Shown here piece by piece: positions 1 to 64,000 of a stretch of DNA of 64,000 bases. The stretch covers positions 1 to 64,000 of the forward strand of contig JAVKIP010000009.1 of the NCBI GenBank assembly GCA_031459385.1. Reading direction: 5' to 3'. The DNA is from Candidatus Fervidifonticultor secundus (lineage in GTDB: Bacteria > Sysuimicrobiota > Sysuimicrobiia > Sysuimicrobiales > Humicultoraceae). The stretch's first letter is position 1; each line of letters begins with the position of its first letter. The notes under the pieces were generated by a model. That model saw only the letters and a list, made by a program, of their open reading frames with translations, did not search any database and was not told the DNA's origin. The position numbers and the translations under genes are program-made.

Positions 1-259
1 CTTCGCCCGCTGGTTCTGGCGGGCGACCCACAGCCGGTTGCAGCCAGTGGCGGAGGTGGCCAAGCTGATCCGGCGCCACCTGCCGAACATCCTGACCTAC
101 TTGCGCCATCGCATCACCAACGCCGGGTTAGAGGCAGTGAATGCCATGATCCAGTGGGTGAAGCGAACCGCCCGGGGGTTCCGGAACACCGAGAACTTCA
201 AGACGGCGATCTACTTTCACTGCGGCGGTCTGAACCTCTACCCACACGAAAGCCGGTAG
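1..259 (+). CDS. ISL3-family transposase, C-terminal part (truncated by window edge)
   Basis: Reading frame ...ITNAGLEAVNAMIQWVKRTARGFRNTENFKTAIYFHCGGLNLYP matches the ISL3 C-terminal signature (TNa..E..N..I...KR.ArGfRN). Confidence 0.9.
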   Translation, partial: FARWFWRATHSRLQPVAEVAKLIRRHLPNILTYLRHRITNAGLEAVNAMIQWVKRTARGFRNTENFKTAIYFHCGGLNLYPHESR

Positions 260-263
260 AGCC
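1..263 (+). mobile_element. ISL3-family insertion sequence, right end
   Basis: Element ends ...CCGGTAGAGCC at 263 (reverse complement GGCTCT..., typical ISL3 terminus), followed by an AT-rich stretch as ISL3 targets usually are. Confidence 0.75.
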
Positions 264-330
264 ACTTGCATTACTAGATACTATACGCGTGTTCGGTTGT
301 CAAATTGTCATGAAAGCTCAAACCCAGAGA

Positions 331-2973
331 TTACTTGAGCGCCGCCAACTCGACGGGTTCAACCTTCCGGTACACCTCACGAGGTGATCGGCGCCGACCG
401 TCCACCGTGAGCAGGCCTTCGATGGAGATCCCGAAGAGGCGTTCGTTTTCCTCCAGGTAGGGCCGGATCGTCGCCCAATCCTCGTCGGTCAGGTTGGCAA
501 AGCGGCCGCCGTTGAGTTGATGCTCATCCAGACGGGCATGCGGATCCCGGACATAGATGGCGCCTCCCGAGGCCAGGGAAAACAGATTGCCGCCGGGGTA
601 GGGCGTCTCCATGTCGATGATGCGCCCTTCCGTATCGAACCGGATGCCGTTCAGGACGACGAAGCCGCCGCCGTGGACGGGCAGCCCGGCCATGAACGAC
701 TCCGCGAGATAGTCCAGCGCCGTCCCGTTGATCACGACCCGCGGGTGCCCGACGGCATTGATGAGCGCCCGTCCCGCAGCGTTGCCGAGCACGAACGCCT
801 CGCCGCCCTTGGCGCCGTACATAAATGTCTGCCCGACGTCCCCGTGAATGATCAGCCGCCCGCTCTTGAGGATCTGCCCGTACTGGTCCTGGCCGCTGCC
901 GTGCACGACTACGACTAACCCGTCCAATCCCGACCCCAGGTAGTCGCCGGGACTCCCGTAGACGTCGATCCTGATGCCACCGGTGTGCGGACCGAACCCG
1001 TTGCCAATGAACCGCTGACCGCACACATCGAAGACGATCATTTCGCGCCAGCCGCGGCGGCCGGCCTCCACCAGAAACAGGGCGAGGCTTTCCGGACCCT
1101 CGGAGGGGAAGCCCACGCCATCCACCAGCAGCAGCGCTCCGGGGCGGCCGTCGCCCAGCGCCCGGCGTGAGGCCCAGCCGAGGCGGTGGATTCCGTCTAG
1201 TTGCGCCGGCACTTGCCGGAAGATCCTGTACAGGCGTTCCTGCACCAGGGCCAGCACCGAGGCCCGCCGCTTCTGCCCCGTCGGATAGCGGCGATCGACC
1301 AGCGCGGTGAGCAGGTCGGTGGCCTGGCGAAACGCCGCGGGGCTTCCGACCGCCGCTCGCTCCACGGCATCGAGCCAGCCGAGCAGATCCGCGTACGCCC
1401 ACCGGCCGATAGCCTCCCATGTCGCCTCCGGGCCGGGCAGGTCGCTGCCGCCTTCGGCAGGGCGCAGCGGCGCTCCCACCGCCACCGGCTGCGGGGGACC
1501 AGCGATCGTCCGGAGATGGTGCACCTGATCCGGCGGGGTCCGGACAGGTTCTCCGAATTTGTTGGTGCAGGTCAGGCGCGCGCGGGGAGCCGCTGCGGTC
1601 GGTGACGGCGCGCCCTCACCACGGACGGGGTGGCGATCGGCCTCCACTGTATAGACGAACGCCCCGCCGTCGGTGTACGACCCACCCCGCGCGTTCCAGT
1701 AGAGGTCGGCGACGGGGCAGATGCGCGGGTCCTCCTGGGCGAGACTCCGCAGGGTCGCATCGATGGCCTGCTTCTCCGAGGCGATGATCCCGATCTGCAC
1801 CTCTCCCTCCTGCAGCGAGAACACCTGGGGGCGCAGCATCGAGGTGTCGGTGATCCCGATCAGTTGCCAGGCCGCGCCGCCCCGGAGCGTGCGGGCCACG
1901 ATGAAGAACCAGGGGCCGTCGGGCGAGCCGTGGATGTGCGCGGCCTGGATCGCCCGGTAGAGGCGCCGCTTCTCGGGTGGCAGCATGAGGAAGTCCCGCT
2001 CGGTGGTCGGCGCCATGGCCTCCAGCAGGTATTCGAGGGGATACCGATAGGTGCGGGCCCAGAGGTCGAATAACAGGACCGCCACCTCGGTGTCGGTGAG
2101 AAAGAGCGGATAGAGCCCCCGCTGGGCAAGGTACTCGCACACCGCATGGTAGTTGGCGAAGTCTCCGTTGTGTACCAGCGCGACGTCGAGGGCCGCAAAG
2201 GGGTGCGCGCCGCCCGGATGCCAGACGCGGCCTTTGGTGGGATACCGCTGGTGCCCGATCCAGACGCGGGCGTCCATCTCGTCCATCCGATAGTACCGGA
2301 ACGCCTGCTCCGCGTACCCTACGACCTTGAGCACCAGCATGTCGCGGCCGTAGGACAGCACGAAGGCGCGCATGCGGCCCTCGCTGTAAAGCGTGCGGTT
2401 GAGCCGAAACGCCCACTGACTGACGTATTCGTCTTCGACCACATCGACGGGCAGGTGTTCGAGACGGTGGTCTCGCACGAATCGCTCCAGCACCTCGGGC
2501 CGTACACGGGCAAAGTAGCGCCAGACATCGGGCGGCCGCACTTCCAGTCCGAGCTCGCGGTGGTCGTCGAGCGTCGGAATGCGGGCGCCCTGATGGACGA
2601 CGAGGTCGGACAGGAAGGCCGTCTCGACTTCCGCGCGCGCGCTTTCGTCCAGGAGGGCCACCTGGATCAGGTAGTCGCTGGCGAGCGTGGGGCCATCGAC
2701 GCCCATCTGCTGCGGGACCAGTCCGCAGGCCGCCAGGCCGCCGCCCTTGCCATTGCCGCGGTTGTGCATCTGCACGCAGGGCTGGAGGATGTGACGCCCC
2801 CGCACCGGCACCGAGGCCGCCAGGCCAACCACCCCGCAGCCGCCCTCCGCCTCTGCCGGTCGCAGCGGGAGCGCCGATCCCGCCAGCGGGCGGCGCGAGC
2901 GGAGGAGCGCCTCGACGCGCTCCCGCTCGACGCGTTCGCGATCGCTGCGTTCGCGGCAGGCCGCGTCGTTCAT
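331..2973 (-). CDS. Glutamate synthase-like subunit: class II glutamine amidotransferase domain fused to GXGXG beta-helix domain
   Basis: EGGCGVVG (Ntn Cys), GHQRYPT, HPF, VHNGDFANY, TDTE; C-terminal GQRFIGNG/GDYLGSG/GDVGQTFMYGAKGG repeats. True start is probably the ATG at 2973 overlapping the upstream TGA; the extra ORF-track N-terminus is shadow sequence. Confidence 0.85.
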   Translation of the reverse strand: MNDAACRERSDRERVERERVEALLRSRRPLAGSALPLRPAEAEGGCGVVGLAASVPVRGRHILQPCVQMHNRGNGKGGGLAACGLVPQQMGVDGPTLASDYLIQVALLDESARAEVETAFLSDLVVHQGARIPTLDDHRELGLEVRPPDVWRYFARVRPEVLERFVRDHRLEHLPVDVVEDEYVSQWAFRLNRTLYSEGRMRAFVLSYGRDMLVLKVVGYAEQAFRYYRMDEMDARVWIGHQRYPTKGRVWHPGGAHPFAALDVALVHNGDFANYHAVCEYLAQRGLYPLFLTDTEVAVLLFDLWARTYRYPLEYLLEAMAPTTERDFLMLPPEKRRLYRAIQAAHIHGSPDGPWFFIVARTLRGGAAWQLIGITDTSMLRPQVFSLQEGEVQIGIIASEKQAIDATLRSLAQEDPRICPVADLYWNARGGSYTDGGAFVYTVEADRHPVRGEGAPSPTAAAPRARLTCTNKFGEPVRTPPDQVHHLRTIAGPPQPVAVGAPLRPAEGGSDLPGPEATWEAIGRWAYADLLGWLDAVERAAVGSPAAFRQATDLLTALVDRRYPTGQKRRASVLALVQERLYRIFRQVPAQLDGIHRLGWASRRALGDGRPGALLLVDGVGFPSEGPESLALFLVEAGRRGWREMIVFDVCGQRFIGNGFGPHTGGIRIDVYGSPGDYLGSGLDGLVVVVHGSGQDQYGQILKSGRLIIHGDVGQTFMYGAKGGEAFVLGNAAGRALINAVGHPRVVINGTALDYLAESFMAGLPVHGGGFVVLNGIRFDTEGRIIDMETPYPGGNLFSLASGGAIYVRDPHARLDEHQLNGGRFANLTDEDWATIRPYLEENERLFGISIEGLLTVDGRRRSPREVYRKVEPVELAALK

Positions 2974-5522
2974 ACGGGGCCTCCCGGCGCCGCGGCGCCC
3001 GCCGGCAGGCTGCCCTCGGGCCCGCCGGCCGCGCCGGTGCCGCCCAGATACCGGAGCAGGTCCGTGCGCCCCCGCAGATCGCCGATGGCGCGCAGACTCA
3101 GGCGGCTGGCGATGTCGCGCAGGACGATCATCCAGGCCCGGTAGAGATTGGCGATGCGCTGCATTCCCCAGTCCGGGTCGATCAGCCGGCTGAGCTCCGG
3201 ATCGGTGGTGGTGATGCCGAAGGGACACCCCTTGCCCTTCTCGCAGTCGGCGAGGCGCGTGCAGCCCAGAGCCACGAGTTCCGCCATGCCGATCACCACG
3301 CCGTCGGCACCCAGCGCAATGGCCTTGGCGGCATCGTAGGGCGTGCGGATGCCGCCGCTGGCAATCAGGACAATCTCGTCGCGGATGCCTTCCTGGATCA
3401 GGAACCGGTGGACCTTGGGAATCGCATACTCGATGGGCATGGCGATGTTCTTCTTGGCGATCTCGGGGGCCGCGCCGGTGCCGCCGTAGCCGCCGTCCAG
3501 GTGCACGATGTGCGCGCCGGCGTAGTAGATGCCCACCGCCACCATATCCACGTCGGTGGGCGTGGAGACTTTCACCGACACCAGCGCCCGCGGGTTGACG
3601 GTCCGGATCCAGTCCACGTGTTTCTTGTGATCCTCCACCGAGTAGACGCTGTGGAAGGGGAACGGGGAATAGAGGCTGATCCACGCCACCGATTCGCGCA
3701 TCGAGGCCACGGCCTCGGTGACCTTGCCGCCCAGCAGATGGCCGCCCAGACCTGGCTTCGCCCCCTGCGCGTACTTCAACTCGACGATGCGGGCGGCCTG
3801 GATCGTTTCTTCTCGGACGCCGAAGAGGCCGGTGGCGACCTGCGTGATGATCCAATCGGCCCAGGGGACCAGCTCTTCCGGATACCCTCCCTCGCCGGTG
3901 GAGGTAAACGTCCCGATCGCCGCGGCCGCCCGGGCCCGCGCGAGCATCGTCTGCAGGCTGACCGATCCGAAGGACATGCCGCCGCCGTAGACCGGCAGCG
4001 GGATGACGATCTCGGGGCCGTCCCCTCGGCGGTTCAAAGGCAGCGACAGGTCCACGTCGTCGGGGTCGACCACCGCCGGCGGACGCCAGTCGTGATCGGT
4101 CTCGAACGCGAACCGCAGCACATCGAAGCCGCCGCCCGAACGGCCCACGTAGTCGCCGCGCTCCGGGGGGCGTCCGGTCTCGGCCATCGTCCACGTCGCC
4201 TGCAGTACCTCGGGCGTCCACCGGAGGTCGCCCAGGAGCGGCGGCTCACCCACCCGCGGCCCGTCGCCGTTCCGGTGCACCACGGGAAACAGGCGGCGGA
4301 ACTGCTCCTCCTCCACCGCGTGGAAGATAACGCGCCCGACCTCGCCGCGCAGGCGTCGCACCTCGCGCATCCCCATGGCGCCCAGGCATTCCAGCAACTG
4401 GTCGCGCCAGGCCGCCATCAGGTTGACGAGGCGCTGGGCACCCCAGGAGGGCGCGAACTCCCCGGCTTCGGCACCGCAGTGGGTCCGATCTGCCCACAGC
4501 GCGCAGCCCAGCGCGATCGGGAGGGTGAAGTCCAGCCCGACCAGATCCGCGCCACAGGCGATAGCCTTCGGCACGTGCTCGGCGGTCGCAATTCCCCCGC
4601 TGGCGACCAGCGTGACCCGATCGCGGAGGGCCTCGGCCACCAGGTGGCCATGCACTGCCCGGAGGGCGTCAGCGACAAAACCGGCCGGCGTCTGCCCGTA
4701 CTCATCCGCATAGAGGTGCAGGACCGCGGCCCCCTGCCGGACCAGGTGCGCAGCCTCCTGCGGCGTCTGCGGCCCGAAGGCCAGGTGGAGCCCGATCACG
4801 ATCCCAGGTTGCTGCGCGGCCACGCGCCGGGCGGCCTCCAGGAGCCGTGCGGAGGCCTGCGGCCCCTCCCCGGCCCGCTCCGCTGCCCCCAATTCCAGGT
4901 AGCGCACGCGCGTCCAGAGGTCGCGCATCGCCTCGAGGCGGTCGACCGGCACACGGAGGGCCAGAGAGTCGACGAGAGTCTCCAGATCGGACTGCCACTG
5001 GTCGGGCTCCATCAGAGCGAGCGTGCCCAGGTGCTGCGCGGCCAGCGCCACGGCCAGGATAGGATTCCGGTTGGGCGCCGGCAGTGGGTACGGATTGAAG
5101 ATCACCGGGATGGGGAGCTCGATCAGCGCCAACGGCTGGAACAGGCGCTCCAGCGGTGTGGGGTCGGGGATGCGCCCCAGGTCTACCGACGTCGAGATGT
5201 ACTCGCGTCCGTGGATGCCGTCTCGCGTCGGCCGGACGATCTCGGACATGTCGAGCCACAGGCCATCGAACCCGGCGCCCGCGAACGGCCCGCCGTAGCC
5301 TGCGCCGGAGATGGGAATCTTCCCGCGCTCGGCCATGTACCAGGTCTGGGTGATGATCTCGGGCGTCCAGTAGGGATCGACCGCGCCCGGGCTCTCGAAG
5401 GGCGCGTGGCCATACTTCACGTACTCGTCCTGCTCGGCGAAGCGAAACTTCGCCGGAACCGCGAAGGGCAGCGGAGCAGGACGGGGCTCGATATGATACC
5501 GTACGCCGGCCAGGGCCTTCAC
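2970..5522 (-). CDS. Glutamate synthase-like FMN-binding subunit with two tandem GltB2 (FMN barrel) domains
   Basis: Second half: GGMSFGSVS, TGEGG, QVATGLFGV, ELKYAQGAKPGLGGHL, LIASGGIR, KAIALGAD, C-x5-C-x5-CPFGITT. First half repeats DMSEIVRPTRDGIHGRE, LVASGGI, KAIACGAD, GAMGMREVRRLRG. RBS AGGAG before GTG. Confidence 0.85.
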   Translation of the reverse strand: MKALAGVRYHIEPRPAPLPFAVPAKFRFAEQDEYVKYGHAPFESPGAVDPYWTPEIITQTWYMAERGKIPISGAGYGGPFAGAGFDGLWLDMSEIVRPTRDGIHGREYISTSVDLGRIPDPTPLERLFQPLALIELPIPVIFNPYPLPAPNRNPILAVALAAQHLGTLALMEPDQWQSDLETLVDSLALRVPVDRLEAMRDLWTRVRYLELGAAERAGEGPQASARLLEAARRVAAQQPGIVIGLHLAFGPQTPQEAAHLVRQGAAVLHLYADEYGQTPAGFVADALRAVHGHLVAEALRDRVTLVASGGIATAEHVPKAIACGADLVGLDFTLPIALGCALWADRTHCGAEAGEFAPSWGAQRLVNLMAAWRDQLLECLGAMGMREVRRLRGEVGRVIFHAVEEEQFRRLFPVVHRNGDGPRVGEPPLLGDLRWTPEVLQATWTMAETGRPPERGDYVGRSGGGFDVLRFAFETDHDWRPPAVVDPDDVDLSLPLNRRGDGPEIVIPLPVYGGGMSFGSVSLQTMLARARAAAAIGTFTSTGEGGYPEELVPWADWIITQVATGLFGVREETIQAARIVELKYAQGAKPGLGGHLLGGKVTEAVASMRESVAWISLYSPFPFHSVYSVEDHKKHVDWIRTVNPRALVSVKVSTPTDVDMVAVGIYYAGAHIVHLDGGYGGTGAAPEIAKKNIAMPIEYAIPKVHRFLIQEGIRDEIVLIASGGIRTPYDAAKAIALGADGVVIGMAELVALGCTRLADCEKGKGCPFGITTTDPELSRLIDPDWGMQRIANLYRAWMIVLRDIASRLSLRAIGDLRGRTDLLRYLGGTGAAGGPEGSLPAGAAAPGGPV

Positions 5523-5591
5523 GGGTCGACTCCTGCACCCCTTTGGTCGGAATGCAGCAGGTTCACCCCTCGTGGGGGCGCCTACACGTAG

Positions 5592-5620
5592 AGAATATGC
5601 CCGGGGAGAAGGCGTCGCAA
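5592..5620 (-). promoter_or_regulatory. sigma70-type promoter for the glutamate synthase-like genes
   Basis: TTGCGA-17 bp-TATTCT on the minus strand, ~70 nt upstream of the GTG start. Confidence 0.55.
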
Positions 5621-5751
5621 CCTCGGGGCCCGTTCCCTACCATGAAGGGCGTGTGAGCACGAACCACGGAAGCTGCGGATTCGAGTAGACGTGCGGCCTC
5701 GATCAGGTCAGAGACGAGGCAGATGTGAACCTGCACGTGAGGAAAGCCGAC

Positions 5752-5829
5752 TGGCGGGAGCGACGGGATTTGAACCCGCGATCTCCTGCGTGACAGGCAG
5801 GTGTGTTGACCGGGCTACACCACGCCCCC
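5752..5829 (-). tRNA. tRNA-Asp (GTC)
   Basis: GGGGGCG/CGCTCCC acceptor stem, anticodon arm CCTGC-CTGTCAC-GCAGG, T-loop GGTTCAAATCC, G73 and encoded CCA. Confidence 0.97.
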
Positions 5830-5857
5830 GAGGGGAAGACCACTCCCGCCAGGGGCC

Positions 5858-5886
5858 ATTCTAGAGGTGGGGGGTTGGGGTGTCAA
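5858..5886 (-). promoter_or_regulatory. sigma70 promoter of tRNA-Asp
   Basis: TTGACA-17 bp-TAGAAT, near consensus, just upstream of the tRNA. Confidence 0.8.
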
Positions 5887-5962
5887 CGCTTGCGCCCGGG
5901 GCGACAGGCCGGCGACCGCACCGCTCATCCCGCCCGGCAGCGGTGGCCGGCGGCCGCACCGC

Positions 5963-6790
5963 TCATGCCACCTGCCCCACGGCCGGGGCGTCGCGGACGA
6001 TGCACACCTTCTCCGCCGCGTCGTCGAAGAAGTAGCCCGAACCCCCCTCCCCGACGATCTGCAGCAGCCGGCCGCCATCGGTCGCAACGATGCCGCCCAG
6101 GACGTCGACGCCACGCTCGAAGAACGGCCGCGGCCAGGGCGAGGCCGTGGGACCGGCCAGCACCACGCGCCGTGCCCTGCGCACCGCCGCCAGCAGGTCG
6201 TCGAGACCGCCTTCGACCAGCGCCGACCCGGTGACCAGCGCGACGGTGGCAGCCGCCAGGACCTCGCGGGCGTGCGCGGGCGGCCACCACAGGTGCTGCT
6301 CGTCGTCGCGCAGCGCTTCCCGGTGATGGTCGATCACCCACAGGGCGGCCACGCGCCCTTTGAGCACTTTGAGGAACGGCGTGAACGCGCCGACCATGGC
6401 CACGCGGTCGGCCGCGCCCACCTCGGCGGCGTCCAGGGCGTCCACGCCCCGCAGCAGACGGCCGCCCGGGATGCCGTGGCGCTCCATGGCGAGCGCCGAG
6501 AGGGCGTTGAGCGCCGCCACCCCTACGGCGCGGCGCAACGGCACGGGCGAGGTGGCGTAGGTCGCCAGGGCCCAGGCGTCCTGCCCGGCCAGGCGGCCCG
6601 CCGGCGGCGCTGCGGCCGCCGACCGCGGGCAGCACACCGTATCGCCCAGGCCACGCGGGGTGAACGCCACCCCGACGTGTCCGGTGGCGAGCTGCGCCGC
6701 GGTGTAGAAGACGCCGACGCGGACGTCGCGCACTGTCAGCGCTTCACCGGCCAGGACCTGCGCCAGGTCGTCGTGCCAGGCTTCGATCAC
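5963..6790 (-). CDS. DUF364/DUF4213-type Rossmann-like protein (putative heavy-metal chelation)
   Basis: VRVGVFYTAA..GHVGVAF, RAVGVAALNALS, VAMVGAF.P, ALVTGSALV.GGLD.LL, LAGPTAS..P, GVD.LGG; GGAGG 7 nt before GTG at 6790. Confidence 0.75.
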   Translation of the reverse strand: MIEAWHDDLAQVLAGEALTVRDVRVGVFYTAAQLATGHVGVAFTPRGLGDTVCCPRSAAAAPPAGRLAGQDAWALATYATSPVPLRRAVGVAALNALSALAMERHGIPGGRLLRGVDALDAAEVGAADRVAMVGAFTPFLKVLKGRVAALWVIDHHREALRDDEQHLWWPPAHAREVLAAATVALVTGSALVEGGLDDLLAAVRRARRVVLAGPTASPWPRPFFERGVDVLGGIVATDGGRLLQIVGEGGSGYFFDDAAEKVCIVRDAPAVGQVA

Positions 6791-7091
6791 GCCCACGCCT
6801 CCACCCCCCTCCTGGAACCAGCCGGCTCGGGCCGCGGGGTCGGAAACCCCTGCGTCGTGTGGCGACCACGCAGTCCAGGCCGCACACCCATTGTACTTTC
6901 GCCGCATCGTGCTGGGGAAGCGCATCGCCGGGTCCGGGACTGTACAGACGTGGCCAGACGCCACGGATCGGCGTGCCGGTGCGGTCCTCTGTCGGAGCGC
7001 CGGTGGCAAACCGGTGGTAGAGTTGAGAGCGCCGGGAGGACGGTGTCCGTGGAGGCACCCGGAGCCAGAATCATCGCAGGAGGTGCGTCCA

Positions 7092-7505
7092 ATGCTGAGC
7101 GGCCTGTGGATCGTCATCGCCTCGTTCGTGCGCTTGCCGTTCACATACGTCTGGGGAACGGGAGCCAGACTGGCCGAGATCGGCGCCCGCGGCGGTCTGC
7201 CGGCCGGGCGGGACGAGGACCTGCCCTTCCTCAACTGGCTGCTGGTGGCCGGGCGGATCCTCATCGCGGTGGTGGCCCTGGCTGTTGCGGCTGTCTTCGC
7301 GGTGCTGGCCCTGTGGGCGCTGCGCCAGGGGGTGGGGCCGTTCCTGGGCGGGCTGGTCACCGGCGCGCTGGCGGCGTTCGCCTGGGTTTGGGTTGCCGGG
7401 CTGGCCCTGGAGAGCCTCAGCCTGACCATCGTGATCGCCAACAACACGCGGGAGATGGTCCACCTGCTGCGGGCGCGGCCGGAGGCGCCCGCGGGGGAGC
7501 CATAA
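7092..7505 (+). CDS. Hypothetical integral membrane protein (137 aa)
   Basis: AGGAGG RBS, ATG at 7092, two to three hydrophobic segments, GC3-rich codons. Confidence 0.7.
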   Translation: MLSGLWIVIASFVRLPFTYVWGTGARLAEIGARGGLPAGRDEDLPFLNWLLVAGRILIAVVALAVAAVFAVLALWALRQGVGPFLGGLVTGALAAFAWVWVAGLALESLSLTIVIANNTREMVHLLRARPEAPAGEP

Positions 7506-7539
7506 GACCAGCGGCGACGGCCTCCTCGCCGAACCCCGA

Positions 7540-7548
7540 TGGTACAAT
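7540..7548 (+). promoter_or_regulatory. Extended -10 promoter element upstream of the efp-like gene
   Basis: TGgTACAAT ~75 nt before the ATG. Confidence 0.45.
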
Positions 7549-7622
7549 GTCGCCGCGGGACCGATGCGACGGTCGCGAGGCTCCGCGGCACCATGGGATG
7601 AGGTCGCGTAAGGAGACGCGCG

Positions 7623-8192
7623 ATGGTGGAGGCATCCGCGCTGCGGCCCGGCATGGCGATCCGCCTGGAGGGCGAGCTCTACAAGGTCGTCACCGCCACC
7701 TTCCACGCGGGCGGGGGGCAGATGGGCGGGGTGACCCACGCCAAACTCCGCAACGTCCGCACGGGCGCGGTGCGCGAGTGGCGGTTCCGGGCCGACGAGG
7801 CGGTGGCCGACGTACCGGTCGAGCGCCAGACGATGCAGTTCCTCTACAGCGACGACGCGTTCTGCCACTTCATGCATACCGAAACGTTCGAGCAGGTGGC
7901 GATCGAGCGATCCCGGCTGGGCCGGGCGGCGGCGTTCCTGGCAGAGGGCATGCAGGTACCGGTGGAGTTCCACGAGGAGCGGCCCATCGGGGTGGTCTTC
8001 CCCGACATCGTCGAGGTGCGGGTGGCCCAGACGGCGCCGCCGGCCCACGGCGTCGGCACCGAGAACGTGTGGAAGGAAGCCAGGCTGGACAACGGCCTCG
8101 TGATCCAGGTACCGCCGTTCATCGCCACCGGCGAGTGGGTCCGCGTCGACGTCGAAGCCGGCACCTACGTCGAGCGAGCCAAACGAAAGTAG
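7623..8192 (+). CDS. efp: Elongation factor P family protein (divergent; lacks PGKG loop)
   Basis: LRPGMAI..EGELYKV, KLRNVRTG, MQFLYSD....FM..ETFEQ, FL.EGM, K.A.L.NG..IQVPPFI..GE...VD...G.YVERA; AAGGAG RBS. Confidence 0.9.
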   Translation: MVEASALRPGMAIRLEGELYKVVTATFHAGGGQMGGVTHAKLRNVRTGAVREWRFRADEAVADVPVERQTMQFLYSDDAFCHFMHTETFEQVAIERSRLGRAAAFLAEGMQVPVEFHEERPIGVVFPDIVEVRVAQTAPPAHGVGTENVWKEARLDNGLVIQVPPFIATGEWVRVDVEAGTYVERAKRK

Positions 8193-8251
8193 CCGGCGCG
8201 CCGGCCGCCGGGGCTGCGGACTGCGCCTGCGGGCGCGCCCGACGCACAGGC

Positions 8252-9319
<1,068 letters not shown>

Positions 9320-9324
9320 GCGGC

Positions 9325-9558
9325 TCAGAACGCCTGCTGGATCTGCCGGCAGACCCACGTGCCGGGGTCATCGCCCGGCACCGACGTCTGGACGGACGGC
9401 CGCGCCGTCGCCGCGGCACTCTGCGTCGCCGCCCAAAGGCGCGCGGTCGGGGGCGCGCCTGCTGCCGAAGCGTCCGCGAGCGCCGCCAGATCGGCCTCGA
9501 GGTCGCGCAGGGCATCCCACCCGCAGAACACCGTGCGCCAGATCGTGCCCCAGTCCAT
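9325..9558 (-). CDS. Small hypothetical protein (77 aa)
   Basis: Strong AGGAGG 6 nt before ATG; fills the cimA-leuB gap. Confidence 0.6.
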   Translation of the reverse strand: MDWGTIWRTVFCGWDALRDLEADLAALADASAAGAPPTARLWAATQSAAATARPSVQTSVPGDDPGTWVCRQIQQAF

Positions 9559-9586
9559 GCCGGTCCTCCTACTGCCGCGCGAGCCG

Positions 9587-11161
<1,575 letters not shown>

Positions 11162-11176
11162 GCCGCCGGCCCCGCG

Positions 11177-11686
11177 TTACCGCCGCACCCGGCCCTCGGC
11201 CACCTGCCGGCGCACGTACTCGATGATGCCGCCGGCCTCGACCAGCCGGCGCATGAACTCGGGCAGCGGCGCCGCCTGGTGGGTCGTGCCCCTGGTCTCG
11301 TTGACGATGCGCCCGGTCTCGTTGTCCACGACCAGCACGTCGCCGCTCGCGGTCACCTCCGGCAGGTCCCGGCACTCGAGCAGGGGCAGCCCGATGTTGA
11401 AGGCGTTGCGGAAGAAGATGCGCGCGTAAGACTTGGCGATGACGCAGGCCACGCCCAGGCCCTTGATGGCGATCGGCGCGTGCTCGCGCGAGGAGCCCTG
11501 GCCGAAGTTCTCGCCGGCCACGATGAGATCGCCGGGCTGGATGCGGCCGGCCAGGGTGGGGTCCAGGTCTTCGAAGCAGTGGGGCGCCAGCGCCCGGGGG
11601 TCGGCGGTGACGAGGTAGCGCGCCGGGATGATCACGTCGGTGTCGATGTGGTCGCCCAGGCGCCACGCGGTGCCGCGGAACGTCAT
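11177..11686 (-). CDS. leuD: 3-isopropylmalate dehydratase small subunit
   Basis: [49 protein letters not shown] overlaps leuC stop. Confidence 0.93.
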
Positions 11687-12972
11687 GCCCCCACCCCCGC
11701 CGCGGTCTTCCCCAGCACCTCGTCGGGGTGCGCCAGCCGGCCCAGCACGGCGCTGGCCGCGGCCACCGCCGGCCCCGAGAGGTAGACCCTGCTCTCGCGA
11801 TGGCCCATGCGGCCCACGAAGTTGCGCGACGACGTCGAGACGCACACCTCGCCGGCGGCGAGCACCCCCATGTGCCCGCCGATGCACGGCCCGCAGGTGG
11901 ACGCGCTCACCACCGCGCCCGCGTCGAGGAAGATCTTGATGAGGCCCTCCTCCAGCGCCTGGCGGTAGATGGCCGGGGTCGCCGGGATCACCAGCATGCG
12001 CGTGCGCGGGTGCACGGTGCGGCCCTCCAGGAAGCGGGCGGCCACCCGCAGGTCGTCGAGCCGGCCGTTGGTGCAGGTGCCGAGGAAGACCTGATCCACG
12101 GGCACCCCCGCGGCCTCGCGCACCGGGACCACGTTGCCCGGCGATGACGGCGCCGAGACCACCGGCTCGAGGCGGCTGGTGTCGTACGCGACCACCCGCG
12201 TGTACTCGGCGTCGGCATCGGCGAAGACCGGGGTGAACGGCCGTCGCGCCCGGGGCCGCACCCAGTCCAGCACCACGTCGTCGGGCTCCATGATGCCGTT
12301 CTTCCCGCCAGCCTCCACCGCCATGTTGGTGATGCTGAAACGCTCGTCCATGGTCAGGTGGCGCAGCGCCTCGCCGGCAAACTCCATGGCACAGTAACGC
12401 GCGCCGTCCACGCCGATGTCGCCGATGATGCGCAGCACCAGGTCCTTGCCGGTCACCCAGGGCGCCGGCCGGCCGCGGAAGACGAAGCGCAGGGTCTCGG
12501 GCACGCGGAACCACAGGTACCCGGTGGCCATGACGGCGGCCAGGTCCGACGACCCCACGCCGGTGGCGAAGGCGCCCAGCGCGCCGTGGTTGCACGTATG
12601 GGAGTCGGCGCCGACGAAGACCTCGCCCGGCAGCACGAACCCCTGCTCGGCCAGCAGCACGTGGGCGATGCCCGCCCGGCCGACCTCGAAGTAGTGGGGC
12701 AGGCGGTGCCGGTGGGCGAACTCGCGCATGACCTTGCACTGCTCGGCCGAGGCGATGTCCTTGTTGGGCGCGTAGTGGTCGGGCACCATGGCGACCCGGT
12801 CGGGGTCGAACACCGTCTCGACGCCGGTCTTCTCGAACTCGCGGATCGCCAGCGGCGCGGTGATGTCGTTGGCGAAGCAGAAGTCGACCCGCGCCTCGAG
12901 CAGGTCGCCTGGCCGCACGCGCGGCAGCCCGGCGTGCGCCGCCAGGATCTTCTCGGTCAGGGTCATGCCCAT
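11683..12972 (-). CDS. leuC: 3-isopropylmalate dehydratase large subunit (short LeuC/HacA type)
   Basis: [41 protein letters not shown]. Confidence 0.93.
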
Positions 12973-14510
12973 GCCGGAGTCTCCGTCGGCTCGGCGGCCT
13001 CGCGGGCGGCGGCCAGCCGGTTAATGGCGTCCAGGTAGGCCCGCACGCTGGCCTCCAGGACGTCGGTGCTGCTGGCGCGGCCGGTGACCACCACGTCGCC
13101 CTCGCGGACCCGCACGGTGACCTCGCCCAGCGCGTCGGTGCCGCCGGTGACCGCCCGGATGGCGTAGTCGGCCAGCTGGGCCTGGGCACCGGTCAGCCGG
13201 TTCACCGCCGCGCACAGCGCGTCCACGGGGCCGTCGCCGGTGCCCGCCTCGGTCACCATCCCGGTGGGCGTCTGCAGGGTGACCGTGGCCGCCGGCGCCG
13301 AGGCGGTGCCGGTCGACACCTGGAAGGCCTTGAGGACGAAGCGGGCGGGCACGTCGTGGCGCACCTCCTCGTCCACCAGGGCCAGGATGTCCTCCAGAGT
13401 CACCTGCTTCTTGCGGTCGGCCACCTCCTTGAACCGCTGGAAGGCGCGGGCCAGCGCCTCCTCGTCGAGCCGGACCCCGTGGTCCTCCAGCGCCTTGCGA
13501 AAGGCATGGCGGCCCGAGTGCTTGCCCAGCACCAGGCGGTTGGTGGGCAGGCCGATGTCCTCCGGCCGCATGATCTCGTAGGTGGCCCGGTTCACCAGCA
13601 CGCCGTGCTGGTGGATGCCCGCCTCGTGGGCGAAGGCGTTCTCGCCCACCACGGCCTTGTTGGGCTGCACGGCCACTCCGGTGATGGCCACGAGCAGCCG
13701 GCTGGTGCGGTAGAGCTTGGTGGTATCCACGCGGGTCGTGATGCCGAAGACGTCGCGGCGCGTGCGCAGCGCCATGACGATCTCTTCGAGGGCCGCGTTG
13801 CCCGCTCGCTCGCCGATGCCGTTGATGGTGCACTCCACCTGGCGCGCGCCTGCGCCCACGCCGGCCAGGGAGTTGGCGACGGCCAGGCCCAGGTCGTTGT
13901 GGCAGTGGACGCTCCAGACGACCCGGTCGCTGGCGGGAATGCGCTCGCGCAGGGTCTGGAACAGGGCGGCGTACTCGCCCGGGGTCGTGTAGCCCACGGT
14001 GTCGGGCACGTTGATGGTGGTGGCGCCCGCCTGGATCGCCACGTCGAAGATGCGGCACAGGAAGTCGATCTCGGAGCGGGTGGCGTCTTCGGCCGAGAAC
14101 TCCACGTCGTCGCAGAAGCGGCGGGCCTGCCGCACGGCCGCCTCGGCCGCGGCCACCACCTCGTCGGGGCGCATGCGGAGCTTGTCGCGCATGTGGATGG
14201 GCGAAGTCGCGATGAAGACGTGCACCCGGGGCCGTGCCGCCGGCCGCAGCGCCTCGATGGCCGCCTCGACGTCCCGGGGGTTGGCGCGCGCCAGGCCGGC
14301 GACGGTCACCTGGCGGAGCTCGCGCGCGATGGTCCGCACCCCCTCCAGGTCGCCCGGCGAGGAGATGGGGAAGCCCGCCTCGATGACGTCCACGCGCAGC
14401 GCCTCGAGCTGGCGGGCGAGCTCGAGCTTCTCGGCGGGGGTCATGGAGAAGCCCGGGGACTGCTCGCCGTCCCGCAGGGTCGTGTCGAAGATGCGCACGT
14501 GGTCGTCCAT
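12963..14510 (-). CDS. leuA: 2-isopropylmalate synthase
   Basis: [64 protein letters not shown], regulatory-domain GDGPVDA. Confidence 0.95.
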
Positions 14511-14560
14511 CCCTTTCGCCTCCCGGTCGACCCGGTCCGCCTCCGGCTCGTGGCCGGCGG

Positions 14561-15058
14561 CTACGTGTTCTGCGGGCCGCGCACCAGCGTCACCTGGCCG
14601 GTGCGGGCCATCTCGCGGATCCCGTACTTCTTGAGCAGGTCGATGATCGCGTCGATCTTCTCGCTGCGCCCGGTGACCTCCAGCGTCAGCGTCCGGTCGG
14701 TCAGGTCGACGACGCTGGCGCGGAAGACGTTGGCGATCTCCATGATCTCCAGGCGGGTGCCGGGCGTGACGTTCACCTTCACCAGCGCCAGCTCCCGGTC
14801 GACCGTCGGGGTGCTGTCGACGGCCGTGGCCCGCAGCACCTCCACCAGCTTCCGCAGTTGCTTGGCGAACGACTCGGTGCGTTCCGGCGGCGTGTCCACG
14901 ACGATCGTCATGCGCGAGACCGACGGGTCCTCGGTCGGCCCTACCGAGAGGCTGTGGATGTTGACCCCGCGCCGGCGGATCAGGCCGGCGACCCGCACCA
15001 GCACCCCGGGCACGTTCTGCACCAGGACCGAAATCGTCGCCGCGTGGGGCTCGCTCAT
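14561..15058 (-). CDS. ilvN: Acetolactate synthase small (regulatory) subunit
   Basis: [55 protein letters not shown]. Confidence 0.93.
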
Positions 15059-15093
15059 GGCCGGTCGCCTCGCCGCATCCCGCCGTCCGCCCC

Positions 15094-16605
15094 CTAGCGC
15101 ACCGCGATGTCCACGGGCGGTCGCATGGCGGCCAGCCGGGCCAGCACCTCGTGGATCGGGTGGTCCCGGAACGCCGCCACCAGCGCGGGGTCGGCCGGCT
15201 GCGCCTCGGCCCTCGGATAAGCGATCTGGCTGAGCAGCGCCTCGAAGCGCGGTCCCCACTTGCGCGTGCCCAGCCGGGCCGTGGTCGAGCAGTTGTCGAC
15301 CATATAGGCCACGCCGCGCGCGTGCATGTACGGCAGGAGCGAGTCCACGGCCTCGATGACCGACTCGTTGGCGATCTCGGAGTAGGGGTGCCCGCGCTCG
15401 ACCAGCAGGTCGATTTGGGCCATCATCGTCCCCAGGAACGTGCCGGCGGTGAACGCGTGCACCTCGGCGCCGGCACGCCCGCGCGCGGCGCGCACCTCGG
15501 CGCCCACCTTCCACATGCCGCTGCCCTCGATGGACGGCATGGGGTAGTCCCGCAGCCGCCGGGTGGCCATGACGACGCTGCGCAGCTCGTTGCCCGAGGC
15601 CACCTCGTCGTAGATCTCGACCAGCAGGGGCCGCACCACCGTGTAGGCGGCCGCGTAGGCGCGTTCGAACTCCTCGCGCTCGGCCGGCGCCAGCCGCTCG
15701 TAGACCGCGCGCAGGCCGCCTCGGGAGATGGCGGTGGCGATGGGGCCCGTGATGCTCTCGCACGCGTGCACGAACGCCTCCTGGGGTGCGTAGCCCCGGG
15801 CGACGTAGTGTCGGTACAGGCTCTCGACGACGCCCCAGACCGCACCCAGCAGGATCGCCCGCTCGCCGAAGATGTCGGAGAGGTACTCGCTCCGCAGCGT
15901 GGTCTTGAACGTATACGGTGCGCCCAGGCCCACCGACCAGGCCAGCGCGATGTCGGTGGCCCGCCCGTCGACGTCCTGCTCCACCGCGAACGACGTGTTG
16001 ATCCCGGCACCGTTGATCTCGCGGCCCTGCTCGTACAGCCGGCGGACCGACGGGCCCATCCCCTTGGGGCAGACCCCGATGACGTTGACGTGCGGTGGCC
16101 AGGTCTCCCCCACGGTGGTCAGATAGCCAAGCAGGAACCCGTGCGAGAGGCCCAGGGTCGCACCGGGCCGGAGCGCGTGGAAGACGCGCGGGTACAGGTC
16201 GGCCTGGGCGGCGTCGGCGATGAGCAGCAAGACCAGCTCGGATCGGGCGATGACGTCGAACATCTCGCCCAGCGTGCCGTCGGCGTCGGTGAACCCCGCC
16301 TGGCGGGCGGCATCCCACGACGGCGACCCGTCGCGCAGGCCTACCACCACGCGGATCGGCGTGCCGGCCAGCGACTCGCGCAGGTTCATGGCCTGGGCCG
16401 GAGCCTGCGACCCCCACCCGATCACACCGATGGTCCGGATGCCCTCCAGCGCCCGGGGCAGCAGCGGGAAGAGGTGCCGGCCGCCCCGCACGAACGACTC
16501 GCGTCGGCCGGCGAGCTCGAGGGTCTCGACGGGAAAGATCCTGGAGGTGAACGTGTTGTCGACCGCGGCGCCGGGGGCGCCGGGCGCCGCCACGGCCTCA
16601 CTCAT
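15094..16605 (-). CDS. ilvC: Ketol-acid reductoisomerase, long class II plant-like form (503 aa)
   Basis: [83 protein letters not shown]. Confidence 0.92.
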
Positions 16606-18337
16606 CGATGATGATCTCCTTGACGGACTGCCCCGAGGGGATCATGGGCAGGCAGTTCTCCTCGGGGTCGCACAGGATGTCGACCACGCAGGGGCGCCCC
16701 TCGGTGGCCAGCGCCTCGCGCAGGGCCGGCTCCACGTCCTCGGGCCGCTCGACGCGGATGCCGCGGCAGTGGAACACCTCGGCCAGCCTGGCGAAGTCGG
16801 GGTTGCGCAACAGCGACGCCGAGAAGCGGTTGCGGTAGAAGAACGACTGCCACTGCCGCACCATGCCCAGGGCGTTGTTGTTGAGCACGATCACCGGCAG
16901 GCTCAGGCCACTCTCGGCGGCGGTGATCAGGTCCTGCAGCGTCATCAGGAACCCGCCGTCGCCTACCACGGCGATCACCTGGCGGTCGGGGACGGCGAAC
17001 TTGGCGCCCATGGCCGCCGGGAAGCCGAAGCCCATGGCCCCCAGGCCCCCGGAAGTGATGAACTGCCGGGGCCCGCGCGGTCGGTACCACTGGGCCATCC
17101 ACATCTGGTGCTGGCCCACGTCGGTGGTGACGACGGCCCGGCCCTCGGTGAGCCGATTGAGCAGGTCGCAGACGTACTGGTGGCTGATCACGCCGTCCTT
17201 CTGCCGGTAGCGGAAGGGGTAGCGCGCGCGCCATTCGTCGATCTGCTTCCACCAGGCGCCGATCTGCGGGGCGCGCGCCTTCTCCACCAGCGCGGCCAGC
17301 ACCCGCCGGGCGTCGCCCACGATGGGGATGTGGGCCGGCTTGTTCTTCCCGATCTCGGCTGGATCGATGTCGATGTGGATGAAGCGTGCCCGGGGGGCGA
17401 AGTCCTTGAGCCGCCCGGTCACCCGGTCGTCGAAGCGCACGCCCACCGCCAGGATCACGTCGGCGTCGTTGATGGCGTAGTTGGCGTAGACGCTGCCGTG
17501 CATCCCGAGCATGCCCAGGCACAGCGGGTGTGTCTCGTCCACGGCGCCCTTGCCCATCAGCGTCAGCGCCACGGGGATGCGGGTCTTCTCCATCAAGGCC
17601 GTCAGCTCGGCGGTGGCGTCGCTGCTGATGATGCCGCCTCCCGCGTAGATGATGGGCCGCTCGGCCGCCGCCAGGGCCTCGACCGCCGCGGCGATCTGGT
17701 TGGGGCTGCCCTCCAGCACCGGCCGGTAGCCAGGGACGGTCACCTCGTCGGGAAACTCGACCTCCGCCGTCTCCTGGGAGACGTCGCGCGGGATGTCGAC
17801 CAGCACCGGGCCAGGCCGGCCGGTGCGCGCCAGGTAGAACGCCTGTTTGACGACGCGCGGAATGTCCGCCGCCTGGAGCACCAGCGTGTTCCACTTGGTG
17901 ATGGGCATGGTGATGCCGGTCACGTCGGCTTCCTGGAAGGCGTCGTTGCCGATCACCGGCCGCGGGACCTGGCCCGTGATGGCCACGATCGGCGCCGAGT
18001 CCATCATGGCGTCGGTGATACCGGTGACCAGGTTGGTGGCCCCCGGGCCCGAGGTCGCAGTGCACACGCCGACCCGGCCCGAGGCGCGGGCGTACCCGAC
18101 CGCCGCGTGCGCGGCCACCTGCTCGTGGCGGACCAGGACGTGGCGGATGTCGCGGGCGTCGTAGAGCGCGTCGTAGATCGGCAGCGACGCGCCGCCCGGA
18201 TGCCCGAAGAGGATCTCGACACCCTCACGGCGCAGCGCCTCTACCAGCGCCTGTGCCCCGGTCATCCCGGTCATCGGGCGGCGAGCCGGCTGGGGGGCCG
18301 GGCGCGCCGTACGCGGAGCCGTCATCTGTCGAGCCAT
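16598..18337 (-). CDS. ilvB: Acetolactate synthase large subunit, biosynthetic type
   Basis: FGHPGGA.LP, RHEQ.A.HAA.GYAR, TSGPGATN, GRPGPVL.DIP, GMLGMHG, TDVGQHQMW, SGGLGAMGFG, GDGGF.M, LGMVRQWQ; AGGAGG RBS. Confidence 0.95.
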   Translation of the reverse strand: MARQMTAPRTARPAPQPARRPMTGMTGAQALVEALRREGVEILFGHPGGASLPIYDALYDARDIRHVLVRHEQVAAHAAVGYARASGRVGVCTATSGPGATNLVTGITDAMMDSAPIVAITGQVPRPVIGNDAFQEADVTGITMPITKWNTLVLQAADIPRVVKQAFYLARTGRPGPVLVDIPRDVSQETAEVEFPDEVTVPGYRPVLEGSPNQIAAAVEALAAAERPIIYAGGGIISSDATAELTALMEKTRIPVALTLMGKGAVDETHPLCLGMLGMHGSVYANYAINDADVILAVGVRFDDRVTGRLKDFAPRARFIHIDIDPAEIGKNKPAHIPIVGDARRVLAALVEKARAPQIGAWWKQIDEWRARYPFRYRQKDGVISHQYVCDLLNRLTEGRAVVTTDVGQHQMWMAQWYRPRGPRQFITSGGLGAMGFGFPAAMGAKFAVPDRQVIAVVGDGGFLMTLQDLITAAESGLSLPVIVLNNNALGMVRQWQSFFYRNRFSASLLRNPDFARLAEVFHCRGIRVERPEDVEPALREALATEGRPCVVDILCDPEENCLPMIPSGQSVKEIIIDE

Positions 18338-18386
18338 CGTCTGCCTCCTGATCGCCCGCGTGGCCGCCGGGACTGCACGGCCTCTG

Positions 18387-18643
18387 AAAAACAGATGCGG
18401 GGCGCACCCTAAGGACGGATGCGACCCGCGGTACCACCTTAGTTCCCTCCGGCGACACGGCCGGAAGGCACTCAAGACCCGTAACGAGGGCGGCCGGCGG
18501 GTCCTACTGGCCGGCGGCGCTGGCAGCCGGCGTTCGTACCCGCAGCTTCGGGGCGAGATCGGTCAGGGGGCGGGAACCGGCTCGCACCGGATCCGGCTCG
18601 CTCCCTCCCGCGAGCCCTACCGACATGTCCCCTTCATGGCCTG
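18387..18643 (-). ncRNA. T-box riboswitch, Leu (CUC) specifier, with intrinsic terminator
   Basis: T-box AAGGTGGTACCGCG (18427-18440) pairing with CGTCCTT; Stem I GCCATGAAGGGG...GGTGCGA...GAT-CTC-G-CCCCGAAGC; terminator GGGTGCG/CGCATCT followed by TTTTT. Confidence 0.9.
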
Positions 18644-18744
18644 CGCACGGCACTGGGGCAACGCGCCGTTGGCGTGTCGCCCGGACGATGAGGAGTTGAA
18701 GAAATCCGCTACGGCCGTGCTGTCGTGCTTTGAAGTTACCGCTC

Positions 18745-18773
18745 ATGCTACCCAGGGGGGCCCGCCTTGTCAA
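18745..18773 (-). promoter_or_regulatory. sigma70 promoter of the ilv-leu operon
   Basis: TTGACA-17 bp-TAGCAT upstream of the T-box leader. Confidence 0.75.
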
Positions 18774-18776
18774 GCC

Positions 18777-18835
18777 CTCGCCGGCTGTCGTGCCGGACTC
18801 GCGGGCTGTGGCGCCGGACTCGCCGGCTGTAGGCG
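18777..18835. repeat. Imperfect 21-bp tandem repeat, ~3 copies
   Basis: ctcgccggctgtcgtgccgga / ctcgcgggctgtggcgccgga / ctcgccggctgtaggcg. Confidence 0.7.
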
Positions 18836-18849
18836 CGGGGCCCGCGCGG

Positions 18850-19284
18850 CAGGGCGGCTTCACTGCCAGGAACCGCAGCCGCACGTAGTCCACGGTCCAG
18901 CGGCCCGCATGGTACAGGCGCGACCGCGTCCGCGCCGTCACTTCCTCTATATAGGCGGCCCGCGCGGCCGGCGGGACGGCGTCCAGGTACGCCTGGGCGA
19001 ACGTTTCGAGCCACGCGCCGAGCTCCCCGGGCAGCTGGGTCGGGCGCTCGAGCAGGGAAGCGTGGACGACGGCGAAGCCGCGGGCCGTCAGCCGCGCCGG
19101 TACTCCTCGGCCGCAGGGAAGTACCAGGGCCAGTTGCGCGGTCAGCGCGCCGTCGCCGCAGCCCAGATTCGAGGACCCGCTGGCCGGGCCGGGGCGCCAG
19201 CAACTCCACCACGGGCGCGCCCAGGTCGGAGACGAACCGGGCGTGGCGCGCGTAGCGCTCGGGGTCCCAGACGTGCGGCGGCAT
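18850..19284 (-). pseudogene. Class I SAM-dependent methyltransferase (Tam-like) pseudogene
   Basis: WDPERYARHARFVSDLG..VELL.P.PG.RVL, then +1 shift to LGCGDGALT, then a jump to PWYFP..EEY...RPT.LPG...WLETF...W..DYVRLRF in another frame; middle of the protein is missing. Confidence 0.8.
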
Positions 19285-19299
19285 GGCGCCGGCGCAGGG

Positions 19300-20070
19300 T
19301 CAGACGGCGGTCCAGCCGCCGTCTACCACCACCGCGGCGCCGGTCATGAACGACGACTCGTCCGAGGCCAGGAAGAGCGCGACCTGCGCCACCTCGCGCG
19401 CCTCGCCGAACCGCGCCATCGGCGTCAGGTCGATGACGCGCTGGGCCCGCGCCGGATCGCGGTAGAACGGCTCCATCATGGCGGTGCGGATCTGCCCCGG
19501 GCACAGGCAGTTCACCCGCACGCGCTGGGGCGCGTACTCCACCGCCAGGTTGCGGGCCAGCCCCAGCAGCGCCGCCTTGGAGGCCACGTAGGCGTGGTTG
19601 TGGGCGCGGTGGGCGACCAGCGCGCCCACCGAGGCGGTGATGATCACCGCGCCGCCGCCGGCCTTGGCGATCTCTGGAATCGCGTAGCGGCAGCCGAGGA
19701 AGACGCCGGTGAGGTTCACCGCCAGGATCCGCTGCCAGGTCTCGAGGCTGATACGCTCGAGCCCCACGTCGCCGCCGTCCGGCCGGCGGTCGACGATGCC
19801 GGCGTTGGCGTAGAAGACCTGCAGCCGGCCGTAGCGCGCCACGGCCGCGTCCACCATCGCCCGGTTGTCCTCGGGCACCGCCACGTCGCAGCGGACCGCC
19901 AGCGCCTCGCCGCCCGCTGCCCGGATCGCCCGCGCGGTCTCCTGCGCGGCGTCGTCGTGCAGGTCGGCCACGACCACGCTGGCCCCTTCGGCGGCGAAGA
20001 GCAGCGCGGCCTCGCGCCCCATGCCGGCGCCGGCCCCGGTGATCAGCGCGACCTTGCCGGCCAGCCGCAT
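19300..20070 (-). CDS. SDR family oxidoreductase (candidate cis-dihydrodiol dehydrogenase)
   Basis: TGAGAGMG, NAGI, Y-x3-K (YVASK), VRVNCLCPG, MTGA..VVDGG. Confidence 0.9.
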   Translation of the reverse strand: MRLAGKVALITGAGAGMGREAALLFAAEGASVVVADLHDDAAQETARAIRAAGGEALAVRCDVAVPEDNRAMVDAAVARYGRLQVFYANAGIVDRRPDGGDVGLERISLETWQRILAVNLTGVFLGCRYAIPEIAKAGGGAVIITASVGALVAHRAHNHAYVASKAALLGLARNLAVEYAPQRVRVNCLCPGQIRTAMMEPFYRDPARAQRVIDLTPMARFGEAREVAQVALFLASDESSFMTGAAVVVDGGWTAV

Positions 20071-20092
20071 CGCCCGCCTCGCTGCCGCGGCC

Positions 20093-20362
20093 TCACCCGC
20101 CGGCGGGATGCCCGCCGTCGGGCGGCCGGGCCGCGGGGCCGAACGGCGTCGGGCCGAAGGGCGTCTCCAGGAAGCGCGTGAAAGTGTCCATCGGCTGCCA
20201 GGTGAGGCTCTCCAGGGCCAGCGCGTCCAGCCGGATCCAGTAGCCCAGGCGGGGCGAAGCGATCTCCAGCCGCTCGCCGTTGCGCGTCCAGACCTTGCGC
20301 ACGCGCACGGTGGCGAACTCGTTGGTGATCTCGATCGGGTGCTCGTCGGGTCGTGCCGTCAT
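20093..20362 (-). CDS. Small conserved dioxygenase-cluster protein (PhtU-like)
   Basis: NEFA.V.V.KV.TRNG.RL.I.SP..G..I.LD.L.LE.LTWQ resembles small ORFs beside actinobacterial ring-hydroxylating dioxygenases (recalled family resemblance). Confidence 0.7.
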   Translation of the reverse strand: MTARPDEHPIEITNEFATVRVRKVWTRNGERLEIASPRLGYWIRLDALALESLTWQPMDTFTRFLETPFGPTPFGPAARPPDGGHPAGG

Positions 20363-20383
20363 GGTCGGGCCCTCGGGGCATCC

Positions 20384-20914
20384 TCACACGAAGAACGAGA
20401 GGTTCTGGGTGCCCAGCGCTGCCTGGTCGACGACGAACTCGCGGCGCGCCAGCTTCCAGCCGCCGTGCTCGCGGCGCAGGACGTCGTGGCGCTCTCCCGA
20501 CAGCAGCTCGGCCTGCGGGCTGTCGCCGCGGTTGCGGTAGATCAGCACGTACGAGCGTACGTGCACCTCGGCCGGGGTCGCGCCCGGGGAAACCCGGACG
20601 TTGGAGATGAAGTGCCGGGTGCGCGAGGGCGGGTCCTCGGCCCAGGCGAAGTCGGTGCGCAGGCGCCGCACCCGCAGCTCGAGCGTCGCGCGGTCGTCCC
20701 AGAAGTACTGCATCTCGCGCGAGACGTCGGTGGGCCCGCCCCGCTCGCGGGTCAGCCGCAGCGGCATCAGGTACTGGACGTCGTCGGTGAGCAGGGCGAG
20801 CCACTCCTCCAGCCGCCCGGCGTCCACCAGCGCCGCTTCCTCGTAGAGGAACTCCGCCACCTCCTCGCGCAGGGCTCCCCCGCGCGCGCCTTCCGGCTCT
20901 CTCGCCACGGTCAT
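20384..20914 (-). CDS. Aromatic ring-hydroxylating dioxygenase beta subunit
   Basis: FLYEEA.L.D...L.EWL.LL..D..Y.MP, WAEDPPSRTRHFISNV, GER.D.LR, L..R...DQ..L...NLS.F. Confidence 0.93.
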   Translation of the reverse strand: MTVAREPEGARGGALREEVAEFLYEEAALVDAGRLEEWLALLTDDVQYLMPLRLTRERGGPTDVSREMQYFWDDRATLELRVRRLRTDFAWAEDPPSRTRHFISNVRVSPGATPAEVHVRSYVLIYRNRGDSPQAELLSGERHDVLRREHGGWKLARREFVVDQAALGTQNLSFFV

Positions 20915-22224
20915 CCCTCCACCGCCTCCTGCAGCAGGTCGAGCCACCGCCGGTAGAACCCCCGGGCGTTGGCCTCGCTGTACTTGCCCTCGTACACCTC
21001 GCCGGGGCCGGGGAACGCCGCCGTGGGCCGGGCGTCCTTGCCCATCTCGTAGATGAAGCTCAGGCGTCCCGCCACCGCCCCGCGGCTGTTGCGCGTGATC
21101 TGCGTCCAGTTCTCGGTGTCGTCCTGCGAGAACACCCCCGAGGGCCCGAACGTCAGGACGTAGGCCTGCCGCGACAGCTCTTTCCACGCCGGGGGCGCGG
21201 CGCGCTCGACCAGCAGCCACGAGAGGACCTCGATGCGGTCGGGCGCCAGCGGCTGCCACTGGTAGAGCTCGGTGTGCGAGATCAGCTGGCCCTTCAGGGT
21301 GACCGCCGAGATCAGGAACGACAGGTTGGGGAAGACGGTGCCGGGCATGTTGGCCAGCGTGCGCAGCAGTGCCAGCTGCTCGGGCTGCAGCCGGCGCCCG
21401 TACTCGGGCAGCAGTTCCTCGGGGAAGATGCACCGGGCCGCCGGCGTGCCCACCATGACGCCGTGTCCGCGCCCGGCGTAGACGTGGTAGCCGTCCTTGG
21501 CCCACCGCGCCGTGGGCGTCAGGCCGATCTCCGCAGTCGAGGCGTGGGTATGGAGCGTGTGGTAGGCGTCGGAGGCGAAGTTCTCGGCCGGCAGCTTCCA
21601 GTTGCTGGCCAGCTCGTGCCGCCACGGCGGCCCCACCACCTCCATCTCGGCCCGCCCGGCCAGCAGGTCGAGGTACCACGCCATGGCACCCAGGTAGTCG
21701 CGCAGCGGCTCCGCCCGCTCGCTCCACGTGGCGAAGACCAGGCCCTGGTAGCTCTCGGTGCGCGCCGCCAGCAGCCCGAACCGCTCGCGCGCGATCGCCT
21801 CGCCGTAGATCTCCTTCTGGAAGGGGATGCCGATCAGCTCCCCGGTGTTCTTGTAGGTGAAGCCGTGGTAGGGGCACCGGAAGTGCGAGGCGTTGCCCAG
21901 ATCGGCCCGGCAGATGCGCATGCCGCGGTGCCGACAAACGTTGAGCAGGACCCGCACGCGGCCGTCCTCGCCGCGGACCATGATGACCGGGTGCTCGCCC
22001 ATGCGCCGGGTCACGTAGTCGCCGGGGGCGGGCACCTCGGTCTCGTGGCCCACGAACAGCCAGCACCGCGCGAAGATCGCGTCCATCTCCAGGCGGAACA
22101 GGTCGGGGTCGGTGAAGATGAACGCGGGGATCTCGCCCCGCTCGGGGTGGACGCCGGTCAGGCGGTCGAGCGACCGCCGCGCCGACCTGGTCGTGACCGA
22201 CATGCCTATCGCCTCCCCGGACAT
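20911..22224 (-). CDS. Rieske aromatic ring-hydroxylating dioxygenase alpha subunit
   Basis: Rieske motifs CRHRG and CPYHG; mononuclear Fe motif NWK..AENF.SD.YH...TH; QDD.ENW. Confidence 0.95.
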   Translation of the reverse strand: MSGEAIGMSVTTRSARRSLDRLTGVHPERGEIPAFIFTDPDLFRLEMDAIFARCWLFVGHETEVPAPGDYVTRRMGEHPVIMVRGEDGRVRVLLNVCRHRGMRICRADLGNASHFRCPYHGFTYKNTGELIGIPFQKEIYGEAIARERFGLLAARTESYQGLVFATWSERAEPLRDYLGAMAWYLDLLAGRAEMEVVGPPWRHELASNWKLPAENFASDAYHTLHTHASTAEIGLTPTARWAKDGYHVYAGRGHGVMVGTPAARCIFPEELLPEYGRRLQPEQLALLRTLANMPGTVFPNLSFLISAVTLKGQLISHTELYQWQPLAPDRIEVLSWLLVERAAPPAWKELSRQAYVLTFGPSGVFSQDDTENWTQITRNSRGAVAGRLSFIYEMGKDARPTAAFPGPGEVYEGKYSEANARGFYRRWLDLLQEAVEG

Positions 22225-22244
22225 GCGCGCCGCGCGCCCGTCGC

Positions 22245-23486
22245 TCAGGAGAGCCCCCAGACACGCTCGATCACCAGGCAGAACGCCCGGCTGGCCCCGA
22301 CGACGTGCTCGACCTCGACGCGCTCGTCTGGAATGCTCAGGTACTTGCCCCCGGGCCCGTACAGCACCCCTGGGATCCCTGCCGCAGCCATGTGCGCCGA
22401 ATCCGCACCTGCATACTTCGTCGGCGCCAGGGCTCCTACCCTCGGCGCGTCCCCAAACACCGCCCGGTGTGCGTCCATCATGGCACCCACGACGGGGTGG
22501 TCGAGCGGTACGTGAAACGGTGGGAAGAAGTCGCGGCCCTCGACCAGGCCCACGTCGGCGCGCAGGTCGGGATCGTCGCGCCGGAGACGCTCGATGAGTC
22601 GGCGCAGGTCGGCCAGAACGGTCTCGGGCGTCTGGCCTGGTGTGACCCGGATGTCCAGGATCATCTCGCAGTAGTCGGGCACCAGCGCCGGCCGCCAGGC
22701 CAGGATCTCCGGGGTGATCCCGCCGCGGATCACGCCCAGGTTGTACCGCGGCAGCCCGTCATAATCTGGATGCGGGGTGAACGTCAGCCAGCCGTCCGGC
22801 GGGATCGGCTCGTACGAAGGCCCCAGGGCCCGGGCGATCGCCATCGCTTTCTCGATGGCGTGGATCTTCCTGCCGGCTCTGGTGGTGTAGTGGCGCATCT
22901 CGCCGTGGACGACGACCCGCGCCTGTACCACGCCGGCGTGCATCGTCAACACCCCGAGTTCAGTGGGCTCGGCGAGCAAAAACATGTCGGCCCGCAGGCC
23001 GGCGCGGAGGGCCGCCTGCGTGCCCAGACCACCCTGCAGCTCGCCCACGACGAACGCGATCTTCAGGTCGCCCCGGGGTCGCAGCCCGGCGCGCAGCGCC
23101 GCCTCCACCGCCGCCAGCATCGCGGCGTTGCCAGCCTTCATGTTGGCCGCGCCCAGACCGTAGAGGAACTCGCCGTCGACATCTGCGCCGAACGGGTCGC
23201 GTGTCCATCCGTCGCACACCATGTTGTGGTCGGTATGGCCGTTGAACAGGACGGACGGAGCGGAGGGGTCGGTGCCCCGCACGAGACCCAGCACGTTGGG
23301 ACGGTCCGGCGCGACCAGCTGCTCTTTGACCTCGTCGAAGCCCATCGCCTCCATCGTCTCGGCCAGCCAGTGGGCCACGGCCTGTTCCTGCCCGGTGAAG
23401 CTCGGGATGCGGATCATGCTCCGGGCGAGGTCGATGACACGCTCCGGGCGCAGGGCGGCCGCGATCGGGTGGCTCACGGGCGCCAC
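22245..23486 (-). CDS. M20 family metallo-amidohydrolase (ArgE/DapE-like deacylase)
   Basis: LFNGHTD, LYGLGAANMKAG, VGELQGG.G, AEPT, YGPG; metal-ligand positions partly divergent. Confidence 0.8.
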   Translation of the reverse strand: MAPVSHPIAAALRPERVIDLARSMIRIPSFTGQEQAVAHWLAETMEAMGFDEVKEQLVAPDRPNVLGLVRGTDPSAPSVLFNGHTDHNMVCDGWTRDPFGADVDGEFLYGLGAANMKAGNAAMLAAVEAALRAGLRPRGDLKIAFVVGELQGGLGTQAALRAGLRADMFLLAEPTELGVLTMHAGVVQARVVVHGEMRHYTTRAGRKIHAIEKAMAIARALGPSYEPIPPDGWLTFTPHPDYDGLPRYNLGVIRGGITPEILAWRPALVPDYCEMILDIRVTPGQTPETVLADLRRLIERLRRDDPDLRADVGLVEGRDFFPPFHVPLDHPVVGAMMDAHRAVFGDAPRVGALAPTKYAGADSAHMAAAGIPGVLYGPGGKYLSIPDERVEVEHVVGASRAFCLVIERVWGLS

Positions 23487-23487
23487 C

Positions 23488-25074
23488 TCACCGGACCGCC
23501 GACACGCCGCGGACGTCGATCAGCCCCGCCGAGGAGGGGATGAAGCGGATGCCGCGGACATAGGACCGCCAGGCGACCGCTTCGCGCCGCTCGGTCAGGA
23601 ACAACCAGGGGGCGTCCTCCATCACCAGCTCTTGCACGCGATGGTAGACTGCTGTGCGCGCGGCCGGATCCATCGTGGCGGCGCCGCGGTCCAGCAGCTC
23701 GTCGACCTGCGGGTTACGGTAGAACGCGATGTTGTTGCCGCGCGGCGGCCACGACTGCGAGTGCAGCACCGGCCGCAGGCCGGTGTCGGGGTCAGCGGTG
23801 CCCCAGCCGGCCATCACCATCTCAATGCGCGACTCCTCGGGGCCGCGGCGGGCCTCGGCCAGGTAGAACCCGAACTCCACCTCCTGTACGCGCACGTCCA
23901 CACCCACGCCACGGAAGGCCGAGGCGATCACCTGCGCCATGGCCGCGCCCCCCGCGAAGCGCCCGACCGGTACCCACAACGTCCCGGCCAGGCGCTGCCC
24001 GTCCTTCTGGCGCACGCCATCGGATCCGACCCTCCACCCCGCCTGGTCCAGCAACTGCCTGGCCAGGCCCGGATCGTACTGGTAGACCTTGACGCTCTTG
24101 TGGGCGCGGTAGGCCGACCCGATCGGCGAGTCAGCCGGTCTGCCCACCCCGAAGACCACCTTGTCGATGATCGTCTGCTTGTCCACCAGATGATTGAGCG
24201 CGCGCCGGACCTGGGCGTCGGCGAACGCCGGCTTCCGGGTGTTCATGGCGATGTATGTCCACGACGTGGCGGGCTTCACGGCGACCTCGATCCCCCGCAT
24301 GGCGCCCAGCCGCTGGATCTCCTGAATCGGCACCTGGGTGATGAGATCCACCTCACCGCCCTCCAGTTGCGCCACCCGTGTCGAGGGCGTCGGGGAGGCC
24401 CGCACGATGAGGCGGTCGATTGTGGGCGGGCCGCCCCAGTGGTCGCGATGCGCCTCCAGCACCAGGTCGCCGTCGGGCTGCCAGCTGACGAACTTGAACG
24501 GCCCGGTCCCCACGGGCGCGAAGTCGCGAGGATCCCGCGCCCGCTGCAGGGCCTGCGGGCTAATGATGGCGCCGAGGCCAGAGTCTGCGATGTTGTTGAG
24601 CAGCGCGGCGAGCGGCTGGTCGCCGGTGAGCTCCACCGTGTACTCGTCGACCTTCCGCGCGCCCTTCACTCCCGCCCACGCGAAGGACCCCGCCGGCAGC
24701 CGCAGTTGCGGATTGATGGCGCGGGTGACATTAAACACCACGGCGTCGGCGTTGAAGGGCGTGCCGTCGTGGAAGCGGACCCCCTGGCGCAGTCTGAACG
24801 TCCAGACGCGGCCATCGCGCGACGGCGTCCAGGACAGGGCCAGACCTGGCCGGATGTTCAACTGGTCGTCGTGCTCCACCAGGCGGTCGAAGATGTTGCG
24901 GCCGACTGCCATACCCGTGGCCAGCGAGAACGAGGCGCTGGGGTCCAGGCGGTCGATGGGCACGTGCAGCGCCCACGTCACGGTGCCCCCGCCCACGGGC
25001 CCGCCGGGTGCCGGACGCCCCGGGCCAAGCGCCAGCAGCAGCATGAGCGCTACTAACCGATGCAGACGCGTCAT
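23488..25074 (-). CDS. ABC transporter substrate-binding protein, family 5 (Dpp/Opp/Nik)
   Basis: Signal peptide; IFDRLV, LALSW, WTFRLRQGVRFHDGTPFNA, PVGTGPFKF, VRRAL...VD; GGAGGAG RBS. Confidence 0.9.
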   Translation of the reverse strand: MTRLHRLVALMLLLALGPGRPAPGGPVGGGTVTWALHVPIDRLDPSASFSLATGMAVGRNIFDRLVEHDDQLNIRPGLALSWTPSRDGRVWTFRLRQGVRFHDGTPFNADAVVFNVTRAINPQLRLPAGSFAWAGVKGARKVDEYTVELTGDQPLAALLNNIADSGLGAIISPQALQRARDPRDFAPVGTGPFKFVSWQPDGDLVLEAHRDHWGGPPTIDRLIVRASPTPSTRVAQLEGGEVDLITQVPIQEIQRLGAMRGIEVAVKPATSWTYIAMNTRKPAFADAQVRRALNHLVDKQTIIDKVVFGVGRPADSPIGSAYRAHKSVKVYQYDPGLARQLLDQAGWRVGSDGVRQKDGQRLAGTLWVPVGRFAGGAAMAQVIASAFRGVGVDVRVQEVEFGFYLAEARRGPEESRIEMVMAGWGTADPDTGLRPVLHSQSWPPRGNNIAFYRNPQVDELLDRGAATMDPAARTAVYHRVQELVMEDAPWLFLTERREAVAWRSYVRGIRFIPSSAGLIDVRGVSAVR

Positions 25075-25093
25075 CGTAGCTCCTCCCCCGAAG

Positions 25094-26017
25094 TTATCCC
25101 GCGGCGCGTTGCGCGCGGACCCGCGGGTCGAGCGCATCGGCCAATGCATCGCCGGCCAGGTTGACGCTGAGGACTACCAGCAGAATCGCCAGCCCCGGCG
25201 CCATCGCGATGTGCGGCGCGCGGCGCAGGAACTCCTGCCCCTGGCTGAGCATCGCCCCCCATTCGGGCGTGGCGGGATCACCGCCCAGGCCGAGGAAGCC
25301 CAGTCCGGCAACCGTCACGATCGTCACGCCCAGGCGCAGCATCGCCGCGACGACGATTGGCGCCAGGCACCCGGGCAGAATGTGCTGCGCGACGATCCGA
25401 GGGCCGCTGGCGCCGAGCGCGCGCGCGGCTTCGACGAACTCCCGCTCGCGCAGCCCGAGCGCGACGCCGCGCACGAGGCGGGCAAAGACCGGCGTCGAGG
25501 CAACGCCGACGGCCAGGACCACGTTGCGGATGCCCGGACCGAGGACCGCGACCGCCAGGATCGCCAGCAGCGCTCCAGGAAACGACATGAGCACCTCCGT
25601 GGCCCCCATCAGCACCTCGTCGGCGGCACCCCGCGCGGTGCCCGCAACGAGGCCAACGGGTACCCCCACGAGCAGTCCCAGCCCCAGGGCGCCCGCGGCG
25701 GTCAGCAGTGAGACGCGTGCACCGTAGACTATCCGGACGAGCAGGTCGCGGCCGAGGTGGTCGGTACCCAGGGGATGCCGCAGGCCGGGCGACAGGAACG
25801 CCTCCTCCAGATGCGGCGCACCCGGATCGCCGGACAGCAGCAGCGGCCCCAGCACCGCCGCCAGCGTGATGACCGCCAGCAGCCCGAAGCCGGCCGTGCC
25901 GGCCCGGTCGCGGCGTACCTGCTGCCAGAACCGCCGGGCCGGCAGCTCGGCGGCCGCGGGCAGCATGTGCGCGCTTCCGCGGCGCGCGGAACTCACCGGA
26001 TCCGGGGATCCAACCAT
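25094..26017 (-). CDS. Dipeptide-type ABC permease (DppC-like)
   Basis: HPLGTDHLGRDLL.R..YGAR.SL, EFVEAARALGA, HILP, GLGFLGLG, PEWGAML. Confidence 0.9.
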   Translation of the reverse strand: MVGSPDPVSSARRGSAHMLPAAAELPARRFWQQVRRDRAGTAGFGLLAVITLAAVLGPLLLSGDPGAPHLEEAFLSPGLRHPLGTDHLGRDLLVRIVYGARVSLLTAAGALGLGLLVGVPVGLVAGTARGAADEVLMGATEVLMSFPGALLAILAVAVLGPGIRNVVLAVGVASTPVFARLVRGVALGLREREFVEAARALGASGPRIVAQHILPGCLAPIVVAAMLRLGVTIVTVAGLGFLGLGGDPATPEWGAMLSQGQEFLRRAPHIAMAPGLAILLVVLSVNLAGDALADALDPRVRAQRAAG

Positions 26018-26907
26018 CGGTATGTCATGTCCACTGCGAAGTTCACCGCCACGTAGGTCGCCGCGAGCACCAGCACCGCCCCCTGCACCACGGGATAGTC
26101 ACGGTGCCCGATGGCCTGGATCAGATACCGACCGAGCCCGGGCCACGCGAAGACCGCCTCAGCGAAGACCGACGCACCCAGCATCGCCCCGAACTGCAGG
26201 CCTACGATCGTGACCGCGGTAATGAGCGCGGGCCGCAGGGCATGGCGCAGGATGACGTGACCCTCGGGCAGTCCCTTGGCCCGCGCCGTGCGCACGTAGT
26301 CCTCCGCCAGCACCTCCAGCAGGCTGGTCCGGAGCAGGCGGGCGATCGTCGCCACGGGAAACACGCCGAGGCTAACCGCGGGGAGAATCAGGTGCCGCCA
26401 GCTGTGGGCGCCCGAGACGGGCAGCCAGCCGAGCTGCACTGCCACGGTCAACTGCAGGAGGACTCCCACCAGGAACGTCGGCGCCGAGGTGCCGAGTAGC
26501 GCCACGACGACGCTGAGCCTGTCCGGCCAGCGGCCCTGGCGTGTGGCCGCCAGCACGCCCAGGGGCATGCCGACGGTCACGCTGAACACGATCGCCGCCC
26601 CACCCAGTGCGAGCGTCAGCGGGTACCGTCGCCTCAACTCTTCGGCCACCGGCCGGCCCGTACGCGTCGACGTACCCAGGTCGCCTGCCAACGCCCGTCG
26701 GACGAACAGGCCATACTGCGTCCACAGGGGTCGGTCGAGCCCGAACGCGCGGCGGGCGGCTTCGATCTGCTCACGGGTCGCCTCCTCGCCGGTGACGATC
26801 GCCGCCGGGTCACCCGGGATCAGCCGCATGCTGAAGAAGACGGCCAGCGAGACACCGAGCAGGACCGCAACGGTGCGCGCCAGTCGGGCTGCCAGGATCA
26901 GTGCCAT
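25993..26907 (-). CDS. Dipeptide-type ABC permease (DppB-like)
   Basis: PGDPA, GLDRPL..QY, GDLGTS, HLILPA, EDYVRTARAKGL, E.VFAWPGLG, RDYPVVQG, LDPRI. Confidence 0.9.
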   Translation of the reverse strand: MALILAARLARTVAVLLGVSLAVFFSMRLIPGDPAAIVTGEEATREQIEAARRAFGLDRPLWTQYGLFVRRALAGDLGTSTRTGRPVAEELRRRYPLTLALGGAAIVFSVTVGMPLGVLAATRQGRWPDRLSVVVALLGTSAPTFLVGVLLQLTVAVQLGWLPVSGAHSWRHLILPAVSLGVFPVATIARLLRTSLLEVLAEDYVRTARAKGLPEGHVILRHALRPALITAVTIVGLQFGAMLGASVFAEAVFAWPGLGRYLIQAIGHRDYPVVQGAVLVLAATYVAVNFAVDMTYRWLDPRIR

Positions 26908-26942
26908 GGGTGTCGTCTGCGCCGCGTCTCGCCGGGATCGGC

Positions 26943-27947
26943 TTACGTCCCGAACAGCTCCAGCACCCGCCGCGTCTGGTGCGCGGCGGCCGGCCGCAGC
27001 AGCGGGATCTGGACCCCGGCGTCGCGGTAGGCCTGCACGCGCCGCGAGACCTCGTCGGGGGTGCCGCTGGCCGTCATCCCTTCCACGTACGAGTCGGGGA
27101 TGGCGCGGATCAGGGCGTCCATGCCGCCCTCCCGGTAAGCGGCCTCGAACCGCGGGATGTCCTCGGCGCGGACGTAGGGCTCGCCGACCCGCATCTTCGG
27201 GCCGGCGATGAACGGCAGCTGGACGGGATCGAACTTCGTCGCCACCTCCCACCGGATGGCGTCCAGGGCGCTGCGGTGGTCGTCCTCCACCGAGACGTTG
27301 ATGATCTGGGCCACGACGAACGCCGCCGGGTCGCGCCCCGCCCGCTGCGCCGCTTCCCGAACGATGCGCAGGGCGTTGCGGGTGTACTCGGGCGAACAGA
27401 CGGCGTTCAGGACGACGCCGTCGCCGATCTCGCCGGCCAGCCGCAGGCCGGTGCGGCTCGTGGCCGGGATGTAGATGGGGATCGCCCGGCGGGGCGGCGT
27501 CCACCCCAGGCCCACGTTGCGCAACGTCACGTAGGTGCCGTCGTACGAGATCCGCTCGCCGGTGAGGAGCAGGCGGATCGCCTCGACCCATTCCCGGAGG
27601 CTTTGCGCCGGATCGGCCTCGGGCAGCGCGTGGACGCGGGCGTGGCTGCGGGTGCAGGCGCCCGGCGCGATGGTCATGCGGCCGCCGGTCAGCTCGTCGA
27701 GGCTGGCCGCGGTCTGCGCCATGACCACCGGGCTGCGCAGGCGCACGATCTGGGTCGTGCCCAGCACCAGGCGCCGGGTGGCCAGCCCGATGGCCGCCAG
27801 AGCGGTGACCGAGTCGCGCATCAGCTCGATCGTCTCCGAGAAGAAGCCCATCTCGAAGCCGCGCTCCTCGGCCTCGCGCATCAGGCGCGCCATCTCGTGC
27901 ACGTCCGTGAACCTGCCGTACCCCAACGCGAACCCCACCCGTCCCAT
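26943..27947 (-). CDS. LLM class flavin-dependent oxidoreductase (luciferase-like / Mer-like)
   Basis: AEERGFE....SE, LAAIGLAT.RL.LGT, P..MAQ.AASLDELTGGR, IPIYI.A......LAGEIGDGV, GTPDEV. Confidence 0.85.
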   Translation of the reverse strand: MGRVGFALGYGRFTDVHEMARLMREAEERGFEMGFFSETIELMRDSVTALAAIGLATRRLVLGTTQIVRLRSPVVMAQTAASLDELTGGRMTIAPGACTRSHARVHALPEADPAQSLREWVEAIRLLLTGERISYDGTYVTLRNVGLGWTPPRRAIPIYIPATSRTGLRLAGEIGDGVVLNAVCSPEYTRNALRIVREAAQRAGRDPAAFVVAQIINVSVEDDHRSALDAIRWEVATKFDPVQLPFIAGPKMRVGEPYVRAEDIPRFEAAYREGGMDALIRAIPDSYVEGMTASGTPDEVSRRVQAYRDAGVQIPLLRPAAAHQTRRVLELFGT

Positions 27948-27971
27948 GCCTCGCTCCTCTCGCCGGCGGCC

Positions 27972-28739
27972 TCAGCTCAGGCTCAGGCCGCCGTCCACGA
28001 TCAGGGTCTGGCCGGTGATGAAGTCGCCGCCGGTGACCAGGCCGACGATGGCGCGGGCGACCTCGTCTGGCGACGCGACGCGGCCCAGCGGGTACGCCGC
28101 CGCCGCGGCGGCCACGACCTCCGGGTAGCGGTCGCCGAAGTGCCCCTGCATCCACCGCGTGTCAGTGAAGGCCGGCGCCACGGCGTTGACGCGCACGCGC
28201 GGTGCCAGCGCCACCGCCAGGCCGCGCGTCAGGTAGATCAGCGCGGCCTTGGCCGCGCCGTACGCCAGCGACGACATCGTCCGGGGCGCCAGCACACCCG
28301 AGATCGACGCCACGTTGACCACCATGCCCCCGGTGGCCGCCAGCAGCGGCGCCGCCGCTCGGGTGCACCGAAATGCGCCCTTGAGGTTGACGTCGAGGAT
28401 CTCGTCCCAGACCTGGTCGGTGAGGGCGTCGAGGTCGGTCAGCGGGATCCAGCGCGTGGTCCCGGCGTTGTTCACCAGCACGTCGAGGCGGCCGAAGCGC
28501 GCCTCGACCTGCGCTACCATGCCCCGTACCTCGTCGTCGCGGCGCACGTCAGCCTGGACCCCCAACGCCTCCACGCCGCGCGCCTCCACCTCCGCCGCCA
28601 GCGCCTCCGCCTCGGCGAGGGTCGTGCGGTAGTTGATGGCCACCCCGCGCACCCCGGCCTGGGCCAGGGCCAGGACCGTCGCCCGGCCGATGCCGGTCGC
28701 CCCGCCCGTAACCAGCGCGATGCGTCCCTGCAGGTCCAT
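27972..28739 (-). CDS. SDR family oxidoreductase
   Basis: TGGATGIG, LVNNAG, YGAAK, VRVNAVAP, FITGQTLIVDGG. Confidence 0.9.
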   Translation of the reverse strand: MDLQGRIALVTGGATGIGRATVLALAQAGVRGVAINYRTTLAEAEALAAEVEARGVEALGVQADVRRDDEVRGMVAQVEARFGRLDVLVNNAGTTRWIPLTDLDALTDQVWDEILDVNLKGAFRCTRAAAPLLAATGGMVVNVASISGVLAPRTMSSLAYGAAKAALIYLTRGLAVALAPRVRVNAVAPAFTDTRWMQGHFGDRYPEVVAAAAAAYPLGRVASPDEVARAIVGLVTGGDFITGQTLIVDGGLSLS

Positions 28740-28757
28740 CCGGCTCCTCCCCTCGGG

Positions 28758-30536
28758 TCAGGTCTCGCCGCCGGGCGCCGCCCCCGCGCGGGCCGCCTCC
28801 GCAGCCTCCGCGGCCCGCCGCGCCCGCAGCGCCGCCGTCGCTGCCGCGTCGATCTCCCACTGCTCGGGCAGCCGCACCAGCTCGTCGGGCTGGCCGGTAA
28901 AGCGCACCACCACCCCGTAGTCGCGCGCGGCGGCCTCGGGCGTCACGTAGCCGTAGACGACGTCGTGCAGCACGCGCTCGGGCTCGCGCTCGAACGGGTC
29001 GCCGTAGCCGCCGCCGCCGGGGGTGTTCAGGTGCACGACCTGCCCCGGGGTCAGGTCGATCTGCGCTTTGGGGTTCGGCCGCTCGCCGCTCTCCAGCACC
29101 ACCTCGCCCGGGGCGCCGGCGCCCCCACCCCGCAGGCCAGGTGCTGGAAAGCGCGTGCGGTCCACGATGCCCGAGACGCTCCACCGCCCGCCGGCGCGGC
29201 TGGCGAACGCCGTGAGCTGCCCCAGCCCGCCACGCCAGCGCCCCGGGCCGCCCGAGTCGGGACGCAGCGCGCGGTGGCGCAGGACCAGCGGCGTCAGGCT
29301 CTCCACGACCTCGGCCGGCACGCCGGCCACGCCGCTGGGGAAGCCCACGGCGCTCAGACCGTCCTTGGTGGGCCGGGCGCCGGTCCCGCCCACCTGGAAC
29401 ATCGTGAACGTGAACGGGGGCTCCTCGCCCTGCCAGACGGTGAGCCAGATGGCGTCCGCCCCGGGCGCCAGCAGCCGCCCCGGCAGCGCGCCGGCCAGCG
29501 CGGCGAAGATCGCCGTCGGCAGCATGTGCCCGATGGCGTGCCGGCTGGCGACCGGCGCCGGTGGGATCGCGTTGAGGATCGAGCCCGCCGGCGCGCTGAC
29601 GTGCACCGGCCGGAAGCCGCCGTCGTTGTGGGGCACGTCGGGGTAGATGGCGGCCTTCAGCGCGAAGGAGGCATAGGCGTGGGTGTAGTTCAGCACCACG
29701 TTGATACCCCGCGGGCTCTGCGGCGACGACCCTGCGAAGTCGATGAAGACCTCGTCGCCGGCGATGCGCACCCTGCAGCGGATCACGATCGGCTCCTCGA
29801 ACCCGTCGCCCCACGTCTCGCTGGTCCACTCGCCGTCGGGCAGCGCGCGGATGCACGCGCGCACCGCCGCCTCGGAGCGGCGCAGGATCTCCCCGGCGAC
29901 CGCGTCGAGGTCGGCCAGACCGAACTCGTCCATGAGCTCAACTAGCGCCCGGGCGCCGGTGTCGTTGCACGCGGCCTGTGCGTGGAGGTCGCCGATCACC
30001 TCGTCCGGCAGGCGGACGTTGGCGCGCACCAGCGCCAGCAGCGTCTCGTTGGGCCGCCCGCGGTCGTAGAGCTTGAGTACCGGCAGCAGGAGGCCTTCCT
30101 CGTAGACCTCGCGGGCCTGGGCCGACAGCAACCGGCCCCCGATATCGGCGGCGTGGCAGGTGTTGGCGAACAGGCCCACGAGCCGGCCCGCGCGGAACAC
30201 GGGCGTCGCGATGGTGATGTCGTTGACCTGGCCGGCGGTCATCCACGGGTCGTTGGTGATCAGCACGTCGCCCGAACCGAGGGTCTCGGGCGGGTAGGCC
30301 GCCAGGAAGTGGCGCATCGCTGTGGCCATGGCGTTGATGTGCCCCGGGGTCCCGCTGACGGACTGGGCGACCATGCGGCCCTGCGGGTCGAAGAAGCCGC
30401 AGGCCAGGTCCTGGCTCTCGCGCACCACCGTAGAGAACGCGGTGCGCATCAACGCGTCCTGCTGCTCGGTCACCACCGCCAGCAGCCGGTTCCAGACGAC
30501 TTCGAGGGTGACGGGGTCGATGGCGCGGTCAGGCAT
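28758..30536 (-). CDS. Hydantoinase B / 5-oxoprolinase family subunit
   Basis: DPVTLEV, L.RTAFS.VVRE..D, GDVLITNDPW, H.ADIGG, EEGL, IDF.GSS.Q, PDSGG.GR.RGG.G, TPGGGGYGDP.ER. Confidence 0.92.
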   Translation of the reverse strand: MPDRAIDPVTLEVVWNRLLAVVTEQQDALMRTAFSTVVRESQDLACGFFDPQGRMVAQSVSGTPGHINAMATAMRHFLAAYPPETLGSGDVLITNDPWMTAGQVNDITIATPVFRAGRLVGLFANTCHAADIGGRLLSAQAREVYEEGLLLPVLKLYDRGRPNETLLALVRANVRLPDEVIGDLHAQAACNDTGARALVELMDEFGLADLDAVAGEILRRSEAAVRACIRALPDGEWTSETWGDGFEEPIVIRCRVRIAGDEVFIDFAGSSPQSPRGINVVLNYTHAYASFALKAAIYPDVPHNDGGFRPVHVSAPAGSILNAIPPAPVASRHAIGHMLPTAIFAALAGALPGRLLAPGADAIWLTVWQGEEPPFTFTMFQVGGTGARPTKDGLSAVGFPSGVAGVPAEVVESLTPLVLRHRALRPDSGGPGRWRGGLGQLTAFASRAGGRWSVSGIVDRTRFPAPGLRGGGAGAPGEVVLESGERPNPKAQIDLTPGQVVHLNTPGGGGYGDPFEREPERVLHDVVYGYVTPEAAARDYGVVVRFTGQPDELVRLPEQWEIDAAATAALRARRAAEAAEAARAGAAPGGET

Positions 30537-30571
30537 CGGCGGCCTCGCGGGCGACACAGGTGGTCGCGGGG

Positions 30572-32653
30572 TCAGACATCGGCGAACTCGACGATGATGT
30601 TCAGGCGCGCGTCCACCCGCGCCCGGCCCCGCGGGCCGACGACCAGCGTGGACTCGCGCTCCTCGACGATCGCGGGGCCCTGCACCACCGCGCCCGGCGC
30701 CAGCGCGTACCGGTCGAAGACCGGCGTGGGGACGAACCCGCCGGCCTCCGGGAAGTACACGGGGCGGTGTTCTTTGCGCGCCTGACCGCCCGCCGCGCGC
30801 GGCGCCGCCAGGTCGACCTCGGGCGACGGGCCGCTGCACGTCACCCGCCAGTGCATGACCTCCAGCGGCACGTCGGGCCCGGGCCGGCCGTAGCGCGCGG
30901 CGTAGGCACGCCGGAACGCCTCCGCGATGACGGTGCCGCTGCCCGCGCCGAGCCGCCCTGGGGGCAGCGGCACCGCCACCTCGTGGCCCTGGCCGACGTA
31001 GCGCATCTCCGCGAGGCGCTCGACGGTGAGGGCATCGGCCGGCGCGCCCGATCGGGTCAACAGCGCCCGCCCGTCGGCCGCCATCTCGTCGAGCACCGCG
31101 TTCACCCAGGCCCAGTCCAGGCCGTCGAGCCGTCCGTAGGCGCTGCGCGCGAAGTCGAAGGCCAGCGGTGCCGCCAGCAGCCCGATCGTCGAGCCCACCC
31201 CGGCGCCGAACGGCGCGATAACCGCCGGCAGGCGCAGGATCGTGGCCAAGTGGTAGGCGTGGACCGGCCCCGCCCCGCCGAAGGCGAACAGGGGCATCCG
31301 GCGCGGGTCGGCGCCGCGCTCGGCCAGGTGCGCGCGGGCGGCGTTGGCCATGTTCTCGTTGACGATCTGGTGGATGCCCCAGGCGGCGTCTTCGATGCTG
31401 AGGCCCAGCGGGCGCGCCACGCGCGCCAGCGCGCGGCGCGCGGCGTCGACGTCGAGACGCATGCGCCCGCCGAGGAAGTAGTCGGGGTTCAGGTAGCCGA
31501 GCACCAGATCGGCGTCGGTCACCGTGGGCTCCTGCCCGCCGCGGCCGTAGCATGCCGGCCCGGGCTCGGCGCCGGCGCTGTCGGGCCCTACCTTGAGCGT
31601 CCCCAGCGCCGAGGCGCGGGCGATGCTGCCGCCGCCTGCGCCGATCTCGATCATGTCGATGACGGGGATCTTGATCGGGAGGCCGCTGCCCCGGCGGAAG
31701 CGGTAGACGCGGTCGACTTCGAACTCGTGGACCTTGAGCGGGCGCCCGCCGACCACGGCGCAGAGCTTGGCCGTGGTGCCGCCCATGTCGAACGACAGCA
31801 GGTCGGCGACGCCGGCGCGCCCGCCCAGGTACGCCGCGGCCAGCGCGCCGGCCGCCGGCCCCGACTCGAGCAGGCGCACGGGGAAGCGCGTGGCGGTCTC
31901 CACGGTGCCGATCCCCCCGCCAGAGAGCATGACGAAGACGTCGCAGGCGGCGCCGAGGCCGGCCAGCCGCCGCAGCAGCCCGGCCAGGTACGTCTCCACG
32001 CGCTCCTGGACGTAGACGTTGGCCGCCGTGGTGCTCATCCGCGGGTGCTCGCGGATCTCCGGCGCCACCTCGGCGCCGAGCGAGACCCGGATCTCCGGCG
32101 CGACCTCGGCGAAGATCTCGGCCGTGCGGCGCTCGTGCCGGGGGTGCCGGAAGCCGTGCAGGTAGCAGATGGCGACGGCGCGCACGCCCTTCGCCCGCAG
32201 TTCGGCGGCCAGCCGACGCACGTAGGCCTCGTCCAGAGGCTGCAGCACCGTCCCGTCGGCCGCCACGCGCTCGGGGACGTCGAAGCGCAGGTACCGCGGG
32301 ACCAGCGGGCGGGGCGCCTCCAGATCGAGATCGTAGAGGTCGAAGCGGTGCTCGCGGCCGATCTCCACGGCGTCGCGGAATCCCGCGGTGGTCAGCAGGG
32401 CGGTCAGGGGCCCCTTGCGCTCGATGAGGGCGTTGGTCACCAGGGTCGTGCCGTGCACCAGCACCCCCCGCGCGCCCGGGGCGATCGTCCCGACCGCTAC
32501 GAGGGGCCGCAGCTCCGCCTCCACGGCCTCGCTGGGATCATCCGGCGTGCTCAGCGTCTTGCCGATCACCACGCCGCCGTCGGCGCCCAGCAGCAGCAGG
32601 TCGGTGAAGGTGCCGCCGATGTCGACGCCGACGCGGTAGGGCGAGGCCGTCAT
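30572..32653 (-). CDS. Hydantoinase A / 5-oxoprolinase family subunit (ATP-binding)
   Basis: GVDIGGTFTD, HGTT..TNA, TTAGFRD, ESGPAAG, DMGGTT, IGAGGGSIA, VGP.SAGA.PGPACY, TDAD.VLG, FGGAGP.H. Confidence 0.93.
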   Translation of the reverse strand: MTASPYRVGVDIGGTFTDLLLLGADGGVVIGKTLSTPDDPSEAVEAELRPLVAVGTIAPGARGVLVHGTTLVTNALIERKGPLTALLTTAGFRDAVEIGREHRFDLYDLDLEAPRPLVPRYLRFDVPERVAADGTVLQPLDEAYVRRLAAELRAKGVRAVAICYLHGFRHPRHERRTAEIFAEVAPEIRVSLGAEVAPEIREHPRMSTTAANVYVQERVETYLAGLLRRLAGLGAACDVFVMLSGGGIGTVETATRFPVRLLESGPAAGALAAAYLGGRAGVADLLSFDMGGTTAKLCAVVGGRPLKVHEFEVDRVYRFRRGSGLPIKIPVIDMIEIGAGGGSIARASALGTLKVGPDSAGAEPGPACYGRGGQEPTVTDADLVLGYLNPDYFLGGRMRLDVDAARRALARVARPLGLSIEDAAWGIHQIVNENMANAARAHLAERGADPRRMPLFAFGGAGPVHAYHLATILRLPAVIAPFGAGVGSTIGLLAAPLAFDFARSAYGRLDGLDWAWVNAVLDEMAADGRALLTRSGAPADALTVERLAEMRYVGQGHEVAVPLPPGRLGAGSGTVIAEAFRRAYAARYGRPGPDVPLEVMHWRVTCSGPSPEVDLAAPRAAGGQARKEHRPVYFPEAGGFVPTPVFDRYALAPGAVVQGPAIVEERESTLVVGPRGRARVDARLNIIVEFADV

Positions 32654-32684
32654 GCGGGGCTCCGCCGCGTCATGCGGGGCTCCG
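32648..32684. repeat. 17-bp direct repeat, period 20, covering the hydantoinase A start region
   Basis: cgtcatgcggggctccg at 32648-32664 and 32668-32684. Confidence 0.75.
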
Positions 32685-32698
32685 GCGCGCACAGGTCG

Positions 32699-33580
32699 TC
32701 ATTCCCGGAACCCCGCCGGCGGCCCGCTCTGGCGCCACAGGTCGAAGACGACCGGCTGGCGGCGGGCCTCGTGGTCCTCGTCGTCGGCGATCGTCTCCAT
32801 CTCGCAGAAGAACTCCACGCGCACGCCGTTCGGGTCGCGCACGTAGACAGCGATGTTGTTGCCGGCCGCGTGCCGCACCGGCCCCACCTCCACCGGCCAG
32901 CCCTGGGCGGCCAGCCCGTCCATCACCGCCTTGATGCTGCTCCACCCGCCGACATCGTAGGCGTGGTGGTGCAGCAGGGGCCGGTCGTACTTGAGGAACC
33001 CCACGGCGTGGTGCTCGGTCCCGCAGCGCAGGAAGGCCTGCACGCCCGGGACCCAGTCGGAGACGCGGAAGCCGATGGCGCGGAAGAACGCCAGGTCGTC
33101 GTCGGGGGCCGGGCTCATGCGGGTGACGTGCGCGAGGCGCAGCCGCGGCGCCGGCCCCTCGGGGACCAGCACCGGCAGCCGCGCCGTGGCACGGTAGACC
33201 TCGTTCCACATCCCCAGCGGGTCCTGGAACTGGAAGGCGGCGCCCAGCCGGCCGGGCTCGTCGGGCGCCGCGCGCACGGGCACACCCCGCGCCCGCAGCG
33301 CGGCCGCCAGGGCCAGGGTGGCGTCGTCGCTGTCGGTCTCCCAGCCCAGGTGCAGGACGCCGGGCCGGTCGGACGGATGGAGCTCCAGGCAGTGGTGCTC
33401 GAACTGCGCCCGCAGGTAGACGCTGCCCTCGGCCTCCTCCGCCACTGCCAGCCGCACGGCGCGCGTGTAGAACTCCACGGCGCGGGCGAGGTCGGGCACG
33501 CGCAGCGCCAGGTGGCCCAGGCGCACGATGCGCCGGGGCGGCCGCGCGCGGTCGTCGCCGGCGGACGTCGGTGTCGTCAT
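32699..33580 (-). CDS. VOC-family extradiol ring-cleavage dioxygenase (catechol 2,3-dioxygenase-like)
   Basis: Two VOC modules; RLAH, EHHAV, LHHHAY, GPVRH...N..Y.RDP.G.RVE provide the His/His/Glu metal ligands and catalytic His/Tyr. Confidence 0.85.
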   Translation of the reverse strand: MTTPTSAGDDRARPPRRIVRLGHLALRVPDLARAVEFYTRAVRLAVAEEAEGSVYLRAQFEHHCLELHPSDRPGVLHLGWETDSDDATLALAAALRARGVPVRAAPDEPGRLGAAFQFQDPLGMWNEVYRATARLPVLVPEGPAPRLRLAHVTRMSPAPDDDLAFFRAIGFRVSDWVPGVQAFLRCGTEHHAVGFLKYDRPLLHHHAYDVGGWSSIKAVMDGLAAQGWPVEVGPVRHAAGNNIAVYVRDPNGVRVEFFCEMETIADDEDHEARRQPVVFDLWRQSGPPAGFRE

Positions 33581-33646
33581 CCCCGTGGCGTCGTCATCGT
33601 CGTGACCGTGGCCCGGCGTCGTGATCCCCGTGGCGTCGTCATCGTC
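33573..33646. repeat. 29-bp direct repeat (1 mismatch), period 45, covering the VOC start region
   Basis: gtcgt(c/g)atccccgtggcgtcgtcatcgtc at 33573-33601 and 33618-33646. Confidence 0.8.
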
Positions 33647-33658
33647 CCGGACGGCCCG

Positions 33659-34675
33659 TCAGGCGGGATGTCGGCCCACGAAGAACCGGTCGTCGGGGTC
33701 CGGCGTCACCTCCAGCCCCGACTGCACTGCCCCCTCGCGCAGCAGCCGCATCTGCCCCGCGTTGAGCCGCATGTGCGGCATGCGGATCGGCCCGCCATTG
33801 AACCCGTTCAGCCAGTCCATGTACTTCCAGGCCAGCCGGTGCACCAGGGACGCGCCCCCCAGGGTGGCGCGCAGCGCCTGGTAGGCCTCCCGGCACGGCT
33901 GCAGCTGCCAGTACAGCGCCATCGCGTCCTCCCAGCGGCCGTCGTGCATGAGCCGGAACAGCTTCGGGATCCGGTCGCCGAAGTAGTTGTAGTAGCTGGT
34001 GCCCAGCCACTGCATCCCGTACGCGTCCACCCACGCCGGTGCGTTGTGCTCGAAGGGGTCGGTGACGACCAGCAGGTGACCCAGGCGCTTCTGGACTTCC
34101 ACCATGCCGCCCGTCCCCGGATGGCCGCACTCGTACTTGAGGGCTACCACAGTGTCGAGCTGCGCCATGCGCACCAGCGCCTCGGGGGGGAACGCCGAGG
34201 GATGCAGGCGGCGGAAGCCCCAGAACCCGATGGCGAACAGGATGATGGCCAGGTCGGTGCTGCGGCTCACCGCCTCGGTGTACGCCACGAGCTCGTCGAC
34301 GGTCCGGGGGTAGAACGTGAGCGGGTACGACAGCAGCACCGCCGTGCAGCCGTGCGCCTCGGCGAACCGGCACATCTCGATCACGTCGTCGACGGTGTCG
34401 AACGACCCGTGCAGGACCAGGTGATACCCCGTCGGGACCTCGGCAGCCGCCAGCTCGATGAACTGCCGCATCTCGTCCCGCGTGGCGCCACACTCTGAGG
34501 CGAGCAGCGAACCCCAGAAACCGCACTGCACCGACCGCCGGAGGTCGTGGCGGATCGCCGCAGGGTTGAGCCGGCGCAGGTCGCCGGTGAACGTCGGCAT
34601 GACGACGTTGCACACCCCGCGCATCTGCGCCCGGGCCCACGCCTTGGCCTCGTGGCGGCGGTACGGCAGTCCCAC
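33659..34675 (-). CDS. DHDPS/NAL-family lyase, hydratase-aldolase type (NahE/PhdG-like)
   Basis: Y.R.EAK.WA...MRGV.NV..PTF, AIRHD.R.....GF.G.L..SECG, Schiff-base VALKYE, NGFNGGP.R.P. Confidence 0.8.
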   Translation of the reverse strand: MGLPYRRHEAKAWARAQMRGVCNVVMPTFTGDLRRLNPAAIRHDLRRSVQCGFWGSLLASECGATRDEMRQFIELAAAEVPTGYHLVLHGSFDTVDDVIEMCRFAEAHGCTAVLLSYPLTFYPRTVDELVAYTEAVSRSTDLAIILFAIGFWGFRRLHPSAFPPEALVRMAQLDTVVALKYECGHPGTGGMVEVQKRLGHLLVVTDPFEHNAPAWVDAYGMQWLGTSYYNYFGDRIPKLFRLMHDGRWEDAMALYWQLQPCREAYQALRATLGGASLVHRLAWKYMDWLNGFNGGPIRMPHMRLNAGQMRLLREGAVQSGLEVTPDPDDRFFVGRHPA

Positions 34676-34680
34676 GGGCG

Positions 34681-35391
34681 CTATCGCGCCGCCGCGTCCG
34701 GCGCGCCCGCGCGCGCCGCGGCCAGCGGCCGCGGCGCGCGGTCCAGGCGCCGCGCCAGGAAGCGACGGGTGCGTACGATGTGCTCGCGGACCAGCACCGA
34801 CGCCTCGGCAGCGTCGCCGCGGGCCAGGGCGGCCAGGAGCGCGCGGTGCTCCAGGTTGGCCGAGCGCATCCGGGGCTGCGTGCCGGCCACCGACTGGATG
34901 AAGCGGTCGATGGGCATCCGCACCGCGTCCAGGAGCTTGGGCAGGAGCGGGTTGCCCGCCAGCTCGGCGATCTCCTGGTGGAAGCGCCGGTCGAGGTCTA
35001 GCCACGCCTCGGCGCGCTGTTCGCGTGCCATGGCCTCCACCAGGCCACCCAGCCGGACCGCCGCGGCCTCCGGCCGCTGCGCGGCGCGCCGCGCCGCCAG
35101 CGTCTCCAGCGTCGTCCGCACGACCCACAGGTCGTCGAGATCCTCGGGGCCCAGGGGCGTCACCACCGCGTGCTGGTAGGGCGTGAGCCGGAGGATGCCG
35201 GCCGCCTCCAGCTGCCGGAACGCCTCGCGCACGACAGCGCGGCTCACGCCCAGCTCGCGCGCCAGCGCGAACTGGTTGAGGGCCGCGCCCATGGGCAGGC
35301 GGCCGGCCGCCATGCGCTCCCGCAGGTCGGCGGCCACCATCTCCGCCAGCGTCCGGCGGTCGCGGAGCCGATCGAACGTCACAGGCGACAC
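34681..35391 (-). CDS. GntR family regulator (FadR/FCD type)
   Basis: LA..V...LR.....G.L..G..L....LA..LGVSR..VREA...LE..G; FCD D..FH..I...AGN..L, EH..L..AL..GD. Confidence 0.9.
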   Translation of the reverse strand: MSPVTFDRLRDRRTLAEMVAADLRERMAAGRLPMGAALNQFALARELGVSRAVVREAFRQLEAAGILRLTPYQHAVVTPLGPEDLDDLWVVRTTLETLAARRAAQRPEAAAVRLGGLVEAMAREQRAEAWLDLDRRFHQEIAELAGNPLLPKLLDAVRMPIDRFIQSVAGTQPRMRSANLEHRALLAALARGDAAEASVLVREHIVRTRRFLARRLDRAPRPLAAARAGAPDAAAR

Positions 35392-35417
35392 CGCTCCCTC
35401 TCCCCTCGCGCGCCGCG

Positions 35418-36269
35418 TCAGCGGATCGCTACCAGCGTCACTTCCCGCTCCCAGAAGATCAGGCGGTTGCGCAGCGCGGCCAGGACGCGGTCCATGACGA
35501 AGCCGATGACCGCCACGATCGCCACGCTGGCGAAGACCCGGGCCTGCAGCAGCGACGCCGACGAGTACAGGATCAGCCAGCCCAGCCCCTCGGTGGAGCT
35601 GACCATCTCGGTCAGGATGGTGATGATGAAAGCGATCGGCAGCGCGATCCGGAGCCCCGCGAAGACGTGCGGGGCTGCCGCCGGCGCCATGACCTTCCAG
35701 ATGATCTGCCCGCGGGTGGCGCCCATGTTCTGCGCCGACCAGATGTAGAGGCGGTCGACGCTGCGGACCCCGTAGTACGTGTGCACCGCGATGGGGTAGA
35801 GGCACTCCAGCACGATGAGCACCACCTTGGAGAGATGCCCGATGCCGAAGAGGAAGATGAAGATCGGGTAGAGGGCGATGCGCGGCACCGGGTACCCGAA
35901 GGAGAACAGCGGCTCGACGGCCCGGCCGAACCGGGGCAGGCGGCTCATGGCGATGCCGAGCGGCACGCCCAGCACGACCGCCACTCCGAACCCGGCCACG
36001 ACCCGCGTCAGGGAGGCACCCGCGTGCAGCCCCAGCTGGGGACTCTGCGCCAGCAGCACCGCCTGCTCGGCGATGGCCCCGACGGTGGGGAAGAGCCGCG
36101 GGTTCACCAGGCCCGAGCGCGCCACCAGGTCCCACAGCACCAGGACGGTCGCCACCGGAACGACCCCCGCGAGCCCCCGCAGCACGGCGCCCAGGCCCCG
36201 CCGCGCGGGGCCGTCTGCGGGCGCGGCCAGCCCCCCCGACACCGCGATCACGGCTGGCTCCTTACGCAT
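35418..36269 (-). CDS. NitT/TauT/SsuC-type ABC permease
   Basis: SL.RV..GF, P...F.YPVP.IAL.P....FGIG, A..MGA.R, F.GLRIA, EM.....GLG. Confidence 0.9.
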   Translation of the reverse strand: MRKEPAVIAVSGGLAAPADGPARRGLGAVLRGLAGVVPVATVLVLWDLVARSGLVNPRLFPTVGAIAEQAVLLAQSPQLGLHAGASLTRVVAGFGVAVVLGVPLGIAMSRLPRFGRAVEPLFSFGYPVPRIALYPIFIFLFGIGHLSKVVLIVLECLYPIAVHTYYGVRSVDRLYIWSAQNMGATRGQIIWKVMAPAAAPHVFAGLRIALPIAFIITILTEMVSSTEGLGWLILYSSASLLQARVFASVAIVAVIGFVMDRVLAALRNRLIFWEREVTLVAIR

Positions 36270-37026
36270 GGGGCGTCTCCTCGCGCAGCAGGTAGCCGGC
36301 CAGCAACCGGCGCCGCACCCGGAGCAGCAGCCGGTCGGCGCCGAACCCCAGCGCCGCGATGGCCACGATCGCCGCGAACATCAGGTCGGTGCGGCCGCCG
36401 GCGTCGGCGCTGAGAATCAGGAACCCCAGGCCGAGCCGGTTGGACGAGCCCACCAGCTCCGAGGCCAGCACCAGGATGAACGCCAGCGCGAGCGCCACGC
36501 GCAGGCCGCTGAAGATGTGCACCGCGGCGCCGGGCACCAGGACCCGCAGGAAGATCCGTGCCCGGCTCGCTCCCATGTTCTGCGCCGCCCAGACCCACAG
36601 CGGGTCCACCGCGCGGATGCCGTAGAGGGCCGCGATGTAGCAGGGGAAGAAGCACGACAGGGCGATCAGCAGGATCTTGGAGACGTCGCTGATGCCGAAC
36701 CAGACCATGAGCACCGGCAGGAACGCCACCTTCGGCACCGGGTAGGTCAGCGACACCAGGGGCTCGGTGAACCCGGCCACCGGCCGCAGGGCCCCGGCGG
36801 CCAGCCCGAGTGCGATGCCCAGGCCCGCGCCCAGCGTGAGCCCGGCCAGCGACCGGTAGAGGCTCACAGCGCTGTGCACGGCCAGCTCGCCCGTGCGGAC
36901 CAGCGCGACCACCTCGCGGGCGACCGCCGCCGGGCTGGAGAGGTACCCGGGCAGGGTGCCGGCGGCGGCCATCGCCTGCCAGAGCGCCAGCAGGCCGGCC
37001 AGCAGCAGCAGCGCCTCGCGCGTCAC
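36262..37026 (-). CDS. NitT/TauT/SsuC-type ABC permease
   Basis: YPVPKVAFLP....WFGI.D.SK, AAQNMGASR, IFSGLRVA, SELVG. Confidence 0.9.
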   Translation of the reverse strand: MTREALLLLAGLLALWQAMAAAGTLPGYLSSPAAVAREVVALVRTGELAVHSAVSLYRSLAGLTLGAGLGIALGLAAGALRPVAGFTEPLVSLTYPVPKVAFLPVLMVWFGISDVSKILLIALSCFFPCYIAALYGIRAVDPLWVWAAQNMGASRARIFLRVLVPGAAVHIFSGLRVALALAFILVLASELVGSSNRLGLGFLILSADAGGRTDLMFAAIVAIAALGFGADRLLLRVRRRLLAGYLLREETPHA

Positions 37027-37045
37027 GATGCCCCCGCCCCGGCGG

Positions 37046-37897
37046 TCACGGTGCCTCCCCGGTCTCGTCCCGCAGCTTCAGGACCTCCTCCCGCAGCAGG
37101 TCCCAGACCTGATTGCGGCGCTCGAGGAACGCCTGGCTCTTCTTGATCTCCAGCCGGCGGGGCCGCGGCAGGCGCACGGGCACCTCGACCTTGATGCGGC
37201 CGGGTCGGGCCGAGAAGACCACCACGCGGTCGCCAAGATAGACCGCCTCCTCGACGTCGTGCGTGACGAACAGGACCGTCTTCCCGGTCTCCAGCCAGAT
37301 GCGCTGCAGCTCTTCCTGCATCAGCTCCCGTGTCTGCGCATCGAGGGCGCCGAACGGCTCGTCCATCAACAGCACAGCCGGGTCGAAGGCGAGCACCCGG
37401 GCCAGGGCCACGCGCTGCTTCATGCCGCCCGACAGTTCGGCCGGAAACGCGTCCTTGAACGCCCGCAGGCCCACCAGGGCGAGGTAGCGCTCGGCGATCG
37501 CCAGACGCTCCGCGCGGGGCCGGCCCTGCGCCTCGAGGCCCCACACCACGTTGCCCAGCACCGTCCGCCACGGAAACAGCGCCAGCTCCTGGAACATAAC
37601 ACCGCGGTCGGGGCCCGGACCGGTCACTGCCCGGCCGGCGATCCGCATGGTGCCGCTGCTGGGCGCGACGAAGCCGCCCAACAGGTGGAGGAATGTGCTC
37701 TTCCCGCAGCCGCTGGGACCGACGATGGTCACGAACTCGCCGGAGGCCACCTGGAGCGACAGGTCCTCCAGCGCCGCCACCCGCCGCGGGCCCCGGACGA
37801 AGACCTTGGACAGGCCCCGCACGTCCACCAAGGCGCTGGCGCCCGCGGACGAGGGGACGCGCGACGGCTCGGCAGACACGGCGGCGGCTCCAGCCAC
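37046..37897 (-). CDS. NitT/TauT/SsuB-type ABC ATP-binding protein
   Basis: GPSGCGKST, FQE.ALFPW.TV, ELSGGMKQR, LLMDEPFGALDAQTR, FVTHD. Confidence 0.93.
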   Translation of the reverse strand: MAGAAAVSAEPSRVPSSAGASALVDVRGLSKVFVRGPRRVAALEDLSLQVASGEFVTIVGPSGCGKSTFLHLLGGFVAPSSGTMRIAGRAVTGPGPDRGVMFQELALFPWRTVLGNVVWGLEAQGRPRAERLAIAERYLALVGLRAFKDAFPAELSGGMKQRVALARVLAFDPAVLLMDEPFGALDAQTRELMQEELQRIWLETGKTVLFVTHDVEEAVYLGDRVVVFSARPGRIKVEVPVRLPRPRRLEIKKSQAFLERRNQVWDLLREEVLKLRDETGEAP

Positions 37898-37911
37898 CTC
37901 CGGGCGCGAGG

Positions 37912-38898
37912 CTAGTACGGCAGCATCGAGTTGTCCACGAGCCTGCGCACGTCCACCGGCTTCTGCTGCCAGCCCAGCTTCAGGTGCAGCTCCTGCATGC
38001 GCCGCAGGAAATCGAAAGAGATGCGCGCCGAGGGGTCACGGTACCAGTCCTGCATGTCGAAGTACACCGCCGGCGGAATGGCGACGAACCGCCGATCCAG
38101 CAGCGCCTGCCGCGCTTCCCGCGGATTGGCCAGGTACCACCGCGTCGCCGCCACGAAGTCGCGCAGGAACGCCCGGACCGCCTCGCGGTTGCGCTCGATG
38201 AACTCGGGGCGGAGAAAGATCACCAGCAGTTCCTCCTCGAAGGGCACGCCGGTCTTGGAGGTGTAGACGACGGTCACACCGCCGCGCACCTGCTCCAGGT
38301 GCGCGAACGGGTTGGGGAAGGCGCCCACGTCGATGCGCCGCGCGCGCAGCGCCTCGCCCATGGCCGGGAACGGCACGACCACGAAGCTCACGTCGCGGTT
38401 GGGATCGAGGCCGGATGCTTCCAGGGCGGCCCGCGACCAGAGTTCGGTGGCGGTCTTGAAGCCCACGATGCCGATGCGCCTGCCCCGCAGGTCGCGCGGG
38501 GTGCGGATGCCCGAGGCCTCCAGGGCCAGGAACGTGGTGTTGTGCCAGTTCCCGCCGGGCACCTCCTTGGAGATGCTCGCGACCAGCTTGAGCGGCACGC
38601 CCTGCTCGGCCGCGAACAGCGCCGTGGGGCCGGGGATCGTGCCGCCGTCGATCTGGCCCGCCTCGTAGGCGCGGAGGCGGTCGTCGCTGGCGCGGAAGGC
38701 GGTGAAGCGCAGCGTGTAGAGCCTGCCCTGGTTCGGGGTGATGTCCGGCCTGGCCGCCATCAGCCAGAACTGCTCTTCGGCGGCGAAGCCGTGTCCCAGG
38801 CGAATCTCCACCGGACCCGCTGGCCCGGCCCGACCCGAGGTCCCCGCAGCCAGGATCCCGCACACTGCCAGCAACGTGCACACCGCAGCCAGCCTCAT
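37912..38898 (-). CDS. NitT/TauT/SsuA-type ABC substrate-binding protein
   Basis: Signal peptide; AG.IDG, SGI....DL.G..IG, GLD...DV...VPF..M..AL....ID; GGGGAGG RBS. Confidence 0.85.
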   Translation of the reverse strand: MRLAAVCTLLAVCGILAAGTSGRAGPAGPVEIRLGHGFAAEEQFWLMAARPDITPNQGRLYTLRFTAFRASDDRLRAYEAGQIDGGTIPGPTALFAAEQGVPLKLVASISKEVPGGNWHNTTFLALEASGIRTPRDLRGRRIGIVGFKTATELWSRAALEASGLDPNRDVSFVVVPFPAMGEALRARRIDVGAFPNPFAHLEQVRGGVTVVYTSKTGVPFEEELLVIFLRPEFIERNREAVRAFLRDFVAATRWYLANPREARQALLDRRFVAIPPAVYFDMQDWYRDPSARISFDFLRRMQELHLKLGWQQKPVDVRRLVDNSMLPY

Positions 38899-38976
38899 CG
38901 GCCCTCCCCCCTTCGCCCCTGCGCTGGAACGCGCGGCCATGCTGTCGCCGGAGGCTCTCCGGCCCGGCGGCCGGTT

Positions 38977-38988
38977 ACTGTATACAGT
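38977..38988. promoter_or_regulatory. Palindromic operator, candidate GntR site
   Basis: Perfect palindrome ACTGTATACAGT ~80 nt upstream of the first gene of the GntR-containing cluster; TGT-N2-ACA core fits GntR-family sites. Confidence 0.55.
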
Positions 38989-39016
38989 TCGACAGTTTGA
39001 TGGCCGACGGCGCTTT

Positions 39017-39088
39017 TCCTCCATGAGACGGCAGGACGTCTGACCCCTGCCGTCTGGGGGCATACCCCCGGTGACGACACCTGGAGGA
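39017..39088 (+). promoter_or_regulatory. Structured 5' leader (multi-branch junction) sequestering the SD of the 54-aa gene
   Basis: TCCTCCA (39017-23) pairs with TGGAGGA (39082-88), enclosing AGACGGCAGG/CCTGCCGTCT, GGGGG/CCCCC and GGTG/CACC hairpins. Confidence 0.5.
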
Positions 39089-39092
39089 CGGG

Positions 39093-39257
39093 ATGACCGC
39101 AACGTACAACCTGCTGCTCATCAGCCTGGCCGGCATGGCCATCGGGTGGATCCTGGCCCTGCGCGCCCTGACCGAACTGGGGCCCTGGGGTCCGCTGGCC
39201 GGCCTGGCCTTTCTCGGGCTGGTCATCGCCGGCCTGATCCGCGCTGCAGAGGTCTAG
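39093..39257 (+). CDS. Small two-helix membrane protein (54 aa), absent from the ORF track
   Basis: GGAGG RBS, ATG...TAG; MTATYNLLLISLAGMAIGWILALRALTELGPWGPLAGLAFLGLVIAGLIRAAEV; GC3-rich codons. Confidence 0.75.
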   Translation: MTATYNLLLISLAGMAIGWILALRALTELGPWGPLAGLAFLGLVIAGLIRAAEV

Positions 39258-39402
39258 CCTGGCGCCGGCTGGCCGCCGGGGCGGTCGGCGTCCCGGGCAC
39301 GCGCCGGGTTCGGGCTGAGCCGATCCCGGACGCGCCTCCTGATCTCTACATTCCAGCCCACGCTTTCCAGCCCACGCTGGCAGGACTGTACCCCACGATC
39401 GC

Positions 39403-39416
39403 CGAACTGCTGTTCG
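39403..39416. promoter_or_regulatory. LexA/SOS box (Gram-positive GAAC-N4-GTTC type)
   Basis: CGAAC-TGCT-GTTCG ~21 nt before a DNA-repair helicase start. Confidence 0.75.
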
Positions 39417-39437
39417 TATGTCTGTCGCGGTGCCACA

Positions 39438-41705
39438 ATGACGCTTGAGCAGGTCCTGGACCTCCTCAAGACAACAGCAGCTACGGCCGGCGGCATCACG
39501 GCCTGGCGGGAGCTCCCCCCGCGTCCGGCCTCGTTGGTGCCGATCCCCCGGGCCCTCGATGCGCGGCTCGCCGCGGCCCTGCGCCGCAACGGCATCGAGG
39601 CCCTCTACAGCCACCAGGCCGAGGCGTGGGAGGCGGCGCGCTCTGGCCGACACGTGGTGGTGGTGACGCCCACCGCCTCGGGCAAGACCCTCTGCTACAA
39701 CCTGCCCGTCCTGGAGGCGGTGCTGGCGGCCCCCCAGACGCGGGCCCTCTACCTGTTCCCGACCAAGGCGCTCTCCATGGACCAGGTCGACGAACTGCAG
39801 CGGCTGATCGGCGCGCTCGGCGCCGACATCAGGGCCGCCACCTACGATGGCGACACGCCGGCGCAGGCCCGCCGCGCGATCCGCACGGCCGGCCACATCG
39901 TGGTGACCAACCCGGACATGCTGCACGCGGCGATCCTCCCGCACCACACCCAGTGGCTGCGCCTGTTCGAGAACCTGCGCTACGTCGTCGTGGACGAGCT
40001 CCACATGTACCGGGGCCTGTTCGGCAGCCACGTGGCCAACGTGCTGCGCCGGCTGCGGCGGCTGTGCCGCTTCTACGGCACGACCCCGCAGTTCATCTGC
40101 TGCTCGGCCACCGTGGGCAACCCCCGGGAACTGGCCGAGCGGCTGCTGGAAGACGCGGTCACCCTCGTCGACCGCAACGGAGCGCCGGCCGGGCCCAAGG
40201 TGTTCATCATGTACAACCCACCCGTGCTCAACCGGGCGCTGGGGATCCGGCGCGACAGCATCCTGGAGGCCGGTCGTCTGGCGGGAGAGTTCATCCGCAA
40301 CCGCATCCCGCTCATTGCGTTCGCGCGCAGCCGACGCACCGCCGAGTTGCTGACCACCGCCTTCAAGGAGACCGCGGCGATCCACGGCGTCGGGCCGCAT
40401 CGCGTCGCAGGCTACCGGGCCGGGTACCTGCCCGGCGAGCGCCGGGCCATCGAGCACGGCCTGCGCGAGGGCCAGGTCCTGGCGGTGGCGGCGACCAACG
40501 CCCTCGAGCTGGGGATCGACATCGGTCGGCTCCAGGCCGCGCTGCTCGTGGGCTACCCGGGGACGATCGCCTCCACCTGGCAGCAGGCGGGGCGCGCGGG
40601 CCGCACCCAGGATCTCTCGGCGGCGATCCTGGTGGCCACCAGCGATCCGCTCGACCAGTACATCGTGCGCCACCCCGAGTACTTCTTCGGCCAGCCACCG
40701 GAAGCCGCGCTGCTGAACCCCGACAACCTCTACGTGCTGACCAGCCACGTGCGCTGCGCGGCCTTCGAGCTACCCATCGAAGACGGTGAGCGCTTCGGCC
40801 CGCCTACGCTGCCCGAGATCCTGGAGTACCTGGCCAGGCAGCGCATCCTCCACCACGAGGGCGACCGGTGGCACTACATCGCCGATGCCTACCCGGCACG
40901 GGACGTCTCGCTGCGCAGCGCGTCGGTGGAGAACGTGGTCATCATCGACACCACCGATCCCGCCCCGCGCGTGGTCGGCGAAGTCGATCTCGCCAGCGCG
41001 CCGGGGCTGGTGCACGAGGGCGCGATCTACCTGCACCTGGGCCAGCAGTACCACGTGGACCGCCTGGCCTGGGAGGAGCGCAAGGCCTACGTCCACCGCG
41101 TCGCCGTGAACTACTACACCACCGCGCAGATCGCCGTGGACATCCGGGTACTGCAGGAGTTCACGCGCAGCCCCGACGAGCCGCCGGCCGCCTGGGGCGA
41201 GGTCGTGGTCACCTACCGGCCCACGATCTACAAGAAGCTGACCCTGGAACGCCATGAGAACGTCGGGTGGGGGCCGATCCACCTGCCCGAGTCCACCCTC
41301 CACACGTCGGCGTACTGGATGGCGCTGCCGCCGCTCCCGCTGTCCCGCGACGACCTGCAGGGCGTGCTGGTGGCCCTGTCCCACGCGCTGGCGCACGTCG
41401 CCGCCCTCTACCTCATGTGCGATCCCCGCGACCTGGGCAGGACCTTCGAGATCGCCTCGTCGCACACCGGCCAGCCCACGATCTTCCTCTACGACGCCAT
41501 CCCCGGCGGCGTGGGGTTCGCAGAGCGCCTCTACCGCCTGCGCGCCGACGTGCTGGCGGCCGCACGTGACCTCATCGCGTCGTGCGGCTGCGAGGCGGGG
41601 TGTCCCTCGTGCGTGGGCCCGGCGCTGGAGGTCGGGAGCCGCGGGAAAGCCCTGGCGCTGGAAGTCCTGGATGTCCGCCTGGCGCCCCGATCCGGAGGCC
41701 GCTAG
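39438..41705 (+). CDS. mrfA: DEAD/DEAH-box helicase with DUF1998 Zn-binding C-terminus (MrfA/Hrq1/SftH family)
   Basis: LYSHQ, TPTASGKT, PTKAL..DQ, TNPDMLH, VDELH, SAT.GNP, TNALELGIDIG, QQAGRAGR, YD..PGG.G, C.CE.GCPSCV. Confidence 0.9.
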   Translation: MTLEQVLDLLKTTAATAGGITAWRELPPRPASLVPIPRALDARLAAALRRNGIEALYSHQAEAWEAARSGRHVVVVTPTASGKTLCYNLPVLEAVLAAPQTRALYLFPTKALSMDQVDELQRLIGALGADIRAATYDGDTPAQARRAIRTAGHIVVTNPDMLHAAILPHHTQWLRLFENLRYVVVDELHMYRGLFGSHVANVLRRLRRLCRFYGTTPQFICCSATVGNPRELAERLLEDAVTLVDRNGAPAGPKVFIMYNPPVLNRALGIRRDSILEAGRLAGEFIRNRIPLIAFARSRRTAELLTTAFKETAAIHGVGPHRVAGYRAGYLPGERRAIEHGLREGQVLAVAATNALELGIDIGRLQAALLVGYPGTIASTWQQAGRAGRTQDLSAAILVATSDPLDQYIVRHPEYFFGQPPEAALLNPDNLYVLTSHVRCAAFELPIEDGERFGPPTLPEILEYLARQRILHHEGDRWHYIADAYPARDVSLRSASVENVVIIDTTDPAPRVVGEVDLASAPGLVHEGAIYLHLGQQYHVDRLAWEERKAYVHRVAVNYYTTAQIAVDIRVLQEFTRSPDEPPAAWGEVVVTYRPTIYKKLTLERHENVGWGPIHLPESTLHTSAYWMALPPLPLSRDDLQGVLVALSHALAHVAALYLMCDPRDLGRTFEIASSHTGQPTIFLYDAIPGGVGFAERLYRLRADVLAAARDLIASCGCEAGCPSCVGPALEVGSRGKALALEVLDVRLAPRSGGR

Positions 41706-42828
41706 CGCCGTCGCGCGGGCGCCCGTCGGGCTGCTCGGCGGGTGGCTGGCGGCGCCCGACGTGCCGGGCCGACACCGGGCCGACGATGGCGGCGCCGGCT
41801 TCGAAGTCCGGCGCCAGGTGTACAGTGCGGCGGAGCTGTTCGGGCGCGACGGGCCGCACCCCGACGACGCCGGCGCGCTCTTCCTCGACACCGAGACGAC
41901 CGGCCTGGCCGGCGGCACCGGCACCACACCGTTCCTCATCGGCCTGGCGTACCTCGACGACGCCCATCTCGTCCTCGAACAGTACTTCCTCCGACGGCTG
42001 TCGGGCGAGCCGGCGCTGCTGGCGGCGCTCCGCGCGCGCCTCGAGGGCGCGGCACAGCTCGTCACCTTCAACGGCCGGCGCTTCGACTGGCCGATCCTGG
42101 CGGCGCGCTACGTGCTGGGCCGCCTGCGCATCGCGCCACCGCCCGCGCACCTCGACCTGATGAGCGTGGCGCGGCGCTTGTGGCACCGGCCGCTCGGCAC
42201 GTACCGGCTGGCCGTGGTGGAGCGCGAGGCGCTGGCGATCGACCGCGGCTGGGACATCGACAGCGCCCAGATCCCCGGCCTCTACGTCCACTACCTGCGC
42301 ACCGGCGATGCCGGGCCGCTCGAGCCCGTCTTCGTCCACAACGCGCACGACGTGCGCACGCTGGTGCACCTGCGCCGGCGCGTGCGGCGGTGGGTCGAGT
42401 ACGGCGAAGATCCGCCGCCGCCGGTCGACTGGGAAGGCCTGGGCGTGCTGCGCCTGCAGGTCGCCCAGGACGCCGCGGCCGAGGACGCGCTGCGGCGGGC
42501 GCTGCAGGTCGAGGACGATCCGGCGGTGCGGTGGCGCATCGCCCGCCGGCTGGCGCGGGTCCTGCGCCGCGGGGGCCGGTACGACGAGGTGGCCGCGCTG
42601 TGGCACCACTGCGTCGGCGGCCGCGGCGCCTGGCGGGCGCGCGCGCTGCTGGAGGCCGCGACGGCCTACCACCGCGCGCGGCGCCCGGAGCACGCGCGGG
42701 CCGCGCTGGAGGAGGCGGCGGCACTGGTGGAGTGGCTGCATCTGTGCGGTGAGGCCCAGGCGGCCGACCTCGACGCACAGATCGGGCGCCGGCGGCGCGC
42801 CCTGGGAGGCCACCGCACCGCCCGCTAA
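41671..42828 (+). CDS. mrfB: RNase H-like DEDD exonuclease with TPR-like tail (MrfB/YprB family)
   Basis: FLDTETTGLAGGTG, LVTFNG..FD.P.L, HLDL...ARR.W, L..VE...L...R..DI....IP..Y, HN..DV; overlaps helicase end; start uncertain. Confidence 0.85.
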   Translation: MSAWRPDPEAASAVARAPVGLLGGWLAAPDVPGRHRADDGGAGFEVRRQVYSAAELFGRDGPHPDDAGALFLDTETTGLAGGTGTTPFLIGLAYLDDAHLVLEQYFLRRLSGEPALLAALRARLEGAAQLVTFNGRRFDWPILAARYVLGRLRIAPPPAHLDLMSVARRLWHRPLGTYRLAVVEREALAIDRGWDIDSAQIPGLYVHYLRTGDAGPLEPVFVHNAHDVRTLVHLRRRVRRWVEYGEDPPPPVDWEGLGVLRLQVAQDAAAEDALRRALQVEDDPAVRWRIARRLARVLRRGGRYDEVAALWHHCVGGRGAWRARALLEAATAYHRARRPEHARAALEEAAALVEWLHLCGEAQAADLDAQIGRRRRALGGHRTAR

Positions 42829-42833
42829 CCGCC

Positions 42834-43979
42834 ATGGACGCGGCGGTGGCCTCGACAGCACTCGCGACCGAGACCCTGCTCAGCCCCTATCTCGTGCGCG
42901 GCGACTTCACCGACGCCCTCTGGCCGGCCCGGCGCGCCGACATCCACCGGTACGTCCGCGTGCACCTGCGCGACGAGGGGCTCGTGGCTGTGACGCTGTG
43001 GAACCGCCGCGGGGTGGCGATCTACTCCACCGACCGCTCGCTGGCGGGCAGGCGCGTGCTCCTGCCAGCGCCCGCGCAGACCGCGCTGGCGGGCGGCGTG
43101 GCAGCCGAGCTCCGGTACCGGCGCGCGCCGTCACCGGACGCACGTGGCGGCCGTCCGTTCCTGCACGTGTACGTCCCGGTCCGCATGCCGGGCAGCGCGC
43201 GCCCCGAAGGGGTCTACGAGGTCGTACGCGACGCCCGAGGCCTGGTGGAGCACCTGAACGCCACGCGACAGCGCGTGTGGCTGATCGTCCTCTCGGGTGT
43301 GGCGGTCCTGTACGCCTGTCTGTTCGGCCTCGTGCGAGGAGCGTCGGCCGAACTGGTCCGCCAGCAGCGCGTGCTCAAAGATGCGTTCGAGGGGACGATC
43401 CGCTCACTGGCCACGGCGGTCGACGCCAAGGATGCCGCGACCGGCGGGCACTCGGCGCGGGTCGCGCGCTACGCCGAGGCGATTGCGGGCGCGCTGGCGC
43501 TGCCCGAGGACGACCGGGAAGTGGTGCGGCTGGCGGGTTTCCTCCACGACCTGGGGAAGGTCGGCATGCCGGACCGGCTGCTGCGCGCGGCGCGCCCCCT
43601 TGCGGCCGACGACTGGAGGGTGATCCGCCAGCACGTCGTCGTCGGGCACCAGATCCTGGCACCCGTCCCCATCGACGGGCGCGTGAAGCTGGCCGTTCGC
43701 CACAGCCACGAGCGCTGGGACGGCACCGGCTACCCGGACGGCCTGGCCGGCGAGGCGATCCCCCTGCACGCCCGCATCCTGGCCGTCGCCGACGCCTTCG
43801 AGGCCATGACCTCAGACCGTCCATACCGCAAGGCCTGGCCCGTGGAGCACGCGCTGGCGGAGATCGTGCGCCACGCGGGCACGCAGTTCGACCCGGCGGT
43901 GGTACAGGCGTTCACCCGCTGGGCGGCCACCGAGGAGTCCCTGCGCGCGCTGCGCGGCGAGCCGATGCCGGCGCTGTGA
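42834..43979 (+). CDS. HD-GYP domain cyclic-dinucleotide phosphodiesterase with N-terminal sensor region and one TM helix
   Basis: AVDAKD..T.GHS.RV, LHDLGK, H...G, HERWDGTGYPDGL.GE.IP..ARI.AVAD.F.AMTSDRPYR, GTQFDP. Confidence 0.9.
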   Translation: MDAAVASTALATETLLSPYLVRGDFTDALWPARRADIHRYVRVHLRDEGLVAVTLWNRRGVAIYSTDRSLAGRRVLLPAPAQTALAGGVAAELRYRRAPSPDARGGRPFLHVYVPVRMPGSARPEGVYEVVRDARGLVEHLNATRQRVWLIVLSGVAVLYACLFGLVRGASAELVRQQRVLKDAFEGTIRSLATAVDAKDAATGGHSARVARYAEAIAGALALPEDDREVVRLAGFLHDLGKVGMPDRLLRAARPLAADDWRVIRQHVVVGHQILAPVPIDGRVKLAVRHSHERWDGTGYPDGLAGEAIPLHARILAVADAFEAMTSDRPYRKAWPVEHALAEIVRHAGTQFDPAVVQAFTRWAATEESLRALRGEPMPAL

Positions 43980-44020
43980 GGCGCCGCGGGGCCCTGGGGC
44001 CCCGGCGCGGCCGGTGTCTC

Positions 44021-44908
44021 TCACGCCTCCGCGACGCCTGCCAGCCGCTGGAGGAGCCAGCCAAGCGCCGAGTGATCCAGGTCGCCCCGCTGCTGTGCCA
44101 TCAGGGCCACCAGGGCCTCGTGGACCAGCCCGGTGGCCAGCAACGGCACGCCGTACGCCCTGCCCGCGGCCAGAGCGATCTGCAGGTCCTTTGCGTGCAG
44201 CCGGACCCGGAAGCCCGGCGCGAAGTTGCGCTCGAGGATCCGCTGCCCGTGCAGGTCGAGGATGCGGCTGTGCGCGAAACCGCCCAGCAGCGCCTGGCGC
44301 ACCCGTGCCGGATCGACGCCGGCTTTCTGCGCCAGCGTCAGCGCCTCAGCCACCGCCATGATCGTGACCGCCACCACGATCTGGTTGCAGGCCTTCGCCA
44401 CCTGCCCGGCGCCGTGGTCGTCGCCGATATGGACGATGTTCTTCCCCATGGCCTCGAACACGGGGCGCACCCGCTCGAACAGCGCCCGCGGACCGCCGAC
44501 CATGATCGACAGCGTGGCCTCCACGGCGCCCTTCTGCCCGCCCGAGACCGGCGCGTCCAGGAATCCGACCCCCCGCGCGGTGAGCGCGGCGGCCAGCTCG
44601 CGCGCGACCAGCGGCGAGATGGTGCTCATGTCTACCACCACCTGCCCCTCCCGCGCGCCTTCCAGCACGCCCCCCGGGCCCAGCACCACGGCCTGCACGT
44701 CGGGGCCGTCGGGCAGCATGGTGATGACGATGTCGCTCTGCGCGGCGACGCCCCGCGGCGAGCCGGCGTCGGTCGCGCCGGCGGCGACCAGCTCGTCCAC
44801 CGGGGGGCGGGACCGCGAGTGTACCACCACCGGGAAGCCGGCCGCGCGCAGGTTGCGGGCCATGGGCTTCCCCATGATACCGAGACCGATGAACCCGATC
44901 CGCTCCAT
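44021..44908 (-). CDS. garR: 2-hydroxy-3-oxopropionate (tartronate semialdehyde) reductase
   Basis: IGFIGLGIMGKPMA, MLPDGPDV, DMSTISP, DAPVSGG, GAGQVAKACNQI, GGFA.SRIL, F.PGF...LH.KDL; adjacent to hyi. Confidence 0.88.
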   Translation of the reverse strand: MERIGFIGLGIMGKPMARNLRAAGFPVVVHSRSRPPVDELVAAGATDAGSPRGVAAQSDIVITMLPDGPDVQAVVLGPGGVLEGAREGQVVVDMSTISPLVARELAAALTARGVGFLDAPVSGGQKGAVEATLSIMVGGPRALFERVRPVFEAMGKNIVHIGDDHGAGQVAKACNQIVVAVTIMAVAEALTLAQKAGVDPARVRQALLGGFAHSRILDLHGQRILERNFAPGFRVRLHAKDLQIALAAGRAYGVPLLATGLVHEALVALMAQQRGDLDHSALGWLLQRLAGVAEA

Positions 44909-44955
44909 CGCATTGGCTCCTGTCGACAGCTGCGCCGCCGGGCCACCGCGGCCCG

Positions 44956-45744
44956 CTACCGGCGCGCGAACCCCATCGCCTCGATCCAGTCGAACGACGC
45001 GTCGATGGGACCCACCGGCCGGTACTCGAGGCCCACGTCCCCGTCGTAGTCGGTACGGTCCAGCGCCCGCAGCACGTAGGAGAAGTTGATCTCGCCAGTG
45101 CCGGGCTGGCCACGGTCGGGCGCGTCGGCGAGCTGCACGTGCCCGATGCGGCCGATGTTGCGGGTGAGGGTGTAGGTCAGGTTGCCCTCCATGCGCTGCG
45201 CGTGGTAGACGTCGTACTGCACCTTCAGGTTGGCCGCGCCCACGGCGTCCTGGAGCGCGAACGCCTCCTGCGACGTGCGCAGGAAAAAGCCGGGTACGTC
45301 GAACGTGTTCACCGGCTCGACCAGCAGCACCAGGCCCTCCCGCTCGAAGGCGGCAGCGGCGTACTGCACGTTGTCCACCAAGCATGCCCACTGCTCCGCC
45401 ACCGGCACGCCCTCCAGCTGGCGGCCCACCAGGCAGTTGACGCGGGGACAGCCCAGGCGGCGCGCCACCTCGATGGCCAGGCGCACGCCCTCGCGGAACT
45501 CCGTCCGCCGGCCGGGGTCGACGGCGATCCCGCGGTCACCGGCCTCCCAGTCGCCGGCGGGCAGGTTGAACAGCGCCTGGCGCAGCCCCAGCCGCCGCAG
45601 CTCCTGGGCCACGGCGTCGAGGTCCTCGCCGTACGGGAACATGTACTCGACCGCGCCGAACCCGGCGCGGGCGGCCGCCTCGAAGCGCGTCAGGAAGGGA
45701 CGGTCGGTCCAGAGGAAGGTCAGGTTGGCGGCAAACCGCAGCAT
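44956..45744 (-). CDS. hyi: Hydroxypyruvate isomerase
   Basis: RFAANL, GF.AVEY.FPY, LFNLPAGDW.AG.RG, EPVN.FD.PGF, QYDVYH.QRMEGN, H.Q.AD.P.R..PGTGEIN. Confidence 0.92.
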   Translation of the reverse strand: MLRFAANLTFLWTDRPFLTRFEAAARAGFGAVEYMFPYGEDLDAVAQELRRLGLRQALFNLPAGDWEAGDRGIAVDPGRRTEFREGVRLAIEVARRLGCPRVNCLVGRQLEGVPVAEQWACLVDNVQYAAAAFEREGLVLLVEPVNTFDVPGFFLRTSQEAFALQDAVGAANLKVQYDVYHAQRMEGNLTYTLTRNIGRIGHVQLADAPDRGQPGTGEINFSYVLRALDRTDYDGDVGLEYRPVGPIDASFDWIEAMGFARR

Positions 45745-45900
45745 CGGCACCTCCTGCACAGAGCGATGGCCTCTCCCCAGTATACCGGCTGCCTGCCCGC
45801 GGCCGGCCGGGCCCGACAGGCGCGCTGGCGCCGGCCTGCCAGGCCCCAGCCCGACCGCTGCCGGCCAGACCCGCGCAAGGTCGGGCTCGCACCGACACGG

Positions 45901-46980
45901 TCAGGGGGGCCGCGCGGGCGGCAGCAGGTACAGGCCTGCTGCCGAGAACTGGAGCCGCACGGCCGTGCCGGGCGGGTAGAGGCGGTCGACGCTCTCGGGG
46001 TCGGCCACGCTGACCTCGCCGACGTCGGTGTCGATCAGGTAGTCCGCCACCATGCCCATGAAGAACGCGCTGCGGACACGGCCGGGCAGGCCGTCGCCGT
46101 CGGGACGCACGCGGATCGCCTCCGGGCGCACCATCAGCGTCGCCGGCCCGGGCGCGACGCCGTCCTGCCGGTAGGCGAAGCGGTAGGACCCCACGCGGAC
46201 GGCGCCTTCCTCCACGACGGCCGGGAGCAGGTTGGCCTCGCCGATGAAGTCGGCCACGAAGTGCGAGGCAGGCCGCCGGTACAGCTCGGCGGGCGTCCCG
46301 ATCTGCTCGACGCGGCCCTGGTTCATGACCACCACGACATCGGAGATCGCCAGCGCCTCGGCCTGGTCGTGCGTGACGTAGACGCTGGTGATGCCCAGGT
46401 GCTGCTGGAGCAGGCGGATGTCCGCCCGCACCCGGCGGCGCAGCTTGGCGTCCAGGTTCGACAGCGGCTCGTCGAACAGCAGCACGCGCGGCTGCATCAC
46501 CAGCGCCCGGGCCAGCGCCACACGTTGCTGTTGCCCGCCCGACAGCTGTCCGGGGTAGCGCGGCTCGAAGCCGGGCAGCCCGACCAGCGCCAGCACGTCA
46601 GCGACGCGCCGCCGGATCTCGTCCTCGGGCCGGCGCTGCACCCGCAGCCCGTAGGCCACGTTCTCCTGCACGGTCAGGTGGGGGAAGAGCGCATAGGCCT
46701 GGAACACCATGGTCACGTTGCGGCTGGCCGCCGGCAGCGGCGTGACGTCCTCGTCGCCGATGAACACCCGCCCCTCAGTGGGCCGCTCGAGCCCCGCGAT
46801 TATGCGCAGCGTGGTCGTCTTGCCGCAACCCGAGGGGCCCAGCAGGGTCACCAGCGCTCCCGGCGGGATCTCCAGCGAGACGCGATCGACGGCGACGATG
46901 CTGCCGAAGCGTTTGGAGACCGCCTCCAGGCGCACGGGCGTCGCGCCGTGCCGTTCGGCGATCGCTGGCCGCTGGTGCAT
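45901..46980 (-). CDS. ABC ATP-binding protein (FbpC/AfuC/PotA type) with TOBE domain
   Basis: GPSGCGKTT, FQ.YALFPH, LSGGQQQRVALARA, DEPLSNLDAKLR, VTHDQ.EA, FVADFIG. Confidence 0.92.
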   Translation of the reverse strand: MHQRPAIAERHGATPVRLEAVSKRFGSIVAVDRVSLEIPPGALVTLLGPSGCGKTTTLRIIAGLERPTEGRVFIGDEDVTPLPAASRNVTMVFQAYALFPHLTVQENVAYGLRVQRRPEDEIRRRVADVLALVGLPGFEPRYPGQLSGGQQQRVALARALVMQPRVLLFDEPLSNLDAKLRRRVRADIRLLQQHLGITSVYVTHDQAEALAISDVVVVMNQGRVEQIGTPAELYRRPASHFVADFIGEANLLPAVVEEGAVRVGSYRFAYRQDGVAPGPATLMVRPEAIRVRPDGDGLPGRVRSAFFMGMVADYLIDTDVGEVSVADPESVDRLYPPGTAVRLQFSAAGLYLLPPARPP

Positions 46981-47009
46981 CGCTGCCGCCGCCTCCTCGG
47001 ACCCGGCCC

Positions 47010-49235
47010 TTACAGGGCGGGCATCTCCCGCGCGGGACCGCCGCCCCATCGCTGCGTGGTTAGGTACAGCGCCAGGATCACGCCGGCCATGAACAGCACC
47101 AGCACCGACGACAGCGCCGCGCCCAGCCCGAAGGCGCCGTAGTTGATGTACGAGAGGATCTGGGTGGTGGCCAGGTTCGTGCGCGGCGTGATGAGGAAGA
47201 TGACCTGGCTGATCGCCGTCATGGCCCGCACGAAGCTGAAGATCAGCCCGGCCAGCAGCGCGCCGCGTACCAGCGGCACCACCACCCGGCGCAGGGTGGT
47301 CGCCGAGCCCGCCCGCAGCATCGTCGAGGCCTCCTCCAGGCTGCGGTCCACCTGGAGGATGGACGCCACCCCCGCGCGCAACGCCACCGGCATGTTGCGG
47401 AAGACGAACGCCAGGATGATGATGAGCTCGGTGCCGGTGAGGAGCAGGACGCCGGTGTTGAACGCCAGGATGTACCCGATACCCATGACCGTGCCCGGGG
47501 TGGCGAACGACAGCATCGAGGCGAACGCCAGCGCGTCGCGGCCGGGGAACGCCACCCGCGTGACGAGGTACCCGATGAGGAACCCCACCACGGTGGACGG
47601 CACCGCGGCCAGCGCCGAGAGCCACGCGGTCGTACGAAAGACACTCCAGCCCGTGGGCGACAGCCCTCGCAGGTGCTCGAGGGTGACCGTGTAGTCGAAG
47701 CCCCAGAGCTTGGTCACCGCGCCGATGACGACCGAGCCGTAGAGCAGCACGATCAGCAGCAGCCACAGCCCGAAGACCGCGGTCACGGCGTAGTCCAGCA
47801 GCGGCGGCAGCGGGCGGGCCGTGCCCTGGGCCGAGGGGCGCCCGGTCACGGTCACGTACGACGTGCGCCCGACCCAGCGGTGCTGCACCACGAACAGGGC
47901 CAGTGTCATCGCCAGCAGCGTGACGCCGAACACGGCGGCCTCGGGCACTCCGCGACCCGTAGCCGCGAAGAAGATCTCCGTGGCCAGGTACGGCAGCCCG
48001 CCGCCCACGACGATCGGGTTGCCGAAGTCGGCCAGGCTCTCGATGGCCACCAGCAGGAAGGCGTTGGCCACGCCGGGGCGGGCCAGCGGCCACAGCACCG
48101 TGCGCAGGACGTGCCAGCGGTCGGCCCCCAGCGTCTCCGCCGCCTCCTCCAGGGCGGCGTCCATCTGCCGGACCACGCCCTGGAGGATCAGGAACGCGAT
48201 GGGCGTGTAGGCCAGCACCTGGGCCAGCGTCACGCCGATCATGCCGGCGAACGCCGCCGTGGACAGCCCGAGCAGGTGGTGGGTGACGTACCCGCGCCGG
48301 CCGAACAGGTAGATGATCGCCAGGCCCAGCACGAACGGCGGCGTGATGATCGGCAGGATCGACACCGGCCCGAACAGCCGCCGGGTCGGCAGCCGCGACC
48401 GCTCTGCGAGCAGCGCGAACACGAACCCCAGGCCGGTGGAGACCACCCCCACCACCAGCGCCAGGAGCACGCTGTTGCGCACGGCGCCGAAGCCCAGGTA
48501 GAGGGCGGCCACGACGCCCGCGCCCGTCCCGGCGGCCACCGCCCAGAGCAGCGCCGCAGCCGGACGGCGGCGCAGGAGCAGCGCCAGCCCGCCCGCGGCC
48601 ACCCCGGCGACGACGCCGGCGAGCCGCGCGGCACGGCCCTCGTCGAGCGGCGTCGCCGGGTTGTCGATCAGGAGGAACGCCGGAGAGCGCACCGTCTCGC
48701 GCACGACGTCCAGCGTGAACCGGCCGTTGACGACCACCGCGCCCTGGAGCACCGCGACCAGCGGGTAGAGGATGAAGGCCGCCACGAACGCCGCGGCCCA
48801 CACGATGCAGGTCGCCACGAAGGCGTCGGCCAGCAGGTACCCGCCCAGCGACAGGCCGACCCCCAGCACGGTGAGCAGGCCCGCCACCAGCGCCAGCGCG
48901 CCCGGCCCAAGCGGCGCTCCTGCGGCGACGACCGCCCACCCCGCGGCCACCAGGCCGGCGAGCGCGACAGCGACGGCCAGGCGGCCCCGCCGGTAGAGCG
49001 GCAGCGGCGCGGCAGCCAGCAGCCCGACGACGGCCGCGGCCAGCACAGCGGCCGCCGCCACCGGGTCTTGCACCACGACCTCGAGGCCCAGCGATCCCGG
49101 CGCGAACACCAGCAGGTCGCGGCCCTGGCGCGCCCAGGGCAGCAGCAGCGCGCCGGCCACCGTGCCCGCGCCGGGGCCGGCGAGCGGCCACGAGACACCC
49201 GCCGGTCTCGCGTGGGCGATCGCAGGGGTCGCCAT
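47010..49235 (-). CDS. ABC permease (FbpB/AfuB type, duplicated BPD domains)
   Basis: LPIITPPFV.GL, LEEAA.TLGA, IESLADFGNP, PGTV.G.GY, LEEAS..L.A. Confidence 0.9.
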   Translation of the reverse strand: MATPAIAHARPAGVSWPLAGPGAGTVAGALLLPWARQGRDLLVFAPGSLGLEVVVQDPVAAAAVLAAAVVGLLAAAPLPLYRRGRLAVAVALAGLVAAGWAVVAAGAPLGPGALALVAGLLTVLGVGLSLGGYLLADAFVATCIVWAAAFVAAFILYPLVAVLQGAVVVNGRFTLDVVRETVRSPAFLLIDNPATPLDEGRAARLAGVVAGVAAGGLALLLRRRPAAALLWAVAAGTGAGVVAALYLGFGAVRNSVLLALVVGVVSTGLGFVFALLAERSRLPTRRLFGPVSILPIITPPFVLGLAIIYLFGRRGYVTHHLLGLSTAAFAGMIGVTLAQVLAYTPIAFLILQGVVRQMDAALEEAAETLGADRWHVLRTVLWPLARPGVANAFLLVAIESLADFGNPIVVGGGLPYLATEIFFAATGRGVPEAAVFGVTLLAMTLALFVVQHRWVGRTSYVTVTGRPSAQGTARPLPPLLDYAVTAVFGLWLLLIVLLYGSVVIGAVTKLWGFDYTVTLEHLRGLSPTGWSVFRTTAWLSALAAVPSTVVGFLIGYLVTRVAFPGRDALAFASMLSFATPGTVMGIGYILAFNTGVLLLTGTELIIILAFVFRNMPVALRAGVASILQVDRSLEEASTMLRAGSATTLRRVVVPLVRGALLAGLIFSFVRAMTAISQVIFLITPRTNLATTQILSYINYGAFGLGAALSSVLVLFMAGVILALYLTTQRWGGGPAREMPAL

Positions 49236-49250
49236 CGATCCGCTGCCGTC

Positions 49251-50270
49251 CTACTTGGGCAGCGGGAAGACCTCCCGGGTCCAGCGGTTCACCAGCGCGT
49301 CGCGGACCGCGGCCTTGCCGTACTTGATGAAGTCGTACCGGATGACGTTGAAGTCCTGGAACCGCGGCGCCACCTTGGGCACCGGCGTCCTGGCGTTAGA
49401 CGGCAGCTGGTAGGACTTGGCGTCCACGGCCAGGACCTGCACCTCCGGCTGCAGCGCCCAGTCGATGAACGTCAGGGCGTGGGCGCGGTTGGGCGCGCCC
49501 TTCACCAGGCTCAGCCCGCCGATCTCGTATCCGGTCCCGTCGCGGGCCGCGCCGTAGGTCACCGGGAAGCCGCTGAGGATCTGCAGCACCGCGTCGTGGA
49601 CGAAGGTGACGCCGATGGCCACCTCGCCGCGACCGGCCAGCGTGCCGGGCGCCGCGCCGGCGCGCGTGTACTCCGTGACGTTGCGGTGGATGCGCTTGAG
49701 GAGGTCGAAGCCCCGCTCGTCCCCGTAGATCTGCACGATCGTGGCGATCATCGTATATCCCGTGCCCGAGGTGTTCGGGTTCGGGTATGCTACCAGCCCG
49801 CGCAGGCGCGGGTCGGCCAGGTCCTGCCAGGTCCGCGGCTCGGGGATGTTCTTCTCGCGCAGCAGCCGGCCGTTCACCGCCCAGCCCAGCACGCCGGCGT
49901 AGAGCGGGATGTACTTGCCGCCCACCGCTTCCTTGAGCTGCGGCCGGATGTCGTCCCAGGCCTTCGGCCGGTAGAACTCGGTGAGCCCCTCCTCCGCCGC
50001 GACGAAGTGCGGGTCGCCGGTGCCACCGAACCAGACGTCGAAGACCGGGTTGGCCTTCTCCGCGCGCAGGCGCGCCAGGGCCTCGCCCGACGACAGCCGG
50101 ACGAAGTCGAGTTGCACGCCCGTCTGCCGCGGGAACTCGCGCTTGAGCAGGTCGCACCACTCCACGTTGGGACTGCACAGCACGACCACGCGGCCCGCCG
50201 CCGGCCCGGCCCGCGCCACGCCCGCCGCGGCCAGCAGCACCGCGATCACCAGCATCAGCACCTGTCGCAC
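49251..50270 (-). CDS. ABC substrate-binding protein (AfuA/FbpA-like; sugar-phosphate or Fe3+)
   Basis: Signal peptide; [51 protein letters not shown]. Confidence 0.88.
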   Translation of the reverse strand: MRQVLMLVIAVLLAAAGVARAGPAAGRVVVLCSPNVEWCDLLKREFPRQTGVQLDFVRLSSGEALARLRAEKANPVFDVWFGGTGDPHFVAAEEGLTEFYRPKAWDDIRPQLKEAVGGKYIPLYAGVLGWAVNGRLLREKNIPEPRTWQDLADPRLRGLVAYPNPNTSGTGYTMIATIVQIYGDERGFDLLKRIHRNVTEYTRAGAAPGTLAGRGEVAIGVTFVHDAVLQILSGFPVTYGAARDGTGYEIGGLSLVKGAPNRAHALTFIDWALQPEVQVLAVDAKSYQLPSNARTPVPKVAPRFQDFNVIRYDFIKYGKAAVRDALVNRWTREVFPLPK

Positions 50271-50397
50271 ACGCCCACCTCCTCGCTGTCGAACCGCCAA
50301 CGCCTCCGCCGGACTCTTCCGCCGCGCACCGCCGGCCTCCTTCCCCGACGCTCCTGCCCCACGCCCTGCCGTTCCCGGGCGGGCCTCCGCCCGCGGC

Positions 50398-51321
50398 CTA
50401 CCGGCCTTCGAACGCCTCCTCGACCACGGTTCCCACCCACCCCGGGGGGACGGGCACGCCCAGGACCGCCAGGATCGTCGGCGCGGTGTCGTATACCGCA
50501 ATCCGGCGCTCCAGCGCCACGCCGCGCTTCACCCCCGGCCCCATCATGATCCACGGGACCGTCATCACCTCGGGGACGACCACGCGGTGGTCGCGCTCGA
50601 TGCCGCCGTGATCTGCGGTGACGATGACGACCGTCCGGCCGTCCAGCCCGGCGTCGCGGTACGCCTGCCGCAGCGCTCCCACGGCGGCAACGCCGCGCCG
50701 CAACGCCTGCAGGTAGGCGAACGACATCCAGCCCTCCGCATGCCCCACGACGTCGGGTTCGGAGATGTGCGCCAGCGTCAGGTGTGGCCGGGCGGCGCGC
50801 ACGTACGCTGCGGTGGCCTCGACCAGGTCTGCGGTCAACGTGGCCGGACGCCAGCGGACGAGCCCGACGCGGTCGAGGTACTGGGGGTCGGCGATGACGC
50901 GGACGTACCCTTTCTGGGTGAACAGGGCAGCGCGCAGCCCGGCCTGTTTCGCAGCCGAGAAGATCGTGGGCACGCGAGGGTACGGCATGCCGGGCCGCCA
51001 GTCGTTCTCGCGCACACCGTGCCGGTCGGGCCCCACGCCAGACACCATCGACATGTGAGCCGACGCCGTCAGCGGCGGCACCGTCGTCTGGGCGTGCATC
51101 GACGCCGCGGCCTCCTGGAGGAGCGCGTCGATCCCGGCGCCGCGCAGACCATCGGGTCGGGCGCCATCCAGGGTCACGAGCAGCACGTGCTCGGCGAGCC
51201 GCGCAGGCTGCGCGGGCGCCGGACCCGCTGCGGCGGCCAGCGCCAGTCCCAGGACGAGCAGGGCCAGGACCCGGCCGACGGGCCGCCTGGGTGCGCTGCA
51301 GCGCACAACTCGCGTCCGCAT
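50398..51321 (-). CDS. Secreted alkaline phosphatase / nucleotide pyrophosphatase-phosphodiesterase family protein
   Basis: Signal peptide; VTLDGARPD, P.LT...H.SM.SG..P..HG, EPD..GH..G, VTADHGG, DTAPT. Confidence 0.85.
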   Translation of the reverse strand: MRTRVVRCSAPRRPVGRVLALLVLGLALAAAAGPAPAQPARLAEHVLLVTLDGARPDGLRGAGIDALLQEAAASMHAQTTVPPLTASAHMSMVSGVGPDRHGVRENDWRPGMPYPRVPTIFSAAKQAGLRAALFTQKGYVRVIADPQYLDRVGLVRWRPATLTADLVEATAAYVRAARPHLTLAHISEPDVVGHAEGWMSFAYLQALRRGVAAVGALRQAYRDAGLDGRTVVIVTADHGGIERDHRVVVPEVMTVPWIMMGPGVKRGVALERRIAVYDTAPTILAVLGVPVPPGWVGTVVEEAFEGR

Positions 51322-51370
51322 CCTCCCGCACCTCCTCTCCGGGGCGAGTCCGCCTCCGTTTGTCCCGGGG

Positions 51371-51570
51371 CTAGACGTTCTCCCCGGCCAGCACGTGCGT
51401 CCGCTCCGGGTCCAGCACCAGGTAGACCTCGCCCTCATACCGACGCTCGCCGGGCGCCGGTTGATCCACGATCCACTCCATGCCCGCGGCGTCGATCCAG
51501 TAGCGCGCCAGCGCGCCCAGGAACGCCGCGGCCCGCACGCGGCCCCGGAGCACCGGGCGGCCTGCCCAGG
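51371..51570 (-). pseudogene. Orphan C-terminal TOBE fragment of an ABC ATPase
   Basis: LRGRVRAAAFLGALARYWID....IVDQP.P......GEVYLVLDP parallels the C-terminus of 45901-46980 (GRVRSAFFMG...YLID); no ATPase domain or clear start upstream. Confidence 0.6.
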
Positions 51571-51618
51571 GTGGCGGTGCCTCCCCGCCCGCGGCCAGGC
51601 CGGGACCGCACGCCCGGG

Positions 51619-52431
51619 TCAGCCTGCAGCCTCCGGGGCCAGGATGAAGCGCTCGATGACCTCCCGCAGGCCACCCGCGTCGTTGCCGGGCGCCACGTAG
51701 TCGGCCTCCGCCCGCAGCGTCTCGGGCGCGTGCTGCATCGCGACGCCCAGCCCCGCGTACTGGATCATCGCCAGGTCGTTCAGGTTGTCGCCCACGGCGA
51801 TGATCTCCTCCGGCCGCACGCCCAGCCGCTCGGCCACAATCTGCAGGGCCACGCCCTTGTTCACCCGCGGGGGCAGGACCTCCAGGTAGTGGTGCTCGGA
51901 GAAGACGTAGGTGACCGGCTCGCGCAACGCGTCGATCTCCCGCGCCGCGGCCTCCAGCACCGGCCGGTCGCCGATGGTGAGGATCTTCATCGGGTCGGTC
52001 CGGAGCCACTGCCGCAGATCGCCCACGGCCTCGACCTCCAGGCCGTCCTTCTGCTGGTAGGCTACGGTCAGGGCGTTGACCGCCCCGACGTAGACGCGGT
52101 CATCCACGTAGACGTGCGGCTGCGCCTGCGGATAGCGGGCCAGGATCTCCAGCACCGCCTGCGCTTGCTGGCGGGGCAGCACTGCCCGGAACCAGATCCG
52201 GTCGGTGGCGAAGTCGTACACCAGCCCGCCGTTGTAGAGGATCGCCGGCGGGTCGGCCCCCAGGTCCTCGACATATCGCCGCGCCGACCGCCAGATCCGC
52301 CCGGTGGCCAGGCAGGCGCGCACGCCCCGCGCCCGGGCCGCGCGGACGGCCTCGCGCACCGACGGCGGGATCTCCCGCGCCGCGGTAACCAGCGTCCCGT
52401 CGATGTCGGTGACGAGCAGACGGTACCTCAC
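51619..52431 (-). CDS. Cof-type HAD-IIB phosphatase
   Basis: DIDGTL, LATGR, YNGG, YLE..P..VNKG.AL, AVGDNLNDL.MI..AGLGVAM. Confidence 0.92.
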   Translation of the reverse strand: MRYRLLVTDIDGTLVTAAREIPPSVREAVRAARARGVRACLATGRIWRSARRYVEDLGADPPAILYNGGLVYDFATDRIWFRAVLPRQQAQAVLEILARYPQAQPHVYVDDRVYVGAVNALTVAYQQKDGLEVEAVGDLRQWLRTDPMKILTIGDRPVLEAAAREIDALREPVTYVFSEHHYLEVLPPRVNKGVALQIVAERLGVRPEEIIAVGDNLNDLAMIQYAGLGVAMQHAPETLRAEADYVAPGNDAGGLREVIERFILAPEAAG

Positions 52432-53414
52432 GGGGGCAGGGGCAGCCGGACGGTCTCGCCCGTCCGCACGGCGCGGTAGACGGCCTCCACCAGTTCGGTG
52501 GCGCGGTAGCCGTCGTCTGCGGTCACTGTCGGGGGGCGCTCGCCGAGCACGGTGTCGATGAAGAGCCGGTCCTCCGCCACGTAGCCCCACTTCTCCTCGA
52601 ACGGCATTTGGAAGCAGTCGATGGCCTCCACCTGCCCGCGCATCGCCGGCGAGAACGCGGCCCGCTCCAGCTCCTCGGTCACCAGGGTACAGTGGTCGCC
52701 GTAGACCTCCACGCGCTCGTAGGGGAACAGCCAGGAGGCGTGGGCCACGCTGGTGACCGACGCCACCACGCCGCTGGCGAAGGTGAAGAGCAACACGAAG
52801 CCGTCGGGCTCGCGGTAGACGCTCTGCCGGGCATGGCCGGCAACCGTGGCCACCTCGCCGAACAGGAAGCGCCCCATGTCGAACAGGTGCACCGGGGTCT
52901 CGTAGAGGTACCCGCCGGTCACCGATGGATCGCCCGTCCACGGCGGCTGCACCAGCTCGCCGCGGTTGTGCTTCATCTGGGCGAGCCGCGGCACGAGCCG
53001 GCCGCCGTCGATGCGCTCTTTGGCGAACCGGTAGACGTTGGCGAAGCGCCGGTTGAACCCGATCTGGTAGGCGCCCCGGGCCCGGCGGGCCGCCTCGCGG
53101 ATCCGCGCGGCGCCCTCCAGCGACGTCGCCATCGGCTTCTCCGAGAAGACGTGCACGCCCGCCGCCAGCGCCCTGAGCACGGGTTCCACGTGGTGGGCGT
53201 TGGGCGTGCAGACGTACACCGCACCCGCACCCGCATCGAGCAACTGGTCGAGGCTGCCCAGCGCCCGCGTGCCCACCTCGTCTGCCAGCCGGGTGGCCGC
53301 CGCGGCGGCCACGTCTGCCACGCCGACCAGCTCCACCCGCCGGTCGCGCGCCAGGTTCAGCGCGTGGATCCGCCCGATGAACCCTGCCCCCAGCACGCCC
53401 ACCCTGGCGCTCAT
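52428..53414 (-). CDS. Gfo/Idh/MocA oxidoreductase (inositol dehydrogenase-like)
   Basis: GVLGAGFIG..H, VCTPN..H, HVFSEKP, GFNRRF, GG.L.E...H..D. Confidence 0.88.
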   Translation of the reverse strand: MSARVGVLGAGFIGRIHALNLARDRRVELVGVADVAAAAATRLADEVGTRALGSLDQLLDAGAGAVYVCTPNAHHVEPVLRALAAGVHVFSEKPMATSLEGAARIREAARRARGAYQIGFNRRFANVYRFAKERIDGGRLVPRLAQMKHNRGELVQPPWTGDPSVTGGYLYETPVHLFDMGRFLFGEVATVAGHARQSVYREPDGFVLLFTFASGVVASVTSVAHASWLFPYERVEVYGDHCTLVTEELERAAFSPAMRGQVEAIDCFQMPFEEKWGYVAEDRLFIDTVLGERPPTVTADDGYRATELVEAVYRAVRTGETVRLPLPP

Positions 53415-54271
53415 GTCGCGCCTCCCCGGGCGGCCTGCGCCACCGTCTCCTGCATCGCGGCCAGGCCGCGGCGCGCCAGCACCTCGGGATCCCAGCGCCA
53501 GTACTCCGGCCGGAACAGCTCGAGCGAGTAGGCGCCCCGGTAGCCCAGCGCCTGCAGGCGCGCCACGAGCGACCGCAGGGGGAGCACGCCCGCGCCCGGC
53601 AGCAGCCGATCGGCGTCGGTGAGCCGGGACGGTTCGTCATCTGCGGCGTCGTCGAGGTGCACGATGAAGACGTCGTCACCCCGCAGGCCGTCCAGGTCCT
53701 CCAGGCGCGAGCCGCCCACGTAGAAGTGGAAGGCGTCGATGACCAGGCCCACGCGCGGGTCGTCCAGCTCCGCGAGGATGGTCCGGGCAGCGCGCAGGGT
53801 GCTGATCGAAGAGGTCGCAAACCCCAGGAACTCGAACCCGACCTGCACGCCGGCGCCGTGGGCGACCGCAGCGTGGGCCCGCAGCGCCGCCACGGTGAGG
53901 GCGCGGACGCGGGGCTCGGGCAGGCCGCCCGCGGGCAGCAGGCTGGGCACCACCACCACGAACGGCGCCTCCAGCGCCGCGGCCCACCGGCACAGCACCT
54001 CCATCCGCGCGCGCCGCTGGTCCAGGGCCTGGCCCGCGTGCAGCGTGGCGTCTTCCAGCGCGTTCACGCTCAGCACGCGCACGCCGGCCTGGCCGACGAG
54101 GTCCCGGAGCTCCTGCACCGTGCCGCCGGCTGCGAGGAAGGCCTCGATCTTGGCGTCGCGCAGCTCCACCCACTGGTAGCCGGCGGCCGCGGCGACGCGC
54201 AGGTCGGTCGCCACGTCAGCCGGGCCCGTCGTGGCGCCGTTGAGCCCGAAGGACGGCAGGCTCATCGTCAT
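53411..54271 (-). CDS. Sugar phosphate isomerase/epimerase (AP endonuclease 2 fold, IolI-like)
   Basis: LNGATT, AGY..VEL...K, SVNALE, FEFLGF, LVID.FHF, VHLDD, D.DR.LPG.G, SLELFRPEYW; start uncertain (54265 or 54271). Confidence 0.8.
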   Translation of the reverse strand: MTMSLPSFGLNGATTGPADVATDLRVAAAAGYQWVELRDAKIEAFLAAGGTVQELRDLVGQAGVRVLSVNALEDATLHAGQALDQRRARMEVLCRWAAALEAPFVVVVPSLLPAGGLPEPRVRALTVAALRAHAAVAHGAGVQVGFEFLGFATSSISTLRAARTILAELDDPRVGLVIDAFHFYVGGSRLEDLDGLRGDDVFIVHLDDAADDEPSRLTDADRLLPGAGVLPLRSLVARLQALGYRGAYSLELFRPEYWRWDPEVLARRGLAAMQETVAQAARGGAT

Positions 54272-54405
54272 CTGGAAAACGATGCCTTCCCCGGACCGGC
54301 ACTGCTTCCCTCCCCGGCGCGGCCGGCCGCCGTGCGGCATCCTCCCTCGCCATCGGGGGGCGGCTGGCCTAGAATCAAGGCGATGCCCCGATCGGGAGGC
54401 GACGC

Positions 54406-55584
54406 GTGAGAGACCTCGCGATCCGTCCCACGGACTACTACCGGCTGGACGACGTGCTGACCGACGACGAGCGGCTCGTGCGCGACACGGTCCGCCGCTT
54501 CGTCGACCGCGAGGTGCTACCGCAGATCGGCGGCTGGTGGCTGCGCGGCGAGTTTCCCCGGCACCTGATCCCCGCGCTGGGCGAGCTGGGCGTGCTGGGC
54601 GCTAACCTGCCGGCCGACTACGGCGCCGCCGGCGTCAACAACGTCGCCTACGGCCTGATCCTCCAGGAACTGGAGCGCGGCGACTCGGGCCTGCGGTCCT
54701 TCGCCTCGGTGCAGGGGGCGCTGGTCATGTACCCCATCTACGTCTACGGGAGCGAGGAGCAGAAGCGGCACTGGCTGCCGCGGCTGGCCCGCGGCGAGGC
54801 GGTGGGCTGCTTCGGCCTCACCGAGCACTCGGCCGGCTCCGACCCGGCCGCCATGCAGATGCGCGCCCGGCGCCGCCCCGGCGGGTGGGAGCTCTCCGGC
54901 ACGAAGATGTGGATCACCAACGGCACCCTGGCCGATGTGGCGGTGATCTGGGCCAGGGACGACGAGGACGAGATCCGCGGCTTCCTGGTCGAGCGCGGGA
55001 CCCCGGGCTTCTCGGCCCACGAGGTGAAGACCAAGGCGAGCATGCGCGCCTCTGATACGGCCGAGCTGGTGCTGGACGGCGTGCGCGTGGGCGACGACGC
55101 GCTCCTGCCCGGGGTCCGCGGACTGCGCGGTCCGCTGGGCTGCCTGACGCAGGCGCGCTACGGCATCGCCTGGGGCGCCATCGGCGCCGCGGTCGCCTGC
55201 TTCGAGGAGGCCCTGGCCTACGCCAGGACCCGCGTCGCCTTCGGCAGGCCCATCGCGGCGCGGCAGCTGATCCAGGAGCGCCTGGTGGACATGCTCCAGG
55301 AGATCACGAAGGCCCAGTGGCTGGCCTACCGGCTGGGCCAGCTCAAGGATCAGGGGAAGATGCACTACACGCACGTCTCGCTGGCCAAGCGCAACAACGT
55401 GCGCGCCGCGCTGGAGATCGCCCGGGCCGCGCGGACGATCCTGGGCGCTTCCGGCATCACCCTCGAGTACCATGCCATGCGGCACGCGGCCAACCTGGAG
55501 ACGGTCGACACCTACGAAGGGACCTACGACATCCACACCCTGATTCTGGGCCGCGACATCACGGGGTTCGACGCGTTCGCCTGA
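54406..55584 (+). CDS. gcdH: Glutaryl-CoA dehydrogenase-like acyl-CoA dehydrogenase
   Basis: ELERGDSGLRSF.SVQG.LVMYPI, GCFGLTE..GSDP, G.KMWITNG, GPL.CL..ARYGIAWG, NLE.V.TYEGT.DIH.LI.GR.ITG. Confidence 0.88.
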   Translation: MRDLAIRPTDYYRLDDVLTDDERLVRDTVRRFVDREVLPQIGGWWLRGEFPRHLIPALGELGVLGANLPADYGAAGVNNVAYGLILQELERGDSGLRSFASVQGALVMYPIYVYGSEEQKRHWLPRLARGEAVGCFGLTEHSAGSDPAAMQMRARRRPGGWELSGTKMWITNGTLADVAVIWARDDEDEIRGFLVERGTPGFSAHEVKTKASMRASDTAELVLDGVRVGDDALLPGVRGLRGPLGCLTQARYGIAWGAIGAAVACFEEALAYARTRVAFGRPIAARQLIQERLVDMLQEITKAQWLAYRLGQLKDQGKMHYTHVSLAKRNNVRAALEIARAARTILGASGITLEYHAMRHAANLETVDTYEGTYDIHTLILGRDITGFDAFA

Positions 55585-55598
55585 CGGAAGGCACCCGC

Positions 55599-56231
55599 TT
55601 ACCAGACCACCGGATGGCGGGCCGGCGTCGTCCGCTCGCGGGTCGGCAGCGCCTGTCCCGCATCGGGCACGCAGTCCTTGCCGGCGAACACCCCGACGCC
55701 CACCACCGCGTTGACCTGGGTGCGCCCGGTGGTCGTGCCCAACGTGGAGAACGAGACTGTCCACGCGGCACGCGGGCCGTCCTGGCTCACGGCGGCCGTC
55801 CCCACCACGAAGAAGGCTGCGTCGAAGACGTTGTAGGTCCCATTGGCGTTGCGCGTCGTGAGGTCGATGAAGCGCTCGTGGCCCTGGCCGCCGCCGCAGG
55901 GCGGCACGAAGCTCACGCCCGTCGCGCTGTTGAGGTCGGTGTTGAACCCGATGCCGCCGCTGAACTGCGTGGACGATGCCGACGTGCCGGGCGCAGGCAG
56001 TACCGGGTCGGGCTGTGTCCACAGGCGGACCTCGAGCGTCGAGGTCCCGCGCACGGTCCGCAGTTCCAGCACGTCGAACGTAGGTGCCGATCCTGCATCG
56101 CCCGCGGGATCGGCGGTGACGCTCACCCCGGGATCGATCGGCGTCTGGTTCAGGCCCTCCAGTTGTCCGCACGCCGCCACCACGACCACGACCGCCGCCA
56201 GGGCGACCATCTGCGCCAGTCGCATCCCCAT
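55599..56231 (-). CDS. Hypothetical lipoprotein
   Basis: MRLAQMVALAAVVVVVAA-C lipobox; beta-rich mature part with DPAGD motif and two further Cys. Confidence 0.7.
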   Translation of the reverse strand: MGMRLAQMVALAAVVVVVAACGQLEGLNQTPIDPGVSVTADPAGDAGSAPTFDVLELRTVRGTSTLEVRLWTQPDPVLPAPGTSASSTQFSGGIGFNTDLNSATGVSFVPPCGGGQGHERFIDLTTRNANGTYNVFDAAFFVVGTAAVSQDGPRAAWTVSFSTLGTTTGRTQVNAVVGVGVFAGKDCVPDAGQALPTRERTTPARHPVVW

Positions 56232-56341
56232 CGCCTCACATTCGGCCCGGCACCGCCCGAAGCCCCTTGGTGCTGCCACGTATACGGATCGGCGGCGCAC
56301 GCGGTTCTACGAGGGGGACGGCAAAGACGCGTCGGGGCGGC

Positions 56342-56374
56342 AAAACGAAAAGGCGACGGGCACTCCCGCCGCCT
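56342..56374 (-). terminator. Intrinsic terminator after the micropeptide gene
   Basis: AGGCGGCGGG-AGTG-CCCGTCGCCT followed by TTTCGTTTT. Confidence 0.8.
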
Positions 56375-56397
56375 CTTCGGGGGCAAGCGCCGTGCTG

Positions 56398-56442
56398 TTA
56401 CTTGCCCTTCTTCTTGGCGGCCTTCTTCGCCTTCTTCGCCAC
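56398..56442 (-). CDS. 14-aa Lys/Ala-rich micropeptide MAKKAKKAAKKKGK
   Basis: AAGGAGG SD 9 nt before GTG; all 8 Lys codons are AAG; TAA stop; own terminator; AT-rich promoter-like tract (TATATATAGT) ~65 nt upstream. Confidence 0.65.
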   Translation of the reverse strand: MAKKAKKAAKKKGK

Positions 56443-56604
56443 CGTCCTCGCCTCCTTCTCCTGGAAGATGGACGGCAGACCCGTGCCGTCGGGTGTTCGT
56501 TCGCCACTATATATAGAATCTCCTGCTCCCTCGGACACAATTTCTTGGCATCGCCTCGCAGGGCGCTGCAGGACCCGACTGCGGGGGTGGCCGAATTCCT
56601 CCGC

Positions 56605-58536
56605 GTGAGGCAGCCGGCGCCACGAACGCTCCTGCGCACCGTGCTCCTGGCGGCGGTCGCGGTCATGGCCGCCGCCTCGGGGGCGACAGCCCAGGCGACC
56701 GCCACGGACTTGGGCGGGCACTGGGCCGCGGCCCGGATCGCCGACCTCGTGCGCCGCGGCGTGGTCGCCCTCGACCCGAACCGCCGCTTCTATCCCGACC
56801 GTCCCCTGGCCCGCGCCCAGTACATCACGTGGCTCGCGGCCGCGCGCGGTCTGTCGTCGCTGCGTGTCGAGATGCCGAGCTTCGCCGACGTGCCGCCGGA
56901 GCACCAGGCCGCGGCGGCGATTGAGAGCGCGGTGGCGGTGGGCATCGTACCGCCCGGCGGCCTGTTCCGCCCCGGCGAGGCCATCACGCGCGCCGAGGCC
57001 ATCGTCTTCCTCGTCCGCGCCCTCGGCCACACGTTCGAGGCTGCCTACATGGTCAACGCGCCGCTGCCCTATGCCGACGTCGACCACCTGGAGCCGACGG
57101 TGCGCGGTGCCATCGCGGTTGCCGCGCTGAGCGAGCCGCCGTTGTTGCGCGAGCCGCCCGCCGACCGCCTGCGGCCCGCGGAGGCCGCCACACGCGCGGA
57201 GGCCGCCAGCCTGCTCTGGGCTTACCTGCAGGCCGTCGAACGCGGCGCGCGCCTCCGCTTCAGCACCACCCTGGGCCAGGGCGTGACGCTCATCCTCGAG
57301 AAGCGGGGGGCGCTGCGCATCACCCCGACCTGGCGCGTCCAGGTGGGGGCGTTCCTGGAGGAAGACCGGGCCCGCCGGCTGGCCGCGGCGATGCGCGCGC
57401 GGGGGTATGCGACCGACGTGGAGGCGGTCGACGAGGTCTTCCGGGTGCGCGTCGGGCAGTTTCGCACCCGCGAGGACGCCGAGACGTTCCGCCTGCGCCT
57501 GGGGCCTGAGGCCGCCTCGGCGCAGGTGATCCTCACGGTGCAGGACTACGACGCGCTCTCCGGTCCTTTCTGGACCGGCATGCTCCTGGTAGAAGCGGCC
57601 AGCGGCGTCCGGCTCCGGCCCGCCCTGGCGCTGGAGACCGGCGTGGGGCGCGGTCGCGTGAGCGAGGCGGCCCGGCGGGCCGGCGCGCTGGCGGCGGTCA
57701 ACGGCGGCTTCTTCCACGCCGCCACCGGCGACCCGCTGGGCTGCCTGGTCATCGACGGGGAGGTCGTGAGCGAGCCCATCCTGGGCCGCACCTGCGCGGG
57801 GATCACCAACGACGGCCAAGTGCTCTTCGACACCATGCGGTTCGACGCCGGCGTGGAGGTCAACGGTACGCGCCTGCCGGTCAACGGCGTGAACCGGGCC
57901 CGGGGTGCCGATGAACTGATCATCTACCGTCCGGCCTTTGGCCCGTCCACGCGCACGAATGCGTTCGGCACCGAGGTCGCCGTCGTGGGCGGCGTGGTCG
58001 AGCAGGTGGTCGACGGCCGGGGAAACACCGCGATACCCGCCGACGGCTTCGTGCTGTCCGCGCACGGCCGCACGCGTCCGGCGCTGACGGCGCTGCGGCC
58101 GGGCGACCGCGTGACGGCGTGGATGCGCTTGGTGCCGGTCTCCGGCGACCCCAGATGGGAGGACGTGCGGCACATTATCGGCGGCGGGCCGCGGTTGCTG
58201 GCCGACGGGCAGTACATCGGGGGCGAGGGCTTCCGGCCGTCGTTCACCGACCGCCGGCACCCGCGCACCGCGATCGGCCGCCTCGAGGACGGCCGGACGC
58301 TGCTGGTCGTGGTCGGCGGCCGGCAGCCCTATCACAGTCTGGGCATGACGCTCCCGGAGCTGGCGGCCGTCCTGCGCCTGCTGGGCGTCACCGATGCTCT
58401 GAACCTGGACGGCGGAGGCTCCACCACCCTGGTCGTGCGCGGCGTGGTCGTCAACCTGCCGTCGGACGAGACGGGCGAGCGGCCGGTGGGCGACGTGCTG
58501 CTGGTGATGCCGCCGGCCACGCAGGAACAGCCCTGA
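56605..58536 (+). CDS. Secreted SLH + SPOR + phosphodiester glycosidase (NAGPA/DUF2233) protein
   Basis: Signal peptide; SLH motifs (HWA, FYPDRP.RA, FADV, FRP...ITRAEA, ATRAEAA); SPOR WRVQVGAF...A...FRVRVG.F; AAVNGGFF, GGGP.L, HPRTAIG, A.NLDGGGST. Confidence 0.85.
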   Translation: MRQPAPRTLLRTVLLAAVAVMAAASGATAQATATDLGGHWAAARIADLVRRGVVALDPNRRFYPDRPLARAQYITWLAAARGLSSLRVEMPSFADVPPEHQAAAAIESAVAVGIVPPGGLFRPGEAITRAEAIVFLVRALGHTFEAAYMVNAPLPYADVDHLEPTVRGAIAVAALSEPPLLREPPADRLRPAEAATRAEAASLLWAYLQAVERGARLRFSTTLGQGVTLILEKRGALRITPTWRVQVGAFLEEDRARRLAAAMRARGYATDVEAVDEVFRVRVGQFRTREDAETFRLRLGPEAASAQVILTVQDYDALSGPFWTGMLLVEAASGVRLRPALALETGVGRGRVSEAARRAGALAAVNGGFFHAATGDPLGCLVIDGEVVSEPILGRTCAGITNDGQVLFDTMRFDAGVEVNGTRLPVNGVNRARGADELIIYRPAFGPSTRTNAFGTEVAVVGGVVEQVVDGRGNTAIPADGFVLSAHGRTRPALTALRPGDRVTAWMRLVPVSGDPRWEDVRHIIGGGPRLLADGQYIGGEGFRPSFTDRRHPRTAIGRLEDGRTLLVVVGGRQPYHSLGMTLPELAAVLRLLGVTDALNLDGGGSTTLVVRGVVVNLPSDETGERPVGDVLLVMPPATQEQP

Positions 58537-58559
58537 CCCGTCGGGCCCGGGGTCAGGGC
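58530..58559. terminator. Hairpin spanning two convergent stop codons
   Basis: GCCCTGACCC...GGGTCAGGGC inverted repeat; no U-tract. Confidence 0.35.
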
Positions 58560-59155
58560 CGCTCGCCGAGGCCGGAAAGGTCGTCAGCGGTGTCGACGTC
58601 TGCGGCCGCCTCGTCGGGGAGCGGTACCGCCACCCCCTGCGTCGGGTAGCGCTCGATGACGCTGCGGGCGCCGCGGTCGCCCTCGAGCGTGAGCAGCTCG
58701 AGGAACAGGGCCCGGTCGAAGTATGCGGGCGGGCCGACCACGCCGCGAGCGGTCGAGGCCACGATGCGATGGCCGCCTGCGACCGCGGTCTCGATCAGGT
58801 GGTCGATCATCTCGGCCGTGACCAGGGGCTGGTCGCCGAGCAGGATCACGACGCCGCTGGCCTCGGGCGAGACCGCGGCCACGCCGACGCGGATCGAGGA
58901 TCCCATGCCCTCAGCCGGATCCGGGTTCTCCACCACGCGCACCGGCAGCCCGTCGAGGAGCGGCCGGTAGACGGCCGCATGCGTCCCCCCCAGCACCACC
59001 ACCACCTCGCGGCAGCGCGAGGCGGTCGCGGCCTGCGCGACGCGGCGGAGGATCGGGGTTCCCCGCACGGGCAGGGCGAGCTTCGGCCGTCCCATGCGGG
59101 TGCTGGCGCCGGCGGCCAGCACCACGGCCGCCGGCCACAGCGAACGCTCGCTCAT
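58553..59155 (-). CDS. mocA: Molybdenum cofactor cytidylyltransferase (MocA-like NTP transferase)
   Basis: VLAAG.S.RMG.PK..L, NP....GM.SS...G, LGDQP, G.P..F, L.GD.GAR, DVDT..D. Confidence 0.85.
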   Translation of the reverse strand: MSERSLWPAAVVLAAGASTRMGRPKLALPVRGTPILRRVAQAATASRCREVVVVLGGTHAAVYRPLLDGLPVRVVENPDPAEGMGSSIRVGVAAVSPEASGVVILLGDQPLVTAEMIDHLIETAVAGGHRIVASTARGVVGPPAYFDRALFLELLTLEGDRGARSVIERYPTQGVAVPLPDEAAADVDTADDLSGLGERP

Positions 59156-60276
59156 CCGGCGGGCACGGACTCGTGGATGGGCGCGCGGCGCGCCCGCAGG
59201 AAGCCGCCCTGCCGCCGGCGGGCCACGGCCAGGATCTCGGCGAGGGCAGCCAGGGCGATCTCGTCGGGTGTCTCGCTGCCGATGTCCAGGCCCACGGGGC
59301 CGTAGATCTGCGCGCGCCGCGCATCGTCGATCACCACGCCCTCCCCCGCCAGGTCCGCCAGGATCCTGTCGGTGCGCGCGCGAGGGCCGAGCATCCCCAG
59401 GTAGGCCACGGGCGTGGGCAGGAACGCCCGCAGCAGGTCACGGTCGTGCAGGTAGTTGTGGGTCATGATCAGCACGTAGGTGTGCGCGTCGGTCGGCACG
59501 GCCTGGCCCGCCTCGGGAAACTCGGTCTTCACGAACCCCGACGCGCCGGGGAAGCGCTCCGGGGTCAGGAACGCCTCGCGGCGATCCACGACCAGCACGC
59601 GCCAGCCCAGCTGCGCGGCGAACCGCACCACCGGAATGGCGTCGTGGCCCGCGCCGCAGACGACCAGGCGCAGCGGCGGGTGCAGCACTTCCACGAAGAG
59701 GCGCACCGGGCCACCGTCGGCCTGTGCCCGGTGGACGCCGGTGCGCAGCTCGGCCCGGGCCGCCGCCGCCAACCGCGCAGCCTCGATCTCCAGGGCGGGA
59801 TCGCCGAGCCCGCCGGCACGGCGGCCATCAGCCCAGACCACCAGGCGTCGGCCCGCGGGGACGGCGGGCGTACCCTCGACGACGGTGACCACCGTCACGG
59901 TCTCCTCGGCGGCGAGCGCACTCCGCACAGCCTCCCACAGCACGTCGGCAGCGGTGGTCGGCTCCACGAACACCTCGATGGCGCCGTTGCAACCCAGCCC
60001 CAGCCCCCAGACCATGTCGTCGTCGGCGGTGAGGTCGTAGGTGACCAGGCGCGGCGCGCCCTGCGCCAGGACCTCCTCGGCGACCACGGCGACGTCGCCC
60101 TCCAGGCACCCGCCGCTGATGTTGCCCACCTGCCGGCCCCCGGCAGCGATGAGCAGACGCGCACCGGCGCGCCGGTACGTCGATCCGCGCACGCCGACGA
60201 TGGTGGCCAGCGCCACCGCCTCGCCGCGCGCCCGCGCCTCTTCCACTGCGGTGAGGATCTCCTGCAGTTCCTTCAT
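59152..60276 (-). CDS. XdhC/CoxI family molybdoenzyme maturation factor
   Basis: LAT.V.V.GS.YRR.GAR, G.ISGGCLEGD, WGLGLGCNG, GAGHDA, MTHNY..D, YLG.LGP..R, PVGLDIG.ETP.EIA. Confidence 0.9.
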   Translation of the reverse strand: MKELQEILTAVEEARARGEAVALATIVGVRGSTYRRAGARLLIAAGGRQVGNISGGCLEGDVAVVAEEVLAQGAPRLVTYDLTADDDMVWGLGLGCNGAIEVFVEPTTAADVLWEAVRSALAAEETVTVVTVVEGTPAVPAGRRLVVWADGRRAGGLGDPALEIEAARLAAAARAELRTGVHRAQADGGPVRLFVEVLHPPLRLVVCGAGHDAIPVVRFAAQLGWRVLVVDRREAFLTPERFPGASGFVKTEFPEAGQAVPTDAHTYVLIMTHNYLHDRDLLRAFLPTPVAYLGMLGPRARTDRILADLAGEGVVIDDARRAQIYGPVGLDIGSETPDEIALAALAEILAVARRRQGGFLRARRAPIHESVPAG

Positions 60277-61466
60277 CGGCCTGTCGTCCCCAGGTGCCGT
60301 TCCAGCCGGCGCAGGCTCTCCAGATTGTGCGCCGGCGCGAACACGTCGACGTAGGGCAGGGCCACCCGCATGCCCTGGCAGATCGGCTCGTAGCCCGGGC
60401 TGGCCAGCAGCGGGTTGAGCCAGATCACCTTGGCGGCACGGCGGTGGAGCTCGTCCATCGCGCGCTCCAGCACGTCCATTTCGCCCGTGTCCCAGCCGTC
60501 GCTGATGACGATGACCACCGTGCGGCGGTCGAGCAGGGCCCCGTAGCGCTCCAGGAAGTCCCGCAGGCTTCGGCCGATCTTCGTGCCCCCCGACCAGTCG
60601 GGGACCTGGCGCGCCACCGCGTCGAGGGCGGCCTGCAGGTCCTCGTGGGCCAGCTGCCCCGTGATCCGGCTGAGGCTGGTGCTGAACACGAAGGTCTCGA
60701 CCCGGCCGGTAGCGTGCTGCAACGCGTAGACGAACTGAATGAGGAACCGGCTGTAGAGGTCCATCGAGCCGCTCACGTCGCACAGCAGCACGATGCGGCT
60801 CTTCTGGATCTTGCGCTCGCGCCGCAGGATCTCCACCATCTCGCCGCCCCGGCGCAGGCTGTGGCGCATCGTGCGGCGCAGGTCGACCAGGTGCCCCCGG
60901 GCGCTGCGCCGCGTGCGGCGCGACAGCCGCGTGGCTACCCGCCGCGCGATGGCCGCCACGATCCGCGTCATCTCGTTGAGCTCGTCGGGGGTGAAGGCGC
61001 TGAAGTCCTTGCGCGTCAGCGCCTCGACCGGGCTGTAGGCAGGGAGGTGCTCGCCCTCGTCGTCGCCGTCGGCCTCGGCCGCATCCTGCCACTCGAGCAG
61101 CACGCGGTCCAGAGCCTGCTGCGGGTCGAGGATCAGGTCGCCTTCCTGCGCGGCCGCCGCCAGCGGATCCGGGTCCGGCCGGGGCCCCCAGTACTGCCAG
61201 AACGCCTCGTCGAAGATATGCTGGGCGTCCTGCCCCGAGGCCAGCACCGCCCGCAACGCCAGGTAGACCTCGCGCCGGTCGCCGATGTCCACGCTGGCCA
61301 GCGCCCGCAGGGCATCGGCCGCCTCCTGCGGCCCGACCGGCAGCCCCCGCGCCCGCAGCAGGCGGCAGAATCCCACCACGTTGGCGGCCAGGTTCGCCCA
61401 GCGGGCGTGGTCTACCGCCGGGCGTCCAGCCGCTGCGCGACCTGCGCGATGCGCTCCTGGCTCCAC
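60273..61466 (-). CDS. coxE: CoxE-like VWA domain protein
   Basis: F.R.LR..G..VG, D.RRT.R..L..GGE, L.DVSGSM..Y, E.F.FST.L.RIT, WSGGT.IG, ISDGWD.G, WLNP; start uncertain. Confidence 0.85.
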   Translation of the reverse strand: MEPGAHRAGRAAAGRPAVDHARWANLAANVVGFCRLLRARGLPVGPQEAADALRALASVDIGDRREVYLALRAVLASGQDAQHIFDEAFWQYWGPRPDPDPLAAAAQEGDLILDPQQALDRVLLEWQDAAEADGDDEGEHLPAYSPVEALTRKDFSAFTPDELNEMTRIVAAIARRVATRLSRRTRRSARGHLVDLRRTMRHSLRRGGEMVEILRRERKIQKSRIVLLCDVSGSMDLYSRFLIQFVYALQHATGRVETFVFSTSLSRITGQLAHEDLQAALDAVARQVPDWSGGTKIGRSLRDFLERYGALLDRRTVVIVISDGWDTGEMDVLERAMDELHRRAAKVIWLNPLLASPGYEPICQGMRVALPYVDVFAPAHNLESLRRLERHLGTTGR

Positions 61467-62362
61467 GGGGCTCCGTCCCTGTCCAGCGCGGCGACGCCGT
61501 CCAGCAGGCGATCCAGCCACTGGGTCCGGATCAGCGCCGCGTCGTCCTGGTGCTTGAACAGCACCCCCAGCGTCTCCTCCACCGTATCCCGGTCGAGGTG
61601 CTCGCGGTGCAGCGCGAGCAGCGCCGCGGTCCAGTCCAGCGTCTCAGCCACGCCGGGGGTCTTCTCCAGCCTGATCCGGCGTACCAGCTGCATGAACGCC
61701 GCGATCTGCTCGGCCAGCTGGGCGTTGGCGCCGGGCACCTTGCGCCGGACGATCTCCAGTTCCTTCTCGAAGGTGGGATAGTCGATCCACAGGTACAGGC
61801 AGCGCCGGCGCAGGGCGTCGCCCAGCTCGCGGGTGCGGTTGCTCGTCAGCACCACGTAGGGAGTGGCGCTGGCGCGGATCGTGCCGATCTCGGGGATCGT
61901 CACCTGGAAATCGGAGAGGACCTCGAGCAGAAACGCCTCGAACTCGATGTCCGCGCGGTCGATCTCGTCCACCAGGAGCACCGGCGCCGTCTCGCGGGTG
62001 ATGGCGTCCAGCAGCGGGCGCTTCAGCAGGAAGGGCTCGCTGAAGATCTCGGCTTCGCGCTCCTCCAGGGTCCGGTCGCTGTTCTCCGACAGCCGGATGT
62101 GCAGCAGCTGGCGCTGGTAGTTCCACTCGTAGAGTGCCGTGGTGGCGTCCAGCCCCTCGTAGCACTGCAACCGGATCAGGTCAGTGCCCAGCGACCGGGC
62201 CATGACCTTGGCGACCTCGGTCTTGCCCACCCCCGCCGCGCCCTCGATGAGCAGCGGCTTGCGCAGGGCGATGGACAGGTAGACGCTGGTGGCGATGGCG
62301 CGGTCGGCGACGTAGCCCTGCCCGGCCAGCAGCTCCTGGATGCGCTTGATCTCTGAATGCAT
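61412..62362 (-). CDS. coxD: CoxD-like MoxR AAA+ ATPase
   Basis: EG.AGVGKTE, RLQCYEGLD...ALYEWNY.RQ, DEIDRAD.EFEAFLLE.LSDFQ.TIPE.GT, TSNRTREL.DALRRRC, PGVAETLDW. Confidence 0.9.
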   Translation of the reverse strand: MHSEIKRIQELLAGQGYVADRAIATSVYLSIALRKPLLIEGAAGVGKTEVAKVMARSLGTDLIRLQCYEGLDATTALYEWNYQRQLLHIRLSENSDRTLEEREAEIFSEPFLLKRPLLDAITRETAPVLLVDEIDRADIEFEAFLLEVLSDFQVTIPEIGTIRASATPYVVLTSNRTRELGDALRRRCLYLWIDYPTFEKELEIVRRKVPGANAQLAEQIAAFMQLVRRIRLEKTPGVAETLDWTAALLALHREHLDRDTVEETLGVLFKHQDDAALIRTQWLDRLLDGVAALDRDGAPWSQERIAQVAQRLDARR

Positions 62363-62477
62363 CGATCACTCCGCCCGTCGATGTACCCGTCCGTTTCCAC
62401 AAACGAAGAGGGATGGCCGCGCCATCCCACTTTCCATCTTACCGGATCCGCGGGCGCCCGTCCATCCGCCTGGCCCT

Positions 62478-62921
62478 TCACGCGTCGAGCCGCGTCTTCA
62501 CACAGGCGAACGCCTCGGTCGTCTTCTTCTCCACCGTGCTCTGAAGCAGCCGGGCGCCCGCCGTGGCCAGGGTGCCGCTGACCACGACCTCGGCCTGCCA
62601 GTCCAGCCGCGTGCCCTCGGGCGCCTCGGCCAGGTCCAGCGTGCTGCGCAGGTCCACAGCGCTGCCCAGGCCGCCGCCGTGCCCGGTGAGGACCGCGTGC
62701 GCCGGCGGCTGTAGGTCGGCCATCGTGACCTCGACGGTGAAGTTCCCCTTGATGAACCCCACGCCGACGCGCACCACGGCCCGGAACCGCCCGTCGCCGA
62801 GGACCTCCAGCGCCTGCACGTCGGGCAGGCACTGGCTCACCGCGTGGGGATCGAGCAGAAACGCCCAGACCTGCTCGCGCGGTGCGCGCACGATGAGGCT
62901 CCCCTGGAACCGCAGCGCCAC
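62478..62921 (-). CDS. coxG: CoxG / SRPBCC family protein
   Basis: APREQVW.FL.DP.....C.P, V.VG.IKG.F, T.L.W.A...V.G.LA..G.RL. Confidence 0.8.
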   Translation of the reverse strand: MALRFQGSLIVRAPREQVWAFLLDPHAVSQCLPDVQALEVLGDGRFRAVVRVGVGFIKGNFTVEVTMADLQPPAHAVLTGHGGGLGSAVDLRSTLDLAEAPEGTRLDWQAEVVVSGTLATAGARLLQSTVEKKTTEAFACVKTRLDA

Positions 62922-62923
62922 CG

Positions 62924-63970
62924 CTACGACCCCACCATGAGATACCGCGCCGGGTCGGCTGCGAACGTCTGGCGGCAGTGGGCGCAACAGAAGTAGACGC
63001 GCACGCCGCCGTGCTCCAGGGTGTGCACCGCGCCCGCCACCGCCACCGTCATCCCGCACACTGGGTCCACCGCCTCGGCGGCCGAGGCATCCACAGTGAC
63101 CGCGGTATCCGGGGCAGCCGCTGCCGGCACGGCGCGCAGCCCCGGCGCGGGTGGCGCGTCGCCCGCCGCCTCGTGCCCTCCCGGCGCGCCTACCTCTCGC
63201 CGCGCCCGGTACGCCCCGATCACCTCGGCGACGATACTGACCGCGATCTCCTCGGGCGTGACCGCGCCGATGTCGAGCCCGGCGGGAGCCCGCAGCGCAT
63301 CCACCCCCACGGGGTCGGCCCCCCGACGGGCCAGGTCGCGGCGCACCGCCATGGCACGCTTCGGGCTCGCCACCAGCCCCACGTAGGCGGCCCCGGCCCC
63401 GAGCACGCGCGCCAGCACGTCCTCGTCGTACTGGCCCATGCTGGCCACCACCACATAGGCGCCGACCACGAGCCCTTCTTGGAACTCGTGCAGCGCAAGG
63501 GTGCGGTCGTCCGCGCCCACGGCGTCGTCCTTGCCCGCCCGCACCCGCCAGACGTCGAATCCGGTCAGGCGCCCCAGGGCGGCCAGCGCGTCCGCCAGGG
63601 GGGCGTCCCCGACGACCACCAGGCGGGGCGGCGGCAGCACCGGCTCCAGGTAGATCTCCAGCGTCCCGCCGCTGTGGCACGTCATGGGCTGTTCGATCAC
63701 CCCTTCCCGCTCCAGGCGTCCGGCGGCCGTCGGGCTCAACCGCAGCAGCCCCGCCCGGCCGCTGTGGAGCAGGTGGAGCCCCTCGCGCACGACCACCGTA
63801 TGCGCGCAGCTGCCGCCGACCCAGCCCTCGAGCCGGCCGTCGGCCGTCAGGATCGCCTTCATCCCGGGCCGGGCCGACGCGGGACGCTCGATGCGGACCA
63901 CCGTGGCCAGCACGAACGGCTCCCCGCTGGCCCGCAGGGCCTGGGCGCGGTCGAGCAGATCGCCCCTCAC
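62924..63970 (-). CDS. XdhC/CoxF family protein with C-terminal YHS (TRASH) metal-binding domain
   Basis: FVLATVVR...P.S..PG.KA, GWVGGSC, C.SGG..EI..EP, YVGLVAS.KR, PAGLDIGA.TPEEIA.SI.AE; DPVCGM...YFCC..C...F..DP. Confidence 0.85.
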   Translation of the reverse strand: MRGDLLDRAQALRASGEPFVLATVVRIERPASARPGMKAILTADGRLEGWVGGSCAHTVVVREGLHLLHSGRAGLLRLSPTAAGRLEREGVIEQPMTCHSGGTLEIYLEPVLPPPRLVVVGDAPLADALAALGRLTGFDVWRVRAGKDDAVGADDRTLALHEFQEGLVVGAYVVVASMGQYDEDVLARVLGAGAAYVGLVASPKRAMAVRRDLARRGADPVGVDALRAPAGLDIGAVTPEEIAVSIVAEVIGAYRARREVGAPGGHEAAGDAPPAPGLRAVPAAAAPDTAVTVDASAAEAVDPVCGMTVAVAGAVHTLEHGGVRVYFCCAHCRQTFAADPARYLMVGS

Positions 63971-64000
63971 CGGCCGGAGCCCCCCGCCACCGACAGATCG

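Follow-up and report, generated by a model that had tools for sequence, protein, structure and literature searches.

The 64,000-nucleotide stretch of Candidatus Fervidifonticultor secundus DNA that was analyzed here (the window) carries on its minus strand a micro-gene for the lysine-rich peptide MAKKAKKAAKKKGK. The peptide has 14 residues, eight of which are lysines, and the lysine codon is AAG throughout. Judged from sequence comparison, we conclude that this open reading frame (ORF) is a real, conserved and never annotated gene and not a chance occurrence. The peptide itself is under selection, as indicated by variation that is synonymous only and by a second copy that encodes the identical peptide behind an unrelated leader. 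The reading of the locus as a stand-alone micro-gene is strongly supported. The whole explanation, in which a real, translated and free-standing micro-gene yields a nucleic-acid-binding polycation, is one that we hold with about even confidence.

Layout of the micro-gene

Between positions 56530 and 56340 of the minus strand, the elements of the unit follow one another in the order AGGA, AT-rich spacer, GAAC, hairpin, Shine-Dalgarno sequence (SD), ORF, stop-codon hairpin and terminator (Table 1). An earlier, sequence-only reading of this DNA had described the leader hairpin, the AAGGAGG, the GTG start, the 14 codons with eight AAG lysine codons and the TAA stop, and each of these could be read directly in its place. 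The leader hairpin probably lies at or near the 5' end of the transcript, and the block CATCTTCCAGGAG stands between it and the SD. The hairpin that encloses the stop codon had not been mentioned in the earlier reading.

Table 1. Features of the micro-gene and its flanks in the window, in the direction of reading.
Feature	Positions	Strand	Details
-35-like AGGA of the putative SigH-type promoter	56521..56524	-	Invariant in type A loci
-10-like GAAC of the putative SigH-type promoter	56499..56502	-	18 nt after AGGA, spacer AT-rich; CGAAC kept in 21 of 22 aligned type A sequences
5' leader hairpin	56471..56490	-	GACGGCA 56490-56484 / TGCCGTC 56477-56471
Putative SD-hiding helix	56442..56477	-	UGCCGUCC with GGACGG(UG), CUUCC with GGAGG; minimum free energy (MFE) fold
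Shine-Dalgarno sequence AAGGAGG	56451..56457	-	Spacer of 8 nt to GTG; invariant in 22 of 22 aligned sequences
Micro-gene	56398..56442	-	GTG (56442-56440) + 13 codons + TAA (56400-56398); product MAKKAKKAAKKKGK
Hairpin enclosing the stop codon	56381..56407	-	GGGCAAG 56407-56401 / CTTGCCC 56387-56381
Intrinsic terminator	56342..56377	-	13-bp G+C-rich stem 56377-56348, AGTG loop, T-rich tail

Conservation and coding of the ORF

Related genomes were searched by DNA similarity with a 201-nt query, which matched 25 out of 41 genomes at identities of 79-92%. Within the same family (f1) 20 out of 24 genomes were matched, and both counts include the unpublished genome G019. The sequence-only reading had looked to relatives for a conserved ORF and SD, and the identical 14-residue peptide is indeed encoded at all 12 loci found by similarity, which come from six genera. 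In the alignment of these loci the ORF is variable at sites 9, 12, 15, 27, and 45, all five of which are third codon positions, and every change is either synonymous or a swap between the stop codons TAA and TAG. If five sites were drawn at random from the 45, the probability of hitting only the 15 third positions would be approximately 0.002. A larger count is circular in part, since the pattern by which some of its loci had been obtained prescribes the peptide.

Small insertions or deletions are present just 5' of the GTG, of 1 nt in L003 and L040 and of 2 nt in L009, and where the family has ORFs of other lengths, the difference is a whole number of codons. The micro-ORF lies in frame with a stop-free stretch of 645 aa that runs antisense to the neighboring SLH-domain gene. 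The 1-nt and 2-nt indels before the GTG in relatives rule out this stretch as coding, and therefore the frame is not extended upstream. A scan of the 3.30-Mb genome (72% G+C) for ORFs of 8-45 aa with at least 35% lysine returned two, namely the window copy and a second copy on contig C57. Eleven SD-preceded ORFs with at least 40% lysine plus arginine were found in the genome, and more than two lysines are present only in the same two copies.

The second copy, located at C57:124426 on the plus strand, encodes the same 14 residues as the window copy. It starts with ATG, differs synonymously at codons 2 and 8, and has its own AAAGGAGG, leader and terminator, which are unrelated to those of the window copy. 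Loci of the C57 type (type B) have as neighbors a beta-eliminating-lyase-family gene and a convergent MlaD gene (5/5 loci), and in f1 they encode peptides of 11-20 residues. Although the peptide length varies, the terminator stem GAGCACTGC/GCAGTGCTC is the same at 11/11 type B loci. The type B leader hairpin is found at the same place as in the loci of the window type (type A), with quite different sequences. The hairpins and the type B palindrome were each found to be unique in the genome; they thus do not belong to a repeat family.

Related micro-genes in Ca. Sysuimicrobiota

Fervidifonticultor is a member of Ca. Sysuimicrobiota, the former CSP1-3, as described in passages of PMC11604079. 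The metatranscriptomes of a chemoautotrophic enrichment of the phylum were published in that study, with the reads mapped to predicted CDS only. A degenerate pattern for the exact peptide found 16 stretches in a collection of species-representative genomes, all of them from uncultured metagenome-assembled genomes, the titles of which include Candidatus Fervidifonticultor spp., 'Armatimonadota bacterium', and Ca. Nitrosymbiomonas sp. The pattern GGAG-N5-24-AARAAR-N3-9-AARAAR was found at three places in the genome of the window, i.e., the two copies and one false match, and in 90 of the 94 genomes of the phylum. As the reversed pattern, used as a control, was also frequent outside f1, with the counts for the families f2, f4, and f5 close to it, only strings that read as an SD, a start codon and a lysine run were counted as micro-genes. 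By this reading, micro-genes are present in 32 of the 34 f1 genomes (a count that includes G010 and G019) and in 19 of the 23 f4 genomes. For f5, 11 out of 12 genomes were found by the pattern and G028 was found separately, while three inspected f2 genomes carry one to three copies each.

Related lysine-rich micro-genes of 11-30 residues are present in at least four families of the phylum. The type A peptide of f1 is MAKKAKKAAKKKGK, and the diverged genera have MAKKKAAKKKKGK, MAKKKKAGKKKK, and MAKKATKKKAGGKKKGR. The f4 peptide is MATKKKAAKKGKKR and variants of it, and the f5 peptides have 27-30 residues with AKKA/AKKT repeats. We regard the family as genes for Lys/Ala(/Thr/Gly) peptides in this length range, one to three per genome across Ca. 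Sysuimicrobiota, whose members share the promoter type, the structured leader, the strong SD and the terminator.

It had been proposed beforehand that gene callers miss ORFs this short. In line with this, three relatives of 20-29 residues were absent from a collection of 15 billion proteins. With the 27- and 29-residue relatives as queries, Pfam and NCBIfam (E ≤ 10) gave only a chance-level hit to valine-tRNA ligase (E 3.4) and no Hc1/Hc2-type profile, and the PDB sequence search gave no match. In the ESM Atlas, a 30-residue f5 member is present letter for letter, and the clusters listed are unnamed with 31-39 residues. The nearest named cluster carries chlamydial HC2 at a score of 0.86 and for 20% of its members; this score is too low to count, and the lead is a weak one. 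Our literature searches brought up no description of Lys/Ala micro-genes like these.

A SigH-type promoter motif

The AT-rich tract upstream of the leader had been taken as promoter-like in the sequence-only reading. The paralogue does not share this tract; the conserved elements are the AGGA and GAAC on either side of it. As a sigma-70 promoter the tract was rejected: a simple consensus scanner found no sigma-70 promoter between 55900 and 56900, and the candidate hexamers have no conserved A at position 2 in the relatives. The motif AGGA-N16-19-G[AT]A[TC] was instead present 5' of 28 out of 33 micro-ORF loci from four families, 36-94 nt before the start codon. By group, it was found at 8/8 type A, 11/13 type B, 4/5 f5, 5/6 f4, and 0/1 f2 loci, where the single f4 miss is a truncated locus and the total of 33 includes one locus from the unpublished genome G010. 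By comparison, 1.4% of 135-nt windows drawn at random from this genome contain the loose motif and 0.4% contain the strict one.

From the motif we infer a promoter of the SigH type. A SigH consensus was reportedly given by Britton in 2002. According to passages of PMC12456013, SigH promoters of Sporomusa, Bacillus subtilis and Clostridioides difficile have AGGA at -35 and GAAT at -10 with a spacer of 17-18 nt. PMC2375139 concerns the actinomycete SigH/SigR, which is unrelated. The putative promoters of the micro-genes resemble those of the Bacillota SigH regulon, as covered in the same passages of PMC12456013, in these elements and in the presence of a SigH equivalog. In the genome of the window, the NCBIfam SigH equivalog TIGR02859 was matched at full length with 350.8 bits (cut-off 294.8), and the equivalog was found in 84 of the 94 genomes of the phylum (including G010 and G019) and is therefore not a contamination. 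The differences are that the phylum is another one, that no Spo0A over the cut-off was found in the genome of the window, and that the -10 element varies: the window copy reads AGGA-N18-GAAC and the f4 and f5 copies have GTAT at -10, while the paralogue reads AGGA-N17-GAAT.

In the genome of the window, AGGA and GAAT occur 72 times at a spacing of N17/18, 37 times at N12/13, and 22 times at N22/23. These counts hint at a moderate set of such promoters in the genome. A link to sporulation was considered and rejected in view of the Spo0A result and of the main text of the phylum paper, in which spores, sigma factors and an outer membrane do not appear.

Possible targets of the peptide

Methionine aminopeptidase removes the initiator methionine when alanine is at position 2. 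Because alanine is at position 2 here, the methionine is probably removed, and the product would be the 13-residue peptide AKKAKKAAKKKGK. With eight positively charged side chains and without a hydrophobic face, this 13-mer would act as a diffusible polycation that binds and neutralizes nucleic acid in the cytoplasm. Its composition suggests DNA or rRNA as the site of action. We would tentatively name DNA or the nucleoid, bound in the manner of histone H1 or of an HU tail, as a possible target; rRNA or the ribosome is a less probable one, and the remainder falls to other targets. A 13-mer of this kind may also degrade quickly unless it is bound.

Lysine is used exclusively, with no arginine, in a genome where at 72% G+C the arginine codons are cheap. 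Due to this lysine-only use, the Ala/Thr/Gly spacers and the tolerance to changes in length, a non-specific electrostatic binding like that of an H1 tail is favored. Histone-H1-like Lys/Ala tails are known from the chlamydial Hc1/Hc2 and from the C-terminal tails of actinobacterial HupB. The likeness to these lies in the low-complexity AKKA/AKKT sequence, which is clearest in the 27-30-residue f5 members. The difference is that the Hc1/Hc2 and HupB sequences are 50 to more than 100 residues long and are attached to or form a folded protein, whereas the product here would be a free 13-14-mer. An encoded substitute for polyamines was considered as well and rejected: the genome has five spermidine-synthase-like matches, and the peptide therefore does not replace polyamines.

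The peptide could also be a dedicated ribosomal micro-protein or a hibernation accessory, made from two paralogous genes and filling a conserved rRNA pocket. Among known cases, bS22 sits in the 16S h44/h45/h27 pocket, and the class of bS22, eL41, bL37, and bTHX consists of proteins of 24-33 residues with arginine mixed with lysine and with a fixed length. The bS22 of Borrelia serves as the precedent: in the passages of PMC10618245 that describe it, it has 30 residues, 61% of them Lys/Arg, was unannotated and GUG-started, and was found by cryo-EM only, and its authors expect more such cases. The micro-gene is like the members of this class (covered in the same passages of PMC10618245) in being very short, very basic and stand-alone, in being of a kind often missed by gene callers, and in that a GUG start is possible; it differs in its 14 residues (11-30 in the family), its lysine-only charge and its variable length.

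The ribosome is kept in consideration because six genera share one and the same type A peptide, behind a strong SD, because ribosomal precedents exist, and because bS22 and bTHX gave no match in this genome. A six-frame search (E ≤ 10) of the genome with PF08213 (COX24_C, the family that finds bS22) gave 0 matches, while in the control it matched 4 out of 14 reference genomes, with a score above the cut-off in one. PF17070 (Thx/bTHX) also gave 0 matches in the genome, and no other SD-preceded basic micro-ORF was found there. These results agree with the sequence-only reading, in which the peptide had not matched the tiny ribosomal proteins. However, lengths of 11-30 residues in the phylum, and of 11-20 in type B of a single family, are unlike pocket-binding ribosomal proteins, and a Lys/Ala sequence with no arginine or aromatic residues in a G+C-rich genome does not fit them either. 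Furthermore, the promoter looks SigH-type and not housekeeping, and no profile matched, though the 14-mer itself is too short for scoring. Altogether we consider a ribosomal role of this kind unlikely.

Structure of the transcript

The structure of the RNA was assessed in an alignment of 22 sequences, in which three helices were scored by paired cells, covariation, slid controls and shuffles. Together, the helices have 90.2% of their cells paired, compared with 41-60% when slid, and their covariation score of 0.225 (against 0.10-0.15) was reached by none of 500 shuffles. In the terminator, 7 out of 13 pairs have changed on both sides and the T-rich tail is present, so that the intrinsic terminator of the sequence-only reading holds, although the simple consensus scanner listed no terminator between 55900 and 56900. 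The stop-codon hairpin (helix 2) has 90.9% of its cells paired and two out of seven pairs changed on both sides, and in diverged type A loci other lysine codons pair with the CCTTCTTC block at its place. The leader hairpin has 94% of its cells paired, and four out of seven pairs never vary within type A.

For the predicted transcript of 151 nt, an MFE of -72.7 kcal/mol was obtained (z -4.12), and none of 200 shuffles was as good. Instead of joining the 5' arm of the leader hairpin, the middle arm UGCCGUCC is paired in this fold with GGACGG(UG) at the start codon, and the partner of CUUCC is the GGAGG of the SD. RNAalifold gave the same SD-hiding helix, for which the support consists of one-sided changes only and which is broken in L009. 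When the leaders were folded without constraint, the SD was hidden in most type A sequences, and the conformer with the 5' hairpin forced was a few kcal/mol less stable. The f4 leaders are unrelated in sequence and have the same three-part layout as type A. Their two alternatives are a pairing of GAGGGGC with GCCCCCC and one of GGCCCCCCU with the SD AGGAGGGCC, and the SD-paired form is the MFE fold in seven out of eight leaders. As the leader has two predicted folds and the more stable one hides the SD and the start codon, translation is probably gated, and we regard the leader as a candidate translational gate. A pairing of the SD region with the region past the terminator was discarded, as it is lost once the transcript ends at the terminator.

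In the type A alignment, the synonymous sites vary more than the sequences of the leader and of the stop-codon hairpin. Together with the invariant type B stem, these conserved hairpins mean that the RNA itself may carry a function. The RNA could then be the functional product, regulatory or dual-function, with the micro-ORF mainly loading ribosomes to stabilize or gate it, and the unusually strong structure of the predicted 151-nt transcript would fit with this. On the other hand, the RNA sequences are unrelated across the families while the lysine-rich ORF, the strong SD and the promoter type persist. The two copies in the genome share the peptide and not the leader or the tail, and all the variation in the ORF is synonymous. 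Also, no known non-coding RNA of the kind that the sequence-only reading had allowed for was found over the region: in Rfam 15 no family came near its threshold, and the best one, CsrC, had 20 bits against 61 and lay on the terminator only. An RNA as the main product therefore appears improbable to us, and we prefer the peptide as the product.

Genomic neighborhood

The gene 5' of the unit is divergent, begins at 56605 on the plus strand, and encodes a protein that has a signal peptide and SLH, SPOR, and NAGPA domains. This gene adjoins type A in the window and in all seven relatives with a Pfam-matched upstream ORF. On the 3' side, a co-oriented ORF (56231-55599) for a lipoprotein-like product of 210 residues starts approximately 110 nt after the terminator, and a convergent acyl-CoA dehydrogenase gene lies beyond it. 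No Pfam family was matched by the lipoprotein-like ORF, and nothing connects it with lysine. This ORF is an insertion seen in this genome (G000) only and is absent from L003, which belongs to the same genus. In 8 out of 10 relatives the unit is directly followed by the convergent acyl-CoA dehydrogenase gene, the 3' end of which it runs into, in accordance with the stand-alone transcription unit that had been proposed at the outset, and the micro-gene is therefore not a leader peptide. Of the other two, L004 and L010, the former has a FAD oxidoreductase ORF 3' of the unit. Overall, the neighbors of both loci suggest no partner enzyme, transporter or regulated gene.

These neighborhoods bear on the idea that the product is an exported or modified precursor or a substrate peptide, such as an antimicrobial or an envelope-binding polycation. 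Short cationic peptides are a common class of antimicrobials, and the gene that type A adjoins in the window and in all seven relatives above is an envelope gene. However, the peptide has no signal peptide and no hydrophobic residues, the SLH gene is divergent and not co-transcribed, no conserved transporter, protease or modifying enzyme is present at either locus, and the neighbors differ between the two copies, which leaves an exported peptide very improbable.

Finally, a lysine-codon leader peptide with an attenuator, by which the lipoprotein gene would be controlled through the supply of lysyl-tRNA, would be like the his, thr, leu, and trp attenuation leaders, where a short ORF rich in the codons of one amino acid is followed by hairpins and a terminator, and could draw on the co-oriented lipoprotein gene past the terminator in this genome, on the eight lysine codons and on the location of the 3' end of the ORF and its stop codon in a hairpin beside the terminator; it is contradicted by the synteny given above, differs from those leaders in that most relatives have no co-oriented downstream operon, finds no lysine link in the lipoprotein, and meets at type B with a unit that runs into the convergent MlaD gene, so that we attach next to no probability to it. 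In addition, no alternative pairing that disrupts the G+C core of the terminator, and no antiterminator exclusive with it, was found in either the single-sequence or the alignment folds.

Proposed mode of action

In the free-standing micro-gene that we propose, the SigH-type promoter would start a monocistronic RNA of approximately 150 nt. The leader of this RNA would fold in two ways, either into the 5' hairpin with an open ribosome-binding site or with the middle arm paired to the SD and start region. The SD-hiding fold is the more stable one at 37 °C in silico, and translation would thus be gated. Heat, 5' processing or the product itself are candidates for the trigger that opens the gate. 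Once open, the strong SD would drive the translation of the 14 codons, the coding of which is shown by the substitution pattern, and transcription would end at the covarying terminator. A search of sequencing runs listed 19 DNA runs and no RNA run.

A bolder version of this proposal would make the product the smallest ribosome- or nucleoid-bound protein observed so far: a SigH-controlled oligolysine of 13 residues, with its synthesis gated by a leader that imitates its own ribosome-binding site. The peptide would then represent one local variant of a near pan-bacterial, so far hidden class of genetically encoded polylysines that switch the charge or compaction of nucleic acids or the activity of ribosomes on entry into non-growth. 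We put this forward as a doubtful but specific possibility.

Significance

With its 14 codons, the micro-gene lies below the floor of gene callers and yet is strongly evidenced, by the identical peptide with synonymous-only change across genera, by the second unlinked copy and by the relatives throughout the phylum. In addition, SigH is known from Bacillota, and an equivalog of it is carried almost universally by this uncultured phylum, of which the one genome tested gave no Spo0A. The pair of paralogues, the phylum-wide spread and the shared SigH-type promoter with switch-like leaders make the family distinctive. The putative promoter and the switch-like leaders would offer handles on the timing of expression, on the opening of the leader and on whether the nucleoid or the ribosome is the target.

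Terminators, leaders and neighbouring gene

The features considered here are listed in the table below. At the loci resembling the second copy of the micro-gene in its own genome (type B), the terminator stem GAGCACTGC/GCAGTGCTC was unchanged in 11 out of 11 loci from six genera, and its palindrome occurs only once in the own genome. Despite this unvarying stem, the length of the encoded peptide ranges from 11 to 20 residues. At the loci of family f4, which carry related Lys-rich micro-genes, the Shine-Dalgarno (SD) sequence is mimicked by the 5' arm of a hairpin, the partner arm being an anti-SD, and is repeated once more in the 3' hairpin (GGAGGGCGC...GGGCCCTCC).

Features of the micro-gene loci and their surroundings
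Feature	Position	Strand	Remarks
Type B terminator stem	L079:3075-3115 (own genome, contig C57, second copy)		also in 10 related loci
f4 leader/hairpin layout	L092:1462-1640		and seven other f4 loci
Lipoprotein-like ORF, 210 residues	window 55599-56231	-	signal peptide and Cys
TTGTG block	window 56536-56540	-	AGGA element follows about 12 nt downstream; kept in type A loci (like the window copy)
SigH equivalog (TIGR02859), full-length	own genome, contig C11:57690-58283, outside the window		350.8 bits (cut-off 294.8)

The lipoprotein-like ORF, for which no Pfam family was found, lies between the micro-gene and an acyl-CoA dehydrogenase gene. This arrangement was seen in the own genome only, the ORF being absent from the same-genus locus (L003) and the other relatives compared. 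About 5% of the words sampled from window 55900-56900 were present in fifteen metagenomic DNA runs, which came from soil, sediment, rhizosphere, subsurface, mat and hot-spring samples; this share might correspond to the conserved core of the relatives' micro-genes.

Candidate SigH-type promoters

The TTGTG block may belong to the promoter of the divergent SLH gene, or it may represent a regulator site or an UP-like element. In this phylum, which lies outside the Bacillota, 84 out of 94 genomes have a SigH equivalog scoring above the cut-off, and no match to Spo0A above the cut-off was found in the own genome. A count over the whole of this genome gave 72 occurrences of AGGA-N17/18-GAAT, compared with 37 and 22 for other spacers. 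Several matches with CAGGAGAT at -35 precede the SD and start codons of other genes, suggesting that this organism has a regulon of the SigH type with some tens of promoters.
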